In this document: piece after piece, positions 1-64,000 of the stretch | How positions within the stretch are numbered: the stretch's first letter is position 1 | Layout: the number at the start of each line of letters is the position of its first letter | DNA from: Candidatus Marinacidobacterales bacterium | GTDB taxonomy: Bacteria; Acidobacteriota; Vicinamibacteria; Marinacidobacterales; DATDRI01 | Length of the DNA stretch: 64,000 bases | Assembly (NCBI GenBank): GCA_965219415.1 | Contig: CBDCNP010000002.1 | Span: 5,536,001 to 5,600,000 of the forward strand | Direction: 5' to 3' | The notes under the pieces: generated by a model | The model's input: only the letters and a program-made list of their open reading frames with translations | The model's database searches: none | Told to the model about the DNA's origin: nothing | Made by a program: the position numbers and the translations under genes

Positions 1-102
1 GGTGCGCACGGCTGGCCTGATGGGTGGTGGGGCGCGCCACGGGCGGGGAACGGCCGCCGAGGGCGAGACGGGACTGGACTTTGCCGGGGAGAAGAGCGCC
101 TG

Positions 103-624
103 CTAGTGGTTTGAGAGGGGATCGAACAGCGGCACCGAGGAGCCACACTGCCGGGCGTGCACCACCTTCTCGTACTCTTCTCTGAGGACGGACGGTCCCT
201 GTCGAGAGCAGTACTTGTCGAAAGCCTCGGTCAGGTTCTGCGCCACCATCTCGTCGTTCATCATCTCTATATGCCGTCGCTCAAGCATGTGCACGAGCTC
301 GCCGTCTTTGAAAAGGGCCACCGAAGGTGAGCTCGGAGCAACGCCGACCATGTGCTCTCTGGCGCGCTCCGTGGCCTCACGGTCCACGCCGGCGAAGACC
401 GTCGTGAGGTGATCGGGAATTGTGCTGTGTTGCAGGGCGCGAGTCACACCCGGGCGCGCCGAGCCGGCAGCACATCCACAAACCGAGTTCACCACCACGA
501 GCGTTGTCCCAGGCCTCTTCAAGGCCTCGTCGACGTTCTCTCTTGTTTGCACGGGCTCCACCCCGCATTGGGCAAGCTCCTCCCACATGGGCCGAACACC
601 CTCGGGATCGTAAAGTGGCTGCAT
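103..624 (-). CDS. BrxA/BrxB (YphP-like) bacilliredoxin / disulfide isomerase
   Basis: 173 aa ORF with VNSVCGCAAG (CGC) motif, TVFAGVD and PSSPSVALFKDG, diagnostic of the family; GAGGAG RBS upstream. Confidence 0.9.
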   Translation of the reverse strand: MQPLYDPEGVRPMWEELAQCGVEPVQTRENVDEALKRPGTTLVVVNSVCGCAAGSARPGVTRALQHSTIPDHLTTVFAGVDREATERAREHMVGVAPSSPSVALFKDGELVHMLERRHIEMMNDEMVAQNLTEAFDKYCSRQGPSVLREEYEKVVHARQCGSSVPLFDPLSNH

Positions 625-753
625 TTGTCTCTCCTCTCCTCGCTGTCTGTTTAGAGATTACGCTAGCCTGCAATCCCGGAGAAATCAACCCGGTCATTCA
701 AGTGCTGCGAACCAAGCGTAGACACGTCTATTCCGAAACGTCCCGGCACGCCG

Positions 754-786
754 GTCTTGAGTTCGTTTGTATTTTTGGACACGATG
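754..786 (-). repeat. Orphan 'B-type' element terminus (CGTCGTGTCCAAAAA(C/T)ACAAACGAACTC family)
   Basis: Same ~30 bp also at ~11626, 20404, 21317, 30816, 50622, 54101, 58412, 58484, 58579. Confidence 0.8.
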
Positions 787-1103
787 CGCATGAGTATTTT
801 GACCTCACGGGGTTTGACCGACTTAGGGTCCTAGGCGAATCGCTTTCCATCTTCTGCAGCGTACGTCGCCACCTTGCCGTCCGCCACGCAAGTGGAATCG
901 AGCGCCTCGATGACGTCGCCCAGCTTGGAGGCCGGGATCGCGCACGTCACTTCGCTGGGTGACATCCCTGTACGGACCCGGCTTAGCATGCACTCGACAC
1001 TGGCCGCGATTTCACCTTACTCCTTGGCGATGGCGACGATGTGACACTGGGGTTTTCCCTCGAAGCGAAGACCGGGGATTGCGTCATGAAGGACCATAAG
1101 TTG

Positions 1104-1314
1104 CCGGAACAGATCCGCGCGTTCCGGGACACTTGGGAGCTCGGCATCCATTCGTACCTGACTTATCTGCGCGATCGACTGCTGTTGGCGCGGGAACTGC
1201 TACATGAGAGCGGCAGTGTCTTCGTCCAGATCGGTGACGAAAATGTCCATCGTGTCGGACTAGTGATGGACGAGATATTTGGTGCGGAAAATAGGATGGC
1301 AACGATTTCTTATG
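1104..1314 (+). pseudogene. Internal fragment of a site-specific (Mod-like) DNA methyltransferase
   Basis: [47 protein letters not shown] is typical of N6-MTases; cut at 1315 by an IS3 end. Confidence 0.8.
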
Positions 1315-1487
1315 TGAACCGCCCCGGGTTTCCCGGAGACTCCACCTCTTGAGAGGATGGAGTCATGACAAGACGAAGGAGGTATTCACCGGAGGTAAAA
1401 GAGCGCGCAGTGGGGATGGTTATCGACCAGCAGGCTGAGCAGGAATCTCAGTGGTCTGACCTTGCCCAGGAAAAGTGGACGGGTTGA

Positions 1488-2366
1488 TTATCTCGCATGA
1501 GCAGTTTTGAGATCATGAATCCGTTCGAACACCATTGGGCTGTTGTAATCGAGTGACGAGTGGAGTCGATATGGATTGTAGAACCCCTCGATGTAGCTCG
1601 CGACCGCGTCTTTGGCCATACGTCGTGTTGGCCAACTACGTCGGTGGAGGAGTTCGGTCTTGAGTGTGCCGAAGAAGCTCTCGGTCACGGCGTTGTCCCA
1701 GCAATCACCCTTGCGGCTCATCGAGCACACGATGCCGTACTCATCGAGCACGGCCTGGTAGGTCGCAGCCGCGTATTGAGTACCACGGTCTGAATGATGC
1801 ACCAAGCCACTTTCCGGCAGGCGGCGCCCCAAGGCTATGTGAAGCGCCTCGAGAGCAAGCTCCGCGCGCAGGTGGGGCTGCATCGCCCAGCCGACGACAC
1901 GACGCGAGAACAGATCGAGGATGACCGCCAAGTAGAGCCAGCCTTCCCAAGTCCGGATGAAGGTTATGTCCGTCACCCAGAACTGGTTCGGTCGTTCGGC
2001 TTCGAAGTTCCGACCGAGCACGTTGGGTGCGACAGGACGATCGTGCTTGCTGTCGGTCGTGCGGCGAAAACGCTTGCTGGGCAGGCCCTGCAGACCCATC
2101 TCACGCATCAGCCGTGCCACTCGCTGCTTGCCCACCTCGACGTTCTCCCCGTCAAGCTGGCGACGTACACGCTCCCTGCCGTAGGTACCACGGCTATGGG
2201 CGTGGATCGCTTGGATGCGCAGCTTCAGCTTCCCATCCTCACACTGTCGCTTGCTGGGCGCGCGCTTCATCTGAGCGTAGTAGCCGCTGGTCGATACCCT
2301 CAGGACTCGGCACATCACCCGCACCGGGTAGTTGGCCCGCTCCGCGTGAATGAAATTGAATCTCAT
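1488..2366 (-). CDS. IS3 transposase OrfB (DDE integrase core)
   Basis: WVTDITF, HHSDRGTQY, DNAVTESFFGTLKTE motifs. Confidence 0.93.
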   Translation of the reverse strand: MRFNFIHAERANYPVRVMCRVLRVSTSGYYAQMKRAPSKRQCEDGKLKLRIQAIHAHSRGTYGRERVRRQLDGENVEVGKQRVARLMREMGLQGLPSKRFRRTTDSKHDRPVAPNVLGRNFEAERPNQFWVTDITFIRTWEGWLYLAVILDLFSRRVVGWAMQPHLRAELALEALHIALGRRLPESGLVHHSDRGTQYAAATYQAVLDEYGIVCSMSRKGDCWDNAVTESFFGTLKTELLHRRSWPTRRMAKDAVASYIEGFYNPYRLHSSLDYNSPMVFERIHDLKTAHAR

Positions 2367-2659
2367 TCGCTTTCTTTCGCGAAGAAGGCCGCCGCCTTTT
2401 TTAATATTTCTCGCTCTTGCTCCAACGTGCGCACTCGACGTCGTAGCGAACCCAGCTCATCACGTTCCGCCGTCGTCAGAGCCTCGCGTGGACCTTCACC
2501 GTGATCAACTTTGTATTGTTTCACCCAGTTTCGAAGGGATGATTCCGTCAGGTCCAGTTCCTTAGCGACCTGGCCGATGCTGCGCTCGCCTTCCCTGAAC
2601 AACCGGACCGCTTCCTTCTTGAACTCCCCCGTGAACTTCCTGCGTCGTCGTTTTCCCAT
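2363..2659 (-). CDS. IS3 transposase OrfA (HTH)
   Basis: RRKFTGEFKKEAV...ILKKAAAFFAKE; ATGA overlap with orfB. Confidence 0.9.
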   Translation of the reverse strand: MGKRRRRKFTGEFKKEAVRLFREGERSIGQVAKELDLTESSLRNWVKQYKVDHGEGPREALTTAERDELGSLRRRVRTLEQEREILKKAAAFFAKESE

Positions 2660-2984
2660 GGACGCCTCCAGGCGCATTGTCGCGCCTCGGTTGGTGTCCA
2701 CAAAACCCGGGCAGGGCCAGTCAGCGATCTCATCGATTGCGTCGAAGATTGACTGTACGCGGGAAACGCTACGCACGTGGGTGCGTCGAGCAGAGCGTGA
2801 TGCTGGGAAACGAGCGGGACCGACGACGGACGAGGGTCAGCCGCTGAAGGAGCTTGAGCGAGAGAACCGTGAGCTAAAGGGGGCGAACGAGATCCTTCTC
2901 AAGGCGTCGACGTTTTTCGCCCAGGCGGAGCTCGACCGCCGACCGAGGTGAATGTGTTGTTCGTGGACGCGAACCGTGAAAATT

Positions 2985-4368
2985 GGGTTTACGCGGATTC
3001 GTGTGGGTAAGTTCTGACAGAAAAACAGTGTAACTCATTGTGTGGAAAAGGTATCGAGTACTTCATCAGGTGCTGAAAAGTGGTCCATTTTTAGGATAGG
3101 CTAACCGAGTGAAAAATTCCCAGTCGATCCGCTCGCTGTTTGCGCTGCCAGGTTTCGTGGTTGGTGCCGGATTGAAGGGTCTATTCGGTGACCGATACGC
3201 CCGTGTCATCCAGCTCAAGAGGCGAAAAAAACAGCTGTGTGCTCTTACTGTGGGCAACGGTGCCGGGGGCGCTATGACAAGCAAGTGTGCCGGGTCCGCG
3301 ACCTGTCGTTGGCAGGCTGGCGGATCTATCTGGAATACGAGCGTTGGCGCGTCAACTGTTCTGGGTGCGGCGGTGTGCATGTAGAACACCTAGACTGGCT
3401 GGCGAACAACTCGCGCTACACCCAGCGTTTTGCGACGCATGTGGGCAAGCTGTGCCGGGATATGTCGAACAAGGCGGTGGCCGAGATGGAACGTCTGCAC
3501 CACGGTACGGTGAAGGCTCTGGATACGCTCTACATGCAAGAGCAGGTCGACCGGGCGGGGCTACCGGCGCCTCGGGCCATCGGTGTCGATGAGATCTCCA
3601 TCCGCAAGGGACATAACTATCGCGTCATTGTCAGCGACCTGGAGCGGGCGCGTCCCATCTGGGTGGGCGGTGAGGGTCGCAAAGAAACCGACATCGATTT
3701 GTTCTTCAAGGCGCTGGGCGGAAAGAAAAGCGCCCGTATCAAGCTGGCCGCCATGGATATGTGGAAGCCCTTCCGGAACTCGGTGATTCACAACGCGCCT
3801 AATGCGCGGATCATCTTCGACAAGTTTCATATCATGCGTCATCTGTCAAAGGCCCTCGATGAGGTCCGGCGCGGTGAGTACAAACGCCTCAGCGGCAAGG
3901 ACCGGTCGTACATCAAGGGGCAGCGTTACACTTTGCTTTCCCGGCGGGAGAACCTGAGCCTAGACGGTCGCCGCGCACTCAAAAAGTTGCTCCAGGCCAA
4001 CCGGCGCCTGAACACCGCCTATATTTTGAAGGAGGCCTTCGGGCAACTCTGGGATTACCGCACCGAACGCGGCGCTCGCGCCTTTTTCACCCGTTGGAAA
4101 GACAGCCTCAAATGGCAACGCCTGCATCCGTACCAGAAGTTCGCCGGTATGATTGAGTCCCATTGGGATGGTATCGCCTCCTACTGTCATCCGGAGAACA
4201 AAGTCAGTCTCGGCCTAGTTGAAGGGGTCAACAACAAAATCCGTGTTCTGCAACGACGCGCCTACGGCTATCGCGACGAGGAATATCTCAAGCTGAAGAT
4301 CGTGGCGGCTTTCCTTCCGCTATTACCCAGAAATGCAGTTTTCAACCCACACGAATCCGCGTAGACCC
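2985..4368 (+). mobile_element. ISL3-family element
   Basis: IRs GGGT(T/C)TACGCGGATTCGTGTGGG at both ends; 8-bp AT-rich TSD TGAAAATT (2977-2984 / 4369-4376). Confidence 0.95.
3109..4364 (+). CDS. ISL3 transposase, split into two frames at an A7 run (~3225-3231)
   Basis: Zn-finger CSYCG/CSGCG, IGVDE, AMDMW, FDKFH, VEGVNNKI motifs; N-terminal ~40 codons in another frame. Confidence 0.85.
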
Positions 4369-4378
4369 TGAAAATTAG

Positions 4379-5074
<696 letters not shown>

Positions 5075-5210
5075 TGATCCGTCGACGTGGGCCCTGGCAT
5101 GGTCTCGAAGACGTTGAGTTCGCCACCCTCGAGTGGGTCCATTGGTACAACACGCAACGACTCTTGGAGCCGATCGGAAATGTCTCCCCCGTCGAGTACG
5201 AGATGAACTA

Positions 5211-5410
5211 CTCCCGATAGACAAGCCACTGTCATATTCTACAAACTGGATAAAAATGGACGTGTATGCGACTTGGTGCTCCCCTCCAATCCTCACTTTA
5301 GTAGCGAAATGCTGAAAGCACCCGATGTTCTGCGGAGAATTCAGAAGGCGCTATTGGCGGCGGGTCATCCAGTAGACGAGTTTGGGTATCCGCGTCCGAC
5401 TGCATAGAGT
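5211..5410 (+). repeat. 200-bp inverted near-duplicate of 57741-57940 (3' end of hypothetical gene)
   Basis: Direct comparison shows only a handful of substitutions. Confidence 0.9.
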
Positions 5411-5576
5411 GGTGCTTGCGCTATTTACTATTGGTGATGTGTGCGCATCCCTTTGTAAAAGAGGCGCTTACGCTCCATTTAGCGCGCAGCGAAGGTCACG
5501 AGCGCTATTTTGGCTGTAATTTAATGCACCGTAAAGTCTTAGCGTCATCTCACCAACACTTAATGGCGGAAGCACC
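5411..5576. mobile_element. 166-bp MITE with IS1-family ends (GGTGCTTGCGC...GCGGAAGCACC)
   Basis: Other full copies at 24475-24640, 38162-38323, 49204-49369, 60996-61161; one end matches the IR of the IS1 element at 41271. Confidence 0.9.
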
Positions 5577-5596
5577 CGTTGATGGCCTGTTTTGTT

Positions 5597-6568
5597 CTAC
5601 CCTTGATGGTTGCGCTCTCCGTGATAATGATGGATGAACTCAGCGACGGCACGGCGCAGCGATTGCTCACTGAAGAAGATCATCCGATCCAGGCACTCGC
5701 TCTTGATCGACAAAACAAACCTTTCGACGTAAGCGTTCAGATTCTGCGAACGGTGCGGCAGCCGCAAGACGTCAGTTCCGGCGTGCTCGAGCAAGTCGCG
5801 AAACTCTGTGGTGAACTTCTTGTCGCGGTCCAGGATGAGCAATCGCTTGCCGCGCAGAAAGCCGTCGAGCGGGTCGGTGAGATTCCGACCGACCTGCATC
5901 ATGAACGCGTCGTCCGGCCCAGGAGTGATTCCAGCAATGTGCACTTTTCGCGAAGAGAGTTCGATGACAACGAGCACATAGTAGGTCACGAGCCTGCGAA
6001 CCGTGGCGACCTCGACGGTGAAGAAGTCAGTCGCAGCGACGGTTTCCCAATGGGCGGCGAGAAACGTGCGCCATGGCGTCCGCTCACCTCTCTCCGGCGC
6101 AGGCTCGATGCCATGCTCTCGCAGAATATTGGCGATGGTGCTCCTAGCTAGGGTATGGCCGAGATTCGAGAGGGCACCGCGAATTCGTGTATACCCCCAC
6201 CTCGGATTCGACTTCGCCATCCCCACAACGAGCTCGCTAATCTCGGCCATGACCTGAGGCCGTCCGAGCTGTTTCCGCCGCGCGGTGTAGTCCCACCTCC
6301 GCGCAATGAGCCTTCGGTGCCAAGCCAGCAGGGTTTCCGGTGTGACGATACCGGCGACTTCTGACAAGAGTTTCCGGCCAAGGGCCTTACCCTTTACCGC
6401 GAGACGACGTCGCTCGTCGTCCGTGAGGCGAAGCTTCCTCCCGCGAAGCCGAGCTTTGAGGACTCTGTTTTCCTCGAGCAAGTAGACGATAGCAGCCTGT
6501 TGGTCACGCTGGACCCAACCAGCGATGGCGACCACCAACAACGTCAAGGGCTGGATCGGCGTCCTCAT
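5597..6568 (-). pseudogene. rve integrase-core transposase (unclassified family), 3' end truncated next to the MITE
   Basis: [10 protein letters not shown]...[11 protein letters not shown]-terminus; ATDFF, LDRD, YVERFV DDE triad; ends prematurely at ERNHQG. Confidence 0.85.
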
Positions 6569-6839
6569 GACCGAGGATTCTGGGAAGCCAGCCCTGCAGC
6601 GCGATATACCCTGGATTCTGCAAGGATTCCAGAGCGTCTAGGGCTGGGGGCGCTATCTCTTCAGTGTCAACTTCTGCTTCTTCTTCGCCCTCGCCTTGGC
6701 CCTCTGTCTTGGCCAAGATCCGGCGAGCGGCCGCATTGGTCTCCTCTGTCTATCCGGTCTCGGCTGGAAACCATTAAAAACAGAGAATTAACAGAGATTA
6801 TGGACACAAACTGACCCCCGAGCGCCAAAAACCATAGAC

Positions 6840-6984
6840 CGGATATTCGAGAACAGTCGTACGAGCGAGCCTCTCCACGTTTCTAAGATGCCGGTGGTGT
6901 CATCGGGTTGACCAGCACGAAGCAACCGAGCATGACAACTCTAAACCGCTAAATCAACGCCGGATCGACTTTTTGCGGAGCACA
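6840..6984 (-). repeat. Orphan 'C-type' left end (TGTGCTCCGCAAAAA...)
   Basis: Homologous to ~30540-30682 and 49595-49740; tip also at 11668, 24196, 24396. Confidence 0.75.
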
Positions 6985-7015
6985 ACCATTACAGCGACCA
7001 AGCACACTGGGGACG

Positions 7016-7999
7016 CTATTGTCTCCAATCGTCGGCGTCCAGTTCCTTAACACGTCGAGCAAAGACACCGTGAAACTCTTTCAGCCGTTTGGCGAGCCAT
7101 TCATGTTGCTGTGGCCAGTCCGAGCAGTCCTCCAGGTTCACGTTATCTTGGTAATACGCTATCCGGCTGTCTTGGCGAGCCGGTAACTCTTCCCATCCCA
7201 AGGAGTACTGTAGCTCTTGCTCAATTGCGTCTTTCTGCTCTCTCAGAAGGCCGAAAAACGCCTTCGCGTTGTCTCCTCGGAGATACAATTCCACCCGGAT
7301 TCGGTTTTTCGGAAGTATCATGACCGTAGCCAAAATAAAGCCGGTGCGTCCTATGGGGAATGTCAACCATGCTCGCGTTGCCGGCTTGCGGTTTTTATCG
7401 AAAGGCCAGCTGTCCATGCCGAGAACTTGGTTCAAAAAAGCGGTCCAGTAGGCTTTCTGCTTTTTCCTCGTTTCCGATAGGTCGGTATCATCATCGATCA
7501 CCCGAGCGGCCTTCGCGACTGACAGCGACCAGTCATTCAGCTTTGATACGACATTAAACTTTGGTGCCGCAAGGGAATTTCCGATGCGCCACAGTTCAAC
7601 CTCCAACCCGAAAAACCGGAAACTCTCATCCGTGATCTTGTTCAGCCAGTCGAGAGTGGCACGGTGTTCATCCGTGAAAGACGCAGCGATCCAAACAATG
7701 GTGACGGCTTGAAGGCCCGCCGCGTAGGTCAGTAATTGGCCAAGATGGTTGTGGTTGGTCCGCTCTAATTGGTTCTCGACTAGCACCCAAGCGTTAGTCC
7801 CGTCCCTGCAAATGATGTCGGCACGAAAGGGACCTACCGGCTTCTCCGCCGCCTCCAACTCCAAGTCCACCCCAAGCGTCTCCGCCAACACTTCAAGGTT
7901 TTCGGGACGGGCGAGCCAAGGGGTGAAGTCACCCGCCTCGGTGGTCCAGACGGTTCGAAGATCGACGCGCTCCAAGCGTCCGACCGGCTGATCATTCAT
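7016..7999 (-). CDS. DUF4268 domain protein with N-terminal PD-(D/E)xK-like nuclease domain
   Basis: DFTPWLA, ADI...VLVENQL...HLGQLLTYA motifs; GGAGGG RBS before ATG 7999. Confidence 0.85.
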   Translation of the reverse strand: MNDQPVGRLERVDLRTVWTTEAGDFTPWLARPENLEVLAETLGVDLELEAAEKPVGPFRADIICRDGTNAWVLVENQLERTNHNHLGQLLTYAAGLQAVTIVWIAASFTDEHRATLDWLNKITDESFRFFGLEVELWRIGNSLAAPKFNVVSKLNDWSLSVAKAARVIDDDTDLSETRKKQKAYWTAFLNQVLGMDSWPFDKNRKPATRAWLTFPIGRTGFILATVMILPKNRIRVELYLRGDNAKAFFGLLREQKDAIEQELQYSLGWEELPARQDSRIAYYQDNVNLEDCSDWPQQHEWLAKRLKEFHGVFARRVKELDADDWRQ

Positions 8000-8287
8000 T
8001 CCGTTAGCCCTCCAGGATTCTGATCGTTGCTGATCAGTTGATCGACGTATGATACCAGTCCTTGTAAACGTGTCGGCAGTCCGGACAGGTAACTGACCTG
8101 ATCCCACGGTTAGTACCTCGACGCGCTGCTTGAGTCCGACCCGCTCGGAACGGCTGCGGGACTTCGCACCAGGTTACGCGACGCGGTTCGGGAGCAATCG
8201 GGCAGGCGACGGCTCGATTGACGCCCACCTGATCACCTTGCAGCCTTACGTCTACCTCTCGCGTGTCACGGATTCGAGCATGCGCGG

Positions 8288-8563
8288 TTAGCGCACCACC
8301 CGCTTGGCGATCTCGGCACCACGCTCCCGTTCGACCAGCGCGATGTCATACTGACTCTGGAGATCAAGCCAGAACTGCGGGTTGTTGCCGAAATAGCAGC
8401 CCAGGCGAACCGCCGTGTCGGCGGTGATCGAGCGCCGACCGTTCAGGATGTCTGTGATGCGGCCTGAGGGAACGCCTATGTTGAGGGCCAGCCTGTTGGC
8501 GCTCAGGTTGCGTGCGGTAAGCTCGCGTTTCAGAAACCGGCCTGGATGCGAAGTTGGGTGCAT
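8288..8563 (-). CDS. higA: HigA-family antitoxin (HTH)
   Basis: HPGRFL, ITADTAVRL, FWLDLQSQYD; directly downstream of a RelE-like toxin. Confidence 0.9.
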   Translation of the reverse strand: MHPTSHPGRFLKRELTARNLSANRLALNIGVPSGRITDILNGRRSITADTAVRLGCYFGNNPQFWLDLQSQYDIALVERERGAEIAKRVVR

Positions 8564-8567
8564 AGTC

Positions 8568-8855
8568 TTATCCCCTGTGGTAATCAATGATTTCCACGTT
8601 GTGAGCGTTGCCTTTGCGAAACTCGAAACAGATCCGCCAGGGTCCGTTCACGGTCATCGCCCATTGGCGCTTGCGCTCCCCTTTGAGCTTGTGCAACCCG
8701 ACACTCTTGAGGGGGCTCAGGTCCTGAAGCGTCTTGGCAACGTTCAGGGCCAGTAACAGATCGACGGCGGCAGCGAAGTCTAAACCGCGGAAACGGTTCG
8801 GACGCTCGCCATTCCAGATTTTTTGGCTCGCCACGTTGCCCCATGAGTAGATCAA
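8568..8855 (-). CDS. higB: HigB (RelE/ParE-like) toxin
   Basis: LHKLKGER, VNGPWRICFEF, C-terminal IIDYH; toxin-first gene order. Confidence 0.88.
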   Translation of the reverse strand: MIYSWGNVASQKIWNGERPNRFRGLDFAAAVDLLLALNVAKTLQDLSPLKSVGLHKLKGERKRQWAMTVNGPWRICFEFRKGNAHNVEIIDYHRG

Positions 8856-9483
8856 GTCAAAAATATACTACGCGGCACGGTTAAAGTGAAACAACGCCGA
8901 CATCCGCTTTGTATGCGGGCGCTTGCAGGTGGATCAAGGAGGTGACCTGACGTTGATCCGCATAAAGGAGATCGCGCATTTGACGGGCAGACAGCTGCCT
9001 TGGTGGCACAACTCCGATAGAGGCCGAGAGCCCGCTTGGCCCCGACTCCCATCATCCGATCATCTCGCTATCAGGCATCCCGAGCGCCGTCATGGTGTTG
9101 AGAATCTTGCACCCGATCCTTGCCTCACCTCTCTGTGCCGCCAACCCTCTCGCTCGCATCGCTGAGCCCACGATAGCCTTGTAGCGATGGAACGTTGTCT
9201 CGACTTTGCTCCGTTTGCTGTAGCCCGATTCTGTGTGCCACTTTCGTTTGCCGAGCCGAGCTTGTGCTGCAATGTTGCGATTGCGCTGTCGGCTGCTCGC
9301 CGGCCCCGATGCGAGCAGGGCGCCCTTGCGCGGCGGTATCAGCACCCTCGGCGAGCGATGAGCGCTGTGATTCTCGATTGCCTCATAGACGCCGCCGGCG
9401 TCGTATGCGGTGTCAGCTCTGGCCGATGAGATGGGACTGTCGATCTGTCCGACAAGCGATGCAACCCGCGATGAATCGCGGGC

Positions 9484-10883
9484 GAGTTATAACCAGAAGT
9501 TGTGGATCGCCTGAATGAGAAAGGCGGCGTATCCTTCCATGTAAGACAAAGGCCAAACCGGTTTTAGCGAACCGGAGGAAGGAAACGCCACCGATGCTGA
9601 GGATACAAGATCCACCGAAGGAAACGAAACATGAGGAAGTCGGGACTGCGCTCGATGAGCTGGCTCGTGAGGGGGCGCGTCGAATGTTGATGACGGCGCT
9701 GGAGGAGGAAGTCGGAGACTACATCGAAAGCCACTCTCCGGAACGAGACGAGAACGGACACGCGAGCGTAGTCCGCAACGGTCGAGCTCGAGCCCGCAAA
9801 GTGACGATGGGCTGCGGAACGATGGAAGTCGAGGCGCCGCGAGTCAACGACAAGCGGGTGATCGATGGAGAACGTCAGCGCTTCACGAGCAGCATCTTAC
9901 CTCCGTATATGCGTCGCTCCCCGAAGGTGAGTGAGGTTTTGCCGTTGCTGTACTTGCGCGGATTGTCGACGAACGATTTCGGGCCTGCGCTGAAGGAGCT
10001 GCTGGGCGAGGAGGCTTCGGGGCTTTCGTCGACGGCGATCACGAGGCTGACGGCGAAATGGCAGTCGGAGTACGAAGAGTTTCGGAAACGAGACTTGAGC
10101 CGCGAGGATTACGCGTACATCTGGGTCGACGGCGTTCACTTCAATGTTCGTCTCGAAGACGACAGGCTTTGCACCCTTGTCGTTCTTGGTGTTCGGGCGG
10201 ATGGGACGAAGGAGCTGCTCGCGGTGGAGGACGGTTATCGAGAGAGCGAGGAGAGCTGGGCGTACGTGCTGAGGGAACTAGATCGCCGCGGGATGAAACC
10301 TCCTCTTCTCGCCATCGGAGACGGCGCCTTGGGATTCTGGGCTGCGGTTCGAAACGTATGGCCGGAAACCCGTCACCAGTTGTGCTGCGTTCACAAGACA
10401 AAAAACGTCCTCGACAAGCTACCGAGGCGTCTTCATGGCCGTGTGAAGAGCGCCCTGAACGAGATCGTCAAGGCTGAGACCAGGGAGCAGGCGGAAGAAG
10501 CTCTTGAGCGGTTCGAATCGGACTACGGGGCCAAGTACCCCAAGGCTGTCGCATCCCTGACCAAGCACCAGGACAAACTCCTGACGTTCTACGATTTCCC
10601 CGCCGAGCACTGGGAGCACATCCGAACCGCCAACCCCATCGAGTCGGCGTTCGCCACGGTGCGACTCCGGCAGAGAGTTACCAAGGGAGCAGGCTCCCGT
10701 TCGAAAACCCTCCTCATGGCCTACAAGTTACTCGACATGGCGAGCCAACGATGGCGCCGGGTGAACGCCCCCGCACTTGTCGCTCGGATACTTGAGGGAG
10801 AGAAGTTCGTCGACGGATTAAACGAAGAAGCGAGGAACGCCGCTTGACTCAGAAAGTTGATCCACAACTCTTGACAATATCTC
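9484..10883 (+). mobile_element. IS256-family element
   Basis: Imperfect 23-bp IRs; 9-bp TSD ATCGCGGGC (9475-9483 / 10884-10892). Confidence 0.95.
9594..10847 (+). CDS. IS256 (mutator-type) transposase
   Basis: RNG, WVDG, IGDGALGFW, CCVHK, RTANPIES motifs; intact 417 aa. Confidence 0.95.
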   Translation: MLRIQDPPKETKHEEVGTALDELAREGARRMLMTALEEEVGDYIESHSPERDENGHASVVRNGRARARKVTMGCGTMEVEAPRVNDKRVIDGERQRFTSSILPPYMRRSPKVSEVLPLLYLRGLSTNDFGPALKELLGEEASGLSSTAITRLTAKWQSEYEEFRKRDLSREDYAYIWVDGVHFNVRLEDDRLCTLVVLGVRADGTKELLAVEDGYRESEESWAYVLRELDRRGMKPPLLAIGDGALGFWAAVRNVWPETRHQLCCVHKTKNVLDKLPRRLHGRVKSALNEIVKAETREQAEEALERFESDYGAKYPKAVASLTKHQDKLLTFYDFPAEHWEHIRTANPIESAFATVRLRQRVTKGAGSRSKTLLMAYKLLDMASQRWRRVNAPALVARILEGEKFVDGLNEEARNAA

Positions 10884-11494
10884 ATCGCGGGCTCTTTTGC
10901 TCGTCAGCTCGCCGGCGACGACTTCGCCACTCTGCTCGTCGACACACAGATGGAGCTTGCGATAGTCCCTGCTCTTTTGTGCTCTGCGCAGCTGGCCGGC
11001 GTGGACAGCGAGACCGCTGCTGTCGAACAAGATGTGCAACGGCGTCTTCTGCTTGACTGGGTAGAAGGGGACCTTACCCAGCTTCGGCTTGCGCCTCGAG
11101 ATCGTGGTGTGATCGGGCACATCATTGTCTAGCTTCATCAGAGCGAACAACGACCGCAGCAATCCCTCGCTCTGCCTAGATGACAGATGAAACACCATGC
11201 CCAGGGTGACAGCCGTCTCGGATGGCGTGGTTCGAGTACTTGCGTTGACGGCCCGGTTTCCTCCTCCTTGGCCGGGGCGCGTCCCAGTTCACAAGCTTGC
11301 CGGCGGTGAGCGAGATCCAGACGGTCAGGCTCCCGCGGTTGCGTAGACCCGCCTCATATTCACGCCAATTCCTCACGCGATAGGCCTTCTTCACATACTT
11401 CCGCTGAGTGCGTTTGAAAATGCTCATGGGGAACCTCGTATCCGCGAGTACAGGACAATTGTGGACCGAGATCGCGAGTTTGTGCACCAAGGCA

Positions 11495-11624
11495 GGGGAA
11501 ACTTGTCCTCGCCGGGGATGGCTTCGCCGGCCGGGGGTCCATCCCCGCGTATGCGGGGGAAACGACCTTGCTCTCCTCTTCGATCTGGCGCAACACGGTC
11601 CATCCCCGCGCATGCGGGGGAAAC
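11495..11624 (-). CRISPR. Orphan type I-E-like CRISPR relic: 2 full 29-bp repeats, 1 partial repeat, 2 spacers of 32 bp
   Basis: Repeats 11535-11563 and 11596-11624 (minus strand GTTTCCCCCGCAT(A/G)CGCGGGGATGGACC(C/G)); partial GGGGAAAC ending 11502; exact 61-bp period. Confidence 0.88.
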
Positions 11625-11667
11625 CCGTCGTGTCCAAAAACACAAACGAACTCAAGACCCTTGCACC

Positions 11668-11761
11668 TGTGCTCCGCAAAAAATCGATCCGGCGTTGATT
11701 GCGCGTTTTAGACCTGCTATGTTCGGCTGCTTGTGGCCGATCTTCTTTTTTGCGGATCACA
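11668..11761. mobile_element. 94-bp MITE with C-type TGT...ACA ends
   Basis: TGTGCTCCGCAAAAAA ... TTTTTTGCGGATCACA inverted ends; left part repeated at 24396. Confidence 0.7.
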
Positions 11762-12145
11762 GGGGTCGGTCAGCTGGCTTTTCGTCAACTTGACTTGGCA
11801 GTACCCGTTGCGCCGCCCGTGCCTTCTTCTTCGTCGTCTCCGGAGCGTTCTCGGAGTAGCTGCGACCCAGCGCCTCCGTCAACTACTGCCAGGATACTTC
11901 CCAGTTGTAGAGCTGCGCGCCAATGGAGCGTAAGCGCTTTTTTCAAAGGGATGCGTACACATCACCAACAGTAAACAGCGCAAGCACTGCGGCCGGGCTG
12001 GATCCGGCGATCCGGGCAACCGACGCGTTCCCTTGCCTTGCTTCGACCTGAGTCGTATCCTCGTCACGGGTCGCAATCCAACGACGACGACGGACACCAT
12101 GCATAAAGCACTCGATCCTCTTTTCCCGGCTGCGGAGAGACCCCA

Positions 12146-14131
12146 GTGCCCGAGCGCGTTCTCGTTCTAGTCGGAAGCGAGCATCTTGGCAAGGATGAGC
12201 TCTCGTTTCTGGGTCGATGTGCGTCCCGCGGAGCCCGGGTGGTGGCTTGGCAACACCCTATCGTCGGACAGGATCGATTCCCGAGCCCTGACATCGCAAG
12301 GTACCTTCAGGCTTTGGGCATCGAGGCGACTCCACTGCCGGTTGCGCTGGGCGAGCCTGTCAACACGGAAGTAGAGGAAGCGGTCATCGCATGGATGAAG
12401 CGCCTCGGACGCACCCCACTCGGTCCTTCAGGCAGCTTTCGAAGCACCTTCCGGTATGGGGAACGCTCGCTCTGGTGGTGGGTGGAACTCTGGTTGTACT
12501 ACGACACCGAGCTTCGGCTCCACGTGAGGGACATCGAGGCTCTCGCTCGCCTTCTGGAACACGAGACTCCGGATCGCGTGGTGGTCGTGGGAGATGTCCG
12601 GCAGCTCGCTAAAGTGGTCCGCGATCTCGCAAAGAAAAGTGAGGTTCAATCCGCCGTACGGGCACTAGGACCGAGTCGGCCTCGCCCCAGCTTCAGCTTC
12701 TTGTCGGAACTCGCCAAACTGATCGGCGCGGGCGGGACGTCGTTGCTCTGTAAGCGCTCGGCGCCCACCGAGTCGAAGGGGCTCCGTGTCCTCTGTCTGA
12801 CGCACGCCTCGATGTGGCGGGAGAGGCGGGATCCAGAGACCAAAGCAACGGAAGCGGTCGAGATGTACTTCGACCAAATCATCCCGAGCCTCAGAGCGGA
12901 AGGTAACGCCTTGCGCATCGTCGGCGTGGGGCCGCCCGTACCGCTCAAGCACCGTACGTTTTCACGGAAACTTCGCGAGCTGGCGAAGCTCGACACGCGT
13001 GGTCTCCCCTACATCCCACTCGGGACCTACCTCACACCCAGAGTGGCTTTGAAAGCGGCGCAAGCTTACTTCCACTCCTGGAGGTGCCTGCGTCGTTTCG
13101 AGCGCCTGCCCGATCTCAAGAACGCTTTCTCTCATCGCGGAATCGAGCTGACGAGCGTTGGAAGCGCGGCAATGCGTGACGCCTTCTTGCGCCTCGTGCC
13201 GTGGGCGTTGCGTTCCTTCGAGCAGGTCCGGGCTATGCTGGAGGTCGAGAGACCGAACATCATCGTCCTTTACGCCGAGTCGACCGCCCTTGGACGGGCG
13301 GTGGTGGCCGCCGCTTCCGATGCAGGTGTTCCATCCCTTGCTATTCAGCACGGCATCATGTATCCGCGCTACTACTCCCACGAGCACGCTTCTGACGAAG
13401 TAAGGGCGTCGTATGGCGGGACCGACTCTGTACCATTGCCGGATCGTACGGCCGTCTTCGGTCGCATGGCCCGAGACGTGCTGATCGAGCGGGGGCACTA
13501 TCCGCCAGAAAAGATCGTCATCACCGGAAGTCCGAAGTTCGACGTTCTGCTCCGAGCCGGGCGCACTTTGAGGCGTGAGGAAGTCCGCGCACGACTGGGG
13601 CTCGACGCCACCGCGAAAATGCTCATCGTCGCATCCCGTTTTTCATCGATCGGACCCGTGTTCGGAGATCTCCTCAGGGCGGCGAAAGGGGTGCCCGGAC
13701 TCTGGCTGCTGGTGAAACCTCATCAAGCGGAAGGCAGGGAGTCCTATCGGAAGATCGCGGAGCAGGAGGCCTCGTCTCGGGTCCGCGTTCTCTCCTCCTC
13801 CGCGAACCTCCTAGAGCTCATCGTGGCATCGGATGGGCTGATTACCGTGGACTCTTTTGCTTCCTCCGAAGCACTCATCCTTGGCCGGCCGGTTCTCATC
13901 GTCAACCTACCCAACAACCTCGAGATGCTCGTGGACAAAGAGCTGGCCAAAGGCGTTTACCGGGGCCAGGACATGACCACACCCATCCGCCAGCTTCTAG
14001 ACCCAAACGAGCTCGCGAAACTGAAGGTGAGGCTCGGTCGGCTTCGGGATGAGTTTGCTTACGGAGCGGATGGCGGCTCGACAGAGAGAATCCTCCAGGC
14101 GGTCTATGCGGTAGCGAGTCGAAAGCGTTAA
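12146..14131 (+). CDS. GT-B glycosyltransferase-like surface polysaccharide protein (CDP-glycerol glycerophosphotransferase / capsule biosynthesis-like)
   Basis: 661 aa; IQHG, TGSPKFD, VKPHQAE, SSEALILGRPV, DGGSTERI motifs. Confidence 0.75.
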   Translation: MPERVLVLVGSEHLGKDELSFLGRCASRGARVVAWQHPIVGQDRFPSPDIARYLQALGIEATPLPVALGEPVNTEVEEAVIAWMKRLGRTPLGPSGSFRSTFRYGERSLWWWVELWLYYDTELRLHVRDIEALARLLEHETPDRVVVVGDVRQLAKVVRDLAKKSEVQSAVRALGPSRPRPSFSFLSELAKLIGAGGTSLLCKRSAPTESKGLRVLCLTHASMWRERRDPETKATEAVEMYFDQIIPSLRAEGNALRIVGVGPPVPLKHRTFSRKLRELAKLDTRGLPYIPLGTYLTPRVALKAAQAYFHSWRCLRRFERLPDLKNAFSHRGIELTSVGSAAMRDAFLRLVPWALRSFEQVRAMLEVERPNIIVLYAESTALGRAVVAAASDAGVPSLAIQHGIMYPRYYSHEHASDEVRASYGGTDSVPLPDRTAVFGRMARDVLIERGHYPPEKIVITGSPKFDVLLRAGRTLRREEVRARLGLDATAKMLIVASRFSSIGPVFGDLLRAAKGVPGLWLLVKPHQAEGRESYRKIAEQEASSRVRVLSSSANLLELIVASDGLITVDSFASSEALILGRPVLIVNLPNNLEMLVDKELAKGVYRGQDMTTPIRQLLDPNELAKLKVRLGRLRDEFAYGADGGSTERILQAVYAVASRKR

Positions 14132-14138
14132 TAAAGCA

Positions 14139-15571
14139 CCCGTCCTGTGCCAAAACTCGGCCCTTTTGAAATAGGCCATAAATCAGCAACTTAGTGTCTG
14201 TGTTTGCGACCGGGCCAAGGGCCGTGGGCTTTACAATCGTCTTGGGCGGGCGGGTCGTCACCATGCAGATGACCTCCTAGTCGAGAGCGAATATCGAAGC
14301 GTGTTCCTGAAGCGGTTTCCACGCTACGCCGGTCGAGCCCGCCGAGGGGCTACCGTCGCCGGCGACCATCTACGCGGCACGGCAGTAGTAGTTGAGAATG
14401 CCCCCAAGTCGCTCTCGCGACACGATGGGGCTAGTGTCATTCGCGCTTGCCGGCAGAGGTGTGAGGAGCTCGTTGCCGAGACCTTGGTGGTTCCGTTCTG
14501 TGTGATAGTGCACTACGTATTCGGTTACCGCTGTGCGCAGGTATCGCTCACTGAGAGGTACGAAGCGGTCGAGACACTCTCGACGTATGGAGAGAACGAA
14601 TCTTTCCGCATATGCGTTCAGATTCGGACTATTAGCGGGAAGGCGAAGGGGCTTCACGCCTGAATCTCTCAACAGCCCACGTACCGCCTCGGTGAATAGC
14701 GGGTCCCGGTCGTGGATGAGGTATCGCTTGCCAAGGAGGAAACCATCCCACAGGTCAGTGAGGTTTCTTGCCACCTGCTTCATCCACTCCCCGTTTGGGT
14801 CCGACGTTATCCCACCGATGCACACGCAGCGAGTGGCGATATCGATGACAAACAGGACATGGTAGCGGACGAGCCCGAACGGGTTCACCACCTCGACGGG
14901 GAACAGGTCTGTCGCAGCGATGGCGCCCCAATGAGCCTTGATGAAGGTGCTCCACGACATGCTCCTGCCCCGCTCCGGCGCAGGAGCGATACCGTGGTCG
15001 GCGAGGATCCTCTTGATAGTGTTGCGTCCGAGTTCATGTCCTAGGTTCTTGAGTGCGCCTCGCAGGCGCGTATATCCCCACGTCGGGTTCTCCTGCGCCA
15101 CGCGCACAATGAGCTCACGGATGTCCTTCGCCGTCGGAGGTCGGCCTGGACTCCGGTTCTTGCTGCCATCGTACTTGGCTGCGATGAGGTGACGGTACCA
15201 GCGCACAAGCGTAGCGGGTGTGGCAACGGACGCAATCTGGGCCAGCGCCTCGCGGCCCAAAGCCTGGGCCTTGACCGCGAGCCTGCGCCGCTCGTCGTCC
15301 GAGAGACTGAGACGCTTGCCCCGAAGCCCGGCTCGGAGCACACGGTTCTCCTCTTGCAGGTAGTCGATCACATCCTGCTGCTGGCGGTTGACCCCGCCAG
15401 CTAGAACGAGCAGTAGGAATTGCACGTGGTACGTCATCATGGATCTGAAGATAACACCCTCGGGCCAGACGATTGTAAAGCCTACGGCCCTTGGCCCCGG
15501 CGCAAACACAGACACTAAGCTGCTGATTTATGGCCTATTTCAAAAGGGCCGAGTTTTGGCACAGGACGGGG
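14139..15571 (-). mobile_element. Complete 'A-type' integrase-core element with ~104-bp terminal inverted repeats
   Basis: 14139-14242 and 15467-15570 are near-perfect inverted copies starting CCCGTCCTGTGCCAAAACTCGG; single transposase ORF; no TSD visible. Confidence 0.88.
14370..15440 (-). CDS. rve integrase-core (DDE) transposase
   Basis: [25 protein letters not shown] / IHDRD / YAERFV; ATG 7 bp after extended -10 TGTTATCTT. Confidence 0.88.
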
Positions 15572-15657
15572 ACAGCACGAGCGTCGTTACTTTCGACACC
15601 CTGAAAGCCAGCCGAAAACTCAAGGCTCGCTCGTCGTCCGTGAGACAAAGCTTCCTC

Positions 15658-16916
15658 TGGGCTTGATCCAGTTTCGTGGACACTTTCTGAAAGGCGGATA
15701 CGATGTCCACAATGGCAAAGACAACGCAGCCCCGGCGACCCCGCCGGGAGTTTGATGACGAGTTTAAGGCAGGCGCGGTCCGGCTGGTGCTTGATGAGGG
15801 CCAGAGCGTGGGTCGGGTGGCCCGGGAGCTTGACCTCACCGAATCGGCGTTTCGCAACTGGGTCCGTCAGGCCCGGGCCGATCGGACGAAGGGCCGGACG
15901 GGCTTGACGGGCGTGGAACGCGAGGAGCTTCGGCGGCTCCGCAAAGAGAATCGGCGGTTGCGGGTGGAGCGCGACGTTTTAAAAAAAGCCGCGGCCTTCT
16001 TCGCGAAGGAGAGCGAGTAAGATTCGCGTTCATCCAGGCGGAGAAGGCCACCGTACCGGTCGTTCACCTGTGTCAGATTCTCAACGTCTCTCGGAGTGGC
16101 TTTTATGCCTGGGTACGTCGGCCGCCGTCGGCCCACGCGCGCCGGGACCGCCAGTTGCGCGTGTTGATTCGTGCCTCCCATGAGGCGAGTCGCCGCACCT
16201 ATGGGAGTCCGCGGATTTATCACGACCTGCACGAGCAGGGGTATCGAGTGAGTCGGGAAGCGGGTGATTCGGTTGAAACAGGCAGAAGGCCTCATTGCTC
16301 GAGTACGCAAACGCCTTCAAGCGCACGACGGTAAGCGGTCATGGCCAGCCCGTCGCGGCCAATGTGCTCGGGCAAGACTTCGTCGCCGATGCGCCGAACC
16401 AACGGTGGGTCGGGGACACGACCGAGTTCGTGATCGGCAGCGGCGGGAAGCTTTATCTCGCGGCGCTCCTCGACCTCTACTCGCGATTCCTCGTTGGGTG
16501 GGCCGTAAGTGCTATTAACGACCGTCACCTGGTTATCAAGGCGTTGCGGATGGCACTGAAACGTCGCCAACCGGCCGCGGGGCTCTTGCATCACTCCGAT
16601 CAGGGCAGTCCGTATGCCAGCAAAGACTACCAACGTCTCCTTGAGACGCATGGCATGACCGGGAGCATGAGCCGACGGGGCAACTGCTACGACAACGCCG
16701 TCATCGAGAGCTGGTTCTCCACGGTCAAGCACGAGCTTGGGGAGCATTTCCTCAGTTGCGGCGAGGCCAAGATGGCCCTCTTCGACTTCATCGAGGTATT
16801 CTACAACCAGAGACGACGACACTCGACCCTCGGCCAGGTCAGTCCGGCCGAGTTTGAACGACGGATGAGGACTTCGCCAGCTTAACTAAACCGTCTACGA
16901 AACCGGATCAAGCCCA
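15658..16916 (+). mobile_element. IS3-family element (orfA 15703-16020; orfB ~16017-16885 with an extra 1-bp frameshift)
   Basis: IRs TGGGCTTGATCC(A/G)GTTTCGT; A7G slippery site; near-identical to 31914-33172; no TSD here. Confidence 0.93.
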
Positions 16917-16926
16917 GTGGTCTACC

Positions 16927-18480
16927 TTAAAGCGTTGCGATGAGGGCGCGCTGTTTCTCCCAATCGTCGGGGAGTGGATGATGCAAGAGGTAGCTCGAGG
17001 TCAGCCCAACGGGCTGGCGGCCGTCGACAATGGTGCGGACGATGTCGGGCGCCAGAAAGGCATAACGGATTGCCTTGCGCACGCGGGCCTTTGGGATGGC
17101 GTCTTCGGTGGCAATCTCCTCATAGGTTTTGCCCGCTTTGATTCGGTCGAGCCAGGAGAGGGCATTGGCGATATTGCGCAGGAGGGTGCGGTCAACGGAT
17201 TTCGTGGGGTTGCCCAGAACGAGCTTGGTCTCGACGCCGCGTCGACGCAAGCGGAACGGCGCGTGGATGCGGAGTGCGTCCTCGCGAATGCGATCTGGCT
17301 CCATAGACAGGCAAGCAGCGAACGCATCTCGGTCGAGCAGGATGGACACAGAGCCGGGGCTGATATCGACCCGCCGGATGAAACGGAGCAGGCTGGCTGC
17401 CAAGGCACTATCATCATCATCATCACTATTGCTACCTGGACACAGCCCGTCTAGAACGTGACGCACCGAGGCGAGTTCCTGTATCGTCGGAGTGTGGATC
17501 AGCGAGGCCGAGAAGGTCGGTGCCCCCACATGCTGTTGGACGAGATGTACGACGGTCCGTTCCAGCGTGGGTGCGGGCAGACGCCAACCGGAGAGGTCCT
17601 TGTTGCCACTGTGCTGGATGAGGCGCCGGGAGACGTAGTACCGGAACCGTTGCCCGCTCTTCTTTTTCGTATGGCTCGGCGTCAGCCGGTCCCTGGTCTC
17701 ATCGAAGAGCTTGCCGGCGAGAGGGGAGGGAGCTGCAAGGCCCTTGGTCGTGCGTTTCCTCGGTTTGGTAGCCCCTGTCTGCAGCTGCGTCTGGACCGCG
17801 CTCCAGAGCTCGGGAGCGATGATCGGTGGATGCTGGCCCGGGTAGACACGCCTCTGGTGCCGGATGCGGCCGGCGTAGAGCGGATTGGTCAGCAGGCAGT
17901 GGAGGTGCCCGCGGCGGAACGGTAGACCGCCTGTCCGCGTTCCATCAGCGGCAAGCCGTTGCTTGGTTCGCAGTCCCAGACGATCCGCTTCGGCCTTCAC
18001 CTGCCGGAGCGTTCCGTGCTTTCGGTACAGCGCATAGAGAGTCTGGACCGTTTCGGCCTCAGCCTCGTTGATGCGCAGCGTGCGCCCGTCCTGCTCGTAG
18101 CCGAGCGGTACATGGCCGCCCATCCATAGTCCCTTGCGCTTGGAGGCAGCAACCTTATCGCGGATCCGCTCAGCCGTTCGACGAGCTTCGCAAAGTCGGA
18201 GAGGGAACGGGTCAGCCGGTCGACCTTGTAGACCACCACCTGCTCGACGAGACCGGCATCGATGTCGGCGAGCAAGCGCTGCAGGCCCGGGCGCTCCAGG
18301 GTTCCTCCCGAGATCCCCGCGTCCTCGTAGACAGTTGGCAGCAGCACCCAGTCCTCTGCCTTGTGGCTCGCGACATATGCGGTGCAGGCCTCCCGCTGTG
18401 CATCGAGGGGAGTTGAAATCCTGTTCGAGACCCTCTTCAGCGCTCTTTCGGGTATAGATGGCGCAGCAGATTTTCGTCAT
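16927..18480 (-). pseudogene. Large serine recombinase, frameshifted and internally deleted
   Basis: CAIYTRKS, DAGISGGTLERPGLQRL, VVVYKVDRLTRS in shifting frames; FVSVTQ-type segment missing; recombinase domain downstream. Confidence 0.85.
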
Positions 18481-18481
18481 G

Positions 18482-18913
18482 TCAGGCCTTGCGCTTGGGC
18501 GTCAGACCGAAAAAGCGTGGTCCTGACCAGTGTGTGCCGGTGATTCGCTTTGTGATGGTGGTGAGGGACGGGTAGGTTTTGCCGTCGAACCGATAGCCGT
18601 TATCGAGTACCTCGACCTGGTAGGTGCGGCCATTCCACTCGCGGACGAGATGGGTGCCGGGAGAAACGGACCCTGCGGAAGGGGCGGGGCTTGGTGTGCC
18701 GTTCGCCATGGCGGCCAGGGTGCGCCGGGTTGCGGCCGAATGCCCGCCATAGGTCCGGCACTGGCGTTCGTACGCAAGAACACGGCGCAGGAGAGCGCGT
18801 GAGAGCGAGCTTGGCGGAGCAGCCCCGAAGGTCTGCTCCCAGGCCCGCCGCAGGCTAGGGAGGTTCAAACCGTCCAGAACGACCCTCCGGCCAACTCTTG
18901 TATCCTTCGGCAT
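18482..18913 (-). CDS. DUF2924 domain protein
   Basis: PGTHLVREWNG...YPSLTTITKRITGTHWSGPRFFGL; usual partner upstream of the recombinase. Confidence 0.9.
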   Translation of the reverse strand: MPKDTRVGRRVVLDGLNLPSLRRAWEQTFGAAPPSSLSRALLRRVLAYERQCRTYGGHSAATRRTLAAMANGTPSPAPSAGSVSPGTHLVREWNGRTYQVEVLDNGYRFDGKTYPSLTTITKRITGTHWSGPRFFGLTPKRKA

Positions 18914-18979
18914 CACCGAACGTTCGCTCTTTCGCCAGGTAAAGTCCAGTCCAATGGGGACTTCCGGGGTGCGCAGGTC

Positions 18980-19184
18980 GCTGCCTGCAGCTCGCCCCAC
19001 AGCCGATTTGAGCCAGCCGTGCGCACCACCCCCGGTGGGCCTGTCGCCCGCCACCCGCAGCCCAGGGGTCGGAAGCCAGCCCTGCGGCTCGAAATACCCC
19101 GGATTCTTCGCGGATTCCAAGGGCGTCTAAGCTGCTGATTTGTGGTCTATTTCAAAAGGGCCGAGTTTTGGCACAGGACGGGGG
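18980..19184 (-). repeat. A-type terminus plus ~150-bp subterminal segment
   Basis: Inverted homologue at 22009-22210; part also at ~6580-6640 upstream of the 5597-6568 transposase. Confidence 0.8.
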
Positions 19185-19590
19185 CAACATTTCCGATCGG
19201 CTCCAAGAGTCGTTGCGTGTTGTACCAATGCACCCACTTGAGGGTGGCGAACTCGACGTCCTCAGGACCACGCCAGGGCCCGCGTCGACGGGTCACCTCT
19301 GTCTTGTAGAGGCCGATGATGGATTCAGCCAAAGCGTTATCGTAAGAGTCGCCTCGGCTGCCGACGGACGGCTCAATGCCCGCCTCGGCGAGCCGCTCGG
19401 TGTAACGGATCGAGACGTACTGCACGCCGCGATCGCTGTGATGCACCAACGAATGTTCTGGGTTTAGTCGGCGCTCGTGCAGCGCCTGCTCCAACGCATC
19501 GAGAGCGATGCCGGCAGTCAACGATGTTGTCGCTCGCCAACCGACGATGAGTCGAGCGAAGACGTCGAAGACGTCGAAGACGAAGGCGAG
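19185..19590 (-). pseudogene. IS3 orfB fragment (sister of ~4790-5190)
   Basis: [26 protein letters not shown]; 9-bp tandem GAAGACGTC near its 5' junction. Confidence 0.85.
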
Positions 19591-19621
19591 GAGGCGCGCC
19601 AGTCCGCATTCCAGGGATTGA

Positions 19622-20395
19622 CTATCCTGCTTGTGACGACAGCAGCCTCAGGGGAGCGGGATCGCATTTCACATCTCGCGTCGCGACGATCGGTCCTTGG
19701 CGACTCCATCCATTTAGTTCGATGACGATCGTGCGCCCACTCGGGTTGCTGGGACGGAGCTTCCTGGAAAGAAGGCCTCCGAAACGACCATCGTGCGTAG
19801 ACACAAAGAGCTGCCTCCGATCCTTGGTGCGCCGGAGGAGATCGACCAATCCTAGCAAATGGATGTCATCGAAGCTCTGCAACGGATCATCCAGTATCGC
19901 GGCCGACAGTGGTAACTTCGGGACTCCGATGTTCAGCGTAAGAAAGACTGAGACTGCAAGAGCATTCATTTGCGAACTGGATAAGACAGCCGCAGGAAAG
20001 TCGCACTCTTTCTCCGCAAGCGGATCTTTTACGACAGTGTGCAGCTCCCCTTTGCCTCTAACAACTTGAGAGAGTAACGTGACGAAACCAAACGACGGGT
20101 GCGGGTCGATCCTCGCGTAGATGCTTTGGAGCAATGGGCCGATTTCGCCAAGCCGCTCCTTCACGACTGCTGACGCTGCCTCGCGCAATGCCTCGATGAT
20201 ATTCTGCGCGCGCTCTCCCGTCTGATCTCGAGCTGAGATAAACTTCTCGCAGTCGGCCTTCTCGCGCCTGAGCGTCTCCGCCTCGATTCGGATTAGGAGT
20301 GTCTACGCTTGGTTGGCAATAGGAGCTATCGCAGAGCCAGTGCCGCGTCGGCTGGTCTCTGCAAATTTCGAGAACGCCTCCAGGATTCGAGCTTT
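19622..20395 (-). pseudogene. C-terminal fragment of a Rad50/SMC-type ABC ATPase
   Basis: LSSSQ signature, ILDDPLQSFD Walker B/D-loop, VSTHD H-loop; no Walker A half. Confidence 0.8.
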
Positions 20396-20695
20396 CGGGC
20401 TCCGTTCGTGTTTTTGGACACGACGGCGTCGAACTCGACGTACTATTTGCACCATACGAGCTTTGCACCTCGGTCTAGCTCACCGGCGTACACTTAAGCT
20501 GTTGATTTATGGTCCATTTCAAAAGCGCCGAGTTTTGGCACAGGACGCCATCATAGGCAGATCTCGCGCTCAACCAAGAGCGGTGCAACAACGCCGCTCC
20601 CTGGAAAGGATGCCGATGCTCGTTTGTCGGGCCCGTTTCGACCGGAATATTCCGGACTCGCGACGATCTCGGAGCGGCCGTACTATAAAGGCAGG

Positions 20696-21301
20696 ATGGC
20701 CGAGGAGCCGATGGAACGCGTCGCCCGGTTCTTGGACCGGGGACAATTCGGTGACGCGCTGCGGTCCGCGGAAGAAGCGGTCGGTAGGGTGCCGGAAAGC
20801 GCGCGGTCTCACTACGCGCTCGGCCTCGTCCTCACTCAGTTAGACCGTATTCCCGAAGCCGATCGCTCTTTTGCTCGCGCCGCTGAGCTCGACCCGGAGT
20901 ACGTCCTTCCTTGTCGCCTGGAGCGTTCAGAGTTCGAGAGTGTGGTGGAAGGGGTCTTGGCGTCGTTGCCGACCGAGTTCGCAAGCTATCTGCAGAACGT
21001 GGAGGTCGCGGTGGAGGCGGTGCCGGGTCGAGACATTCTTCAAGAGGCAGACATCGAGCACGACCTCCTCGGCTTCTATCAAGGCGAGACGATTCAGAAT
21101 AGTGAGTGGGGTCTTCCCGGCCGGATTGTCCTTTATCAGAGAAACTTGGAGAATATCTCGTCCGATCGCGTGAGCCTGATCAGAGAAGTTCGGGACACCG
21201 TCTTGCACGAGGTGGGCCACCACCTCGGGATGGAGGAGGATCAGCTCGAGGAAATCGAAAAGGAGTTCGATGAACTGGATGATAAGGGATCGAGCTCTTA
21301 A
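20696..21301 (+). CDS. TPR + zincin-like metallopeptidase (Zincin_1/DUF1025-type)
   Basis: N-terminal TPR pair; LLGFYQG, RIVLYQRN, HEVGHHLG; TATAAA 6 bp before ATG. Confidence 0.85.
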   Translation: MAEEPMERVARFLDRGQFGDALRSAEEAVGRVPESARSHYALGLVLTQLDRIPEADRSFARAAELDPEYVLPCRLERSEFESVVEGVLASLPTEFASYLQNVEVAVEAVPGRDILQEADIEHDLLGFYQGETIQNSEWGLPGRIVLYQRNLENISSDRVSLIREVRDTVLHEVGHHLGMEEDQLEEIEKEFDELDDKGSSS

Positions 21302-21315
21302 TCACTATTGACCTC

Positions 21316-21449
21316 CCGTCGTGTCCAAAAATACAAACGACAAACGAACTCAAGACCCTTATGCCGCGTTGGCCCGGTCGCAAACACAGACACTAAGCTG
21401 CTGATTTATGGGCTATTTCAAAAGGGCTGAGTTCTGGCACACGACGGGG
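21316..21449. mobile_element. ~130-bp hybrid MITE (B end + A end)
   Basis: CGTCGTGTCCAAAAA ... TTCTGGCACACGACG; equivalents at 54002-54127 and 58320-58445. Confidence 0.8.
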
Positions 21450-21739
21450 AACCATTTCATCGAAGTCTGCCTCGATGAATCCGACGATGTATGGTTCGTG
21501 CTGCACTCGGGCTCGCGTGGTGTGGGCAATCGCACCGGCATGCACTTCATTGAGCTGGCGCAGAAGGACATGGGCCGACACCTTCAAAACCTGCCCGACA
21601 AGGATCTCGCGTACTTCGAGGAAGGCAGCGAGCACTTCGACGACTATTGGTTCGCCGTCGATTGGGCCCAGCGCTACGCGGCGACGAATCGTCGACTGAT
21701 GATGGAGGCGGTCGTCGAGGCGGTTCACGATACCGGCCT
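21447..21739 (+). pseudogene. rtcB: RtcB RNA ligase, middle fragment
   Basis: GNHFIE, LHSGSRGVGN motifs. Confidence 0.9.
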
Positions 21740-21960
21740 GCATAGGCTCGTCCCTCACAATCGGCTTCGCTGTAGGCGACTCGGCTGATACCGTCCTCGG
21801 CGGTCCGGCCGAAGCGTGACAGCTCGCTGAGCCGGCGGTTCACGCGATCGCCGTTGATGTTGAGGCGAAGGCGTTCTCTGGGATGTTGGACCGGACGCGG
21901 AGAGACGGGAAGCGAAAGCGCGCAAGCTCCGAGACTCAGTAAGAACTCCCGACGCTCCAT
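21740..21960 (-). pseudogene. N-terminal fragment of an M20 Zn-dependent amidohydrolase with Tat-like leader
   Basis: MERREFLL leader; INGDRVNRRLSELSRFG...GISRVAYSEAD. Confidence 0.7.
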
Positions 21961-22397
21961 AGGCAGGAGTGTAGCCGAAACTTGCGCGCTGTGGTCGCTG
22001 CGAGCTGTCCCCGTCCTGTGCCAAAACTCGGCCCTTTTGAAATAGATCGCAAATCAGCAGCTTAGACGCCCTTGGAATCCGCGCAGAATCCAGGGTATTT
22101 CGCGCCGTAGGGCTGGCTTCCGACCCTTGGGCTGCGGGTGGCGGGCGACAGGCCCACCGGGGGTGCACACGGCTGGCTCAAATCGGCTGCGGGGCGAGCT
22201 GCAGGCAACGAACTGTGCGCCCGGAAGGAATGCGTATCCGACCGCGATGCCGGATTCAAGCAGCCCTTGGAAAGGTGCAAACTGCTGACCCGCTGGGCGT
22301 TCGAGTATTTTGACCAGACGCCGGCGTCGGCTCTACTCAGGGGTAGTAGAGGTGTAATCTGGTGCGAAGTCCGGCAGCCGTTCCGAGCAGATCGGAC

Positions 22398-22640
22398 TCA
22401 AGCAGCGCGTCGAGTGTAATGATAATGGAGACCACCGACCTTTGGAATGGCACTCACTTTGCCCATTGCTGGCGACTCTACGCGGCGAGGCTCGGGCGCG
22501 TCCTTCTCAAGCGACAAATGAGTCCGGCACGAATGATAGTAGTCGACGTATTTGCGTAGGATTCGCCTCAGGTGCTGCTCGTCGAGGACGATCACATGGT
22601 CAAGACACTCACGTCGAATGGAGCCGATCATCCTTTCGAC
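22398..22640 (-). pseudogene. C-terminal fragment of an integrase-core transposase
   Basis: [14 protein letters not shown]...GGLHYHYTRRAA; downstream flank repeated at ~8115-8180. Confidence 0.8.
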
Positions 22641-22727
22641 TAATGGATTCTGTCACGGGGAGCGCGGTGCGGTAAGGACTGCTCGTCGTGCCGAAGCGTC
22701 GGGAAGGACGGCTTGCTGTCGGAGGAA

Positions 22728-23154
22728 CTAGCCCTTCACGCAGACGGTCTGCTTGAGCCGGTGGACGATCCCTTACGAGGTCGCTCTGTGCCTCCATCAC
22801 GGCGTCGATGTCCTTATAGGCTCCGGGAGTCTCGTCGAGAACCCTCACGTCCTTGCGGCACTCGACCCCGGCTGTCGCCGCGGCGTGATCGTCTAGAGTG
22901 AAGCGCTTCTTGGCTTCGTTGCGGGACATGACGCGCCCGGCACCGTGACTGCACGACTCGAAGCTCTCACGGTTTCCTTTCCCCCGGACGATATAGGAGC
23001 GCGCCCCCATGCTTCCGGGAATGATGCCCAGGTCGCCCCGCCCAGCCCGCACCCTTCCGCGTGACGAAAACCTCCGACCCGTAGTGCTGCTCCTTCGCGA
23101 CGTAGTTGTGGTGACAATTGACGACTTCTTTCTTGGGTCGAAACGCGGGCACGA
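22728..23154 (-). pseudogene. rtcB: RtcB RNA ligase, C-terminal fragment
   Basis: NCHHNYV, IPGSMG, SCSHGAGR, DETPGAYK motifs across frameshifts. Confidence 0.9.
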
Positions 23155-23155
23155 A

Positions 23156-23638
23156 GGATCGCCCACGAGCTGCTCGTCAAGCTTGGCGTCCGCGTCTCGC
23201 CGCGCACCGTTCGGAAGTACATACCCATTCGAGATGATGGCAGCCCGGACCGGCGCAATGCGTCGCATCGCTGGGCGACATTCGTGCGGAATCACGCAAA
23301 AGCGGTCGTCGCTGCGTATTTTTTTAACGTAGTCACCGTCAGCTTTCGCGTGCTTTAGGTCTTCGTCATCATGGAAATCGGCACCCGCAAGATGCTTCAC
23401 TTCAACGTGACGGCGCATCCGACCGCGGAGTGGACGCTGCAACAGTTCCGGGAGGCGATTGGGTGCGAGCACGACTATCGATTCGTCATCGTGGACCGCG
23501 ATGACAAGTTCTCAGCAGACCTCCGCCGCTCCGTCCGGGGGAGGGTGTTCGGCCGTTGAGGACGCCGCGCAGAGCACCGCAGGCAAATGCCTATTGTGAG
23601 AGACTCATCGGCACCACACGCCGGGAGTGCTTGGATCA
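23156..23638 (+). pseudogene. Internal fragment of an integrase-core transposase
   Basis: RIAHELLVKLG, WATFVRNHA, HFNVTAHPTAEWTLQQFRE, VDRD; contains stops and frameshifts. Confidence 0.75.
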
Positions 23639-24172
23639 GGAAGCTCTGGCATGATCGTTCACCCAACGCCCGAGACTTCGCCAGCAGCAAAGCATGTCGT
23701 CGTAGCTGTAGTGCGCATTGCGACCACTGGGGTTCGGAAGAACGAACAACCGTGAGCCTCCCAGAATTTCGCCACGCGGTCCGCATTGGATGGTCTTCGG
23801 TACGCGACCGGCGGAGAGCTCAGGCCAGAACCCTCGAAAAACGGTGACACCGAGGAAGCCGATGGCCTTCGGACGGTAACGCATCACCTTCTCGGCGAGA
23901 AGCCTACGCCCTTTCTCGAACTCGACCCGGTCGAGTTCCGAGCTCCCACGCGACGCCCTCGCGACGATACTGGTCAAACCGATACCGAACTCGGGCAGAC
24001 GCAAGTCATCCTCGTAGGTCATGAGCCGCGGGACCAGTCCGGACTCGTGCAGCAACCTCCAGAACTTGTTTCCACGGCCGGCAAAGTGATGGCCAAGCTC
24101 ATCGGATCGCTTCCCTGGATTGATCCCGACCAGCAGGACGTCGAGGCCGTGGGAAAGGTAGTCCGGTAACAC
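23636..24172 (-). CDS. mug: G/U mismatch-specific DNA glycosylase
   Basis: GINPG, HHFAGRGNKFW, VLPNPSG motifs. Confidence 0.92.
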   Translation of the reverse strand: MLPDYLSHGLDVLLVGINPGKRSDELGHHFAGRGNKFWRLLHESGLVPRLMTYEDDLRLPEFGIGLTSIVARASRGSSELDRVEFEKGRRLLAEKVMRYRPKAIGFLGVTVFRGFWPELSAGRVPKTIQCGPRGEILGGSRLFVLPNPSGRNAHYSYDDMLCCWRSLGRWVNDHARAS

Positions 24173-24474
24173 TCGGAAAGCATAGCGCAGGGCGGTGTGC
24201 TCCGTAAAAAGTCGTTCCAGCGTTGATTGCGCGGTTTAGAGCTGCCATGCTCGGCTGCTTCGTGCTGGTCGACCGGACGACGCCACCGGCGTCTTAGGGA
24301 CGTGGAGAGGCTCGCGCTTGCGACTGTTTTCGAATATCCGGCCTATTCTCCTGGACGCCGTCGCGTTCGCTTGAAACGTATGCTGCTCGCGCAGCTGTGC
24401 TCCGCAAAAAATCGATCCGGCGTTGATTGCGCGTTCTAGACCTGCTATGTTCGGCTGCTTCTAGCTAATCTTCT

Positions 24475-24640
24475 GGTGCTTCCGTCATTAAGTGTTGGTG
24501 AGATGACGCTAAGACTTTACGGTGTATTAAATTACAGCCAAAATAGCGCTCGTGACCTTTGCTTCGCGCTAAATGGAGCGTAAGTGCCTTTTTTGCAAAG
24601 GGATGCGTACACATCACCAACAGTAAACAGCGCAAGCACC
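24475..24640. mobile_element. 166-bp IS1-type MITE (opposite orientation to 5411)
   Basis: Near-identical to 5411-5576. Confidence 0.9.
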
Positions 24641-24692
24641 TGATCATCTGCATGGTGACGACCCGCCCGCCCAAGACGATTGTAAAGCCCAC

Positions 24693-25951
24693 TGAAGTGA
24701 CCCCGCTTTCGTGGACAGGTTAAGAGTTAGGGATCAAGCGTCGCGATAGTACCTCCTTTCGAATTGGATAGGCGAGCAATAGTCGATGGCGGAGTGTCGT
24801 CGTCGCGGGTTGTACCAGCCTTCGATGAAATCGAAGGTCGCCATGCGCGCCTCAGCGTGGTAGCGAAACGACCGGCGCTCGATCAGCTCGCACTCGAGCG
24901 TCGCGAAGAAGCTCTCGCACATCGCATTGTCGTAACAGTCCCCGACCGAACCCATCGACGGTCGCACCCCGGCCTCCCGGCATCGCTGGCCGAACGCTAG
25001 TGACGTGTACTGCGTGCCCTGGTCCGAGTGATGGATGACGTCGCCGGGCTTGCGTTGGAACAGCGCCATGTCGAGGGCGCTCAAGACGAGCGACGTCCGC
25101 AGGTGGGTAGCCATTGCCCATCCGACGATGCGTCGGCTGAAGGCGTCCAGCACGACGGCGAGGAACAAGAAGCCCGACCACGTGGGCACGTAGGTGATAT
25201 CGGCGACCCACAGGCGGTCGGGCCGGTCCACCTCGAAATTCCTGTCGACGAGATCGGGGGCGGGACGGGCGTCGTCACAGCGAATCGTAGTGTGCGCCCT
25301 CTTGCGCCGGTGAACACCTTGAATGCCAGCCTCGCGCATCAGCCGCGCTACACGCTTGCGTGAAGACGTGGAGCTCGTGTGTCTCTCGTAGCTCGTGGAG
25401 GATCCTCGGCGCGCCGTACGTGCTCCGCGACGCGGTGTGAATCGCCCGGATCTTCTCAAGCAACTCCGCATCCGACACCGCGCGGGCCGACGGGGCACGC
25501 TCAAGCCACGCATAGTAGCCGCTGGCGGAGACGTCCAGCAGTCGGCACATCGTGGCAACCGGTAGTGAATCCTGGTTCGCCCTCACGAATCGGAAGGCTT
25601 CGGTGGTACCGACTCGGTCTCCCGAGCGAACCAGGCCGCGGCTTTTGAGAGGATCTCCCGCTCCAACCGTAGTTGACGGTTCTCCCGTCGCAGGCGGCGG
25701 AGCTCCGCACGCTCCTCACTCGTCAGACCGTCCTGCCTGCGACCCTCGTCGAGATCCGCCTGGTTCACCCAGTTCCGGATCGTCTGGCCCGAGGGCTCAA
25801 ACTCTCGCGCCAGCTCTTCGGAGCCGCGGCCCGCTCGCACCAGCTCTACCATTTGGCGCCGGAACTCGGCCGCGTATCTGTTTCCCTGCTTTGACATCGT
25901 GGACTCCTGTCTCCCAAAGGATTAGGTGTCCACGAAAGCGGGTCAAGTCCA
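24693..25951 (-). mobile_element. IS3-family element (orfA 25583-25897; orfB 24734-25586 frameshifted), lying within an A-type terminus
   Basis: TG...CA IRs containing CCCGCTTTCGTGGACA; WVADITY, HSDQGTQY, DNAMCESFF; both flanks are parts of an A-type end with a small deletion. Confidence 0.9.
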
Positions 25952-26079
25952 GTCTGCTGATTCATGGTTTATTTTGAAAAGGGCTGAGTTTTGGCACAGG
26001 ACGGGATCCTGATCTAACCCGTGGCTTTACAATCTCTTGGCTGAAAGAGCTAGTATCGAGCTTTCCCGAGGAGAATCGT

Positions 26080-27132
26080 ATGACCAAACGAATGCTAATT
26101 CAGTCTCTTGGTGGGGTGATTCTGGCGGGGCTTGCCTTCTCACAGGAATCGGGGGCGTGGAGTGATCGGCCGTATTTCCATACGTTTTCCATTGCAGCCA
26201 TCGATCCGGAGACCGGGGAGTCCGGTGTTGCGGTCACAACGAGAGTGCCGTGCGTGGGAAACGCGGTTCCCTGGGTACGGGCCGGAGTGGGCGCGGTCGC
26301 CACCCAAGCTTTCACACGGGTCGAGTACGGCGTCGAGCTTCTCGATGCGCTTGAGGGTGGCAGGAGCGCAGAGGAAGCGTTGGCCGAGCTGGTTGCGGCG
26401 GATGACAAGGCCTCCGAACGGCAGGTCGGGGTGATTGGCCTGAAAGGCGGAAGCGCTCAACACACGGGTGACGATGCCTACGCTTGGGCGGGGCACCGAT
26501 CAGGTCCGAACTATGTTGCGCAGGGAAACTTACTGGTTGGGCCGGCAGTTCTGGAAGCGGTGGCCGCGTCGTTCGAGAGCACAAAGGGAAGCCACAGTCA
26601 TCTTGCGGATCGTTTGATCGAAGCGGTGGCCGCCGGTCAGGCCAAAGGAGGTGATGCTCGAAAGGGTCGCCTACAGTCGGCGGCCGTCGTCGTTGCCGAT
26701 CCGAGACCGGACCGTGCGCGGCGGCCCGACGGACAGACCGTCAACATTAACGTCTGCGAACATCCGGAGCCAGTTGCTGAGCTGCGCCGCATCTATGAAT
26801 CCATTTCCGGTACCCTCGGCTATCGGACTCTCCAGCAATTCTCGGGAAACGACATCTGGCAGCTCAAGCTAATCCTCCATGCCCTCGGCCACTATCGCGC
26901 CAACGAGAAAACGCTGGAACGTGGGGACGACGCCAATGTTTATACGCTTGAGGCGGTGACGGCAGTCGACGCGTTTCGCGCGTCGGAGGGACTCTCCACA
27001 CCCGCCCTCCGCTCGCCGCCCGGGCTCGTGGACCGAGAAACCGTCGAGCGACTGTGGGCAGCACTGGAACGCTCGGGTAAGGCCGAAGCGGTGCGCGCGC
27101 TGTTTCTGGAGCTAACGGGGCTCCGTCGCTAG
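26080..27132 (+). CDS. DUF1028 (Ntn-hydrolase-like) protein with signal peptide and C-terminal peptidoglycan-binding-like region
   Basis: HTFSIAAID, GVGAVATQA, QGNLL, GGDARKGRLQSAA; GAGGAG RBS. Confidence 0.88.
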   Translation: MTKRMLIQSLGGVILAGLAFSQESGAWSDRPYFHTFSIAAIDPETGESGVAVTTRVPCVGNAVPWVRAGVGAVATQAFTRVEYGVELLDALEGGRSAEEALAELVAADDKASERQVGVIGLKGGSAQHTGDDAYAWAGHRSGPNYVAQGNLLVGPAVLEAVAASFESTKGSHSHLADRLIEAVAAGQAKGGDARKGRLQSAAVVVADPRPDRARRPDGQTVNINVCEHPEPVAELRRIYESISGTLGYRTLQQFSGNDIWQLKLILHALGHYRANEKTLERGDDANVYTLEAVTAVDAFRASEGLSTPALRSPPGLVDRETVERLWAALERSGKAEAVRALFLELTGLRR

Positions 27133-27425
27133 GTTATTTATCCGTGCGCCCCGAACTTGATTGGTCTCCGGTCTGCCGGCACCATGCCGGCATGATTTCG
27201 TCGTTGGTTCCCGCTCGCCTGACGGTCCTAGCTTCTCGCGGGGAACAACGCCTTCTTTCTCCAGCACGTTATTGCGTCGGTGGCCCTGCAGCGACAGAGT
27301 GCAGAACCTCCACCGAGGCGAACACGAGTTCGCAGGAACTCCCTCACATGGCCCCGTCAATACGCGATCTTCTTTTTTCCGTGTCACAACCTCTCAACCG
27401 GCAAGTGTTTCTCCACCGGTCGACC

Positions 27426-27583
27426 TGTGCCTTCTATTTATTCATCCGCGCGCACCGAACTTGATTTATCTCCGGTCTGCCAGCACCATGCCGACATAAT
27501 TTCGTCGTTGGTTCCCGCTCTCATCTCTGCCTTCAAGGCTCGTCGTGAGCTGGCTCTCGAGAATGTCGCTCTTCGGCAGCAAA
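27426..27583 (+). repeat. 'D-type' left end (TGTGCCTTCTATTTATTCATCCGCGCG) with first codons of an integrase-core transposase
   Basis: Followed by ISSLVPALISAFKARRELALENVALRQQ; other D ends near 27133, 30979, 33786, 38474, 49861, 59234. Confidence 0.8.
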
Positions 27584-27645
27584 GAAGGGCCGAGTGAGTT
27601 CCTCCATTCGAATTCTGAACGGCGCCGACTTAGAATCCAGTTGCC

Positions 27646-30093
27646 GTGGCCGAGAAACTCCACTCAGACGTGCTCGAACGCCTCCAGCAGGATGTCGTCC
27701 TGTCCGAGACGGCAAGAGAGCTCGTGCTCGCGGCGCTCCTCGGCGAGGTCGAGGTATGCCTCGGCGGCAAAACGCCGGCCGCGCCCGCCACCGAATCCGC
27801 TGAACCGGAAGATCCCGCTCGCGCGTACATCGACGCCGTGCGCGTTCAAGGTTTTCGCGGTATCGGACCGAGCGCTGAGCTTGCTCTCTCCCCTGGTCCA
27901 GGGCTGACGCTGGTCGTCGGACGCAACGGCTCGGGCAAATCGAGCTTCGCGGAGGCGCTCGAGCTCCTCCTTACCGGCGACAATCAGAGATGGAGCTCCA
28001 AGCGCAGTAGGGTCTGGAAGGACGGCTGGCGCAATCTCCATGAACCCGACGTAACGAAGATCGAGGCAACGCTTCTCATTGACGGCCAGGCGGGCCCCTA
28101 CGTCGCGTCACGGCAATGGAGTGCGAACGACACGCTCGAGGCTGGCGAGGCCACGATCACCCACGCCCATAAGAAAAAGACCGGTCCCCTCTCTCAGCTC
28201 GGTTGGGCAACACCGCTCGCCACTTACCGTCCTTTTCTTTCCTATAACGAGCTCGGCTCCATGCTCGAAGAGGGCCCCTCAAAGCTCTTCGATGCCCTCG
28301 CCTCGATTCTCGGGCTCGAAGAGCTCGTTGCCGCCGCCGACGCGCTCAAAGAAGCGCGCGGTTCACGAAGCAAGATCCACAAGAAGGCCAAGGACAAACT
28401 CAAAGAGCTCCGCGCCTCGCTCAAGGCGCATCCCGATGAGCGGGCGGCAAAATGCCTCGAGGCCACCAAGGGCACGAAATGGAACCTCGATGCCGTCGAA
28501 GGCCTCGTCGCGGGCGGTGCGGTCTCTGAGACAGACTCGACTGTCGCGCGGCTTCGGGAGCTCACCCAGCTTCAGGGGCCGAATCCCGAGCGCGTCTCCG
28601 AGATCGTCGCCCAGCTCCGGCAGGCGGTCCGGGATCGACAGAGTATCGCTGGAACGGATGCCGACAAAGCCCGCCGACGAGCCGAGATTCTGGACAAAGC
28701 CCTCGAGCTCCACCGCCACGACGGAGACGGCGACTGCCCCGTCTGTGGACGCTCCTCGGCACTCAACGAGGTTTGGCACTGCCAGGCCGAGGCGGAAGCC
28801 CAGGCGCTCAGAAAAGAGGCTGCCGCTGCCGAGAAAGCGCACCGCGCGCTTCGTGACGCGGAGCGGGTCGCGCAGGCGGCGGCGACACCCCTGCCTCCCT
28901 CCTTATTGATGGCCAGCGAGCTCGGCGTCGACGCCGACGCCGTCCAGCTCGCCTGGAGCGGGTGGCACCAGGCGTCGAGCTCGACGGGCGAGGAGCTCGC
29001 CAACCACCTCGAAACGCAAGCTCCCGAGCTCAATCTAGCCCTTGAGCTCTTCCGCGAGCAGGCGCAACAAAAGCTCGCCAAGCGCGAAGACCAGTGGAGA
29101 CCGATGGCCCTCTCCCTCGCCGAATGGCTTCCCGCTGCCCGCCAGATGCAGTCCGAAACCGAAACCGTCAAGCACCTGAAGGCCGCGGAAGACTGGGTCC
29201 GGACCACTACCACCGCCATCCGCAATGAGCGCTTCCAGCCCATCAAAGAGAAGGTCAAAGGTATTTGGGAGCTTTTGAGAACCCGCAGCAGCGTCGAGCT
29301 CGAAGACGTTACCTTCGAAGGCAAGGCGACGTCCCGCAAAGTGAGCCTCGACGTGACCGTCGACGGCACCGAAGGCGCCGCCCTCGGCGTCATGAGCCAG
29401 GGCGAGCTTCATTCGCTCGCGCTCGCTTTGTTTCTCCCCAGAGCGACCCTTGAGGCGAGCCCGTTCCGATTCCTCGTCATCGACGACCCGGTTCAGTCCA
29501 TGGACCCCGCTCGCGTCGACGGCCTCGCCAAAGTCCTAGGCGAGGTGGCCTTCGATCGCCAGGTCGTCGTCTTCACCCACGACGACCGCCTGCCCGATGC
29601 CGTGCGGCGCCTCGAGGTCCCCGCCACGATCGTCGAGGTCTTGCGACGAGAAGGCTCACTCGTCGAGCTCCGCAAGGTGCAAAGTCCCATGCGTCAGTAC
29701 CTGGATGACGCCTTCTCCCTCGTGAGCACCAAGGACCTGCCCAAGATCGCGCGCGAGCGCGTCGTCCCGAGCCTGTGCCGACATAGCCTCGAGGCCGCTT
29801 GTCTCGACGTCGTGCGTCGCCGTCGTCTCACGCGAGGCGACTCGCACGAATCCGTCGAGGAACTCTTCGACACCCACACGAAGCTCGTCCCGCGCCTGGC
29901 CCTCGCGCTTTTCGATGACGCGGAAAAGGCCAGCGGCGTCTACAACGGCATTAAGAACCGTTTCGGTCCGTGGCAGATCGACACCGTCAAGCTCTGCAAC
30001 GAGGGCGCCCACAAGGGCTTTCCCGGAGGCGACGCGCTTAGCTTCGTGCGCAACGTGGACAAGCTCGCAGGCAAGCTCGTGAAACTCGCATGA
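27646..30093 (+). CDS. Rad50/SMC-like (RloC-like) ABC ATPase with zinc hook and C-terminal HEPN-like domain
   Basis: GFRG, GRNGSGKSS Walker A, coiled coils around CPVC, MSQGE, VIDDPVQSMD, FTHD; helical tail with LCRHSLE and CNEGAH. Confidence 0.85.
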   Translation: MAEKLHSDVLERLQQDVVLSETARELVLAALLGEVEVCLGGKTPAAPATESAEPEDPARAYIDAVRVQGFRGIGPSAELALSPGPGLTLVVGRNGSGKSSFAEALELLLTGDNQRWSSKRSRVWKDGWRNLHEPDVTKIEATLLIDGQAGPYVASRQWSANDTLEAGEATITHAHKKKTGPLSQLGWATPLATYRPFLSYNELGSMLEEGPSKLFDALASILGLEELVAAADALKEARGSRSKIHKKAKDKLKELRASLKAHPDERAAKCLEATKGTKWNLDAVEGLVAGGAVSETDSTVARLRELTQLQGPNPERVSEIVAQLRQAVRDRQSIAGTDADKARRRAEILDKALELHRHDGDGDCPVCGRSSALNEVWHCQAEAEAQALRKEAAAAEKAHRALRDAERVAQAAATPLPPSLLMASELGVDADAVQLAWSGWHQASSSTGEELANHLETQAPELNLALELFREQAQQKLAKREDQWRPMALSLAEWLPAARQMQSETETVKHLKAAEDWVRTTTTAIRNERFQPIKEKVKGIWELLRTRSSVELEDVTFEGKATSRKVSLDVTVDGTEGAALGVMSQGELHSLALALFLPRATLEASPFRFLVIDDPVQSMDPARVDGLAKVLGEVAFDRQVVVFTHDDRLPDAVRRLEVPATIVEVLRREGSLVELRKVQSPMRQYLDDAFSLVSTKDLPKIARERVVPSLCRHSLEAACLDVVRRRRLTRGDSHESVEELFDTHTKLVPRLALALFDDAEKASGVYNGIKNRFGPWQIDTVKLCNEGAHKGFPGGDALSFVRNVDKLAGKLVKLA

Positions 30094-30476
30094 TCGCCGT
30101 CACCGACTACACCCCCGAGGACCTCCTCGACGCCGCCAAAGGTCTACTTTCGCGGCCCGACGCCAACGCGAAGGGAATCTGGCCTCGTGCCGCCGCCCAT
30201 CTCTGCCGCCAGGCCCTCGAAGCCTCACTGGCGCAGTGGTGGACGAAGCGACTTCCCGGCATGGAGACCACCTCCATGCGCGCCCAGCTCGTGTGTCTTC
30301 CGACCTATCTCACGACGGACGGACTCGCCGGTCAGGTTGCCTACACCTGGTCCGGGCTGAGCAACGCGTGCCATCACCACGTCTACGAGCTGGCGCCGAG
30401 CGCCACCGAGCTAGCCGCGTGGCTGGACATTGCGACGGAGCTCGCCCATGCCGTCAAGATGTCAGAACGAGACTAG
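30090..30476 (+). CDS. Small HEPN-like protein, translationally coupled to the ATPase
   Basis: ATGA overlap; LLDAAKGLL, AAHLCRQALE, LSNACHH pattern. Confidence 0.7.
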   Translation: MIAVTDYTPEDLLDAAKGLLSRPDANAKGIWPRAAAHLCRQALEASLAQWWTKRLPGMETTSMRAQLVCLPTYLTTDGLAGQVAYTWSGLSNACHHHVYELAPSATELAAWLDIATELAHAVKMSERD

Positions 30477-31024
30477 AGCGTTCTGGTATCGCCATCGGAA
30501 GAGAACAATCTCGACACGACGGCGTTGACGAAAGCTGACACAAAATTCGAGAGCAGACGCGAGAGCGAACCTTTCCACGTTTACAATGACGTCGGATCAC
30601 CTCATCCGTTCGTCGCGAAACGGGCAATCCTGGCGGGTCTAAACCGCGGAATCAACAACGGGTCGAATTTTTGCGGAGCACACCCCTGACTGCGGAGGCT
30701 GCGGGCAAGGGCAAGCGCGGACCCCGAACAAGAAGGGCTCGCCTTGACCGAGGATTCTAGCTTCCATTGCCAACCAAGCCTAGGCGCCTCTAATCCGCAA
30801 CGGCGCGCAGGTCATGAGTTCGTTTGTGTTTTTGGACACGACGGGCACAGCTAGCTCACGACGAGCCTTGAAGGCAGAGATGAGAGCGCGAACCAAATGA
30901 CGAAATCATGCCGGCATGGTGTCGGCAGACCGGAGACTAATCAAGTTCGGGGCGTGCGGATGAACAAATAGAAGGCACAGTCCTAATTTAGGAATGGGGA
31001 ATCTAGCAAACTAGCCAATAGCTA

Positions 31025-33710
31025 CCCCGTCCTGTGCCAAAACTCAGCCCTTTTGAAATAGGCCATAAATCAGCAGCTTAGTGTCTGTGTTTGCGACCGT
31101 GCCAAGGGCCGTGGGCTTTACAATCGTCTGGCCCGAGGGTGTTATCTTCAGACCCATGATGACCTACCACGTGCAATTCCTACTGCTCGTTCTGGCTGGG
31201 TCAACCGCCAGCAGCAGGATGTGATCGACTACCAGCAAGAGGAGAACCGTGTGCTCCGAGCCGGGCTTCGGGGCAAGCGTCTCAGGCTCTCGGACGACGA
31301 CCGGCGCAGGCTCGCCGTCAAGGCCCAAGCTTTAGGCCGCGAGGCGCTGGCCCAGATTGCGTCGGTTGCCACACCCGCTACGCTCCTGCGCTGGTACCGC
31401 TGCCTCATCGCAGCCAAGTATGATGGCAGCAAGAACCGGAGCCCAGGCCGACCTCCGACGGCGAAGGACATCCGTGAGCTCATTGTGCGCGTGGCGCAGG
31501 AGAACCCGACGTGGGGATATACGCGCCTGCGGGGTGCACTCAAGAACCTCGGACATGAACTCGGACGCAACACCATCAAGAGGCTCCTCGCCGAGCACGG
31601 TATCGCGCCGGCTCCGGAGCGGGGCAAGAGCATGTTCGTGGAGCACTTTCCTCAAGGCTCATTGGGGCGCTATCGCTGCGACAGACCTGTTCACCGTCGA
31701 GGTGGTGAACCCGTTCGGGCTCGTCCGCTACCATCTCCTGTTTGTCATCGATATCGCCACTCGCTGCGTGTGCATCGGTGGGATGACCTCGGACCCAAAC
31801 GGGGAGTGGATGAAGCAGGCGGCAAGAAACCTCACGGACATGTGGGATGGTTTCCTCCTTGGCAAGCGGTACCTCATCCACGACCGGGACCCGCTATTCA
31901 CCGAGGCGGTACGTGGGCTTGATCCAGTTTCGTGGACACTTTCTGAAAAGGCGGATACGATGTCCACAATGGCAAAGACAACGCAGCCCCGGCGACCCCG
32001 CCGGGAGTTTGATGACGAGTTTAAGGCAGGCGCGGTCCGGCTGGTGCTTGATGAGGGCCAGAGCGTGGGTCGGGTGGCCCGGGAGCTTGACCTCACCGAA
32101 TCGGCGTTTCGCAACTGGGTCCGTCAGGCCCGGGCCGATCGGACGAAGGGCCGGACGGGCTTGACGGGCGTGGAACGCGAGGAGCTTCGGCGGCTCCGCA
32201 AAGAGAATCGGCGGTTGCGGGTGGAGCGCGACGTTTTAAAAAAAGCCGCGGCCTTCTTCGCGAAGGAGAGCGAGTAAGATTCGCGTTCATCCAGGCGGAG
32301 AAGGCCACCGTACCGGTCGTTCACCTGTGTCAGATTCTCAACGTCTCTCGGAGTGGCTTTTATGCCTGGGTACGTCGGCCGCCGTCGGCCCACGCGCGCC
32401 GGGACCGCCAGTTGCGCGTGTTGATTCGTGCCTCCCATGAGGCGAGTCGCCGCACCTATGGGAGTCCGCGGATTTATCACGACCTGCACGAGCAGGGGTA
32501 TCGAGTGAGTCGGGAAGCGGGTGATTCGGTTGAAACAGGCAGAAGGCCTCATTGCTCGAGTACGCAAACGCTTCAAGCGCACGACGGTAAGCGGTCATGG
32601 CCAGCCCGTCGCGGCCAATGTGCTCGGGCAAGACTTCGTCGCCGATGCGCCGAACCAACGGTGGGTCGGGGACACGACCGAGTTCGTGATCGGCAGCGGC
32701 GGGAAGCTTTATCTCGCGGCGCTCCTCGACCTCTACTCGCGATTCCTCGTTGGGTGGGCCGTAAGTGCTATTAACGACCGTCACCTGGTTATCAAGGCGT
32801 TGCGGATGGCACTGAAACGTCGCCAACCGGCCGCGGGGCTCTTGCATCACTCCGATCAGGGCAGTCCGTATGCCAGCAAAGACTACCAACGTCTCCTTGA
32901 GACGCATGGCATGACCGGGAGCATGAGCCGACGGGGCAACTGCTACGACAACGCCGTCATCGAGAGCTGGTTCTCCACGGTCAAGCACGAGCTTGGGGAG
33001 CATTTCCTCAGTTGCGGCGAGGCCAAGATGGCCCTCTTCGACTTCATCGAGGTATTCTACAACCAGAGACGACGACACTCGACCCTCGGCCAGGTCAGTC
33101 CGGCCGAGTTTGAACGACGGATGAGGACTTCGCCAGCTTAACTAAACCGTCTACGAAACCGGATCAAGCCCAACGTGGGCTCTTGAGAGATTCAGGTGTG
33201 AAGCCCCTCCGCCTTCCAGCGAACAGTCCGAATCTGAACGCATACGCGGAAAGATTCGTTCTCTCCATACGTCGAGAGTGTCTCGACCGCTTCGTACCTC
33301 TCAGTGAGCGACACCTGCGCACAGCGGTAACCGAATACGTAGTGCACTATCACACAGAACGGAACCACCAAGGTCTCGGCAACGAGCTCCTCACTCCTCT
33401 GCCGGCAAGCGCGAATAGCGCTGGCCCCATCGTGTCGCGAGAGCGACTTGGGGGCATTCTCAACTACTACTGCCGTGCCGCGTAGATTGTGGCCGGGACG
33501 GTAGCCCCTCGGTGGGCCCGCTCGGCGTAGCGTGAAAACAGCTTCAGGAACACGCTTGGATATTCGCTCTCGACTAGGTGGTCATCTGCATGGTGACGAC
33601 CCGTCCAAAGGGTAGCTCTGCTCAATGGTTGTCGCGGGCCTCACCGCCCACGCCGCGTCAACTGTTCGCTTGTAACGTTGCATGTGGATCAAATTTTGGC
33701 ACAGGACGGG
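31025..33710 (+). mobile_element. Second A-type integrase-core element, frameshifted and interrupted by IS3
   Basis: A end at 31025; transposase 31157-33485 near-identical to 14370-15440; right end shares only the terminal ~18 bp. Confidence 0.88.
31914..33172 (+). mobile_element. IS3-family element, apparently intact (orfA 31960-32277, orfB to 33141)
   Basis: Same IRs as 15658-16916; 3-bp TSD ACG. Confidence 0.94.
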
Positions 33711-33933
33711 ATCATGCAGGCACGGTGCCGGTAGATCGGAGACTAATCAAAGTTCGGGGCGCGCGGATGAATAAATAGAAGGTACACCCAAGCCACCCTT
33801 GACGAGGTCCTTCGTTTTGTGGTCTTTTCCTTCATGGCGGTGTTTCCTTCTGTAGGCTCCTTCAGGCCGTGTTCGACAACGCGGAAGGTTACTCCACCTT
33901 TACTCTATTTCTACACCTTCTGAGGGTAGCTCT

Positions 33934-35337
33934 ATGGACATCGTCCTTGCCTTTAGCGCGTTATGCATCCTGCTGGTGGTCGGCAAGATCCTGCGAGTTA
34001 CGATCCGTCTGTTCCAGAAGCTTTACCTGCCGGCATCGGTGATCGGTGGTCTGCTTGGGCTGGCGCTCGTGCAGACGATCGGTGGCTTCTTACCCGAAGC
34101 GACGACGGCGGGCTGGACTCGACTGCCAGGATTCCTCATCAACATCGTCTTTTCGGCCCTCTTCCTGGGAGTCTTCATTCCACCGATCAGACGCATCTGG
34201 GGGATTGCCGGGCCGCAGTTGGCGTACGGTCAAATCGTCGCCTGGGGGCAGTACGTCTTCGGCCTTGGGGTGGCAATCGTGCTTCTAACACCGGTTTTTG
34301 ACGTCCCGGGGGCCATCGGCACCATCATTCCGGTCGGCTTCGAGGGTGGGCACGGCACGGCCGCTGGTCTGGAGCCGGTCTTCGATGCCTATGCCTGGCC
34401 CGAGGGCAGGGACCTAGCCCTCACGTCGGCGACCTGCGGCGTCCTGTTTGCCATCATCGTCGGGATGGCGCTCATCAACTGGGCGGCGCGCCGGGGCTAC
34501 ACCCAGCAACTGAAGCGCATTGAGGACATGCCTGAGAGCAGTATCGTAGGCGTCTACGACCCAGCCGAACGGCCGAGTGCCGGGAGCCAGACCGTGTCGG
34601 CGGCGTCAATCGACAGCCTCAGCTTCCATCTCGCCATCATCGGTCTCGGTGTCTTCATTGGCTATCTGATCCACAGCGGCTTGGTGCGCGTTGAGCTCCT
34701 GGTGCGGCCTCCGAGCGCCGACGGTCGCGCCTTTTTCAACAGTTTCCCGCTCTTTCCGCTGTGCATGATCGGTGGTCTGGTGGTGCAGGTCTTTTTCGCC
34801 AACTTCACCAAGCGCAATCCGCTCGACCATCGCCTCATGCAGCGCCTCTCGGGCACCGCCATGGATTTCCTGGTGGTGGCTGCGATCTCGACCATCAATG
34901 TGAAGGTGGTGCTGGGGGGGCTCGTGCCCTTGGCGATCCTGGTCGCCGCCGGAGTGCTGTGGAACGTCTTCTGCGTGGTGTGGCTGGCGCGTCGCCTCTT
35001 GCCAGCGGATTCGTGGTTCGAGCGCTCGATCGCCGAGATGGGGCAATCGATGGGCGTCACCGCCACGGGCCTCCTGCTGTTGCGCGTCGTAGATCCCGAG
35101 GGCGACACGGACGCCACCTCGGCCTTCGGTTACAAGCAACTCATGCACGAGCCGTTCATGGGCGGCGGGCTGTGGACCAGTGCCGCCATTCCGCTGGCGC
35201 TGGCCTACAATCCGGTGTTGGTGCTCGGTATCAGCGCCGGGGCGGTAGCGCTCTGGTTGCTGGTATGGGCGCTGTTGTTTCGCGGTCGGCTCGGCCTCGG
35301 GCGAATCGGCACCGCCGGGCGTGGGGTAAGTGCCTAG
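33934..35337 (+). CDS. Sodium/glutamate symporter (GltS/ESS family)
   Basis: Many hydrophobic segments; LPASVIGG, GFEGGHGTAA, GQSMGVTATG motifs. Confidence 0.88.
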   Translation: MDIVLAFSALCILLVVGKILRVTIRLFQKLYLPASVIGGLLGLALVQTIGGFLPEATTAGWTRLPGFLINIVFSALFLGVFIPPIRRIWGIAGPQLAYGQIVAWGQYVFGLGVAIVLLTPVFDVPGAIGTIIPVGFEGGHGTAAGLEPVFDAYAWPEGRDLALTSATCGVLFAIIVGMALINWAARRGYTQQLKRIEDMPESSIVGVYDPAERPSAGSQTVSAASIDSLSFHLAIIGLGVFIGYLIHSGLVRVELLVRPPSADGRAFFNSFPLFPLCMIGGLVVQVFFANFTKRNPLDHRLMQRLSGTAMDFLVVAAISTINVKVVLGGLVPLAILVAAGVLWNVFCVVWLARRLLPADSWFERSIAEMGQSMGVTATGLLLLRVVDPEGDTDATSAFGYKQLMHEPFMGGGLWTSAAIPLALAYNPVLVLGISAGAVALWLLVWALLFRGRLGLGRIGTAGRGVSA

Positions 35338-35465
35338 TGGAGCAATCCCTAGGGAGCGCGCCCCCCAAGCCGACCTTATTCCTCATTCCTCCCTCTTTAG
35401 GCCGAGGTCTCAGCTGTTGATTTTTAGTCTGTTGCAAAAGGGCCGAGTTTTGGCACAGGACGGGG

Positions 35466-35915
35466 TGCCGGTTGCAGCGATGTACCGGGCACAAGCGCGC
35501 CAACTTGCTCCAACATTGCCCGGCGCACGCACGCCGTGAGCTCCGGCGTGACTACAACCGGATCGTCTACGCCAAGAACGGGTTCGATGCTCGCAAAGCC
35601 TATGACGAGCTCGTCGCCAAGTGGACGCCTCTCGCGCCGGCCGTCGTCCGAAGCCTAGAGGAGGCCGGTAATCAGCTGCTGACCTTCTATGAATTCCCTC
35701 GTGCCATGTGGAAATCGATTCGAACGACCAATGCTCTGGAGAATCTCAACCGCGAATTTCGACGCCGGACGAAAACCCAAGCGTCGTTCTCCAGCGAGGA
35801 GTCCGCGGTCGCTTTGCTGTTTGGGCTTATCGCCTCTGGCCAGATTCAACTACGACGCATCGACGGCTACCAACGTCTGAGCGAGGTTCTCGAACACGCG
35901 GAGGTTACCGCCTGA
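35466..35915 (+). pseudogene. C-terminal fragment of an IS256 transposase
   Basis: QRCTGHK, IRTTNALENLNREFRRRTK; 5' part replaced by an A end. Confidence 0.85.
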
Positions 35916-36169
35916 TATGATACTCTGATGACAGGGTGGAGGGCGCCGTTCTTTTTCCACGGACCTCGGGACACATCCCGGGTGAGCGGCCGAAGCAACT
36001 GACGCGCCCTGGCGCACGGGCGAATCGCGTGGACTGCTGTTGTTCGGGGGCAGGTGCTTGCGCTGTTTGCTGTTGGTGATGTGTACGCATCCCTTTGCAA
36101 AAAAAGTGCTTACGTTCCATTTAGCGTGCAGCGATGGTCACGAGCGCTATTTTGGGCAACTATTTAACT

Positions 36170-37053
36170 GGGTTTACGCGGATTCGTGTGGGTAAGTTCT
36201 GACGGAAAAACAGTGTAACTCATTGTGTGGAAAAGGTATCGAGTACTTCATCAGGTGCTGAAAAGTGGTCCATTTTTAGGATAGGCTAACCGAGTGAAAA
36301 ATTCCCAGTCGATCCGCTCGCTGTTTGCGCTGCCAGGTTTCGTGGTTGGTGCCGGATTGAAGGGTCTATTCGGTGACCGATACGCCCGCGTCATCCAGCT
36401 CAAGAGGCGAAAAAAACAGCTGTGTGCTCTTACTGTGGGCAACGGTGCCGGGGGCGCTATGACAAGCAAGTGTGCCGGGTCCGCGACCTGTCGTTGGCAG
36501 GCTGGCGGATCTATCTGGAATACGAGCGTTGGCGCGTCAACTGTTCTGGGTGCGGCGGTGTGCATGTAGAACACCTAGACTGGCTGGCGAACAACTCGCG
36601 CTACAAGCGTTACACTTTGCTTTCCCGGCGGGAGAACCTGAGCCTAGACGGTCGCCGCGCACTCAAAAAGTTGCTCCAGGCCAACCGGCGCCTGAACACC
36701 GCCTATATTTTGAAGGAGGTCTTCGGGCAACTCTGGGATTACCGCACCGAACGCGGCGCTCGCGCCTTTTTCACTCGTTGGAAAGACAGCCTCAAATGGC
36801 AACGCCTGCATCCGTACCAGAAGTTCGCCGGTATGATTGAGTCCCATTGGGATGGTATCGCCTCCTACTGTCATCCGGAGAACAAAGTCAGTCTCGGCCT
36901 AGTTGAAGGGGTCAACAACAAAATCCGTGTTCTGCAACGACGCGCCTACGGGCTATCGCGACGAGGAATATCTCAAGCTGAAGATCGTGGCGGCTTTCCT
37001 TCCGCCATTACCCAGAAATGCAGTTTTCAACCCACACGAATCCGCGTAGACCC
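36170..37053 (+). mobile_element. ISL3 copy with ~500-bp internal deletion
   Basis: Both IRs present; matches 2985-4368 except loss between AGCGTT microhomologies; no TSD. Confidence 0.92.
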
Positions 37054-37155
37054 ACTTTTTTAGGGAGTTGGATTCTGCTCTACCCTTTGTTGTACTGGCC
37101 TACACCAGCGGCTGGTACCCGAAGGAAACAGCTCCGGAATCGACGGGGCGATGGA

Positions 37156-38160
37156 CCCCGTCCTGTGCCAAAACTCGGCCCTTTTGAAATAGGCCATAAA
37201 TCAGCAACTTAGTGTCTGTGTTTGCGACCGGGCCAAGGGCCGTGGGCTTTACAATCGTCTTGGGCGGGCGGGTCGTCACCATGCAGATGATCACCTAGTC
37301 GAGAGCGAATATCGAAGCGTGTGCCTGAAGCTGTTTCCACGCTACGCTGGTCGAGCGCACCGAGGGGCTACCGTCGCCGGCGACCATCTACGCGGCACGG
37401 CAGTAGTAGTTGAGAATGCCCTCAAGTCGCTCTCGCGACACGATGGGGCCAGCGTCATTCGCGCTTGCCGGCAGAGGTGTGAGGAGCTCGTTGCCGAGAC
37501 CTTGGTGGTTCCGTTCTGTGTGATAGTGCACTACGTATTCGGTTACCGCTGTGCGCAGGTGTCGCTCACTGAGAGGTACGAAGCGGTCGAGACACTCTCG
37601 ACGTATGGAGAGAACGAATCTTTCCGCATATGCGTTCAGATTCGAACTATTCGCGGGAAGGCGAAGGGGCTTCACGCCTGATTGTTCGGCGCGATCTTGT
37701 GGCCCAGGTTGGCCATAGCTCCTTGGATTCGAGCGTAGCCCCAAGACGGACTCGACTTGGCCATGCGCACGACCAACTCCTCGATTTCCGACGAGATGGG
37801 CGGACGCCCCGTTTGACGACGAGGGTACGTCCATTTCCTCGCGATGAGCTCACGGTGCCATCGGAGAAGCGTATCCGGGGTGACCAGAGTTGCCACTTCC
37901 CCGAGGAGTTTCCGTCCAAGCTCTTTCCCCTTGGCCGCAAGCCGTCGACGCTGCTCGTCGCTCAAGCGCAACCGCTGACCGAGCTGCGCCTTCAAAACAC
38001 GGTTCTCCTCCTGCAGATACTCAAGGATCTTCTGCTGCTCCTGGTTCAGCCAACCGGCCAGGAGCGAGACCAGGAAGATTTGTGGCGAGACAAATGGGCT
38101 CATCGCAAGCATCGTAGCCGAAGTCACTTACGGCTGCGAAAGATGACCGGCTGAGTTTTT
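37156..38160 (-). pseudogene. Chimeric integrase-core remnant (N-terminus of one paralogue fused to the A-type C-terminus and end)
   Basis: [12 protein letters not shown]...WGYARIQGA joined at ~37680 to GVKPLRLPA...YYCRAA. Confidence 0.8.
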
Positions 38161-38161
38161 G

Positions 38162-38323
38162 GGTGCTTCCGCCATTATTGGTGAGATGACGCTAAGACTT
38201 TACGCTGCATTAAATCACAGCCAAAATAGCGCTCGCGACCTTCGCCGCGCGCTAAATGGAGCGTAAGCGCTTTTTTTGCAAAAGGATACGTACACATCAC
38301 CAACAGCAAACAGCGCAAGCACC
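38162..38323. mobile_element. IS1-type MITE (diverged copy)
   Basis: Homologous to 5411-5576. Confidence 0.85.
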
Positions 38324-38814
38324 AAATAGATCATAAATCCAGTAGCTTAGTGTCTGTGTTTGCGGACGTGCCAAAGGCTGAGCGCGAACAAACGACGAAA
38401 CCATGCAGGCATGGTCCCGGCAGACCGGAGACCGATCAAGTTCTGGGCGCGCGGATGAATAAATAGAAGGCACAGGCCAGAATCGAGGCCGGAGTGACCA
38501 CGAAATATAGCAGGCTAACACGTTCTGGTCTAGGTGTACCTGGACACCCTTGATGTCCTTACTTTTCTAGGATTGGGCCTCAACCTGGGTCCCGACCTCC
38601 TGCGGCTCTTCCCCGGCACACAGCACACGCTGAATCTGAGTCTTTCAACCAACGGTCACGATGCTCCCGCGCTGGCCGCCGCGTGGGGTCACTCTGGCGT
38701 GCCTTTTGCCCGCCCAATGCGGTCACCATGATCCCATGTCCCCAACTTCAAAGTGCTACAATTCTTGTCGGCAGGTCAATCGTGCCGACGGCACCAGCTG
38801 GCCCTCGCAACGTA

Positions 38815-41220
38815 ATGATGGAGAGACGAATCGGCACGCTTGTCCTGATGCTGCTAGCATTTGGCGCAGCTTGCAGCGACCCATCGAGAGAGCGCGCTGT
38901 TTCCCTTCTCGCTCCTTCTCAGCCTTCCATGGAAGTGGAGTTGGAAGGAAAGTCCCGAACAGCGTTTGACGGATCGAGGTGGGTGTCCCCGCTAAGGGTA
39001 CCACAGAACGCCGTTCTCCAGTTCTCGATGGCTGTATTGGGCACACCCAGTGCAGGCCTGCCTGCGACAGAGTTCCTGATCGAGATCGAAGCCGATAGCA
39101 AGCGGAGCCGCGTGTTCCGCGAGACCCTTGCTGCACAGGAGGGGAATCGTTGGAACGACCGCATGGTTGATCTCACTCCGTGGGAGGGGAGAGCGGTCTC
39201 GCTGGTATTCACGGCGCGGCCTGTGCTGGACGTCTCGGGCGCGGTGCATCGGCAGTCACTGGTTCCGGTTTGGGGCGATCCGGTTCTTGCGAGCGCACCT
39301 GCGAACGCCCGGTTGGGACAATCGGTCGAGCTCTTCAATGATTGGCATCGCCGACCCGACCGGATGGACTCAGTAGGCGATACGAAGTTCAGCCACGACC
39401 GCGGCTTCTATGAGACCCCTTTCGAAGTGATCCTCACCACCGCCACTCCCGGCGCAACGATCGTCTATACCACCGACGGCAGTAAGCCGAGCGTAAGTCA
39501 TGGAATCGTCGGCAACAAGGTTCTTGTGGATAAAACGACTGTCCTTCGGGCCGTGGCGTACAAGCCTGGTGCGAGGAGCACGAACGTTGACACCCATACC
39601 TATATCTTTCCGACCACGGTGAAGGACCAGGCGACCTTGCCATTCGATTATTCGGCTTCGTTTCGCTCCTTCAATATGGCTCCGTACGCAGATCTCGACA
39701 TCGGGATCGATCCCGATGTCGTGAATACGAGCAACCAGCGGGAGTTCGTGGAAGGACTGACGTCGATTCCCACCCTCTCCATTGTCATGGACATGGACCA
39801 TCTCTTTAATGAGAGCCAAGGGCTCTACTTTGGAAAGGGCCCACTGACCCGTCCCGCCTCGGTTGAGCTCCTCTATCCCAGTAAGTTTTCCCACTTCGAG
39901 GGCTTTCAGGTCGATTGCGGAGTTAGAAGGCATAGTTGGTCGCATCCCAAGGAAAAGAACTCGTTCCGCCTGGTCTTCAGCAAAGATTTCGGTCCAGGAA
40001 TGTTGAGATACCCTTTTTTCGAGAGCGCCGTGCATCATGCCGAATCTGCAGTGAAAGAGTTCAATACCATCGTTCTTCGGGCAGGGGGGGAAGAAAACTG
40101 GTCGAGAGGCAGGATCCTCGTCTGGCCGGGAGTGAGCGAATTGGCGGTCTATGTCCGCGACCAACACGCTCGAGACTCGCAGCTTTCTTTGAGCGGTACG
40201 GCTGCGCACGGCATTTTCGTGCATCTCTATCTGAACGGGATTTACTGGGGCGTATATAACGCGGTGGAGCGTCCAGAGCGACGTTTTCTCGCTTCGTACT
40301 ATGGCGGCGATCCGGCTGACTGGTTTGCTATCAACCATTCGGGCGTAGTCGGCAAGCCGAACCACCCGCGCTGGTATACCACCATGTACCGTTATGCGCG
40401 TGAGCATGACCTCTCGGAGCCCGCAAAATACCGGGAGATGAAAACCCTATTGAATACGGCCCAGTTTAGCGACTACATCCTGCTGAATTGGTTTTCCGGT
40501 ACGGGAGATTGGGGAAAACGAAATTGGTATGGAGGGATTCGGATTCACCCTCCCGGTGCCGGATTGTATTTCTGCTGGGATTCGGAGAATACCTACGGGC
40601 TTGCTGACAAAGTTGGGCATGCGGGGGCTTGGGTTCCACCCAAGTTCGTATCGGGCGGAACGTCCGTGCTACACCAACTATGGATGGCTTTGGCGGACAG
40701 CCCAGAGTTCCGGCTGGAGTTCGCGGATCGCGTCTATCGTGCCTGCTACAATGGCGGTCCCCTCGCGGACCATATAAACCAAACCAATTTTCGAAAGCTA
40801 GCGGACTACGTGGAAGCGGCGATGTTTTGTGAGTCGGCCCGCTGGGGCGATGCGGGCCCCGGAAGGGAGAATCGTCCCCGCACGCGGGATGTGCATTGGA
40901 AGCAGGCGCGGGACTATGTTCTAGACTTGATGGACGGAAACGTGGAAAGGTTCATTCGAGCGCTTCGGGACCATGATTACTATCCCACCCTCGACCCGCC
41001 GGTGTTCGAACGAGCTTCTGACAGCGTCACTATCCGACGCCCGGCGGGAGCGGAAAGGGTCTACTACACCCTTGATGGAAGCGACCCACGAAACCCCACA
41101 GCACACAGTTTCAGCGAAGCCATTTCGACAATTCCTTTCTCTCCCAATCTCAAGGGACGTTCACGGCGGGGCGACGAGTGGAGTGCTCTGAACGAATACA
41201 GGACTTGGGAACGAGATTAA
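38815..41220 (+). CDS. CotH kinase-family protein with chitobiase/FN3-like domains, possible lipoprotein
   Basis: FGAAC lipobox-like; IVYTTDGSKP and YYTLDGSDP; LYLNGIYWGVYNAVER, GDWGKRNW, WDSE. Confidence 0.82.
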   Translation: MMERRIGTLVLMLLAFGAACSDPSRERAVSLLAPSQPSMEVELEGKSRTAFDGSRWVSPLRVPQNAVLQFSMAVLGTPSAGLPATEFLIEIEADSKRSRVFRETLAAQEGNRWNDRMVDLTPWEGRAVSLVFTARPVLDVSGAVHRQSLVPVWGDPVLASAPANARLGQSVELFNDWHRRPDRMDSVGDTKFSHDRGFYETPFEVILTTATPGATIVYTTDGSKPSVSHGIVGNKVLVDKTTVLRAVAYKPGARSTNVDTHTYIFPTTVKDQATLPFDYSASFRSFNMAPYADLDIGIDPDVVNTSNQREFVEGLTSIPTLSIVMDMDHLFNESQGLYFGKGPLTRPASVELLYPSKFSHFEGFQVDCGVRRHSWSHPKEKNSFRLVFSKDFGPGMLRYPFFESAVHHAESAVKEFNTIVLRAGGEENWSRGRILVWPGVSELAVYVRDQHARDSQLSLSGTAAHGIFVHLYLNGIYWGVYNAVERPERRFLASYYGGDPADWFAINHSGVVGKPNHPRWYTTMYRYAREHDLSEPAKYREMKTLLNTAQFSDYILLNWFSGTGDWGKRNWYGGIRIHPPGAGLYFCWDSENTYGLADKVGHAGAWVPPKFVSGGTSVLHQLWMALADSPEFRLEFADRVYRACYNGGPLADHINQTNFRKLADYVEAAMFCESARWGDAGPGRENRPRTRDVHWKQARDYVLDLMDGNVERFIRALRDHDYYPTLDPPVFERASDSVTIRRPAGAERVYYTLDGSDPRNPTAHSFSEAISTIPFSPNLKGRSRRGDEWSALNEYRTWERD

Positions 41221-41270
41221 CCGTACAGCGATTCGATATCGGCGAGGTCGGCTTTAGTTGTGGCGGGGGC

Positions 41271-42469
41271 GGTGCTTCCGCCATCAAGTGTTGCTACGCG
41301 GCTGCGGGCAGTGGTACAGGTGCGGAAGAGAGCGGGTTGCGCGCCCCAGTGAGCAGGAAAACCTCGATCCGCGACCACAAAGGAATCGTCGTCGCCAAGA
41401 AGATGTCTCGAAAGGTGAGCCGTCGCGTGGTGAGACCGGCCTGCATAGCCGGAGTTCGGATCTCACGTCCGAACTTCAGAGCTCCGTGCGGTCGGACGAA
41501 GTTGTAATAGCAACGGAGCAACTCCAGGTGCTCATCGAGCCTCTCCGTCGAGCGAGCGTGGGAAAGCGTTCGTCTCGAAAGGTATGCCGAGCTTTGCCGG
41601 ATGGTCAGATTCAACCGCTCGATGAATGACGTGTTCAATGTTGAGGAGTCCTCGGAGTTATTGAGCGCGTCATCAAATCGCCACGCGGCTCCGTGCAGCG
41701 CTCTGCGTTCGACCTTGATGATACGATCGTTCCTGCGCGTTTTGAGGACTTGGCCGTAGAGACACGCTGGCCCGAAGAAGCGACGGATGACCTTCTGGTA
41801 GAATTCGAATCCATCCGTAACGATCAAGGGAAGACCCTCGAAATTCATCCGCCTCGAAAGGTCGTGAAACAGAGCGTGAGTGTTCCGGTAGCTTCGCCTT
41901 CCCGTCACCGTCGATGGCCAGAGCCGAGACCAGACCTCGATCGTAACGAAGACCCAACTCGGCGTCTTCTTGTTGCCCGCGAACGTGCGAATCTCGTCGG
42001 CTTGAAGCTCTTCGGCAGCGAAGCCAGCGATCCTTGTGTGGTTGAATCGACGACACACTTGGGCTGCCTTCTCAAGCCAGCGGGCGACGGTGTTCCAGGC
42101 AATCCCTTCGATCCGGGAAATCGCGGAAATGCTGACACCCTCGACTCTGAGAGCGATGACCCCGTCGAAAGTAGCTCTTCGATGTTGGAGACGGTAGTAG
42201 GGCGTGCCTTTCGTCGAGGAGAACGTCTTTCCGCACTCGCCGCACCGGTATCGACGGCGTTTCCCAGACTTGGTTCGGTAGAATCCGTGGCGAACGATGT
42301 TTCCGGAACTGACTTTGCCCCGCAACGCACATGCGGGATTGAGACATCTGCTATTCTTCACTTCGGATTGCCCTTACGATGAGAGAACTGTGTCTTCGGA
42401 ATTCTGGCTCAAACTCTAGCACGCGAGCGGGTTACGCGGCGGCCACCAACACTTGATGGCGGAAGCACC
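41271..42469 (-). mobile_element. IS1-family element (single-ORF type), intact
   Basis: Perfect 23-bp IRs GGTGCTTCCGCCATCAAGTGTTG; no TSD. Confidence 0.9.
41294..42361 (-). CDS. IS1-family transposase (Zn ribbon + HTH + DDE)
   Basis: CLNPAC / YRCGECGKTF, QADE, VTDG, IERLNLTIRQ, YNFVRPH, TPAMQAG. Confidence 0.88.
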   Translation of the reverse strand: MKNSRCLNPACALRGKVSSGNIVRHGFYRTKSGKRRRYRCGECGKTFSSTKGTPYYRLQHRRATFDGVIALRVEGVSISAISRIEGIAWNTVARWLEKAAQVCRRFNHTRIAGFAAEELQADEIRTFAGNKKTPSWVFVTIEVWSRLWPSTVTGRRSYRNTHALFHDLSRRMNFEGLPLIVTDGFEFYQKVIRRFFGPACLYGQVLKTRRNDRIIKVERRALHGAAWRFDDALNNSEDSSTLNTSFIERLNLTIRQSSAYLSRRTLSHARSTERLDEHLELLRCYYNFVRPHGALKFGREIRTPAMQAGLTTRRLTFRDIFLATTIPLWSRIEVFLLTGARNPLSSAPVPLPAAA

Positions 42470-42990
42470 CAAAGGCGACCAGGTCTCCTGCCGCCGCGAT
42501 GAGACGGTGGGAGCCACCTTCGATGGCAAGCGACTCACCTTGTCAGACGGGGCGAGCTTTCAGGTGAAATAGCAAAGCAACGTTCCGAGCTCCACACAGT
42601 ACTCGGTATACGACCTCCGTCGTGGCTCCGCCGGGCCAGTCGGTGCCTCCGCCGACAATCCACTTGACTGGCGTCAGCGAACCGCTTAGGATCTGGGGCT
42701 TGATCGGGGAGGGGCCTCGATGCTGAGGCTCTTTCGCTCGCCGGCTGAAAGCGCCACGGTGGGTCAAAACCGATATCGCTACTTTCACCCCCTGGTTCGG
42801 CCGTGAGGCTCCTCGATCGGAGTCATATGGGCGCGCTGTTATCCTTTAGTAAGGTCTTCTCACTGGGGTCGTCTTCCCGTTGCCCTGAGCTGCCTTGTTC
42901 ATACATGCGAGAGAAGGCGTACGCCCGGACCCATTCGCAGCAAACCTTCGTTTCCCTTCAAACTCGGGCGATCCCCGAAGGAGGTTCGGC

Positions 42991-45900
42991 ATGAGGTTTT
43001 TCTACGTTCGAATTCCTATTCTTTTCGCTGTGCTGCTGCTAATGGCAGCACCTCTGGTTTCGGCGCAAGGTATTACCGGTGTTATCGCCGGGACGGTCGC
43101 CGACCAAGGTGGTGCGGTGTTACCTGGTGCGAGTCTGACCGCCAGTAGCCCGGCGCTGGTTCGCGGCAGCGTCACGGTGACGACCGACGCCCAGGGCGCG
43201 TTTCGGATTCCGGGTGTTCAGGCCGGAACCTACCAGGCGATTGTGGGAGCTCTCCGGCTTCGCGACTGAGACGGTGACGGACATCATCGTCACGGTCGGT
43301 ACGACGGTCCGCGTGCAGGTCATCCTCCAACTCGCGGGAGTGGAGGAGACGATCACGGTCATGGCGGACTCGGCACCGGTGCGGGTCAAGGAATCCGGTC
43401 TCGGCGTTCCCATCGACAACACGACCATCGATTCGATTCCGCTCAAGGGCCGTGAGTTCATCGATCTCGTCGAGCTCGTACCGGGTGTGGCCAAGCGTCC
43501 CTCGGCTTCAGACCAGGGGACCTCGTTCACCGTTTTCGGAGAGCGGGCGATCTCGAATTCGTTTCTGATCGACGGCAACGACGCCAACGACCTCTGGACG
43601 CGTGAGGCGGCGGAGTTTTTCGTCCAGGACGCGATCCAAGAGTTCAAGGTCTATCTGGCGGGGTACCCGGCGGAGTACGGCCGGGCTTCTGGTGCGGTGA
43701 CGAACATCGTCACGCGCTCTGGAACGAACCAGGTCGACGCACGGGGCTTCTTCTTCATCCGTAACGATTCGCTGAACTCCTCGAACGTGGAGGGGCAAGA
43801 CCCTCAGGCGCTCGAGCGCATTGAGGTGGGCGGCACCTTGGGCGGTCCCATAAAGTCGGACAAGTCCTTCTTCTTCGATGCGTTTCAGTATGTGAAGGAA
43901 GACCGGGGGTCCAACTTGGACCAGTCGATCCTGACACCGATTCTGCTGTCCGGCTATTTCGCCCCTGCCACGGGGGGGGAGCCTCTGGACGCGGTCCCTC
44001 AGGAAAAGAGGATCACAAACCTCTTCAAGTTCGATCACCGGTTCAATGCCCAGAATCAACTGTTCGTGACCTGGAACCTGAACCGCCGTACGGATAGTGA
44101 CTTCCAACCGGCCGCCAGCGAATTGTTCGCCGGGCCGCCTCCCGGGACGATTACGCTTCCTTCGATCGCTTCGGACATCGACCGGAACACCAAAAGCATC
44201 AACGGACGCCACACCGCTTTTTTCAGCGATACCTCGTTCTTGGAATCCTCGCTCCGCTGGTGGAAGAGCGACTACAAGGAGAACACCGAAAAACCAGCCT
44301 CCGCCGAGTCGCTCGCTCCAATCTTATTCGTTCCCAACTTCCAGATATTCATTTCCAACGCTGGCATTGGCGTCGTCGATCGCGAACAACAGCGGTGGCA
44401 ATGGCAAGAGCATTTCTCCTATTTCGCGGACACCGAAGGGACGGGCACGCACGCCTTTAAGTTTGGACTGGATCTGGATCACGTGTCGATCGATCATTTC
44501 TTCAGTCCGCCCGATTTGATCATCATGGGCAACACCGCCCTCGAGAGCAACTTCGAAAGGCTTGGCTACGACATCAGCGTGCAGATAGGCGGTTCCGTCA
44601 TCGTGGACGGCCAGGGGCCGAACAACGACCGCGCCATCGGCAGCACGGACAATTGGGCGGCGTACGCTCAGGATTCGTGGGAGCCGAAACCTGGGATAAC
44701 GCTTAACCTCGGCGTGCGCTGGGATTACGCGAGCCTTTTCGGGAGCGGTGGCGTTGCGTGGCGGACGGGAATTGCATGGGACTTGAAGAACCAAGGAAGG
44801 ACCATACTCCGTGCCGGCTGGGGTCGCTTCTATGATGTGAGTATTGCCGAGGTGATCGCATTTACGCCGGAGTTGGGCGGGATCCAGTTCGCCGATCTGG
44901 GGGTGCAGAGCATTCCCCGGGGGGCTTCCTTCTACAACAATCCGGCACTAGGCGCGTTCGGGCCCTTGCAGGCGTCGAGCAGCCGGGTGCTCACGAACCC
45001 GTCGCTTTTCGAGCAAATCATGCCAGTTGGCTTTACGCTCACTTCACCGGGCACGTTCACCATCAAGCGCGATGGGGTGACCATGGAAGACTCGGTGATC
45101 AACGGACAGGGCAATCCCTACGTCATCTACGACCTTCTCGGCATCAAGGTCGACGATCCGACGCTTCCCCCAGTGCTGACTTACGACAGCATTCCCGAGC
45201 TCACCGGGGGGAGGCTCTCACCGGAAGAAGCGGTGGCCATTCTCAATGACGCCTTTCCCCACCCGTTCGGCCTAGGCGAGCAGTTCACGTTTCTCGATCA
45301 GAGAGGGGACGCCAGTATCGTCAACAACCGTCCGTTGGCGTTCTTGTTCCGGCAGCTCGACGTCGAGGTGACGCGCATCACGACGCTATCGGACGACCAT
45401 ACACTGCCATACACCGATGCCTTGAACTTCGGAGTCGAGCAGGCCCTCACCGACGACTTCACCATCGACGCCGAGGTTCACATCCGACGTTCGAAGAACC
45501 TTCTGTCGCGTCGGGTGGTGAACCTGCTCCCCGCGCCCATCGCGGGAAGCTGCACCCTGAACACAATCGATGGTCCCGGGCCTTGTCTCAGTGAGATCGA
45601 GAACCTCGGGTTCCTGGATACCAATGCTTTTACCCTCGCTTTGCAGAAGCGCTTCCGCCAGAACTACAACTTCTTGCTGAGCTATACGTTCACTGACGCG
45701 ACCGACAACTTCTCGACGTTGAGAGTTCCCCCGCGCGGAGCGGAGATCAGCTTTTTGTTCAACAACTTTCCGGAACGCGACATCGGCCGGAGCCTGAACG
45801 CGCCTGAGCACGTCATGGTCTTCAGCGGTCTCTATCGTCTGCCGGCTGGCTTCGACATTTCGGGTGTGTTGAACTACCAGTCGGGACGCCCGTTCAATGC

Positions 45901-46234
45901 GGCGGGGCTTCCGTTCGACACCGACGGCGACGACATCTTCGATAACCGTCTCATCGAAACCGAGAAGGGTCAGTTCCAAGGGCCTGACTTCTTCAACATC
46001 GATTTCCGGATCGCTTGGAATCTCCCGTTCGGTGAAGGGAACACCTTCACGGCATTGATCGAGTTCTTCAACCTGACGAATCGTGCGAACCCGTTCGTGT
46101 TGAACTCGACCTGTCAGGACTCGACCGGCGACAGCCTGCCCGACCCCGGCGGATGTGCTGGTGATGTCTTCGGCAGTACCGTCGAGCCCTTCCCGGGTCG
46201 CGAGATCCAGATCGGTTTCAAGGTCGACTTTTAA
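42991..46234 (+). CDS. TonB-dependent receptor with carboxypeptidase-regulatory-like N-domain; 1-bp frameshift near 43245
   Basis: Signal peptide, GTVADQGGAVLPGA, PAEYGRASG, AYAQDSW, LNLGVRWD, terminal F; AAGGAGG RBS. Confidence 0.88.
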
Positions 46235-46317
46235 CAGGCTAGGGAGGTTTAGGTAGTCTTACGTCTGAGAAAGGGGGGGAGCAAGCTCGCTCCTCCCGAA
46301 ATCAATCGCAGCTCCGA

Positions 46318-46356
46318 GGCCGGCTGCGGACTTAATCGCCGCGGCCGGTCTTTTTT
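46318..46356 (+). terminator. Rho-independent terminator after the TonB receptor gene
   Basis: GGCCGGCTGCGG-loop-CCGCGGCCGGTC followed by a T6 run. Confidence 0.7.
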
Positions 46357-46375
46357 CTTGTAAAGGCTCGTACCA

Positions 46376-47674
46376 TTGTCCCTGAAAGCGGAATCTTTCG
46401 GTGTCGACGCCGTTCCCGCCGCTCACCGCACCCGGGGTTGGTTCTCGCTTTTCGCTATGTATGCGGGAATCAACGTTTGCCTGCCTATGATGATGATGGG
46501 GGGAATTCTGCTCCCCGGCCTTTCCTTCAAGCAAGCGGTCCTGGTGGGTCTCATCGGAAATACCGTGGCCGCCGCGATCATTAGCTTGACTGGCTACCCC
46601 GGAGCGGATCATGGTCTGCCCGCGACGGTGCTCACCCGTTCATCCCTGGGGTTTCCTTCGGGAACTTGGATCGCATCGCTGGCGATCACGGTTTCCGGGG
46701 TCGGCTGGTTCGCGTTTCAGGCGGAGCTCGCAGGTTTGGCCGCGGACGGCGTGGTGGAGCGGATGACCGGCTTCTCTTCGCCGATTCTCATGATATCCGT
46801 CATGGGGGCGCTCAACGTGGTCATCGCGGTCATGGGCTTCGGCTGGATTCAAAGGCTGGCCACCTGGTCGGTGCCGGCTCTACTCGTTCTCTGCAGTCTC
46901 TTGTTCTGGAAGATCGTCTTGGATCATCCGTTCCGGGAGCTCATCAATCGGCCGGGCGACGGGAGCCTGACCCTTCTGGCCGGAATGAACATCATGGTGT
47001 CGGGCCAGTTCGCGGCCGCTTTCACTTCGTCCGATCTCTCTCGTTACTCGAAAGATCATCGATCGATATGGCTCGGGATTTGGTCCGGGATCGTGCCGGT
47101 CTCGGCCTTCATGATCGGCCTCGGCGCACTTTCTCGCCTGGTCAGCGGAGAGTGGAATCCGGTGTTGGGCGTTCAACAACTTGGTCTTGGAATACCGGCG
47201 CTGGTGCTCATCATCTTCGCGACTTGGACGACGAACGACAAGAACTTGTACTCGGGTGGGTTAGCTTTGACGAATGTTTTCCCCGGCCGCTCCCGTTGGC
47301 TTCACACCTTGATCCTGGGCACCCTGGGCACGGCGCTCGGCTGCGTGGGCGTGACGCGTTACCTAGCGGAATTCCTCGTAACCGTGGGGGCTATGTTTGC
47401 GCCCCTGGTGGGCGTCGTGATCGCGGATTATTTCTTGGTACGACGTCGGCTCCCCGCCATGCAGGATCTTTACAATAAGGATGGGCGTTATCGATACACC
47501 CGCGGGGTGAATCTGGCGGCCCTCGTTGCTCTGGCGGCGGGGGTGGTGGCTGGCCGTCTCGCGCCACCCGAGATGATCCAGCCTCTAGTGTCACTCTTCG
47601 TGACGATGGTGGCCTATATCGGTGCGATGAGGCTGCTCTACCCGCTCCAGTTTCATGAGGAGGCTTCCACATGA
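46376..47674 (+). CDS. Cytosine/purine permease (NCS1, CodB-like)
   Basis: Multi-TM; GWFAFQ, SDLSRY, TWTTNDKNLYS, GVVIADYF motifs. Confidence 0.88.
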   Translation: MSLKAESFGVDAVPAAHRTRGWFSLFAMYAGINVCLPMMMMGGILLPGLSFKQAVLVGLIGNTVAAAIISLTGYPGADHGLPATVLTRSSLGFPSGTWIASLAITVSGVGWFAFQAELAGLAADGVVERMTGFSSPILMISVMGALNVVIAVMGFGWIQRLATWSVPALLVLCSLLFWKIVLDHPFRELINRPGDGSLTLLAGMNIMVSGQFAAAFTSSDLSRYSKDHRSIWLGIWSGIVPVSAFMIGLGALSRLVSGEWNPVLGVQQLGLGIPALVLIIFATWTTNDKNLYSGGLALTNVFPGRSRWLHTLILGTLGTALGCVGVTRYLAEFLVTVGAMFAPLVGVVIADYFLVRRRLPAMQDLYNKDGRYRYTRGVNLAALVALAAGVVAGRLAPPEMIQPLVSLFVTMVAYIGAMRLLYPLQFHEEAST

Positions 47675-47963
47675 CCGTACTGACCAACGCACGGATCCTC
47701 GATGTTCGGGAGGGCGTCTTCAAGGAGGGATCGCTGACCCTCGGCGACGGCAAGATCGCTTCTATCGATCATGCGGCTGGTGCCGCAGGTGCCGCAAATG
47801 TTGGAGACGCGATCGATCTTGAAGGGGCCTACCTACTGCCCGGCATCATCACTTGTCATACCCATCTATCCATCGTCTTCCCTTTTCATGAAACGGACGA
47901 AAACGAGAGCCCGGCGATCACCGCGCTGCGGTGTCAGAAGAGGGCAAATGACGCACTCCAAGC
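47671..47963 (+). pseudogene. N-terminal fragment of an amidohydrolase, truncated by IS1
   Basis: LTNARILD, IDLEGAYLLPGIITCHTH; ATGA overlap with the permease. Confidence 0.85.
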
Positions 47964-49164
47964 GGTGCTTCCGCCATCAAGTGTTGCTACGCGGCTGCGG
48001 GCAGTGGTACAGGTGCGGAAGAGAGCGGGTTGCGCGCCCCAGTGAGCAGGAAAACCTCGATCCGCAACCACAAAGGAATCGTCGTCGCCAAGAAGATGTC
48101 TCGAAAGGTGAGCCGTCGCGTGGTGAGACCGGCTTGCATAGCCGGAGTTCGGATCTCACGTCCGAACTTCAGAGCTCCGTGCGGTCGGACGAAGTTGTAA
48201 TAGCAACGGAGCAACTCCAGGTGCTCATCGAGCCTCTCCGTCGAGCGAGCGTGGGAAAGTGTTCGTCTTGAAAGGTATGCCGAGCTTTGCCGGATGGTCA
48301 GATTCAACCGCTCGATGAACGAGGTGTTCAATGTCGAGGAGTCCTCGGAGTTATTGAGCGCGTCTTCGAATCGCCACGCGGCTCCGTGCAGCGCTCTCCG
48401 TTCGACCTTGATGATACGATCGTTCCTGCGCGTCTTGAGGACCTGGCCGTAAAGACACGCTGGACCGAAGAAGCGACGGGTTGACCTTCTGGTAGAATTC
48501 GAATCCATCCGTGACGATCAGGGGAAGACATCCGAAATTCATCCGCTTCGAAAGGTCGCGAAACAGAGCGTGAGTGTTCCGGTAGCTTCGCCTTCCCGTC
48601 ACCGTCGATGGCCAGAGCCGAGACCAGACTTCGATTGTAACGAAGACCCAACTCGGTGTCTTCTTGTTGCCCGCGAACGTGCGAATCTCGTCGGCTTGAA
48701 GCTCTTCGGCAGCGAAGCCAGCGATCCTTGTGTGGTTGAATCGACGACACACTTGGGCTGCCTTCTCGAGCCAGCGGGCGACGGTGTTCCAGGCAATCCC
48801 TTTGGTCCGGGAAATCGAGGAAATGCTGACACCCTCGACTCTGAGAGCGGTGACCCCATCGAAAGTAGCTCTTCGATGTTGGAGACGGTAGTAGGGCGTG
48901 CCTTTCGTCGAGGAGAACGTCTTTCCGCACTCGCCGCACCGGTATCGACGGAGTTTCCCGGACCTCGTTCTGTAGAATCCGTTGTGAATAATGCTTCTGG
49001 AACCGACTGTTCCATACGACGAACATGCGGGATTGAGGCATCTGCGATTCTTCACTTCGGCTCGGCCCTGACGATGAGAGAACTGTGTCTTCGGAATTCT
49101 GGTTCAAACTCTAGCACGCAGACCGGTTAGGGGCTGGCCGCCAACACTTAATTGCGGAAGCACC
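47964..49164 (-). mobile_element. IS1-family element, diverged copy with frameshift near 48480
   Basis: Same IRs as 41271-42469; transposase 47987-49055 split across frames. Confidence 0.9.
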
Positions 49165-49203
49165 GGTGAAAGACTGTGCGAGCCAATACAAGGCCGCAAG
49201 TGC

Positions 49204-49369
49204 GGTGCTTGCGCTGTTTACTGTTGGTAATGTGTACGCATCCCTTTGCAAAAAAGGCGCTTACGCTCCATTTAGCTCGCAGCGAAGGTCACGAGCGCTA
49301 TTTTGGCTGTAATTTGATGCACTGTAAAGTCTTAGCGTCATCTCACCAACACTTGATGGCGGAAGCACC
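49204..49369. mobile_element. 166-bp IS1-type MITE
   Basis: Near-identical to 5411-5576. Confidence 0.9.
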
Positions 49370-49572
49370 GCCAAAAGGTTCAAGAAAGTCGAGTCCGCCA
49401 CTGCGACAATCTTCAAACTGCTTCTGGTTGCGGAGAAGAATTTTCGCCGGCTCAACGCACCGGAGCTGATGCGAGAGGTTCACCTGGGCGTTCGATTTGA
49501 AGATGGAGACAGGGTAACGGAGTCGTCGAAGGTTGCTGCTGCCTGAACTTTTTTACACACCTATTGACAAGA
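49370..49572 (+). pseudogene. 3' end and right IR of another IS256-family element
   Basis: FKLLLVAEKNFRRLNAPELM; end TTTACACACCTATTGACAA. Confidence 0.7.
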
Positions 49573-49594
49573 GCTCTTCGCTCGCAACCTATTG

Positions 49595-49855
49595 TGTGCT
49601 TCGCAAAAACTCGATCCGTCGTTGATTCCGCAGTTTAGACCTGCCAGGATTGGCCGTTTCGTGGCGAACGGATGACGTGATCCGACGTCATTGTAACCGT
49701 GGAAAGGTGCAGTCTTGCGTCTGCTCTCGAATATTGTGCCCGCTTTCGTCAACGCCCTCGCGTTCGCTCGGAATCTTGTCCGTTCGCAGGGTGCCCTCGC
49801 CGCCGAGAATCTCTTTCTCCGTAAGCAGCTCACCTTTTTTGTCGAGCGTGAGCAG
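49595..49855 (+). repeat. C-type left end with first codons of its transposase
   Basis: TGTGCTTCGCAAAAA followed by VRSQGALAAENLFLRKQL. Confidence 0.75.
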
Positions 49856-49889
49856 ACGCCTGTGCCTTCTATTTATTCATCCGCGTGAT

Positions 49890-50035
49890 GGAGATCACGG
49901 ATATACTCATCCAGAACGTGCCCCTGGAGGACGTGCAGTATCTGGCCGGACACTCCAACCCCTCGGGCCACACAGATCTATGACCGGCGTAGACAGCACG
50001 TCACTCGCAACATCGTGGAGCGTGTCTCGATATGA
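49890..50035 (+). pseudogene. C-terminal fragment of a tyrosine recombinase
   Basis: VPLEDVQYLAGHS...TQIYDRRRQHVTRNIVERVSI (box II H and catalytic Y). Confidence 0.75.
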
Positions 50036-50589
50036 AAGAAGGACCAGGGAAGAGAGACATCCTTTCGAGGCCTGCTAGCAAGAAAGCCGCTGCACGGCCT
50101 CGTTCGGCTCCCCGCAATGAACCCAAGCCGGTGCCGGTTCCTCTGCCCGAAGGTGTCCGCCACCAGCGGGCGGGTAAAACGACGGAACGTTCCGCGCATC
50201 TCGAAAAACTCAAACAACTCTTCGAGGCGGCTCCGATCAGCCGCTACCTGGGCATGACACTCAGCTATTGCGAGAACGGCGTGGTGCGCGTGCGTTTGCC
50301 GTTTCGGGCCGAGTTCGAAGAAAGGCATGGCGTCATCCACGGGGGTCTCATCGGTCTGCTGGCGGACACGGCGGGCAACTTCGCGGTGGGTTCGGTCTCG
50401 CCGGGCTCCACGGTCAAGACGGTGGAGTTCAAGATGAGCTTGCTGGCGGGAGTCCAGGGAGACCTGCTCGCCATCGGAGAGGTCGTCCGCAAGGGACGCT
50501 CGCTCGCCACCTGCCGGCTCGAGGTCGTTGGGGGCAACGACCATGTGGTGGCCATCGGGCTGGCCACTTATGCCCTCCAGGCTGTTTAG
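50032..50589 (+). CDS. PaaI-family hotdog thioesterase
   Basis: GVIHGGLIGLLADTA, TVEFKMSLL, VVRKGRS; start uncertain. Confidence 0.85.
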   Translation: MKEGPGKRDILSRPASKKAAARPRSAPRNEPKPVPVPLPEGVRHQRAGKTTERSAHLEKLKQLFEAAPISRYLGMTLSYCENGVVRVRLPFRAEFEERHGVIHGGLIGLLADTAGNFAVGSVSPGSTVKTVEFKMSLLAGVQGDLLAIGEVVRKGRSLATCRLEVVGGNDHVVAIGLATYALQAV

Positions 50590-50653
50590 CCATCTGCACC
50601 TGCTTGTTGCAGTCCAGGCGGGTCTTGAGTTCGTTTGTGTTTTTGGACACGAC

Positions 50654-51094
50654 GCCTTATAGGCTCCGGGAGTCTCGTCGAGAACCCTCACGTCCTTGCG
50701 GCACTCGACCCCGGCTGTCGCCGCGGCGTGATCGTCTAGAGTGAAGCGCTTCTTGGCTTCGTTGCGGGACATGACGCGCCCGGCACCGTGACTGCACGAC
50801 TCGAAGCTCTCACGGTTTCCTTTCCCCCGGACGATATAGGAGCGCGCCCCCATGCTTCCGGGAATGATGCCCAGGTCGCCCCGCCCCGCCCAGCCCGCAC
50901 CGCACCCTTCCGCGTGACAAAAACCTCCGACCCGTAATGGTGCTCCTTCGCGACGTAGTTGTGGTGGCAATTGACGACTTCTTTCTTGAGCCGAAACGCG
51001 GGCACGAGGCCGGTATCGTGAACCGCCTCGACGATCGCCTCCATCATCAGTCGACGATTCGTCGCCGCGTAGCGCTGGGCCCAATCGATGGCGA
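50654..51094 (-). pseudogene. rtcB: Second-copy RtcB fragment bounded by a B end and an IS1 end
   Basis: Overlaps both other rtcB pieces, with substitutions. Confidence 0.9.
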
Positions 51095-51338
51095 GGTGCT
51101 TCCGCCATCAAGTGTTGCTACGCCGTGTTTGAATGCTAATGTCAGCTGGCCTGCCTGTGTCGGCGAACGCCATCAATAAGGATGTCGGCGTGCACACGAA
51201 GGTGTCCCTGAACGTCAGGCACCGTGTGGTCAGCCCAGCCCGCATCGCCGAAAGAACTGCGTCTCCAGAAATCAGGCTCAAACTCTAGCACACGAGCGGG
51301 TTACGCGGCAGCCACCAACACTTGATTGCGGAAGCACC
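51095..51338 (-). mobile_element. 244-bp internal-deletion derivative of a diverged IS1-family element
   Basis: Both IRs; retains AMRAGLTTRCLTFRD tail; same deletion junction at ~54884-54987. Confidence 0.8.
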
Positions 51339-51574
51339 GTTGACACGCACAAGTACGTGCAGGCGACGAGGGTGTGATCCGCAAAAGGAAGATCGCGTAT
51401 TGATGGGCTGTCCACCCTCTCCCAAAGGGAGAGGGATAAAGGATAGAAGCCAAGCGATTGCGCATCGACGCGCGTCATACCAAAATGCTAGGCCTTCTCC
51501 AAACGGGGCTCCTCTACCCCGGGAGCCCGCATCAGGTGATAGGCTTGGCAATCGAAATATGGAGGTCTAACCAT

Positions 51575-53206
51575 ATGCGCACAGTCGCCACCTTGGTCTG
51601 CCTATTGTTCGGCGTCATCGCCATCGCGTGTCAAGAATCATCCCAAGAGCCGCATTCCGATGCGATCAACGCCGAGTCCCTTATGAACCGAATCCAGCTC
51701 CTCTCCTCGGATGCGTTCGAGGGGCGGGCTCCCGGCTCGGCGGGTGAGGAAAAAACCGTCGAGTATCTCATCGAGAGCTTCCGCTCATTCGGACTAGCTT
51801 CCGGCAGTCCCGATGGAAGCTTCATCCAGCAAGTTCCGTTGGTGAGCTTGACGCCGACCACGCTCAATCCTGTTGTGGTGAAGAAGGGAACGGTCACGGC
51901 CGAGCTGGAGCCCAAAGTGGATATTGCGGCAAGTACTCAGCGCGTGGAAGAGCGTGTCGAAGCGGAAGGTGAGCTCGTCTTTGTGGGCTACGGCACCTTG
52001 GCTCCCGAATACGAGTGGGACGACTTCAAAGGCTTGGACGTCTGCGACAAAATCCTGCTCGTCTTGGTAAATGACCCACCCGGCGAGGACATCTTTGGTG
52101 GCAAGGCAATGACGTACTACGGTCGTTGGAGCTACAAGTTCGAGATCGCCGCTGAACTCGGCGCAGCAGGTGCCTTCGTAATCCACGAGACCGAGCCAGC
52201 CGGCTATCCCTGGGAAGTGATCGCCGACTCGGGTTCCGAGAATTTCGTCTTGGCCACAACCGGTGACACCGGAGACCTGCTTGCTGCAGAAGGGTGGATC
52301 CACGTCGATGCGACGCGTCAGGTCTTCGAGATGGCAGGGTTGAACTTCGACGAGATGAAGCAGGCGGCGACCGGTCGTTCCTTTGAGCCCGTCGCTCTTG
52401 GAGTCACCATGAGCGTGGCGCTTCAGAATTCGATCCGAAAGCTCGAGTCAGCCAACGTTGTGGCGAAGCTTCAGGGCTCGCTGTCGCCCGACGAATGGAT
52501 CATCTACGCCGCCCACTGGGATCACATGGGGATCGATCTCGAGCTAGCCGGGGACAACATCTATAACGGCGCCCTCGATAACGCCAGCGGAACGGCCGGC
52601 CTACTGGAGATTGCCCAAGCGTTCGGAAGGCTCGACCAAGCCCCGGCTCGGAGTCTCCTCTTTCTTGCGGTTACCGCAGAAGAACAGGGCCTCCTCGGCT
52701 CATTACACTATTCTCGCAATCCGCTTTATCCGCCCAAGGACACCGTCGCGGTCATCAACATGGACGGGCTCAACCTACTGGGGCCGACACAGGATATAAC
52801 CGTCGTGGGAATGGGGCAATCGGCGTTGGACGACCTCGCCACGAGGCTCGCTTCACAACAAGGCCGCATCTTGCGCGCGGACCCGGAGCCCGAAAAAGGC
52901 TACTACTATCGATCCGATCACTTCGAGTTCGCGAAGGTCGGCATTCCTGCTTTTTACCCTAACGCGGGCATCGAGTTTATCAACCAGCCGGAAGGTTGGG
53001 GTATCGAGATGCGGGAGAAGTACGTCAGCGAGGACTATCACAAGCCCTCGGACGAGGTGAAGGACTACTGGGATCTATCGGGGGCTGTAGAAGATCTGGA
53101 GCTCTTCTACCTCATGGGGTACGAGCTGGCCACCGGCACGGAGTGGCCGGAGTGGAGCGAGAAGAGCGAGTTCCGAGCGACCAGAGAAAAACAGCGCAGC
53201 CCCTAG
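51575..53206 (+). CDS. M28 family metallopeptidase with PA domain, lipoprotein
   Basis: IAIAC lipobox, EGRAPG, AHWDH, GALDNASG, AEEQGLLGS, NMD, RSDH, YHKPSD; GGAGG RBS. Confidence 0.92.
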   Translation: MRTVATLVCLLFGVIAIACQESSQEPHSDAINAESLMNRIQLLSSDAFEGRAPGSAGEEKTVEYLIESFRSFGLASGSPDGSFIQQVPLVSLTPTTLNPVVVKKGTVTAELEPKVDIAASTQRVEERVEAEGELVFVGYGTLAPEYEWDDFKGLDVCDKILLVLVNDPPGEDIFGGKAMTYYGRWSYKFEIAAELGAAGAFVIHETEPAGYPWEVIADSGSENFVLATTGDTGDLLAAEGWIHVDATRQVFEMAGLNFDEMKQAATGRSFEPVALGVTMSVALQNSIRKLESANVVAKLQGSLSPDEWIIYAAHWDHMGIDLELAGDNIYNGALDNASGTAGLLEIAQAFGRLDQAPARSLLFLAVTAEEQGLLGSLHYSRNPLYPPKDTVAVINMDGLNLLGPTQDITVVGMGQSALDDLATRLASQQGRILRADPEPEKGYYYRSDHFEFAKVGIPAFYPNAGIEFINQPEGWGIEMREKYVSEDYHKPSDEVKDYWDLSGAVEDLELFYLMGYELATGTEWPEWSEKSEFRATREKQRSP

Positions 53207-53450
53207 TGGGCATTGTCAAGTTTTTCACGGCCTGACGGCCACCCCGAATGAATGAAACGCGGTAGTCTCTGGAGGTGGCACCGGCTCAGAGGTCGGCTCA
53301 ACGTTGGTGCGACTGAGCCCGTTGTCAAGTTTGGCTGGGAGTCCTGCGCGTACCCCCGATTGCGTTTTCTATCCAGCTGGGATTGTTGAGCGCGTCTATT
53401 AGATTACAAGTTCGTGGGCTCCACGCCGGTGCGACGTGAAGGAGGCTGCG

Positions 53451-54001
53451 ATGAGAGTGGTTCATAAGCGATGCGCCGGATTGGACGTCCACCAGAAATC
53501 GATTACGGCTTGCGTGCGGGTTGCGTCGAAGCGGAAGGTGGTGCGCGAGACGCGTGTGTTCGGTACAGCCACGAGCGAATTGCTGGAAATGGCAGATTGG
53601 CTGGGGCAGAGCGGTTACACGATTGTAGCGATGGAAGTGACCGGAGTGTATTGGAAGCCGGTGTGGCATGTGCTCGAAGGTCATTTCGAGTTGGTGTTGG
53701 CACAACCGGCCCACGTCAAGAACATGCCGGGTCGTAAGAGCGATATCAGTAATGCCTTCTGGATAGCGGATCTGCTTGCCCATGGTCTCATTCGTGCTAG
53801 CTTCGTTCCGCCAACACCGATCCAGGAACTGCGAGAGCTGACCCGAACGCGAAAGCAGTTCCTTCGAGAAATCGCTCGAGAGACCCAACGGATTCAAAAG
53901 ACGTTGGAAGATGCGAACATCAAATTGACGAGCGTGATGAGCAGCATTTTAGGAGTAAGCGGGCGAGCGATTATCCGAGGGATTATTGCGGGAGAAAGCG
54001 A
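53451..54001 (+). pseudogene. IS110-family recombinase, truncated by an A/B MITE
   Basis: CAGLDVHQK, AMEVTGVYWKP, GRKSD RuvC-like DEDD N-terminus; AAGGAGG RBS. Confidence 0.9.
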
Positions 54002-54127
54002 CCCCGTCCTGTGCCAAAACTCGGCTCTTTTGAAAGAAACCACAAATCAGCAGCTTAGTGTCTGTGTTTGCGACCGGGCCAAGGCGGCGCAAGGGTCTTG
54101 GGTTCGTTTGTGTTTTTGGACACGACG
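54002..54127. mobile_element. ~125-bp hybrid MITE (A end + B end)
   Basis: CCCCGTCCTGTGCCAAAA ... TTTTTGGACACGACG. Confidence 0.85.
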
Positions 54128-54135
54128 TGTTCTGA

Positions 54136-54590
54136 CTAATGCTCGAGTGTTTTGAGCATCGCTTCCCACTCGGCCTCAAGCTCGAAGAAGCCTTGCCCGA
54201 ACGCAGAGCGGGCAGCAGCATCAATGCCGACTTTCTCTGCCCGCTGAAGGAAACGCCACAGACGCTGCATCCCCTGCCTCTCGAAGAGGTATTGGACGAA
54301 AGAGCTGAACAATTGGAACTGGATCTCATCGGTAGCGCGTTTGGAGGCCTGACGGAGATGGGTCAGCGCAGTGGCAGCTCTCTGATGGAGAGAGGCAATG
54401 GATCGGTTCGAGAACCAGATGAAGGTGGTGAGACCTCCGCGGAGCCATTTCATATTCACTGGGAAACCCTGCGGTCCGCCGAGTACCGGTCCGAGCTCGC
54501 CTATCGAAACAGAAGGGGCGTTTTTCACCGGTCCATCTCCTTTGTCTGTCAAACAGATCCCTCGGAAACTCCGACATCTATTAGTGCAAT
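54136..54590 (-). pseudogene. Fragment of a peptidase MA-like / hypothetical protein
   Basis: SSFVQYLFERQG...AFGQGFFELEAEW pattern; frameshifted. Confidence 0.4.
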
Positions 54591-55147
54591 CTGCGTACCA
54601 GAGAACGCGATGCTCCAGGGGCTGTAACTCACAGATACAAGGTGTTCTTTTTAGATCGGAGGCTGGCGAGCCGTAGAAGAGTGTAAAAATGTTGGGAATT
54701 TTATACCAGTTAGCCCAGAGGGGGCGGTTAGGCCTTCCGACGGTATTGTCAAAAATTGAGGCTGACGGCCGTTTCTAACGCCCAGCATGGCGTGTTTCCG
54801 ACGGCCTCGAACTCAGTATCTTGGGGGTCGGTCAGCTAGCTTTTCGTTAACTTTACAGTACCCCGTCCTGTGCCAAAACTCGGCCCAGCCGGCATCGACG
54901 GAAGAACTGCGCCTCTCGAAATCAGGCTAAGACTCTAGCACGCGAACAGGTTACGCGGCGGCCGCCAACACTTGACTGCGGAAGCACTGTTTTTGTCCAC
55001 CCGGTCTGGCCCACTTTGATCATTTCATTTGGCCCACCCTAAGTTATTGATTACACACGAAGAGAAGTAATAAGTGCCCCTTTCCTCTGTTGCGGCCGGA
55101 GCTAAGTGAAGGCCGCCTCGAGTGAAACCGGAGCAAAGCGTGTTCTG

Positions 55148-55918
55148 TCATGATGTTGCCGTCTTTTTCCGGGTTTTGAGCGAGCGACGGAAGCGATAGG
55201 ACTCGGTACCGGTTTCGAGGATGTGAGCCTGGTCGGTGAGCCGGTCCAGTAGCGCTTTGCACAGCCGGGCGTTTGTGAACACTTGCGTCCATTCCGAGAA
55301 AGGCAAGTTAGTGGTGATGACGGTCGCGGCGCGCTCACATCGTTCGGAGACGACCTGAAACAACAGTTCGGCACCGACCTCGGCGAGCGGTACGTAGCCG
55401 AGTTCGTCGATGCACAGCAGTTCGAAGCGGGCGTGCTTGCGAATAGCCTTAGAAAGCTGGAGCTCCTCCTTGGCCTCGACGAGTTCGTTGACGAGCCTCG
55501 ACGCGGTCGTGAACCGCACTCGACGACGCTGCTGGCAGGCCTCTACACACAGCGCGGTGGCGAGATGGGTTTTGCCAGTGCCGGCATCGCCGAGAAAAAT
55601 CACCGGCTCTGCCCGCTCGAGGTATCTACCCTCAGTGAGTTGGCGGATTCGCTGAGCGGACAGCTTCGGTGACAGCGAGAAGTCGAACTCGTCGAGCGTC
55701 TTCGCTCTCGGCAGCTGTGCTTCCTTCAGCCGTCTCTGAACCGTTCGGTGTTCTCGCTCTTCGACTTCAGAGCTGAGCAGAACCTCCAGATAACCCACGT
55801 GGGTTTGTTTTTCGCGGCTAGCTTGTTCTGCGAGCTTGTGGAACTGAGCTGACACCGTTGGCATCCGAAGCGTCTTGCAATGCTGCTGGATCGTCTGAAT
55901 CTCGACGGGTTGTCTCAT
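55148..55918 (-). CDS. istB: IS21 helper ATPase IstB
   Basis: [30 protein letters not shown]. Confidence 0.95.
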
Positions 55919-57470
55919 CGACTTACCTCGTGTGCCTGCTCATCCACGAGTCGGTCGTAGTGACCCACGTGAGGTAGAGGACGTTCGTAGCGCGCCAGCT
56001 CACCGAGTTGAGATTGGACTAGCTCTGACGATGCCGCGCGCGAAAGCGATGGAGACTCGACAAGGTGCCGAATCGCGTCTGCATCGATACAGCCGATCTC
56101 AAGCGCCACACGCAACGTATCTCTTAGCTGGTCGTAACCGTGTCGGCGTCCAAGCTGCACGAGTTCGATCATCTGACGCGTGCCTTCTTGCTTGCCCGTG
56201 ACGACGATTCAATCGCTTCCACACTTCATCGTAGCTCGCTGGCCACCGTCCTTGCTCGCGCCACTGCGCCAGAGGCGTCGACCCGGCTAAGGCTCCGGGT
56301 TTGCGCTCGAGGACGTCCAAGTAGTGTTCAAGATCTAGTACTTGTTTCATGCGGTCGTAGCAGCGTTCGTGACGCGCCACCCGGCGTCCCTCGTGCCAGA
56401 CCTCAACTTCAAGCGGCATCAGCTTGGCCACCGCACGTTGGCCGCGCTTGAGCGGCGTCGAGTACCAGTTCGTGCCCGCACGGACGCAACCCTTCTTATC
56501 CACCAGACCGATTCGTCTTTCTTCGAGCTCGAAACCCTGCGTCGCCAGTGGCAACAGGTGCTCGCGTTCGTACTCCATCCCAACACCAACCGTATGTGCT
56601 TTGCCGGAGATGTGACGTTTCTCCTCCTTGCGGCAACACGTCAGCAGGTAGTCGTTCAGCTCTTCCCAATCCGTGAACTCAGGGACCGGCGTCCAGTGAT
56701 TGCGGCGGAAGTAGCCGACCTCGCTTTCCACACCGCCTTTCTCGTTTCCACGGCTCGGATTGCAAAATTCCGACTCAAAACTCCAATGCGAGCGAAACAT
56801 GATGAACCGTTCTGTTTGCTCACGTTGGTGACCCCGAAGGATCTTCCTCACCGCCAGCGATAGGTTGTCGTAACGCAGCCGGTGGAACACCCCGCCGAAA
56901 AACTCGAACGCCTTCTCGTGCGCTTCGAAAAACGCTTGCTGCGTCGGACGCGGATACCCTCGATGCAACGCCCCTCCGCTTGCCATGCTCCGAACCACCA
57001 GCACGTAGACCTTCTGCTCTCGCCCTCCGATCCGTGAGTGAGCCTCGTACCAGTCCACTTGGCCTTCACCGCCCCACTCGTAACTCTGGGGCACGAACAC
57101 TTCGGCGTCCTTCAACCCCAGCTCTCGCCTCCGACGACCTACGTAGCGACGTATCGTTGGTTCCGCTATCTCATGTCCCGGATACTCCTCAATCACACGA
57201 CTCCAGATTCGATGAGCCGTGTGACGCTGTTTGCGCGGGGCTCGCTTGTCTCCTTCCAGAATCCCGTCGATGAACTCGACCACTGGACCCAGTTTCGGTG
57301 ACGCCCGTTCTGGACATTTACGCTCCCGTGGCACAGCCTTCTCCAGGGCCTGTCGCAACCATTCGTCGGTGAACACCGTACTTCGTTGCAACTCCTTGAA
57401 TCGTTCCAACTCCGCGTTCGTACTCTCGCCTCATCTGCTCGAACAGTCGCACTTTGGCACCCCTTTCCAA
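55915..57470 (-). pseudogene. istA: IS21 transposase IstA, frameshifted
   Basis: [25 protein letters not shown]; split near 56190 and near 57380-57410. Confidence 0.88.
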
Positions 57471-57743
57471 CCGACACCTCCTTCCCGGGACTTCGCCCCG
57501 GGAAGACTAACGGTTCGATACGGGTGGGCCAAATCAGACGATCAATATGGGCCAAAACAGAGTAGCAAACACAAAGCACCCATCGGTGGATCGGTTGCGT
57601 GTCCTTCATCATCATTATAATCGGCACCCTGAGCATCAGCGGGGGAACCGTCCGGCGCAGCGGGCTTCTGGTCAGGCGCCATCGTTGTCCTCCGCCGTGA
57701 TTCGGCCACGGGTGCTCCGCAATAGGCGGGGCGCACACGGACT

Positions 57744-58319
57744 CTATGCAGTCGGACGCGGATGCCCGAACTCGTCTACTGGATGACCCGCCGCCAAGAG
57801 CGTCTTCTGAATACTCCGCAGAAAATCGGGTGCTTTCAGCATTTCGCTACTAAAGTGAGGATTGGAGGGGAGCACCAAGTCGCATACACGTCCATTTTTA
57901 TCCCGTTTGTAGAATATGACAGTGGCTTGTCTATCGGGAGCCTTTCCTTCGTGAGCTGCTCCTTTTGCTTGTGGCCCCCACCTCTCGGGGAACCGCCGCG
58001 CGAGCAGCCACATCGAAGCCTCCGCCTTCGGCGGGCGAAACTTCGACCCGATCGTAGCGTACTTGACCTTCCCGTTTTTCAACTGGCCGTTTAGGATTTC
58101 GCCGCCCTTGTATTTCACCGTCTGCTGGATAATCTTGCTCTCCTCGAGGGCGCTCCGCTCGATGTTCTCGAGGTGAACCCATTCGAAGTGTGCCAGGGCC
58201 TCCTGGACGGACTCGTAAAATTCATGAAATAGGCCGCTCTCTACCTTCCCACGTGCGATCCACCTGCAAAGTGTCTCTGGGGTTATGCCAGCGGACTGCG
58301 CTGCATCCTTATAGCTCAT
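57744..58319 (-). CDS. HTH hypothetical protein resembling phage small-terminase-like proteins; 5' end abuts a MITE
   Basis: AAQSAGITPETLCRW HTH; ASMWLLARRFPERWG motif. Confidence 0.45.
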   Translation of the reverse strand: MSYKDAAQSAGITPETLCRWIARGKVESGLFHEFYESVQEALAHFEWVHLENIERSALEESKIIQQTVKYKGGEILNGQLKNGKVKYATIGSKFRPPKAEASMWLLARRFPERWGPQAKGAAHEGKAPDRQATVIFYKRDKNGRVCDLVLPSNPHFSSEMLKAPDFLRSIQKTLLAAGHPVDEFGHPRPTA

Positions 58320-58445
58320 CCCCGTCCTGTGCCAAAACTCGGCCCTTTTGAAATAGACCATAAATCAGCAGCTTAGTGTCTGTGTTTGCGACCGGGCCAA
58401 GGCGGCCCAAGGGTCTTGAGTTCGTTTGTATTCTTGGACACGACG
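58320..58445. mobile_element. ~125-bp hybrid MITE (A end + B end)
   Basis: Near-identical to 54002-54127. Confidence 0.85.
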
Positions 58446-58483
58446 GCCACGTCAGGAACAATTCGGGCTTCATCTACCTTGCG

Positions 58484-58612
58484 CGTCGTGTCCAAAAACA
58501 CAAACGCGTTGCCCAGCCCTTGATGGTTGTGCTCTCCACGATAATGATAGATGAACTCGGCGACGGCCCGTCGCGCGGGTCTTAGAGTTCGTTTGTATTT
58601 TTGGACACGACG
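58484..58612. mobile_element. ~130-bp B-B mini-element carrying a scrap of integrase-core coding sequence
   Basis: Inverted B ends; interior resembles 5600-5650. Confidence 0.7.
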
Positions 58613-58615
58613 CGG

Positions 58616-59093
58616 TCAATGCACTTTGTATTTCGGCGGATCGGGCTCGAAGCTCTCGGGTCGGCTGTCCACCACCGGGCCCGAGTCGGCCTCGAATCCC
58701 ATCCCGGAGACGTGCACGTGCAATCGATTTTCTTCGACCGCTTTACGGAAGCGCGCCAGCAAGGTGTCTTTGATGAGGGTTGCGGAAGCCGGGCACGAGC
58801 AACGAGAAGCCGAATGCGTCGGTGAAGATCCCCGGTGTCATCAGCAGTGCGCCCGCGACGAGGATCATGACGCCGTCCGCAAGCGAGCCTGCGGGGACCT
58901 CGCCACGGGCCATCTGCTTCTGAGCGCGGGTCAAAACCGAGAGACCTTGCCGCCGTGCCAGATACGCACCCACGATGCCGGTGAAGACGATCAAGGCGAG
59001 CGTCAGCCACGTACCGAGATAGATTCCCGCTTGGATGAGAAGAGCGAGCTCCGCGGCGGGGACGATGACGAACAGCAAAAGAAGCTTTCCCAT
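58616..59093 (-). CDS. fxsA: FxsA family membrane protein (1-bp frameshift near 58780)
   Basis: LLFVIVPAAE, GAYLARRQG, GALLMTPGIFTD; TATAAT 6 bp before ATG. Confidence 0.85.
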
Positions 59094-59410
59094 ACCGTCA
59101 TTATAGGAACGTTTTCCGGCCGCCATTGTAAAAAAGAGCTACAGATGGATAACTCTTTGCAAAGTCTACGGTTTGACACCGGCGTCCGCAGCCAACGATG
59201 CGGATGGTGGAACCACGATGTTGGCGAGCTACTTGTGCCTTCTATTTATTTATCCGCGCGCACCAAACTTGATTAATCTCCGGTCTGCCAGCACCATGCT
59301 GCCTTGGTGGGTGCTTCCGCCATCAAGTGATGGAATGGACTCCTCCACTGACATAGACGGCATCGATGTGCCAAAGTCAGTCGAATACGCATCGAAAAGG
59401 AGGAGTCCGA

Positions 59411-60442
59411 ATGAAAGATACGACAATCGCTGTGGATCTTGCAAAGAACGTCTTCGAGATTGCCATCTCGGGAGAAGCGGGGAAGGTGTCCAAGCAACTC
59501 CGTGTGAGTCGACCCAAATTGGTGTCGTTCTTTGCCAAACAGAGCGCTGCCACCGTGCTTCTCGAAGCCTGCGGCTCGGCTCACTTCTGGGCAAGGACGT
59601 TCCGAAGGTTGGGACACGACGTCGTCCTGCTCCCACCTCACCTCGTGAGGCCGTATCGACGCGGGAGCAAGAACGACCGCGCCGACACGAAGGCGTTGCT
59701 CGAGGCCTACAGGAACGAGGAGCTTCTTCCCGTACCCATCAAGTCCGTGCACCAGCACACCCTCGCTGCGCTCCATCGCCTGCGCTCAGGATGGCTCTCC
59801 ACACGGACCGCACGCATCAATGCCGTACGCGGGCTCCTGCGCGAACTCGGATTCATCATCCCAAAGGGCGCTCACTTCGTCGTGCCCGCCCTCTTCGAAC
59901 TCGTCGAAGACGCTGATTCTGATTTGCCCGACGTGCTCCGTTCGCATCTCCGTGATGCCTGCTCCGAGATTCGAGAACTCAAGGACAAGTGCGCTAGCAT
60001 CGAGCACGAGCTCAAGGCGCTCACCAAGCAGCTTCCTGAAGTCCAACGACTTCTCGCCATTCCCGGCATCGGACTTCTGGCCGCGACCGCCATCGTGGGC
60101 TTCGTCGGCGATCTTCGCCGCTTCCCATCGGGGCGCCGCTTCTCGAGCTACCTCGGCCTAGTTCCCAAGGAAAACTCCAGTGGCGACATTCGCCGCCTCG
60201 GACGCATCACCAAGCGTGGCGACTCCTACCTCCGTATGCTCCTCACCCAGGGCGGGCGCGCCGTGCTCCGCGCGGCGAACGTCAGCAAGAGCCCGCCCGA
60301 CAAGCTCCGCGCCTGGGCTCGGAAGGTCCACCGCTCGCGGGGACACAACAAGGCCGTGATTGCTGTCGCCAACAAACTCGCCCGGATCGTCTGGGCCGTC
60401 TCCACCCGCGAGAGTGAATTCCAGTCGCCGGTGGCCGCTTAG
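59411..60442 (+). CDS. IS110/IS1111 DEDD bridge recombinase
   Basis: AVDLAKNVF, LEAC, KNDRADT, IPGIG, GLVPKENSSG, AVANKLARI; AGGAGG RBS. Confidence 0.95.
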   Translation: MKDTTIAVDLAKNVFEIAISGEAGKVSKQLRVSRPKLVSFFAKQSAATVLLEACGSAHFWARTFRRLGHDVVLLPPHLVRPYRRGSKNDRADTKALLEAYRNEELLPVPIKSVHQHTLAALHRLRSGWLSTRTARINAVRGLLRELGFIIPKGAHFVVPALFELVEDADSDLPDVLRSHLRDACSEIRELKDKCASIEHELKALTKQLPEVQRLLAIPGIGLLAATAIVGFVGDLRRFPSGRRFSSYLGLVPKENSSGDIRRLGRITKRGDSYLRMLLTQGGRAVLRAANVSKSPPDKLRAWARKVHRSRGHNKAVIAVANKLARIVWAVSTRESEFQSPVAA

Positions 60443-60504
60443 ATTTAGAGGCTCCACTTTCGTGTTTTCCTTTTTCCCTTCCAAAAGAGGCTGCGACGAT
60501 ACCC

Positions 60505-60670
60505 ATCCAACTGATGGCGTACCGGTCGGACCGGCGCGGGGTCAAGCCAATAGCAACACTGGCCCTAAGAGGTCGTTCAAAGTGATTGGCTCCTCGCGCG
60601 CGGATTTTCCATCATGGCCCGGAGCACCCAAGACGCTCCTCACTGAGGCCGAAGATACGTTTGCAGTCTG
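60505..60670 (+). ncRNA. Predicted bridge RNA (seekRNA) of the IS1111 element
   Basis: Two stem-internal-loop-stem units; loop 1 has TAGCAACA(CT) and AAGTG matching the target; loop 2 has TTCCATCAT and AGATAC matching the circle junction; boundaries approximate. Confidence 0.82.
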
Positions 60671-60774
60671 ACCCACTCGTCACGACGCGATGGATGCGCA
60701 GCTTCGATGGAAGATTTATTAAGAAAGGGGCGTGACTAGAAAGAAAGGGGCTTGACTAGAGGAGTCCAGATATG

Positions 60775-60995
60775 TTGCTACGCGGCTGCGGGCAGTGGTT
60801 CAGGTGCGGAAGAGAGCGAGTTACGCGCCCCAGTGAGCACGCAAAGCACGCAAACCTCGATCTGCGACCACAAAGGCATCGTCGTCGCCAAGAAGATGTC
60901 TCGAAAGGTGAGCCGTCGCGTCGTCAGACCAGCCTGCATAGCCGGAGTTCGGATCTCACGTCCGAACTTCAGAGCTCCGTGCGGTCGGACGAAGT
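60775..60995 (-). pseudogene. 3' remnant of IS1-family transposase (host of first IS1111)
   Basis: Homologous to ~41291-41503; truncated by the MITE at 60996. Confidence 0.85.
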
Positions 60996-61161
60996 GGTGC
61001 TTGCGCTGTTTACTGTTGGTGATGTGTACGCATCCCTTTGCAAAAGAGGCGCTTACGCTCCATTTAGCGCGCAGCGGAGGTCACGAGCGCTATTTTGGCT
61101 GTAATCTAATGCACCGTAAAGTCTTAGCGTCATCTCACCAACACTTAATGGCGGAAGCATC
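60996..61161. mobile_element. 166-bp IS1-type MITE
   Basis: Near-identical to 5411-5576. Confidence 0.9.
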
Positions 61162-61205
61162 GATTTATGGGCTATTTCAAAAGGGCTGAGTTTTGGCACA
61201 GGACG

Positions 61206-62002
61206 CCGTCGCCCGCTGGCTCGAGAAGGCAGCCCAAGTGTGTCGTCGATTCAATCACAGAAGGATCGCTGGCTTCGCTGCCGAAGAGCTTCAAGCCGAC
61301 GAGATTCGCACGTTCGCGGGCAACAAGAAGACACCGAGTTGGGTCTTCGTTACGATCGAGGTCTGGTCTCGGCTCTGGCCATCGACGGTGACGGGAAGGC
61401 GAAGCTACCGGAACACTCACGCTCTGTTTCGCGACCTTTCGAGACGGATGAATTTCGAGCGTCTTCCCTTGATCGTCACGGATGGATTCGAATTCTACCA
61501 GAAGGTCATCCGTCGCTTCTTCGGGCCAGCGTGCCTCTACGGCCAGGTCCTCAAAACGCGCAGGAACGATCGCATCATCAAGGTCGAACGGAGAGCGCTG
61601 CACGGAGCCGCGTGGCGATTCGAAGACGCGCTCAATAACTCCGAGGACTCCTCGACATTGAACACGTCGTTCATCGAGCGGTTGAATCTGACCATCCGGC
61701 AAAGCTCGGCATACCTTTCGAGACGAACACTTTCCCACGCTCGCTCGACGGAGAGGCTCGATGAGCACCTGGAGTTGTTCCGTTGCTATTACAACTTCGT
61801 CCGACCGCACGGAGCTCTGAAGTTCGGACGTGAGATCCGAACTCCGGCTATGCAAGCCGGTCTGACCACGCGACGGCTCACCTTGCGAGACATCTTCTTG
61901 GCGACGACGATTCCTTTGTGGTCGCGGATCGAGGTTTTCCTGCTCACTGGGGCGCGCAACCCGGTCTCTTCCGCACCTGTACCACTGCCCGCAGCCGCGT
62001 AG
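61206..62002 (+). pseudogene. 5'-truncated IS1-family transposase (host of second IS1111)
   Basis: VARWLEKAA...PLPAAA; begins at an A end. Confidence 0.88.
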
Positions 62003-62109
62003 CAACATATCTGGACTCCTCTAGTCAAGCCCCTTTCTTTCTAGTCACGCCCCTTTCTTAATAAATCTTCCATCGAAGCTGCGCATCCATCGCGTCGTGA
62101 CGAGTGGGT

Positions 62110-62275
62110 CAGACTGCAAACGTATCTTCGGCCTCAGTGAGGAGCGTCTTGGGTGCTCCGGGCCATGATGGAAAATCCGCGCGCGAGGAGCCAATCACTT
62201 TGAACGACCTCTTAGGGCCAGTGTTGCTATTGGCTTGACCCCGCGCCGGTCCGACCGGTACGCCATCAGTTGGAT
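62110..62275 (-). ncRNA. Predicted bridge RNA of the second IS1111 copy
   Basis: Reverse complement of 60505-60670. Confidence 0.82.
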
Positions 62276-62337
62276 GGGTATCGTCGCAGCCTCTTTTGGA
62301 AGGGAAAAAGGAAAACACGAAAGTGGAGCCTCTAAAT

Positions 62338-63369
62338 CTAAGCGGCCACCGGCGACTGGAATTCACTCTCGCGGGTGGAGACGGCCCAGACGATCCGGGC
62401 GAGTTTGTTGGCGACAGCAATCACGGCCTTGTTGTGTCCCCGCGAGCGGTGGACCTTCCGAGCCCAGGCGCGGAGCTTGTCGGGCGGGCTCTTGCTGACG
62501 TTCGCCGCGCGGAGCACGGCGCGCCCGCCCTGGGTGAGGAGCATACGGAGGTAGGAGTCGCCACGCTTGGTGATGCGTCCGAGGCGGCGAATGTCGCCAC
62601 TGGAGTTTTCCTTGGGAACTAGGCCGAGGTAGCTCGAGAAGCGGCGCCCCGATGGGAAGCGGCGAAGATCGCCGACGAAGCCCACGATGGCGGTCGCGGC
62701 CAGAAGTCCGATGCCGGGAATGGCGAGAAGTCGTTGGACTTCAGGAAGCTGCTTGGTGAGCGCCTTGAGCTCGTGCTCGATGCTAGCGCACTTGTCCTTG
62801 AGTTCTCGAATCTCGGAGCAGGCATCACGGAGATGCGAACGGAGCACGTCGGGCAAATCAGAATCAGCGTCTTCGACGAGTTCGAAGAGGGCGGGCACGA
62901 CGAAGTGAGCGCCCTTTGGGATGATGAATCCGAGTTCGCGCAGGAGCCCGCGTACGGCATTGATGCGTGCGGTCCGTGTGGAGAGCCATCCTGAGCGCAG
63001 GCGATGGAGCGCAGCGAGGGTGTGCTGGTGCACGGACTTGATGGGTACGGGAAGAAGCTCCTCGTTCCTGTAGGCCTCGAGCAACGCCTTCGTGTCGGCG
63101 CGGTCGTTCTTGCTCCCGCGTCGATACGGCCTCACGAGGTGAGGTGGGAGCAGGACGACGTCGTGTCCCAACCTTCGGAACGTCCTTGCCCAGAAGTGAG
63201 CCGAGCCGCAGGCTTCGAGAAGCACGGTGGCAGCGCTCTGTTTGGCAAAGAACGACACCAATTTGGGTCGACTCACACGGAGTTGCTTGGACACCTTCCC
63301 CGCTTCTCCCGAGATGGCAATCTCGAAGACGTTCTTTGCAAGATCCACAGCGATTGTCGTATCTTTCAT
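62338..63369 (-). CDS. IS110/IS1111 DEDD bridge recombinase
   Basis: Same protein as 59411-60442. Confidence 0.95.
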   Translation of the reverse strand: MKDTTIAVDLAKNVFEIAISGEAGKVSKQLRVSRPKLVSFFAKQSAATVLLEACGSAHFWARTFRRLGHDVVLLPPHLVRPYRRGSKNDRADTKALLEAYRNEELLPVPIKSVHQHTLAALHRLRSGWLSTRTARINAVRGLLRELGFIIPKGAHFVVPALFELVEDADSDLPDVLRSHLRDACSEIRELKDKCASIEHELKALTKQLPEVQRLLAIPGIGLLAATAIVGFVGDLRRFPSGRRFSSYLGLVPKENSSGDIRRLGRITKRGDSYLRMLLTQGGRAVLRAANVSKSPPDKLRAWARKVHRSRGHNKAVIAVANKLARIVWAVSTRESEFQSPVAA

Positions 63370-63589
63370 TTGGACTCCTCCTTTTCGATGCGTATTCGAC
63401 TGACTTTGGCACATCGATGCCGTCTATGTCAGTGGAGGAGTCCATTCCATCACTTGATGGCGGAAGCACCGGTCTATTTCTAAAGGGCCGAGTTTTGGCA
63501 CAGGACGGGGGATCTCGGAGGATCCAGTCTCGGAAATAGCACCGCCGCGCCCAGCTCTCGACATGCCCGGGAGGTGCTACAATGTGGGC

Positions 63590-63874
63590 ATGTTGAAGGT
63601 TCGCGAAGTTCGAGCGCTGCCCAAATACCAGATTTGGGTGCGTTACGAGGATGGCACCGAAGGCGAGGTGGACCTCATTCCCTTCGTCGGCAAGGGCATA
63701 TTCTCGTCGTGGGGTGATCCTGCATTCTTCGAGACCGTCCACGTGAGCCCCCACGGAAGCATCGCGTGGAACAAAGACATCGAGCTATGCCCGGACAGCA
63801 TCTACCTCGAGCTAACCGGAAAGAAGCCGGAGGAGGTTTTCCCTCGAATATCGGTCGCCGATGTAGATGCCTGA
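63590..63874 (+). CDS. DUF2442 domain protein
   Basis: VRYEDGTEGEVDL...SIAWNKDIELCPDSIY; extended -10 TGCTACAAT 6 bp before ATG. Confidence 0.85.
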   Translation: MLKVREVRALPKYQIWVRYEDGTEGEVDLIPFVGKGIFSSWGDPAFFETVHVSPHGSIAWNKDIELCPDSIYLELTGKKPEEVFPRISVADVDA

Positions 63875-64000
63875 GCTAAGCCGGTTTTATGGCATCGTCG
63901 TGCGGATGTTCTTCAACGATCATGCCCCTCCTCATTTCCATGCGTATTACGGGTCCGACGAGGCTCTCTTTGCCATCGAGACGCTATCGCTGACGGCAGG
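63867..64000 (+). CDS. DUF4160 domain protein (runs off window)
   Basis: MPELSRFYGIVVRMFFNDHAPPHFHAYY. Confidence 0.88.
   Translation, partial: MPELSRFYGIVVRMFFNDHAPPHFHAYYGSDEALFAIETLSLTA

Follow-up and report, generated by a model that had tools for sequence, protein, structure and literature searches.

A two-gene module of Marinacidobacterales that pairs a zinc-hook ATPase carrying a predicted HEPN-fold tail with a free HEPN-fold protein, a candidate relative of RloC

The module described here, found in the genome of a Candidatus Marinacidobacterales bacterium, probably represents a variant form of RloC-type phage defence, which acts by cutting tRNA. Its first gene, A, encodes a Rad50/SbcC-like ABC ATPase with a zinc hook and a C-terminal domain (the tail) that is predicted to adopt a HEPN fold, and its second gene, B, encodes a small stand-alone protein for which the same fold is predicted. 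The favoured reading, to which we assign a probability of about one half, is that of a mobile abortive-defence module built on the plan of RloC, in which the effector would be an RNase formed as a heterodimer of the fused and the free HEPN domains. If this is true, immunity that takes in DNA damage and gives out tRNA cleavage would be far more widespread than catalogues show, and it would concern soil and marine Acidobacteriota, Actinomycetota (Streptomyces, Nocardia, Actinoplanes), Gemmatimonadota and Chloroflexota. The family is unnamed and comprises more than 2400 clusters of the ATPase and more than 1300 clusters of the partner in at least four phyla. The full form of the proposal, set out below with less confidence, would also add a new heteromeric architecture of HEPN nucleases, and an evolutionary intermediate between RloC, which is a single chain, and SMC-type systems of several subunits, like Lamassu. 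The free paralogue offers a handle on how dimer geometry gates HEPN activity, as well as on whether an active site forms without the arginine of the Rx4-6H motif. Since it measures 3 kb, is self-contained and is present on Streptomyces plasmids, the pair is directly testable in laboratory strains.

Gene layout, pairing and distribution

The first-pass annotation of the window (the whole stretch of 64,000 nucleotides that was analysed) had described an intact two-gene module with an ATGA overlap, lying intact between ends. Both ORFs were found on the + strand where it had placed them (Table 1), the stop codon of A and the start codon of B share an ATGA at 30090-30093 as seen by sequence inspection, and the pair is bracketed by inverted repeats of about 131 nt. 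Six further copies or part-copies of this repeat were located within the window by blastn, and its word depth in a DNA run is very high. Using blastn, the block of 3.0 kb was matched in two further MAGs that belong to this order, over 27654-30663 at 98.5% identity in one (L001) and over 27654-30638 at 98.2% in the other (L002); outside the block, these loci share only short repeats with the window. Gene A is present as a single copy in its own genome. A promoter/terminator scan found neither a promoter-like site nor a + strand terminator. Metatranscriptome contigs from three runs of two studies match portions of A at low depth, with an identity of about 97-99%; such contigs cannot demonstrate transcription, DNA carry-over being possible, and the parts of B that they leave uncovered are uninformative.

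Table 1. Positions in the window of the two genes, their motifs and the surrounding elements
Feature	Position	Strand	Basis
Repeat, left copy, ~131 nt	27425-27555	+	Inverted-repeat search; context, outside the machinery
Gene A (815 aa), ABC ATPase of Rad50/SbcC-like coiled-coil type with predicted C-terminal HEPN-fold domain	27646-30093	+	ORF, GTG start
Block of 3.0 kb, shared at 98% identity with two further MAGs from this order, flanks unrelated	27654-30663	+	blastn
Walker A / P-loop GRNGSGKSS, residues 92-100	27919-27945	+	Sequence; 9 residues invariant in 44/44 homologues
Helical insert between the halves of the ATPase head, about residues 214-555, presumed antiparallel coiled coil	28285-29310	+	LmuB alignment, motif positions
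CPVC zinc-hook motif close to mid-insert, residues 364-367	28735-28746	+	C364, P365, C367 invariant in 44/44
ABC signature SQGE, residues 584-587	29395-29406	+	Invariant in 44/44
Walker B FLVIDD (residues 609-614; D613, D614) and D-loop PVQSMDP	29470-29508	+	Sequence, conservation
H-loop FTHD, residues 643-646 (H645)	29572-29583	+	T644, H645, D646 invariant
Predicted HEPN-fold domain of A, residues 681-815 (last 135 residues)	29686-30090	+	AF2 pLDDT 93.7, VIA-align
Tail R712-x3-E716	29779-29793	+	Sequence
Tail H789 in CNEGAH	29995-30012	+	Sequence
Gene B, 128-aa stand-alone protein with predicted HEPN fold	30090-30476	+	ORF
B R40-x3-E44	30207-30221	+	Sequence
B H95-H97	30372-30380	+	Sequence
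Repeat, right inverted copy	30849-30980	-	Inverted-repeat search, blastn; context, outside the machinery

The association of the two genes was followed in a set of 80 related loci, 74 of which hold B. In 73 of these, B lies directly downstream of A, and 71 of the 73 keep the same overlapping frame; the six loci devoid of B are truncated or decayed copies. Likewise, all of the 13 full matches to B that were found independently have A upstream, so that the pair is conserved together from either side. Conservation does not extend to a third gene, as even the best flank cluster is present in just 8 of the 80 loci, and no conserved nuclease partner, Mre11/SbcD-like or other, appears among the flank clusters.

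The module is mobile, patchily distributed and accessory: among 401 sampled genomes of the phylum, 15 contain it (14 if only the 370 of high quality are counted), the 80 loci span four phyla, two Streptomyces plasmids also carry it, and IS elements and recombinase genes surround it. A Pfam scan of the flanks, which took in 114 of 327 selected flank ORFs and 19 of the 47 long-flanked loci, revealed restriction, GmrSD, HNH or helicase-nuclease neighbours in approximately 7 of the 19 loci, as well as at L074, and ordinary metabolic neighbours in approximately 12. A search of 50,697 phage records gave no match to the module. A housekeeping repair system, the identity that the first-pass annotation had set against its own interpretation, is rejected, given the presence in 15 of 401 genomes, the lack of a conserved nuclease partner and the mobile contexts.

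Motifs of the ATPase

All the motifs that had been read in A at first sight, i.e., Walker A, CPVC, the ABC signature, a DDP Walker B and the TH of the H-loop, are present, and the comparison of 44 full-length homologues indicates, at the level of sequence, that their residues are conserved rather than chance matches. In the Walker B and D-loop region, the invariant residues are D613, D614, P615, V616, Q617, M619, D620 and P621. The insert that separates the two halves of the head is presumed to form a coiled coil, from the alignment of the LmuB profile over residues 214-654 and from its position between the motifs of the N- and C-lobes; the Pfam Rad50_zn_hook model matches residues 347-370 with an E value of 0.0042 (17.3 bits, under the 24.3 cut-off). 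Above their cut-offs, the Pfam models SMC_N (8.4e-15), AAA_23 (6.3e-13), AAA_21 (6.2e-12) and also AAA_15 were detected. By sequence, the closest solved ATPase heads are those of Rad50 (E 5.9e-6) and SMC, whereas the NCBIfam Rad50 models reach at most 34 bits against cut-offs of at least 700. Homologues of A number more than 2452, most of them of about 815 residues, and one variant carries a nucleotide cyclase domain fused behind the tail.

The tail of A, protein B and their predicted pairing

The first reading had also proposed two HEPN-like domains, from the motifs YLDDAF, CRHSLEA and CNEGAH in the tail, and LLDA, RQALE and ACHHH in B, all of which were found in the sequences. The comparison of predicted folds agrees with this proposal. 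The AF2 model of B (pLDDT 89.7) has a clear HEPN fold: VIA-align retrieved 2hsb with a Z of 14.3 (rmsd 2.3, 113 aa), 3mfn with 13.1, 2jpu with 11.8 and the sacsin HEPN domain with 11.7, ranks 1-8 being mostly HEPN entries, and HEPN entries also ranked first with Foldseek (E 0.04-0.3). For the tail, the eight best VIA-align matches comprise seven entries titled HEPN or PaREP1 HEPN protein together with 3mfn, a protein of unknown function that appears in both lists; their Z values of 9.0-7.3 lie in the range where the tool warns of a common helical arrangement. Foldseek gave weak matches for the tail (best E 0.26), and HEPN entries topped its list only in VIA-align. Thus, the four-helix up-and-down fold of the HEPN superfamily is predicted in B and, more weakly, within the helical-bundle caution zone, in the tail.

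Sequence families are silent on both domains. Neither the tail nor B has a match in Pfam, NCBIfam, PADLOC (even at E up to 10) or among PDB sequences; Pfam matched none of 64 tails, and only one of 63 B sequences touches PF05168 (E 0.073). The B family comprises 1358 representative clusters at E ≤ 0.001. In the ESM Atlas both fall in unnamed clusters, and the nearest named ones, a 150-aa cluster at 0.88 for the tail (PF13166 in 13% of its members) and RnlA/LsoA HEPN at 0.81 for B, are to be taken as leads only.

The canonical arginine of the Rx4-6H motif, which was said to be lacking in both domains, is indeed missing from all of the 64 tails, where the position five residues ahead of H789 holds C in 33, V in 18, L in 6, A in 6 and S in 1, and never Arg. 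It is also missing from the present copy of B, which has N92; nevertheless, R92 is found in 39 and H97 in 50 of the 63 B homologues, so that 39 of the 63 bear an R-x4-H (R92...H97), and for these the claim does not hold. A feature that had been overlooked is an R-x3-E...His pattern common to the tail and B. In the tail, D688, A689 and R712 are invariant in the 44 full-length homologues, with E716 and H789 conserved in at least 90%; among the 64 tails, R712, E716, D688 and A689 (R32, E36, D8 and A9 of the domain) are present in all, and H789 (H109) in 58. In B, E44 and E107 are present in 63 of 63 homologues, H95 in 62, Y99 in 60 and R40 in 57. The RloC report (PMC2610378) defines a C-terminal motif Arg-X3-Glu-X36-52-His, and describes R320, E324 and H356 of PrrC and R692, E696 and H737 of GkaRloC as each essential. 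The R40-x3-E44-x50-H95 of B falls within this spacing, whereas in the tail E716 and H789 are separated by 72 residues. According to section 6 of the HEPN survey (PMC3710099), PaREP1 (2q00) and AF0298 (2hsb) belong to families that keep the His and have lost or relocated the Arg; these proteins are the top structural matches of the tail and B.

B appears to be a weak paralogue of the tail: hhalign aligned the two over 108 columns (probability 52.9%, E 1.4e-4) with the R/E pair and the His in register, and BLASTP gave an E value of 0.006. A heterodimer of the two domains, as had been suggested, is supported by a complex prediction with controls, which scored 0.75 (runs of 0.73, 0.75 and 0.77) against 0.13 for the best of three controls, passing a mark that 116 of 157 solved complexes attain, as do 2 of 215 mismatched pairs. 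The runs show at least 87% agreement of contacts and a pLDDT of the partner of at least 83. The predicted interface involves helices 1-2 of both chains and includes the invariant D688 of A and the near-invariant R33, A34, L38 and H95 of B. Since HEPN dimers are present in the PDB, this outcome may partly reflect memory. In a random-subset test, conservation at the interface does not clearly exceed that of the remaining residues (0.61 versus 0.55 in the tail, a value matched by 1782 of 10000 random subsets; 0.62 versus 0.50 in B, matched by 594 of 10000). Considered together, the HEPN-like predicted folds, the joint conservation of the pair and the rejection of a housekeeping repair system leave the first-pass interpretation supported on each of the three points that it had named as able to overturn it.

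Proposed mode of action and known systems

For the favoured module of the RloC plan, we infer the RNase chemistry, the sensing of DNA as trigger, the target and the defence phenotype. Because A is an ATPase of the Rad50/SbcC type with a CxxC hook in its presumed coiled coil, it would be expected to dimerise and to bind or sense DNA in an ATP-dependent manner, as suggested by Rad50, SbcC, RloC and the LmuB of Lamassu. Translational coupling would supply B in stoichiometric amounts with A, and B would pair with the tail through helices 1-2. The resulting HEPN heterodimer, most likely a metal-independent RNase, would rely on the R-x3-E...H residues that are conserved in each chain, in place of a pair of canonical Rx4-6H motifs; it would be switched on once the ATPase detects foreign or damaged DNA, and the cleavage of tRNA or another RNA would stop the growth of the infected cell. 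The full form of this proposal, a widespread and unnamed defence family in which an active site lacking the canonical Arg is built with R-x3-E...His across a fused and a free HEPN paralogue and is switched by a DNA-reading, Rad50-like zinc-hook ATPase, is put forward tentatively, as a possibility that falls short of an even chance.

The predicted interface could also be read differently. The active nuclease could be a homodimer of tails, formed upon engagement of the heads, and B a weakened HEPN decoy, i.e., an antitoxin, that caps the tail until a trigger displaces or degrades it. Two tails would sit in one dimer of A, and the same helices 1-2 of both chains are predicted to meet in the tail-B model; B is the faster-diverging of the two domains (39% mean column identity, versus 54% for the tail), as is often so for antitoxins; the gene order and ATGA coupling resemble those of toxin-antitoxin operons, and tail-less or decayed copies of A also lose B. 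However, B retains catalytic-looking polar residues (E44, H95, R40, E107 and Y99) that a mere cap would not need, the R-x4-H is present in most of its homologues, and it is located downstream, not upstream, of the presumed toxin. We therefore regard this arrangement as unlikely.

The absence of the canonical Arg, in every tail and in this copy of B, means that both domains could be non-catalytic. They would then be adaptors that bind nucleic acids or nucleotides, like MtlR and the nucleotidyltransferase HEPN, and the module would act on DNA, e.g., in end tethering, repair or maintenance of mobile elements, with no cleavage of RNA. HEPN domains devoid of the motif can be binding domains, according to section 6 of PMC3710099; Rad50 and SMC are the closest solved heads, PGAP gives the plasmid copies the GO term 'double-strand break repair', many loci have non-defence neighbours, and the cyclase fusion mentioned above is compatible with such a role. 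Nevertheless, in that survey the term inactive is limited to domains without conserved charged or polar residues, whereas R, E and H are invariant or near-invariant in both chains; no Mre11/SbcD-like or other partner is conserved, and the distribution is patchy and mobile. A purely non-catalytic module is thus quite unlikely.

The module had not been recognised as a named system at first reading, and this still stands: the tail and B lie outside the families of Pfam, NCBIfam and PADLOC, literature searches found no named system formed by A and B, and RefSeq labels the pair only 'AAA family ATPase' and 'hypothetical protein'. The best PADLOC profiles on A are LmuB (PDLC03859, 1.9e-23), mad3 (1.3e-22) and PDC-S06 (1.1e-15), and about half of the listed homologues of A bear a precomputed match to PF13166 (AAA_13), the family of RloC and PrrC. 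It is nevertheless highly improbable that the pair is Lamassu, MADS, the PADLOC candidate PDC-S06 or a bona fide RloC, since the PADLOC profiles match the ATPase part only, LmuA, LmuC, the MADS genes or any third gene are not conserved, NCBIfam MAD3 reaches 19.4 bits against a cut-off of 420, and PF13166, with 22.1 bits under a cut-off of 36, extends over P-loop positions 20-58 alone and does not match A in a genome scan; membership in Lamassu, MADS and PDC-S06 was accordingly rejected.

RloC, an anticodon nuclease that excises the wobble nucleotide, is the closest in plan. As described by Davidov & Kaufmann (2008; PMC2610378), GkaRloC resembles A in its length of about 800 residues, its ABC head split by a coiled coil with a CxxC hook, and a C-terminal HEPN-type domain whose R692, E696 and H737 occupy nearly the same positions as R712, E716 and H789 of A; a frequent GTG start, an accessory nature and a rare linkage to R-M genes are also shared. 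All the ABC motifs of RloC and PrrC (Walker A, signature, Walker B/D-loop and linchpin His) are present in A. In contrast, RloC acts as a single gene and has, by that published description, the shorter Glu-His spacing, and no sequence family covers the tail of A. PrrC also joins an ABC ATPase to a HEPN nuclease domain with the R-x3-E...H triad, and stays silent until a phage cue; it has neither coiled coil nor zinc hook, and it sits in a type I R-M operon, its silencer, which is not conserved around A. The LmuB of Lamassu, the best defence-profile match to the ATPase and coiled coil, is presumed to activate its effector upon sensing DNA ends, as presumed for A. Lamassu, however, requires LmuA as effector and LmuC, neither of which adjoins A, whereas here the ATPase itself would carry the effector domain, and its small partner has a predicted HEPN fold without a match to the LmuC profile.

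Among HEPN proteins, the HEPN-T clade members PaREP1 (2q00/2jpu) and AF0298 (2hsb) match best in structure, with Z values of 14.3 and 11.8 for B and of 9.0 and 7.3 for the tail, at 7-12% sequence identity and with no profile-level match in sequence; these archaeal proteins stand alone and have other partners (MNT, REase). The HEPN-MNT toxin-antitoxin pairs (e.g., 7ae2, 5yep and 8xdj) also place a small HEPN protein, which acts as a dimer, in a translationally coupled two-gene operon, but the partner of B is the large ATPase that itself bears a predicted HEPN domain, and neither the flank clusters nor the Pfam scan of the 114 flank ORFs revealed a minimal nucleotidyltransferase. Rad50-Mre11 and SbcCD share with A the head and the CxxC hook; unlike them, A has a much shorter coiled coil (about 340 aa), the additional predicted HEPN tail, no Mre11/SbcD gene and a patchy distribution.

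Variation in the architecture of A was also observed. Tail-less forms of about 668 residues exist, and a short homologue (P0033) stops exactly at residue 681. A split system was considered for such forms and discarded, as the only readable locus (L022) shows a truncation with unrelated genes behind it. Tails encoded on their own were also sought, which gave mostly fragments at contig ends, together with two possible cases of 134 (P0362) and 121 residues (P0368).

The gene pair and its conservation

The first-pass annotation had described an intact two-gene module with an ATGA overlap, and this description holds: both A, the zinc-hook ABC ATPase, and B, the small stand-alone protein encoded just after it, are intact reading frames, and in the sequence of their junction the ATG of B lies over the TGA of A (see table). 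All the motifs that it had named were located in A, in its C-terminal tail (residues 681–815) and in B. A is matched by the Pfam families SMC_N, AAA_23, AAA_21 and AAA_15, with a sub-threshold match to the Rad50 zinc hook at residues 347–370, while the same scan gave no match on residues 681–815 or on B. The nearest solved sequences to A are the Rad50 and SMC heads.

Coordinates of the A-B module, its motifs and the surrounding elements
Feature	Position	Strand	Description
A	27646-30093	+	GTG start, 815 aa, intact ORF
B	30090-30476	+	128 aa, intact ORF
Walker A	A residues 92-100		GRNGSGKSS
Hook motif	A residues 364-367		CPVC
Signature	A residues 584-587		SQGE
Walker B	A residues 609-614		FLVIDD
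FTHD	A residues 643-646		FTHD
Tail motifs	in tail of A		YLDDAF, CRHSLEA, CNEGAH
B motifs	in B		LLDA, RQALE, ACHHH
IS3 element	24734-25897		near module
Interrupted gene	31221-33485		IS481-like, interrupted by IS3-like element
IS481-like part	31221-31919		HTH_21/HTH_32
IS481-like part	33183-33485		rve_3 end
Inserted IS3-like element	about 31950-33141		HTH_Tnp_1 plus rve
Inverted repeats of the insert	31914-31942 and 33144-33172
Bracketing repeat, ~131 nt	27425-27555 and 30849-30980		inverted copies
Other copies of the repeat family	27134-27216, 33700-33786, 38380-38475, 59234-59299
Large serine recombinase	16927-18480	-
DUF2924 protein	18482-19120	-
187-aa ORF	19622-20188	-
RtcB-like ORF	22609-23472	-

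More than 2452 homologues of A were found, mostly of about 815 aa, and all are anonymous, carrying automatic names such as 'AAA family ATPase' or of the 'RecF' type. Among 44 full-length homologues the P-loop, C364/P365/C367, SQGE, D613/D614 and H645 are invariant, as are the tail residues D688, A689, R712, H734, E738, D757 and D758; E716 and H789 are conserved in at least 90%. The 89 close homologues of B are, every one, 'hypothetical'. For B, 1358 clusters at E ≤ 0.001 came out of a profile search against 1.84 billion representatives; the top 150 consist entirely of free-standing proteins of 100–229 aa.

Whether the two genes are conserved together was addressed by neighbourhood analysis from both sides. 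Starting from A, more than 586 loci were found in contigs chosen at one genome per species, and 80 of them were fetched; a B homologue is present in 74, and in 73 of these it comes straight after A, at most 160 nt downstream. A common -1 frame is shared by 71 of the 73, which implies overlapping stop and start codons. Each of the six loci without B (L004, L006, L022, L034, L044 and L074) is a fragment, a contig end or a decayed copy, and in the single exception among the 74, L055, B is divergent and upstream of A. Starting from B, in a sample of 401 genomes of the phylum of which some also belong to the A-first set, A was upstream in 13/13 full matches, and the only partial match adjoins an A fragment. 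No third conserved gene was detected, the top flanking cluster occurring in 8 of the 80 loci, all close relatives.

Several variant loci were also observed. The A protein of L055 (5432-8913), from an Acidimicrobiaceae MAG, is 996 aa long; its HEPN-like tail, in which the conserved His is missing, is followed by a class III nucleotide cyclase domain (Guanylate_cyc, E 2.7e-6). In the decayed copy L074 (3948-8999) the A tail is frameshifted and the recognisable B is a C-terminal end only; an N6/N4 DNA methylase and a ResIII/SNF2-type helicase come directly after, giving a restriction-like neighbourhood. The homologues P0033-P0041, P0048 and P0062, from Terriglobia and other Acidobacteriota, have about 660–680 aa and stop exactly at the head/tail boundary (residue 681). 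The one locus of this kind that was read, L022 (3-1676), has an A gene that ends a few residues into the tail and is followed by VapBC-like genes.

Folds of the tail and B, and their predicted complex

AlphaFold2 with family alignments gave confident all-helical models of both domains (pLDDT 93.7 for the tail and 89.7 for B), and these bear out the HEPN-like fold suggested by the first-pass annotation, more firmly for B than for the tail. Compared by VIA-align with about 48,000 PDB representatives, the model of B matched 2hsb best (Z 14.3, rmsd 2.3, 113 aa), followed by 3mfn (13.1), 2jpu (11.8), the sacsin HEPN domain (11.7), and then 1wol, 1ufb, 1wwp and 4nqf, with Csm6, HEPN-MNT toxins, AbiA, LsoA, Las1 and RnlA lower down; Foldseek agreed weakly with HEPN (E 0.04–0.3). 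On these models, there is good support for a HEPN fold in B. The first eight matches to the tail are the same entries, seven of them titled HEPN or PaREP1 HEPN protein and one, 3mfn, of unknown function. Foldseek gave poor matches. The Z values of the eight, 9.0–7.3, are in a range where the tool advises caution with helical bundles, so the HEPN assignment of the modelled tail is moderate. The profiles of the tail and B can be aligned over their whole length (108 columns; probability 52.9%, E 1.4e-4), an R-x3-E motif and a His falling in register, and the pairwise BLASTP comparison gave E 0.006. From this sequence similarity it is considered, with moderate confidence, that the tail and B are diverged paralogues.

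A controlled complex prediction for the tail and B scored 0.75 (0.73, 0.75 and 0.77 in separate runs), whereas the highest-scoring of three controls gave 0.13. Of 157 solved complexes 116 attain the mark used, as do 2 of 215 mismatched pairs; since HEPN dimers are present in the PDB, memorised structures may contribute to the score. At least 87% of the contacts are common to the runs, with a partner pLDDT of at least 83. The predicted interface is pseudo-symmetric, formed by helices 1–2 of each chain plus B 94–96, and includes the invariant D688 of A and the near-invariant R33, A34, L38 and H95 of B; the excess of conservation of interface residues over the remaining residues was not significant. 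As a model, the prediction supports the proposal, already present in the first-pass annotation, that the tail and B could bind as a heterodimer.

Proposed mechanism, catalytic-type residues and relation to named systems

It is proposed, with a probability of roughly one half, that A-B is an abortive-defence module that works like RloC. By analogy with Rad50, SbcC, RloC and LmuB, hook and heads would join A into a DNA-sensing dimer; the HEPN tail of A would pair with B to give the RNase effector, a heterodimer set free by the ATPase cycle. The obligatory partner B is a difference from RloC, and unlike the RloC family, A falls under the PF13166 cut-off. A rather improbable alternative is that B is a decoy antitoxin of a tail homodimer.

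The canonical Arg of the Rx4-6H motif had been reported missing from both domains, which is true of the window copy. In the tail, an Arg was never found five residues before H789 (64 sequences). In B, N92 of the window copy is R92 in 39/63 relatives, and H97, present in 50/63, forms with it an R-x4-H motif; H95 is the near-invariant His (62/63). The first-pass annotation overlooked that helix 2 of both domains bears an R-x3-E pattern that is fully or almost fully conserved (R712/E716 in A, R40/E44 in B). In the excerpted text of PMC2610378, the RloC family is defined by Arg-X3-Glu-X36-52-His, and each residue of the matching triads of PrrC (R320/E324/H356) and GkaRloC (R692/E696/H737) is essential for anticodon nuclease activity. 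B fits this pattern with a spacing of x50, while the tail has R-x3-E at near-RloC positions and its His 72 residues further on, the model having two extra helices. According to section 6 of PMC3710099, HEPN families such as PaREP1 (2q00) and AF0298 (2hsb), the proteins that head the structure searches here, keep the His with the Arg lost or relocated, and the label 'inactive' is kept for domains without conserved polar residues. That the tail and B are non-catalytic HEPN adaptors within a DNA transaction is a reading that seems still less probable than the decoy.

Membership of an already named system is very unlikely. Identity with Lamassu, MADS, HEPN-MNT or SbcCD was rejected because the partner genes of each are absent at A-B. 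The best PADLOC matches to A (LmuB, 1.9e-23; mad3, 1.3e-22) are confined to the ATPase, and in the NCBIfam scan only the ATPase was covered, every match being far under its cut-off. No paper naming the pair was found in literature searches, and the first-pass annotation had not recognised it as a named system; the PADLOC-DB version dates from 2023, so a recent naming is possible. A-B is a real, conserved, unnamed two-gene module, a variant of the ABC-ATPase-plus-HEPN kind.

Mobility, distribution and surroundings

The module is single-copy in its own genome. Mobile elements are plentiful around it: besides the IS3 element and the interrupted IS481-like gene of the table, the stretch holds an IS256-type transposase, an ISL3 fragment and a serine recombinase. 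An inverted pair of repeat copies flanks the module; the family of this repeat (about 85–131 nt, in both orientations) has a summed word depth of about 7,600 in a DNA run versus about 8 for the gene, and is therefore an element of very high copy number, MITE-like or an IS end, in the community. The 3.0-kb block at 27654-30663 recurs with 98% identity and unrelated flanks in two other MAGs from the same taxonomic order, where truncated copies of A (residues 465–815 plus B, 444–756, and 1–253) lie at other sites; these observations, from loci L001, L002, L003, L004 and L006, suggest recent movement and decay of the module.

B was found in 15/401 sampled genomes of the phylum (14/370 of the high-quality ones), being both present and absent inside single genera. 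The 80 loci belong to Acidobacteriota, Actinomycetota, Gemmatimonadota and Chloroflexota, and no match to A-B was found in phage records. In a Pfam scan of 114 flanking ORFs, about 7 of 19 loci had restriction, GmrSD, HNH, helicase-nuclease or ADP-ribose-processing neighbours versus metabolic-looking ones in the rest, so the association with defence islands is suggestive, not established. On two Streptomyces plasmids, one of them NZ_CP101138, the pair is annotated as 'AAA family ATPase' plus 'hypothetical protein' and has NB-ARC/TPR genes and genes for large ATPases or helicases as neighbours. In several Actinomycetota loci, with L021 (8833-11451) and the Streptomyces plasmid locus L082 (1-1995, 6386-9943) as the cases noted, it adjoins large STAND-like proteins (Guanylate_cyc plus AAA_22 plus TPR; NB-ARC plus TPR) together with an AAA ATPase or helicase that has about 1185 aa; such a neighbourhood may amount to a larger defence island. 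Parts of A are covered, at about 97–99% identity, by contigs from three metatranscriptome runs (two studies), at best a weak hint that it is expressed.

Two further ORFs were noted upstream. RtcB-type ligases are able to reseal HEPN-type RNA cuts, and one ORF matches only the C-terminal quarter of RtcB (profile 316–413 of 426), being probably a gene fragment; it lies 4 kb off, beyond an IS element, so a functional link to A-B is unsupported. The 187-aa ORF, close to the large serine recombinase and DUF2924 genes, has a weak sub-threshold match to C-terminal positions 531–583 of PF13166 (E 4.4e-4), and may be what is left of a further PrrC/RloC-type gene carried by an integrated element.

Follow-up and report, generated by a model that had tools for sequence, protein, structure and literature searches.

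A putatively RNA-guided IS1111-group insertion sequence at a fixed site within IS1-like terminal repeats of a Marinacidobacterales genome

The window analysed here, a stretch of 64,000 nucleotides from the genome of a Candidatus Marinacidobacterales bacterium, contains two copies of an insertion sequence that share 99.93% identity, together with several IS1-like elements and miniature inverted-repeat elements (MITEs) (Table 1). A preliminary description of this DNA had placed the insertion sequence in the IS1111 group of the IS110 family, and the domain matches of its 343-aa transposase, the transposase motif, the long downstream non-coding region and the subterminal inverted repeats all agree with this placement. 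The transposase matches PF01548 (N-terminal RuvC-like DEDD domain; E 6.9e-12, 45.8 bits against a cut-off of 29), PF02371 (C-terminal domain; E 3.3e-24, 85.5 bits against a cut-off of 21.3) and NF033542, "IS110 family RNA-guided transposase" (302.9 bits against a cut-off of 140), in searches that used positions 59408-60442, i.e., one additional N-terminal codon. Its C-terminal domain also resembles the ISCro4 (E 2.5e-8) and IS621 (E 9.1e-8) transposases in the PDB. According to the portions of the literature consulted, IS1111 members have their longer non-coding region downstream of the gene and a transposase of 330-350 aa with a GL-P----S(T)G motif; the element carries the corresponding GLVPKENSSG and has 330 nt of non-coding sequence downstream of the transposase gene versus 81 nt upstream. 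Subterminal inverted repeats of the group are given in the same portions as usually 11-13 bp and elsewhere as 7-17 bp; those of the present element are 10 bp long and perfect, with terminal extensions of 6 nt and of 4 nt plus the core.

Table 1. Coordinates of the insertion sequence, its predicted RNA and its host elements in the window.
Feature	Position	Strand	Remarks
IS1111-group element, copy 1	59330-60772 (59330-60774 with one TG core, 60773-60774)	+	1443 bp + 2-bp core
IS1111-group element, copy 2	62008-63450 (62006-63450 with one core, 62006-62007)	-	1443 bp
Insertion target sequence of the element			AAGTGTTGCTA
IS1-like terminal repeat stub, outer 20 bp	59310-59329	+	left of copy 1; last two bases TG = crossover core
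Left subterminal inverted repeat TGGACTCCTC	59336-59345	+	6 nt from left end; reverse complement of 60759-60768
DEDD transposase gene	59411-60442	+	343 aa from ATG behind GGAGG ribosome-binding site
Non-coding region	60443-60772	+	330 nt; folds with z -2.78 against shuffles
Predicted bridge/seekRNA scaffold	60524-60673	+	outer helix 60524-60531/60666-60673 encloses target and donor modules
Target-module stem	60545-60551/60585-60591	+
5' target guide TAGCAACACT	60551-60560	+	complementary to top-strand AG-TG-TTGCTA
3' target guide AAGTG	60580-60584	+	complementary to bottom strand of left target + core
Donor-module stem	60600-60605/60659-60664	+
5' donor guide TTCCATCAT	60607-60615	+	complementary to A-TG-ATGGAA of circle junction, 9/9 positions
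3' donor guide AGATACG	60653-60659	+	6/7 match to right end + core (AGATA-TG)
Right subterminal inverted repeat GAGGAGTCCA	60759-60768	+	4 nt + core from right end
Host of copy 1: truncated 3' end of IS1-like element	60775-60995	-	stop-codon end
166-bp MITE, end reads TTGGTGAG (class D)	60996-61161	-	class never occupied
Host of copy 2: 5'-truncated IS1-like transposase frame	61193-62002	+	TAG stop inside recognised TTGCTA
Outer 20-bp repeat stub of copy 2's host	63451-63470	-
Reference intact IS1-like element	41271-42469	-	1199 bp, single 355-aa frame; target at 41271 unoccupied
Reference 244-bp MITE	51095-51338	+	target at 51095 end, unoccupied here; 51338 end without target

The ends of both copies, as first read from the sequence, are exact to the base. 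As had been claimed, both copies interrupt an IS1-like terminal repeat, 23 bp long, after its 20th base pair, and TG is present on both sides because the left flank of the element ends ...CATCAAGTG and the right flank begins TGTTGCTACG. The ends at 41271, 47964 and 51095, which had been taken as empty sites, are such, reading ...CATCAAGTGTTGCTACG. Only TG is repeated at insertion, and there is no duplication beyond this core; of the 23 conserved repeat positions, the outer 20 are retained at the end of the interrupted element. The host transposase, a single 355-aa frame without a frameshift, has its best match in NF033558 (IS1 family; E 9e-24, 84.5 bits, below the cut-off of 100) and scores 21.4 with PF03400 against a cut-off of 24.1; because both scores fall below their cut-offs, the host is named IS1-like.

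The 330 nt that follow the transposase gene are predicted to fold into two stem/internal-loop/hairpin modules. A two-loop guide architecture at this end had been proposed in the preliminary description; its stem and loop coordinates all hold, and the loop matches amount to 10 + 5 nt for the target and 9 + 6/7 nt for the circle junction inferred from the element's two ends. The mismatch in the 3' donor guide is a C.A pair at the first core position, and the C is replaced by U in the 92% variant. A top-strand match is followed by a bottom-strand match and the two overlap at the core, which is the published order of IS1111 seekRNAs. When the non-coding region was shuffled, a target match of at least 10 nt arose in 28 of 2000 cases and a junction match of at least 9 nt in 122 of 2000, in a test that admitted matches anywhere, whether or not they spanned the junctions or sat in internal loops. 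An Rfam search of positions 58000-64000 (E <= 1) returned no curated bridge RNA family, and its two miRNA-like hits inside the transposase gene are due to chance. Scanning of positions 59200-60900 gave no sigma-70-like promoter and two terminator-like sites only, both on the opposite strand. Of ten sequencing runs, three are on record as RNA. The four runs that are metatranscriptomic or so labelled (X1-X4) each yielded 1 to 14 short contigs with depths of about 2-26, none of which spans the RNA region; these libraries may contain DNA and are silent on expression either way. One X2 contig joins position 60541 to 60645 via 99 other letters, and may represent a relative with different loops.

The 8-Mb genome contains about 480 IS1-like repeat ends, in which the terminal repeat is conserved to position 23 (448 unoccupied ends); 33 of 481 ends are occupied, with constant position and orientation. 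The view that all copies share one site was extended to the whole genome, where the 32 BLAST matches that include the first base of the element all have the same 20-bp left flank. The right flank is readable in 30 copies, and 28 of these sit at AAGTG/TTGCTA (the slash marks the junction); one copy is found at TTGGCG (C3:5105436), with three mismatches in the right target. Sites reading AAGTG/TTGCTA are occupied in 28 of 107 cases (26%) versus 2 of 371 (0.5%) for other repeat ends, for which the Fisher test (p 8.7e-18) overstates independence because the copies are related by descent. The 11-nt site corresponds to positions 16-26 of the IS1-like end, i.e., 8 nt of shared repeat and three class-specific bases (CTA), and because these three bases belong to the site, only ends with CTA at positions 24-26 are hit. 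The discriminator is this triplet and not the presence of a stop codon, although, as had been noted, the IS1-like transposase does have its stop codon within the recognised TTGCTA. The same early account rightly expected the upstream (transposase-proximal) IS1-like end, with GTG/GCG at positions 24-26, to be spared (1 of 84 occupied), but erred in exempting MITE ends: the TTGCTA-bearing end of the 244-bp MITE is occupied in 10 of 28 cases, above the stop-codon IS1-like end with 14 of 72. Occupancy is 2 of 12 in a third TTGCTA class and 0 of 175 for class D ends.

Taken together, the element is most probably (at a rough probability of 0.9) an active IS1111-group insertion sequence of about 30 copies, guided by RNA from its downstream non-coding region to a site in IS1-like ends. 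This reading is carried by the site specificity, by the matches of the loops to target and donor, and by the covarying fold and the tracking of flanks by loops in the relatives described below. Production of the RNA, its binding by the transposase and its directing of recombination would follow by analogy with the published mechanism of the family. It is unlikely that the element is a decaying and no longer mobile relic whose insertion pattern is historical: among the 14 occupied IS1-type hosts, 11 are truncated, and the genome contains many fragments and tandem partial copies of the element, yet 17 of the 27 full-length copies are 100% identical to copy 1 and have intact frames, and 79 perfect sites are still unoccupied, so the targets are not saturated.

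Another explanation, which we regard as very improbable, is co-amplification, in which an ancestral IS1::IS1111 composite or segmental duplications spread and the insertions are not independent. With the outer repeat positions kept at the terminus, the IS1-like transposase might in principle still mobilise a composite, and one pair of copies has a common outer flank, while three pairs have a common inner flank. Nevertheless, 24 distinct 60-nt inner host sequences occur among the 27 full copies, although 17 of these copies are mutually identical, so that these are separate insertions into hosts whose sequences differed beforehand. The hosts belong to at least three element classes, their sequences suggest that occupied copies are scattered among unoccupied ones, and the two variant-B copies (L019 and L020) lie outside any IS1 repeat, at sites that have only 12-13 nt (TCAAGTG/TGTTGCT) in common.

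When a covariance model (R1) built from the RNA of the element was run against 151 genomes of the same class, 25 gave matches. Both partners have changed in 21 of 42 pairs among 23 distinct relatives, versus 10.8 +/- 1.7 in shuffles (0 of 500 as high), as counted in an alignment (A2) that was itself fitted to the structure of the model; 93.9% of the cells in the relatives' alignment are paired, compared with 31-43% when the partners are slid. In the close clade alone, 0 stem pairs changed on both sides. Across the relatives, the scaffold is kept with compensatory changes, while the target loops vary. At 12 loci, the loop-to-flank match averages 11.67 for cognate and 7.03 for non-cognate combinations; none of 20000 permutations attains the cognate value. 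This test took 12 of 22 sources, leaving aside L104, in which the RNA is 5'-truncated, and L107, L110-L113, L116, L121 and L122, in which an end or flank is missing or unclear. A copy with 90.6% identity has altered loops and a matching non-IS1 site; in L017, both target-loop segments are altered, and the element sits at ..CCAGTG/TGATTGTTA, outside any IS1 repeat. L017 and the variant-B copies both exemplify natural reprogramming. In more distant relatives, the two bases beside the right end differ from the left-junction core, and therefore the inferred core geometry may fail across the clade. A pattern search had yielded a third "guide variant" in three genomes, which was rejected as a chance match inside an ordinary gene. 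A similar-looking non-coding region was also seen in L037 (46% identical, Steroidobacteraceae), the ends and core of which are not definable by eye; this locus was left out of all counts. There is very little probability that the transposase protein alone reads the IS1-like repeat and that the loop matches are coincidental or merely regulatory, as might be argued from the prediction of the guide RNA from sequence alone and from ISPpu9, whose downstream small RNA Ssr9 was reported dispensable for transposition, since loop changes follow target changes in L017 and across the 12 loci, the scaffold is conserved while target loops vary, and the published experiments, in the part consulted, found the non-coding region essential in four IS1111 members.

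Under the RNA-guided reading, the non-coding 330 nt behind the gene would give rise to an RNA that directs the DEDD transposase. In the target module, AG-TG-TTGCTA on the top strand would pair with the 5' side of the loop, and the bottom strand opposite AAG-TG with its 3' side; the loop of the donor module would pair likewise with the two ends of the excised circle where they abut (AGATA-TG-ATGGAA). The circle would then be inserted in one orientation by recombination at the common TG core, leaving the core as the sole duplication. The ends hit are the one with the stop codon in the IS1-like element and, in certain MITEs, one of the two.

According to the available portions of Siddiquee et al. 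2024 (PMC11187229), the seekRNA elements ISEc11, ISKpn4, ISPst6 and ISPa11 resemble the present one in their downstream non-coding region, subterminal repeats, 330-350-aa transposase with the GL-P----S(T)G motif, top-strand match lying 5' of and overlapping in the target with the bottom-strand match, and insertion in one orientation at one short site. Unlike these elements, the present one has a new target, positions 16-26 of an IS1-like end, resides in Acidobacteriota metagenome-assembled genomes, has 10-bp repeats with 6/4-nt extensions instead of the usual 11-13 bp and 7/3 nt, and is described purely from its nucleotide sequence. The bridge RNA of IS621, as far as it is covered in the portions of Durrant et al. 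2024 (PMC11208160) consulted, likewise has two loops, for target and donor, centred on a 2-nt core, but is located in the left end rather than the right, has the reverse order of strand matches and uses the core CT instead of TG. In the portions of Pares-Guillen et al. 2025 (PMC12288879) consulted, ISPpu9/ssr9 is likewise accompanied by extra downstream RNA modules without a transposase gene; the extra modules of the present genome, by contrast, are tandem partial copies that bear only the 3' non-coding region and stand directly behind full copies. The DEDD transposase of IS621 has the same C-terminal domain, and protein similarity is confined to this domain (E about 1e-7). The IS621 bridge RNA system was reportedly also treated by Hiraizumi et al. 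in 2024.

Insertion into the ends of other transposons has precedents. IS4321 and IS5075 are said, by Partridge and Hall in 2003, to reside in the terminal repeats of Tn21-family transposons, and IS1383 is reported, by Muller, Lauf and Herrmann in 2001, to occur in the inverted repeats of IS1384 in Pseudomonas putida H. Like IS4321/IS5075, the present element is an IS1111-family member whose fixed target lies within another transposon's terminal inverted repeat, but the host family and site differ, and hundreds of targets, MITE ends included, are available per chromosome. Like IS1383, an IS110-family element, it targets the inverted repeats of another insertion sequence, which is the same ecological relationship with a different host insertion sequence and organism. 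A literature search for cases in which an IS110-family element sits within repeats of a different insertion sequence returned none beyond IS4321/IS5075 and IS1383, and the target lists in the supplements of PMC11187229 and PMC11208160, which cover hundreds of IS110/IS1111 elements, may include an IS1-type target. A separate search found no paper on Marinacidobacterales.

Both the mechanism and the targeting of transposon terminal repeats are already published, and the understanding of the mechanism is unchanged; the element is a clear natural example of the established RNA-guided IS110/IS1111 mechanism. It also provides a large natural data set on bridge/seekRNA specificity, with 481 near-identical candidate sites in one genome that differ chiefly at three right-target positions, and natural reprogramming is seen within 10% sequence divergence. 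A conserved RNA scaffold, for which Rfam has no model, is defined in the 25 sampled genomes of this acidobacterial class, and the IS1-like repeat is added to the transposon ends that serve IS1111 elements as safe harbours. It is possible, though doubtful, that the element parasitises another transposon family with RNA guidance, in line with the hyperparasite proposed in the preliminary description, splitting the terminal repeat after position 20 and disabling the host ends; if so, stop-codon IS1-like ends and one MITE end would be disabled, which would brake the IS1 expansion behind the roughly 480 repeat ends of this genome. Conversely, a composite that retains the 20-bp stub could still move, with the IS1111 element carried along by IS1 and its MITEs. 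Either braking or hitch-hiking, if true, would be a measurable interaction of two transposon families via a programmable RNA.

Two copies of an IS1111-group element lie in the last 5 kb of the window and share 99.93% identity (table below). The 20-mer GGTGCTTCCGCCATCAAGTG stands before each copy and TGTTGCTACG after it, and unoccupied ends at 41271, 47964 and 51095 read ...CATCAAGTGTTGCTACG. Insertion thus took place within a terminal repeat, between its positions 20 and 21, with TG at both junctions. The protein of the repeat's owner has IS1 as its best family match (NF033558, E 9e-24); this host is called IS1-like here because its score of 84.5 bits is under the curated cut-off of 100.

Features of the window, classes of repeat ends and related partial copies
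Feature	Location or sequence	Strand	Description
Element copy 1	59330-60772	+	1443 bp
Element copy 2	62008-63450	-	1443 bp, inverted relative to copy 1
Transposase frame	59411-60442	+	343 aa
Subterminal inverted repeat	59336-59345 / 60759-60768		perfect, 10 bp; short unequal extensions
Intact IS1-like host element	41271-42469		1199 bp, single 355-aa frame; owner of the interrupted repeat
Neighbouring transposase frame	56099-57409	-	436 aa, integrase core and Mu-transposase C-terminal domains
~36-bp repeat	61162-61204; 63471-63507; start of frame 57744-58361
End class: stop-codon end of IS1-like element	TTGCTACGCGG
End class: upstream end of IS1-like element	TTGGYGGC
End class: 244-bp MITE			one end of each type (stop-codon and upstream)
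End class: 166-bp MITE	TTGGTGAG
End classes: remainder			minor classes
Tandem partial copies	this genome, contig C3:3315127-3316853; locus L001 3848-4931; L009, L026, L010 from ~3846; L013-L016

Protein searches, which were run on 59408-60442 (one codon more than the annotated frame), matched the transposase to PF01548, PF02371 and the NCBIfam model NF033542, "IS110 family RNA-guided transposase" (302.9 bits, cut-off 140), and its C-terminal domain was aligned to the solved structures of ISCro4 (E 2.5e-8) and IS621 (E 9.1e-8). According to Siddiquee et al. 2024 (PMC11187229), IS1111-group elements have a longer downstream non-coding region, subterminal inverted repeats, a protein of 330-350 aa and a characteristic motif. 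All of these are present here, including 330 nt of non-coding sequence downstream of the transposase gene versus 81 nt upstream and the motif GLVPKENSSG, and every membership test made at the sequence level places the element in this group. At the right end (60700-60758), a 20-bp unit, AAGAAAGGGGCKTGACTAG, is duplicated in tandem, and a single unit is found in two of the genome's copies and in all close relatives. In about eight of the relatives compared, TTGAC lies immediately inside the right subterminal repeat, which fits a candidate -35 box that formation of the circle junction would complete.

The minimum-energy fold of the 3' non-coding region consists of an outer helix (60524-60531 / 60666-60673) around two modules, each composed of stem, internal loop and hairpin, and the stem and loop-motif coordinates given in the preliminary description were all correct in the sequence. 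Within the first module, the loop's 5' strand TAGCAACACT shows complementarity to top-strand AG-TG-TTGCTA, and the 3' strand AAGTG to the target's bottom strand. In the second module, TTCCATCAT is complementary to A-TG-ATGGAA (the TG core plus the element's left end), and AGATACG agrees with the right end and core (AGATA-TG) at all but the first core base. Matches of at least these lengths were uncommon, occurring in 28 of 2000 shuffles of the non-coding region for the target and in 122 of 2000 for the junction. IS1111 seekRNAs are reported to place the top-strand complement first, with two matches that overlap in the target, and the IS110 type is reversed (PMC11187229); the order here is that of the IS1111 type. 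Four metatranscriptome or metatranscriptome-labelled runs yielded no RNA evidence, and Rfam has no family that matches this RNA. Its transcription, binding by the transposase and guiding role are inferred from published experiments on other IS1111/IS110 members.

BLAST gave 36 matches in the genome (8.05 Mb, three contigs). Uninterrupted full-length copies account for 27 of them, 17 being identical to copy 1. Genome-wide, the left flank is identical in all 32 matches that include the element's first base. Conservation of the repeat reaches position 23 (TTG, 96-97%) and is class-specific beyond it (448 unoccupied ends). Among 481 ends with at most three mismatches to the 20-mer, 33 are occupied, three of them without the element's right end. 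Perfect sites (AAGTG then TTGCTA) were occupied in 28 of 107 cases versus 2 of 371 for all other ends (Fisher p 8.7e-18, a value that overstates independence, as copies are related by descent). The recognised TTGCTA does include the IS1-like stop codon, as described earlier, from which it had been concluded that only the downstream IS1 end, neither the upstream end nor MITE ends, would be selected. The upstream end is indeed nearly free (1/84); the exclusion of MITEs failed, because the 244-bp MITE has the same six bases at one of its ends, which is occupied more often than the stop-codon end (10 of 28 cases versus 14 of 72). A third TTGCTA class was occupied in 2 of 12 cases, and the 166-bp MITE end in 0 of 175. 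The selectivity thus lies in CTA at repeat positions 24-26, not in a coding feature. In this genome, AAGTGTTGCTA is confined to the repeat context, with 0 of 80 outside it. The one clear off-target copy (C3:5105436) sits in an upstream-type end whose right target, TTGGCG, has three mismatches to the guide.

A single composite spread through the genome could also have given many copies in one context, but 24 distinct 60-nt host sequences are found among the 27 full copies, which argues against such spread and for many separate insertions into already diverged host copies. Insertion was earlier proposed to immobilise the host; of the repeat's 23 conserved bases, the outer 20 stay terminal once it has occurred. 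Occupied IS1-like hosts comprise three full-length elements with intact frames and 11 truncated ones, versus 31/58 full length and 27/58 truncated among the unoccupied (Fisher p 0.039), a weak association compatible with several histories. Each of the window's two hosts is itself already truncated.

The load of IS1-like elements and MITEs is unusually heavy, with about 480 repeat ends, at least 175 of them from the 166-bp MITE, and the ends cluster in contig C3 at about 1.8-5.7 Mb. A further repeat of ~36 bp (GTCCTGTGCCAAAACTC.GCCCTTTTGAAATAG.CC and its complement) borders many IS1-like ends, occurs at many sites in the genome and also cuts short the RNA region in locus L104; it probably represents either a terminus of a different mobile element or a favoured IS1 target.

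Close relatives (92-98% protein identity) were found in five MAGs labelled Candidatus Marinacidobacterales, with most copies again in the IS1-like terminal repeat. The 92% variant has two copies (L019, L020) that are not in any repeat; their sites have only TCAAGTG|TGTTGCT in common. In a 90.6% copy (L017), both target-loop segments are altered, and its site, ..CCAGTG|TGATTGTTA, agrees with its own loops; the donor loops, which match the circle junction, and the element ends are unaltered. Stems within the close clade are pairing-compatible, with zero double changes. Nucleotide identity of the element is 98.4% between this genome (family f1) and G142, a genome of family f3 in the same order that carries loci L001-L012, and the IS1-like repeat is common to both, which suggests that both elements have recently spread horizontally among these marine acidobacteria. 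Tandem partial copies holding the 3' part alone (starting at element positions ~624-1159 and running to the end) were also observed directly behind full elements, giving four guide-RNA modules in a row in L001. Several of their junctions follow an internal ..GTG, as though only the target's left half had served for recombination, and the arrangement is reminiscent of the separate ssr9 modules described for ISPpu9 (PMC12288879).

A covariance model built from seven variants matched sequences in 25 of the 151 genomes that were sampled in the same class. When the 23 distinct sequences were aligned, 93.9% of cells were paired versus 31-43% with partners slid, and both-side changes affected 21 of 42 pairs versus 10.8 +/- 1.7 in shuffles (0/500 as high), with the caveat that this alignment had been fitted to the structure of the model itself. 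For 12 loci with both ends locatable, the summed longest exact matches between target loop and flank averaged 11.67 for cognate pairs versus 7.03 for 132 non-cognate pairs, and none of 20000 permutations reached the cognate mean. In more distant relatives, the left-junction dinucleotide does not recur beside the right end, so the geometry with a TG core on both sides is shown for the close clade only.

That IS110/IS1111 elements are guided to their targets by RNA was established in 2024 (PMC11208160, PMC11187229). These papers cite IS1111-family elements whose targets are terminal repeats in Tn21-type transposons, as well as the IS110-family IS1383, which inserts specifically into the inverted repeats of IS1384. 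The present element differs from known members in its target, host lineage and the scale of its natural target set. Its value is as a natural data set on specificity and reprogramming, and it could be a test case for the interplay of two transposon families.
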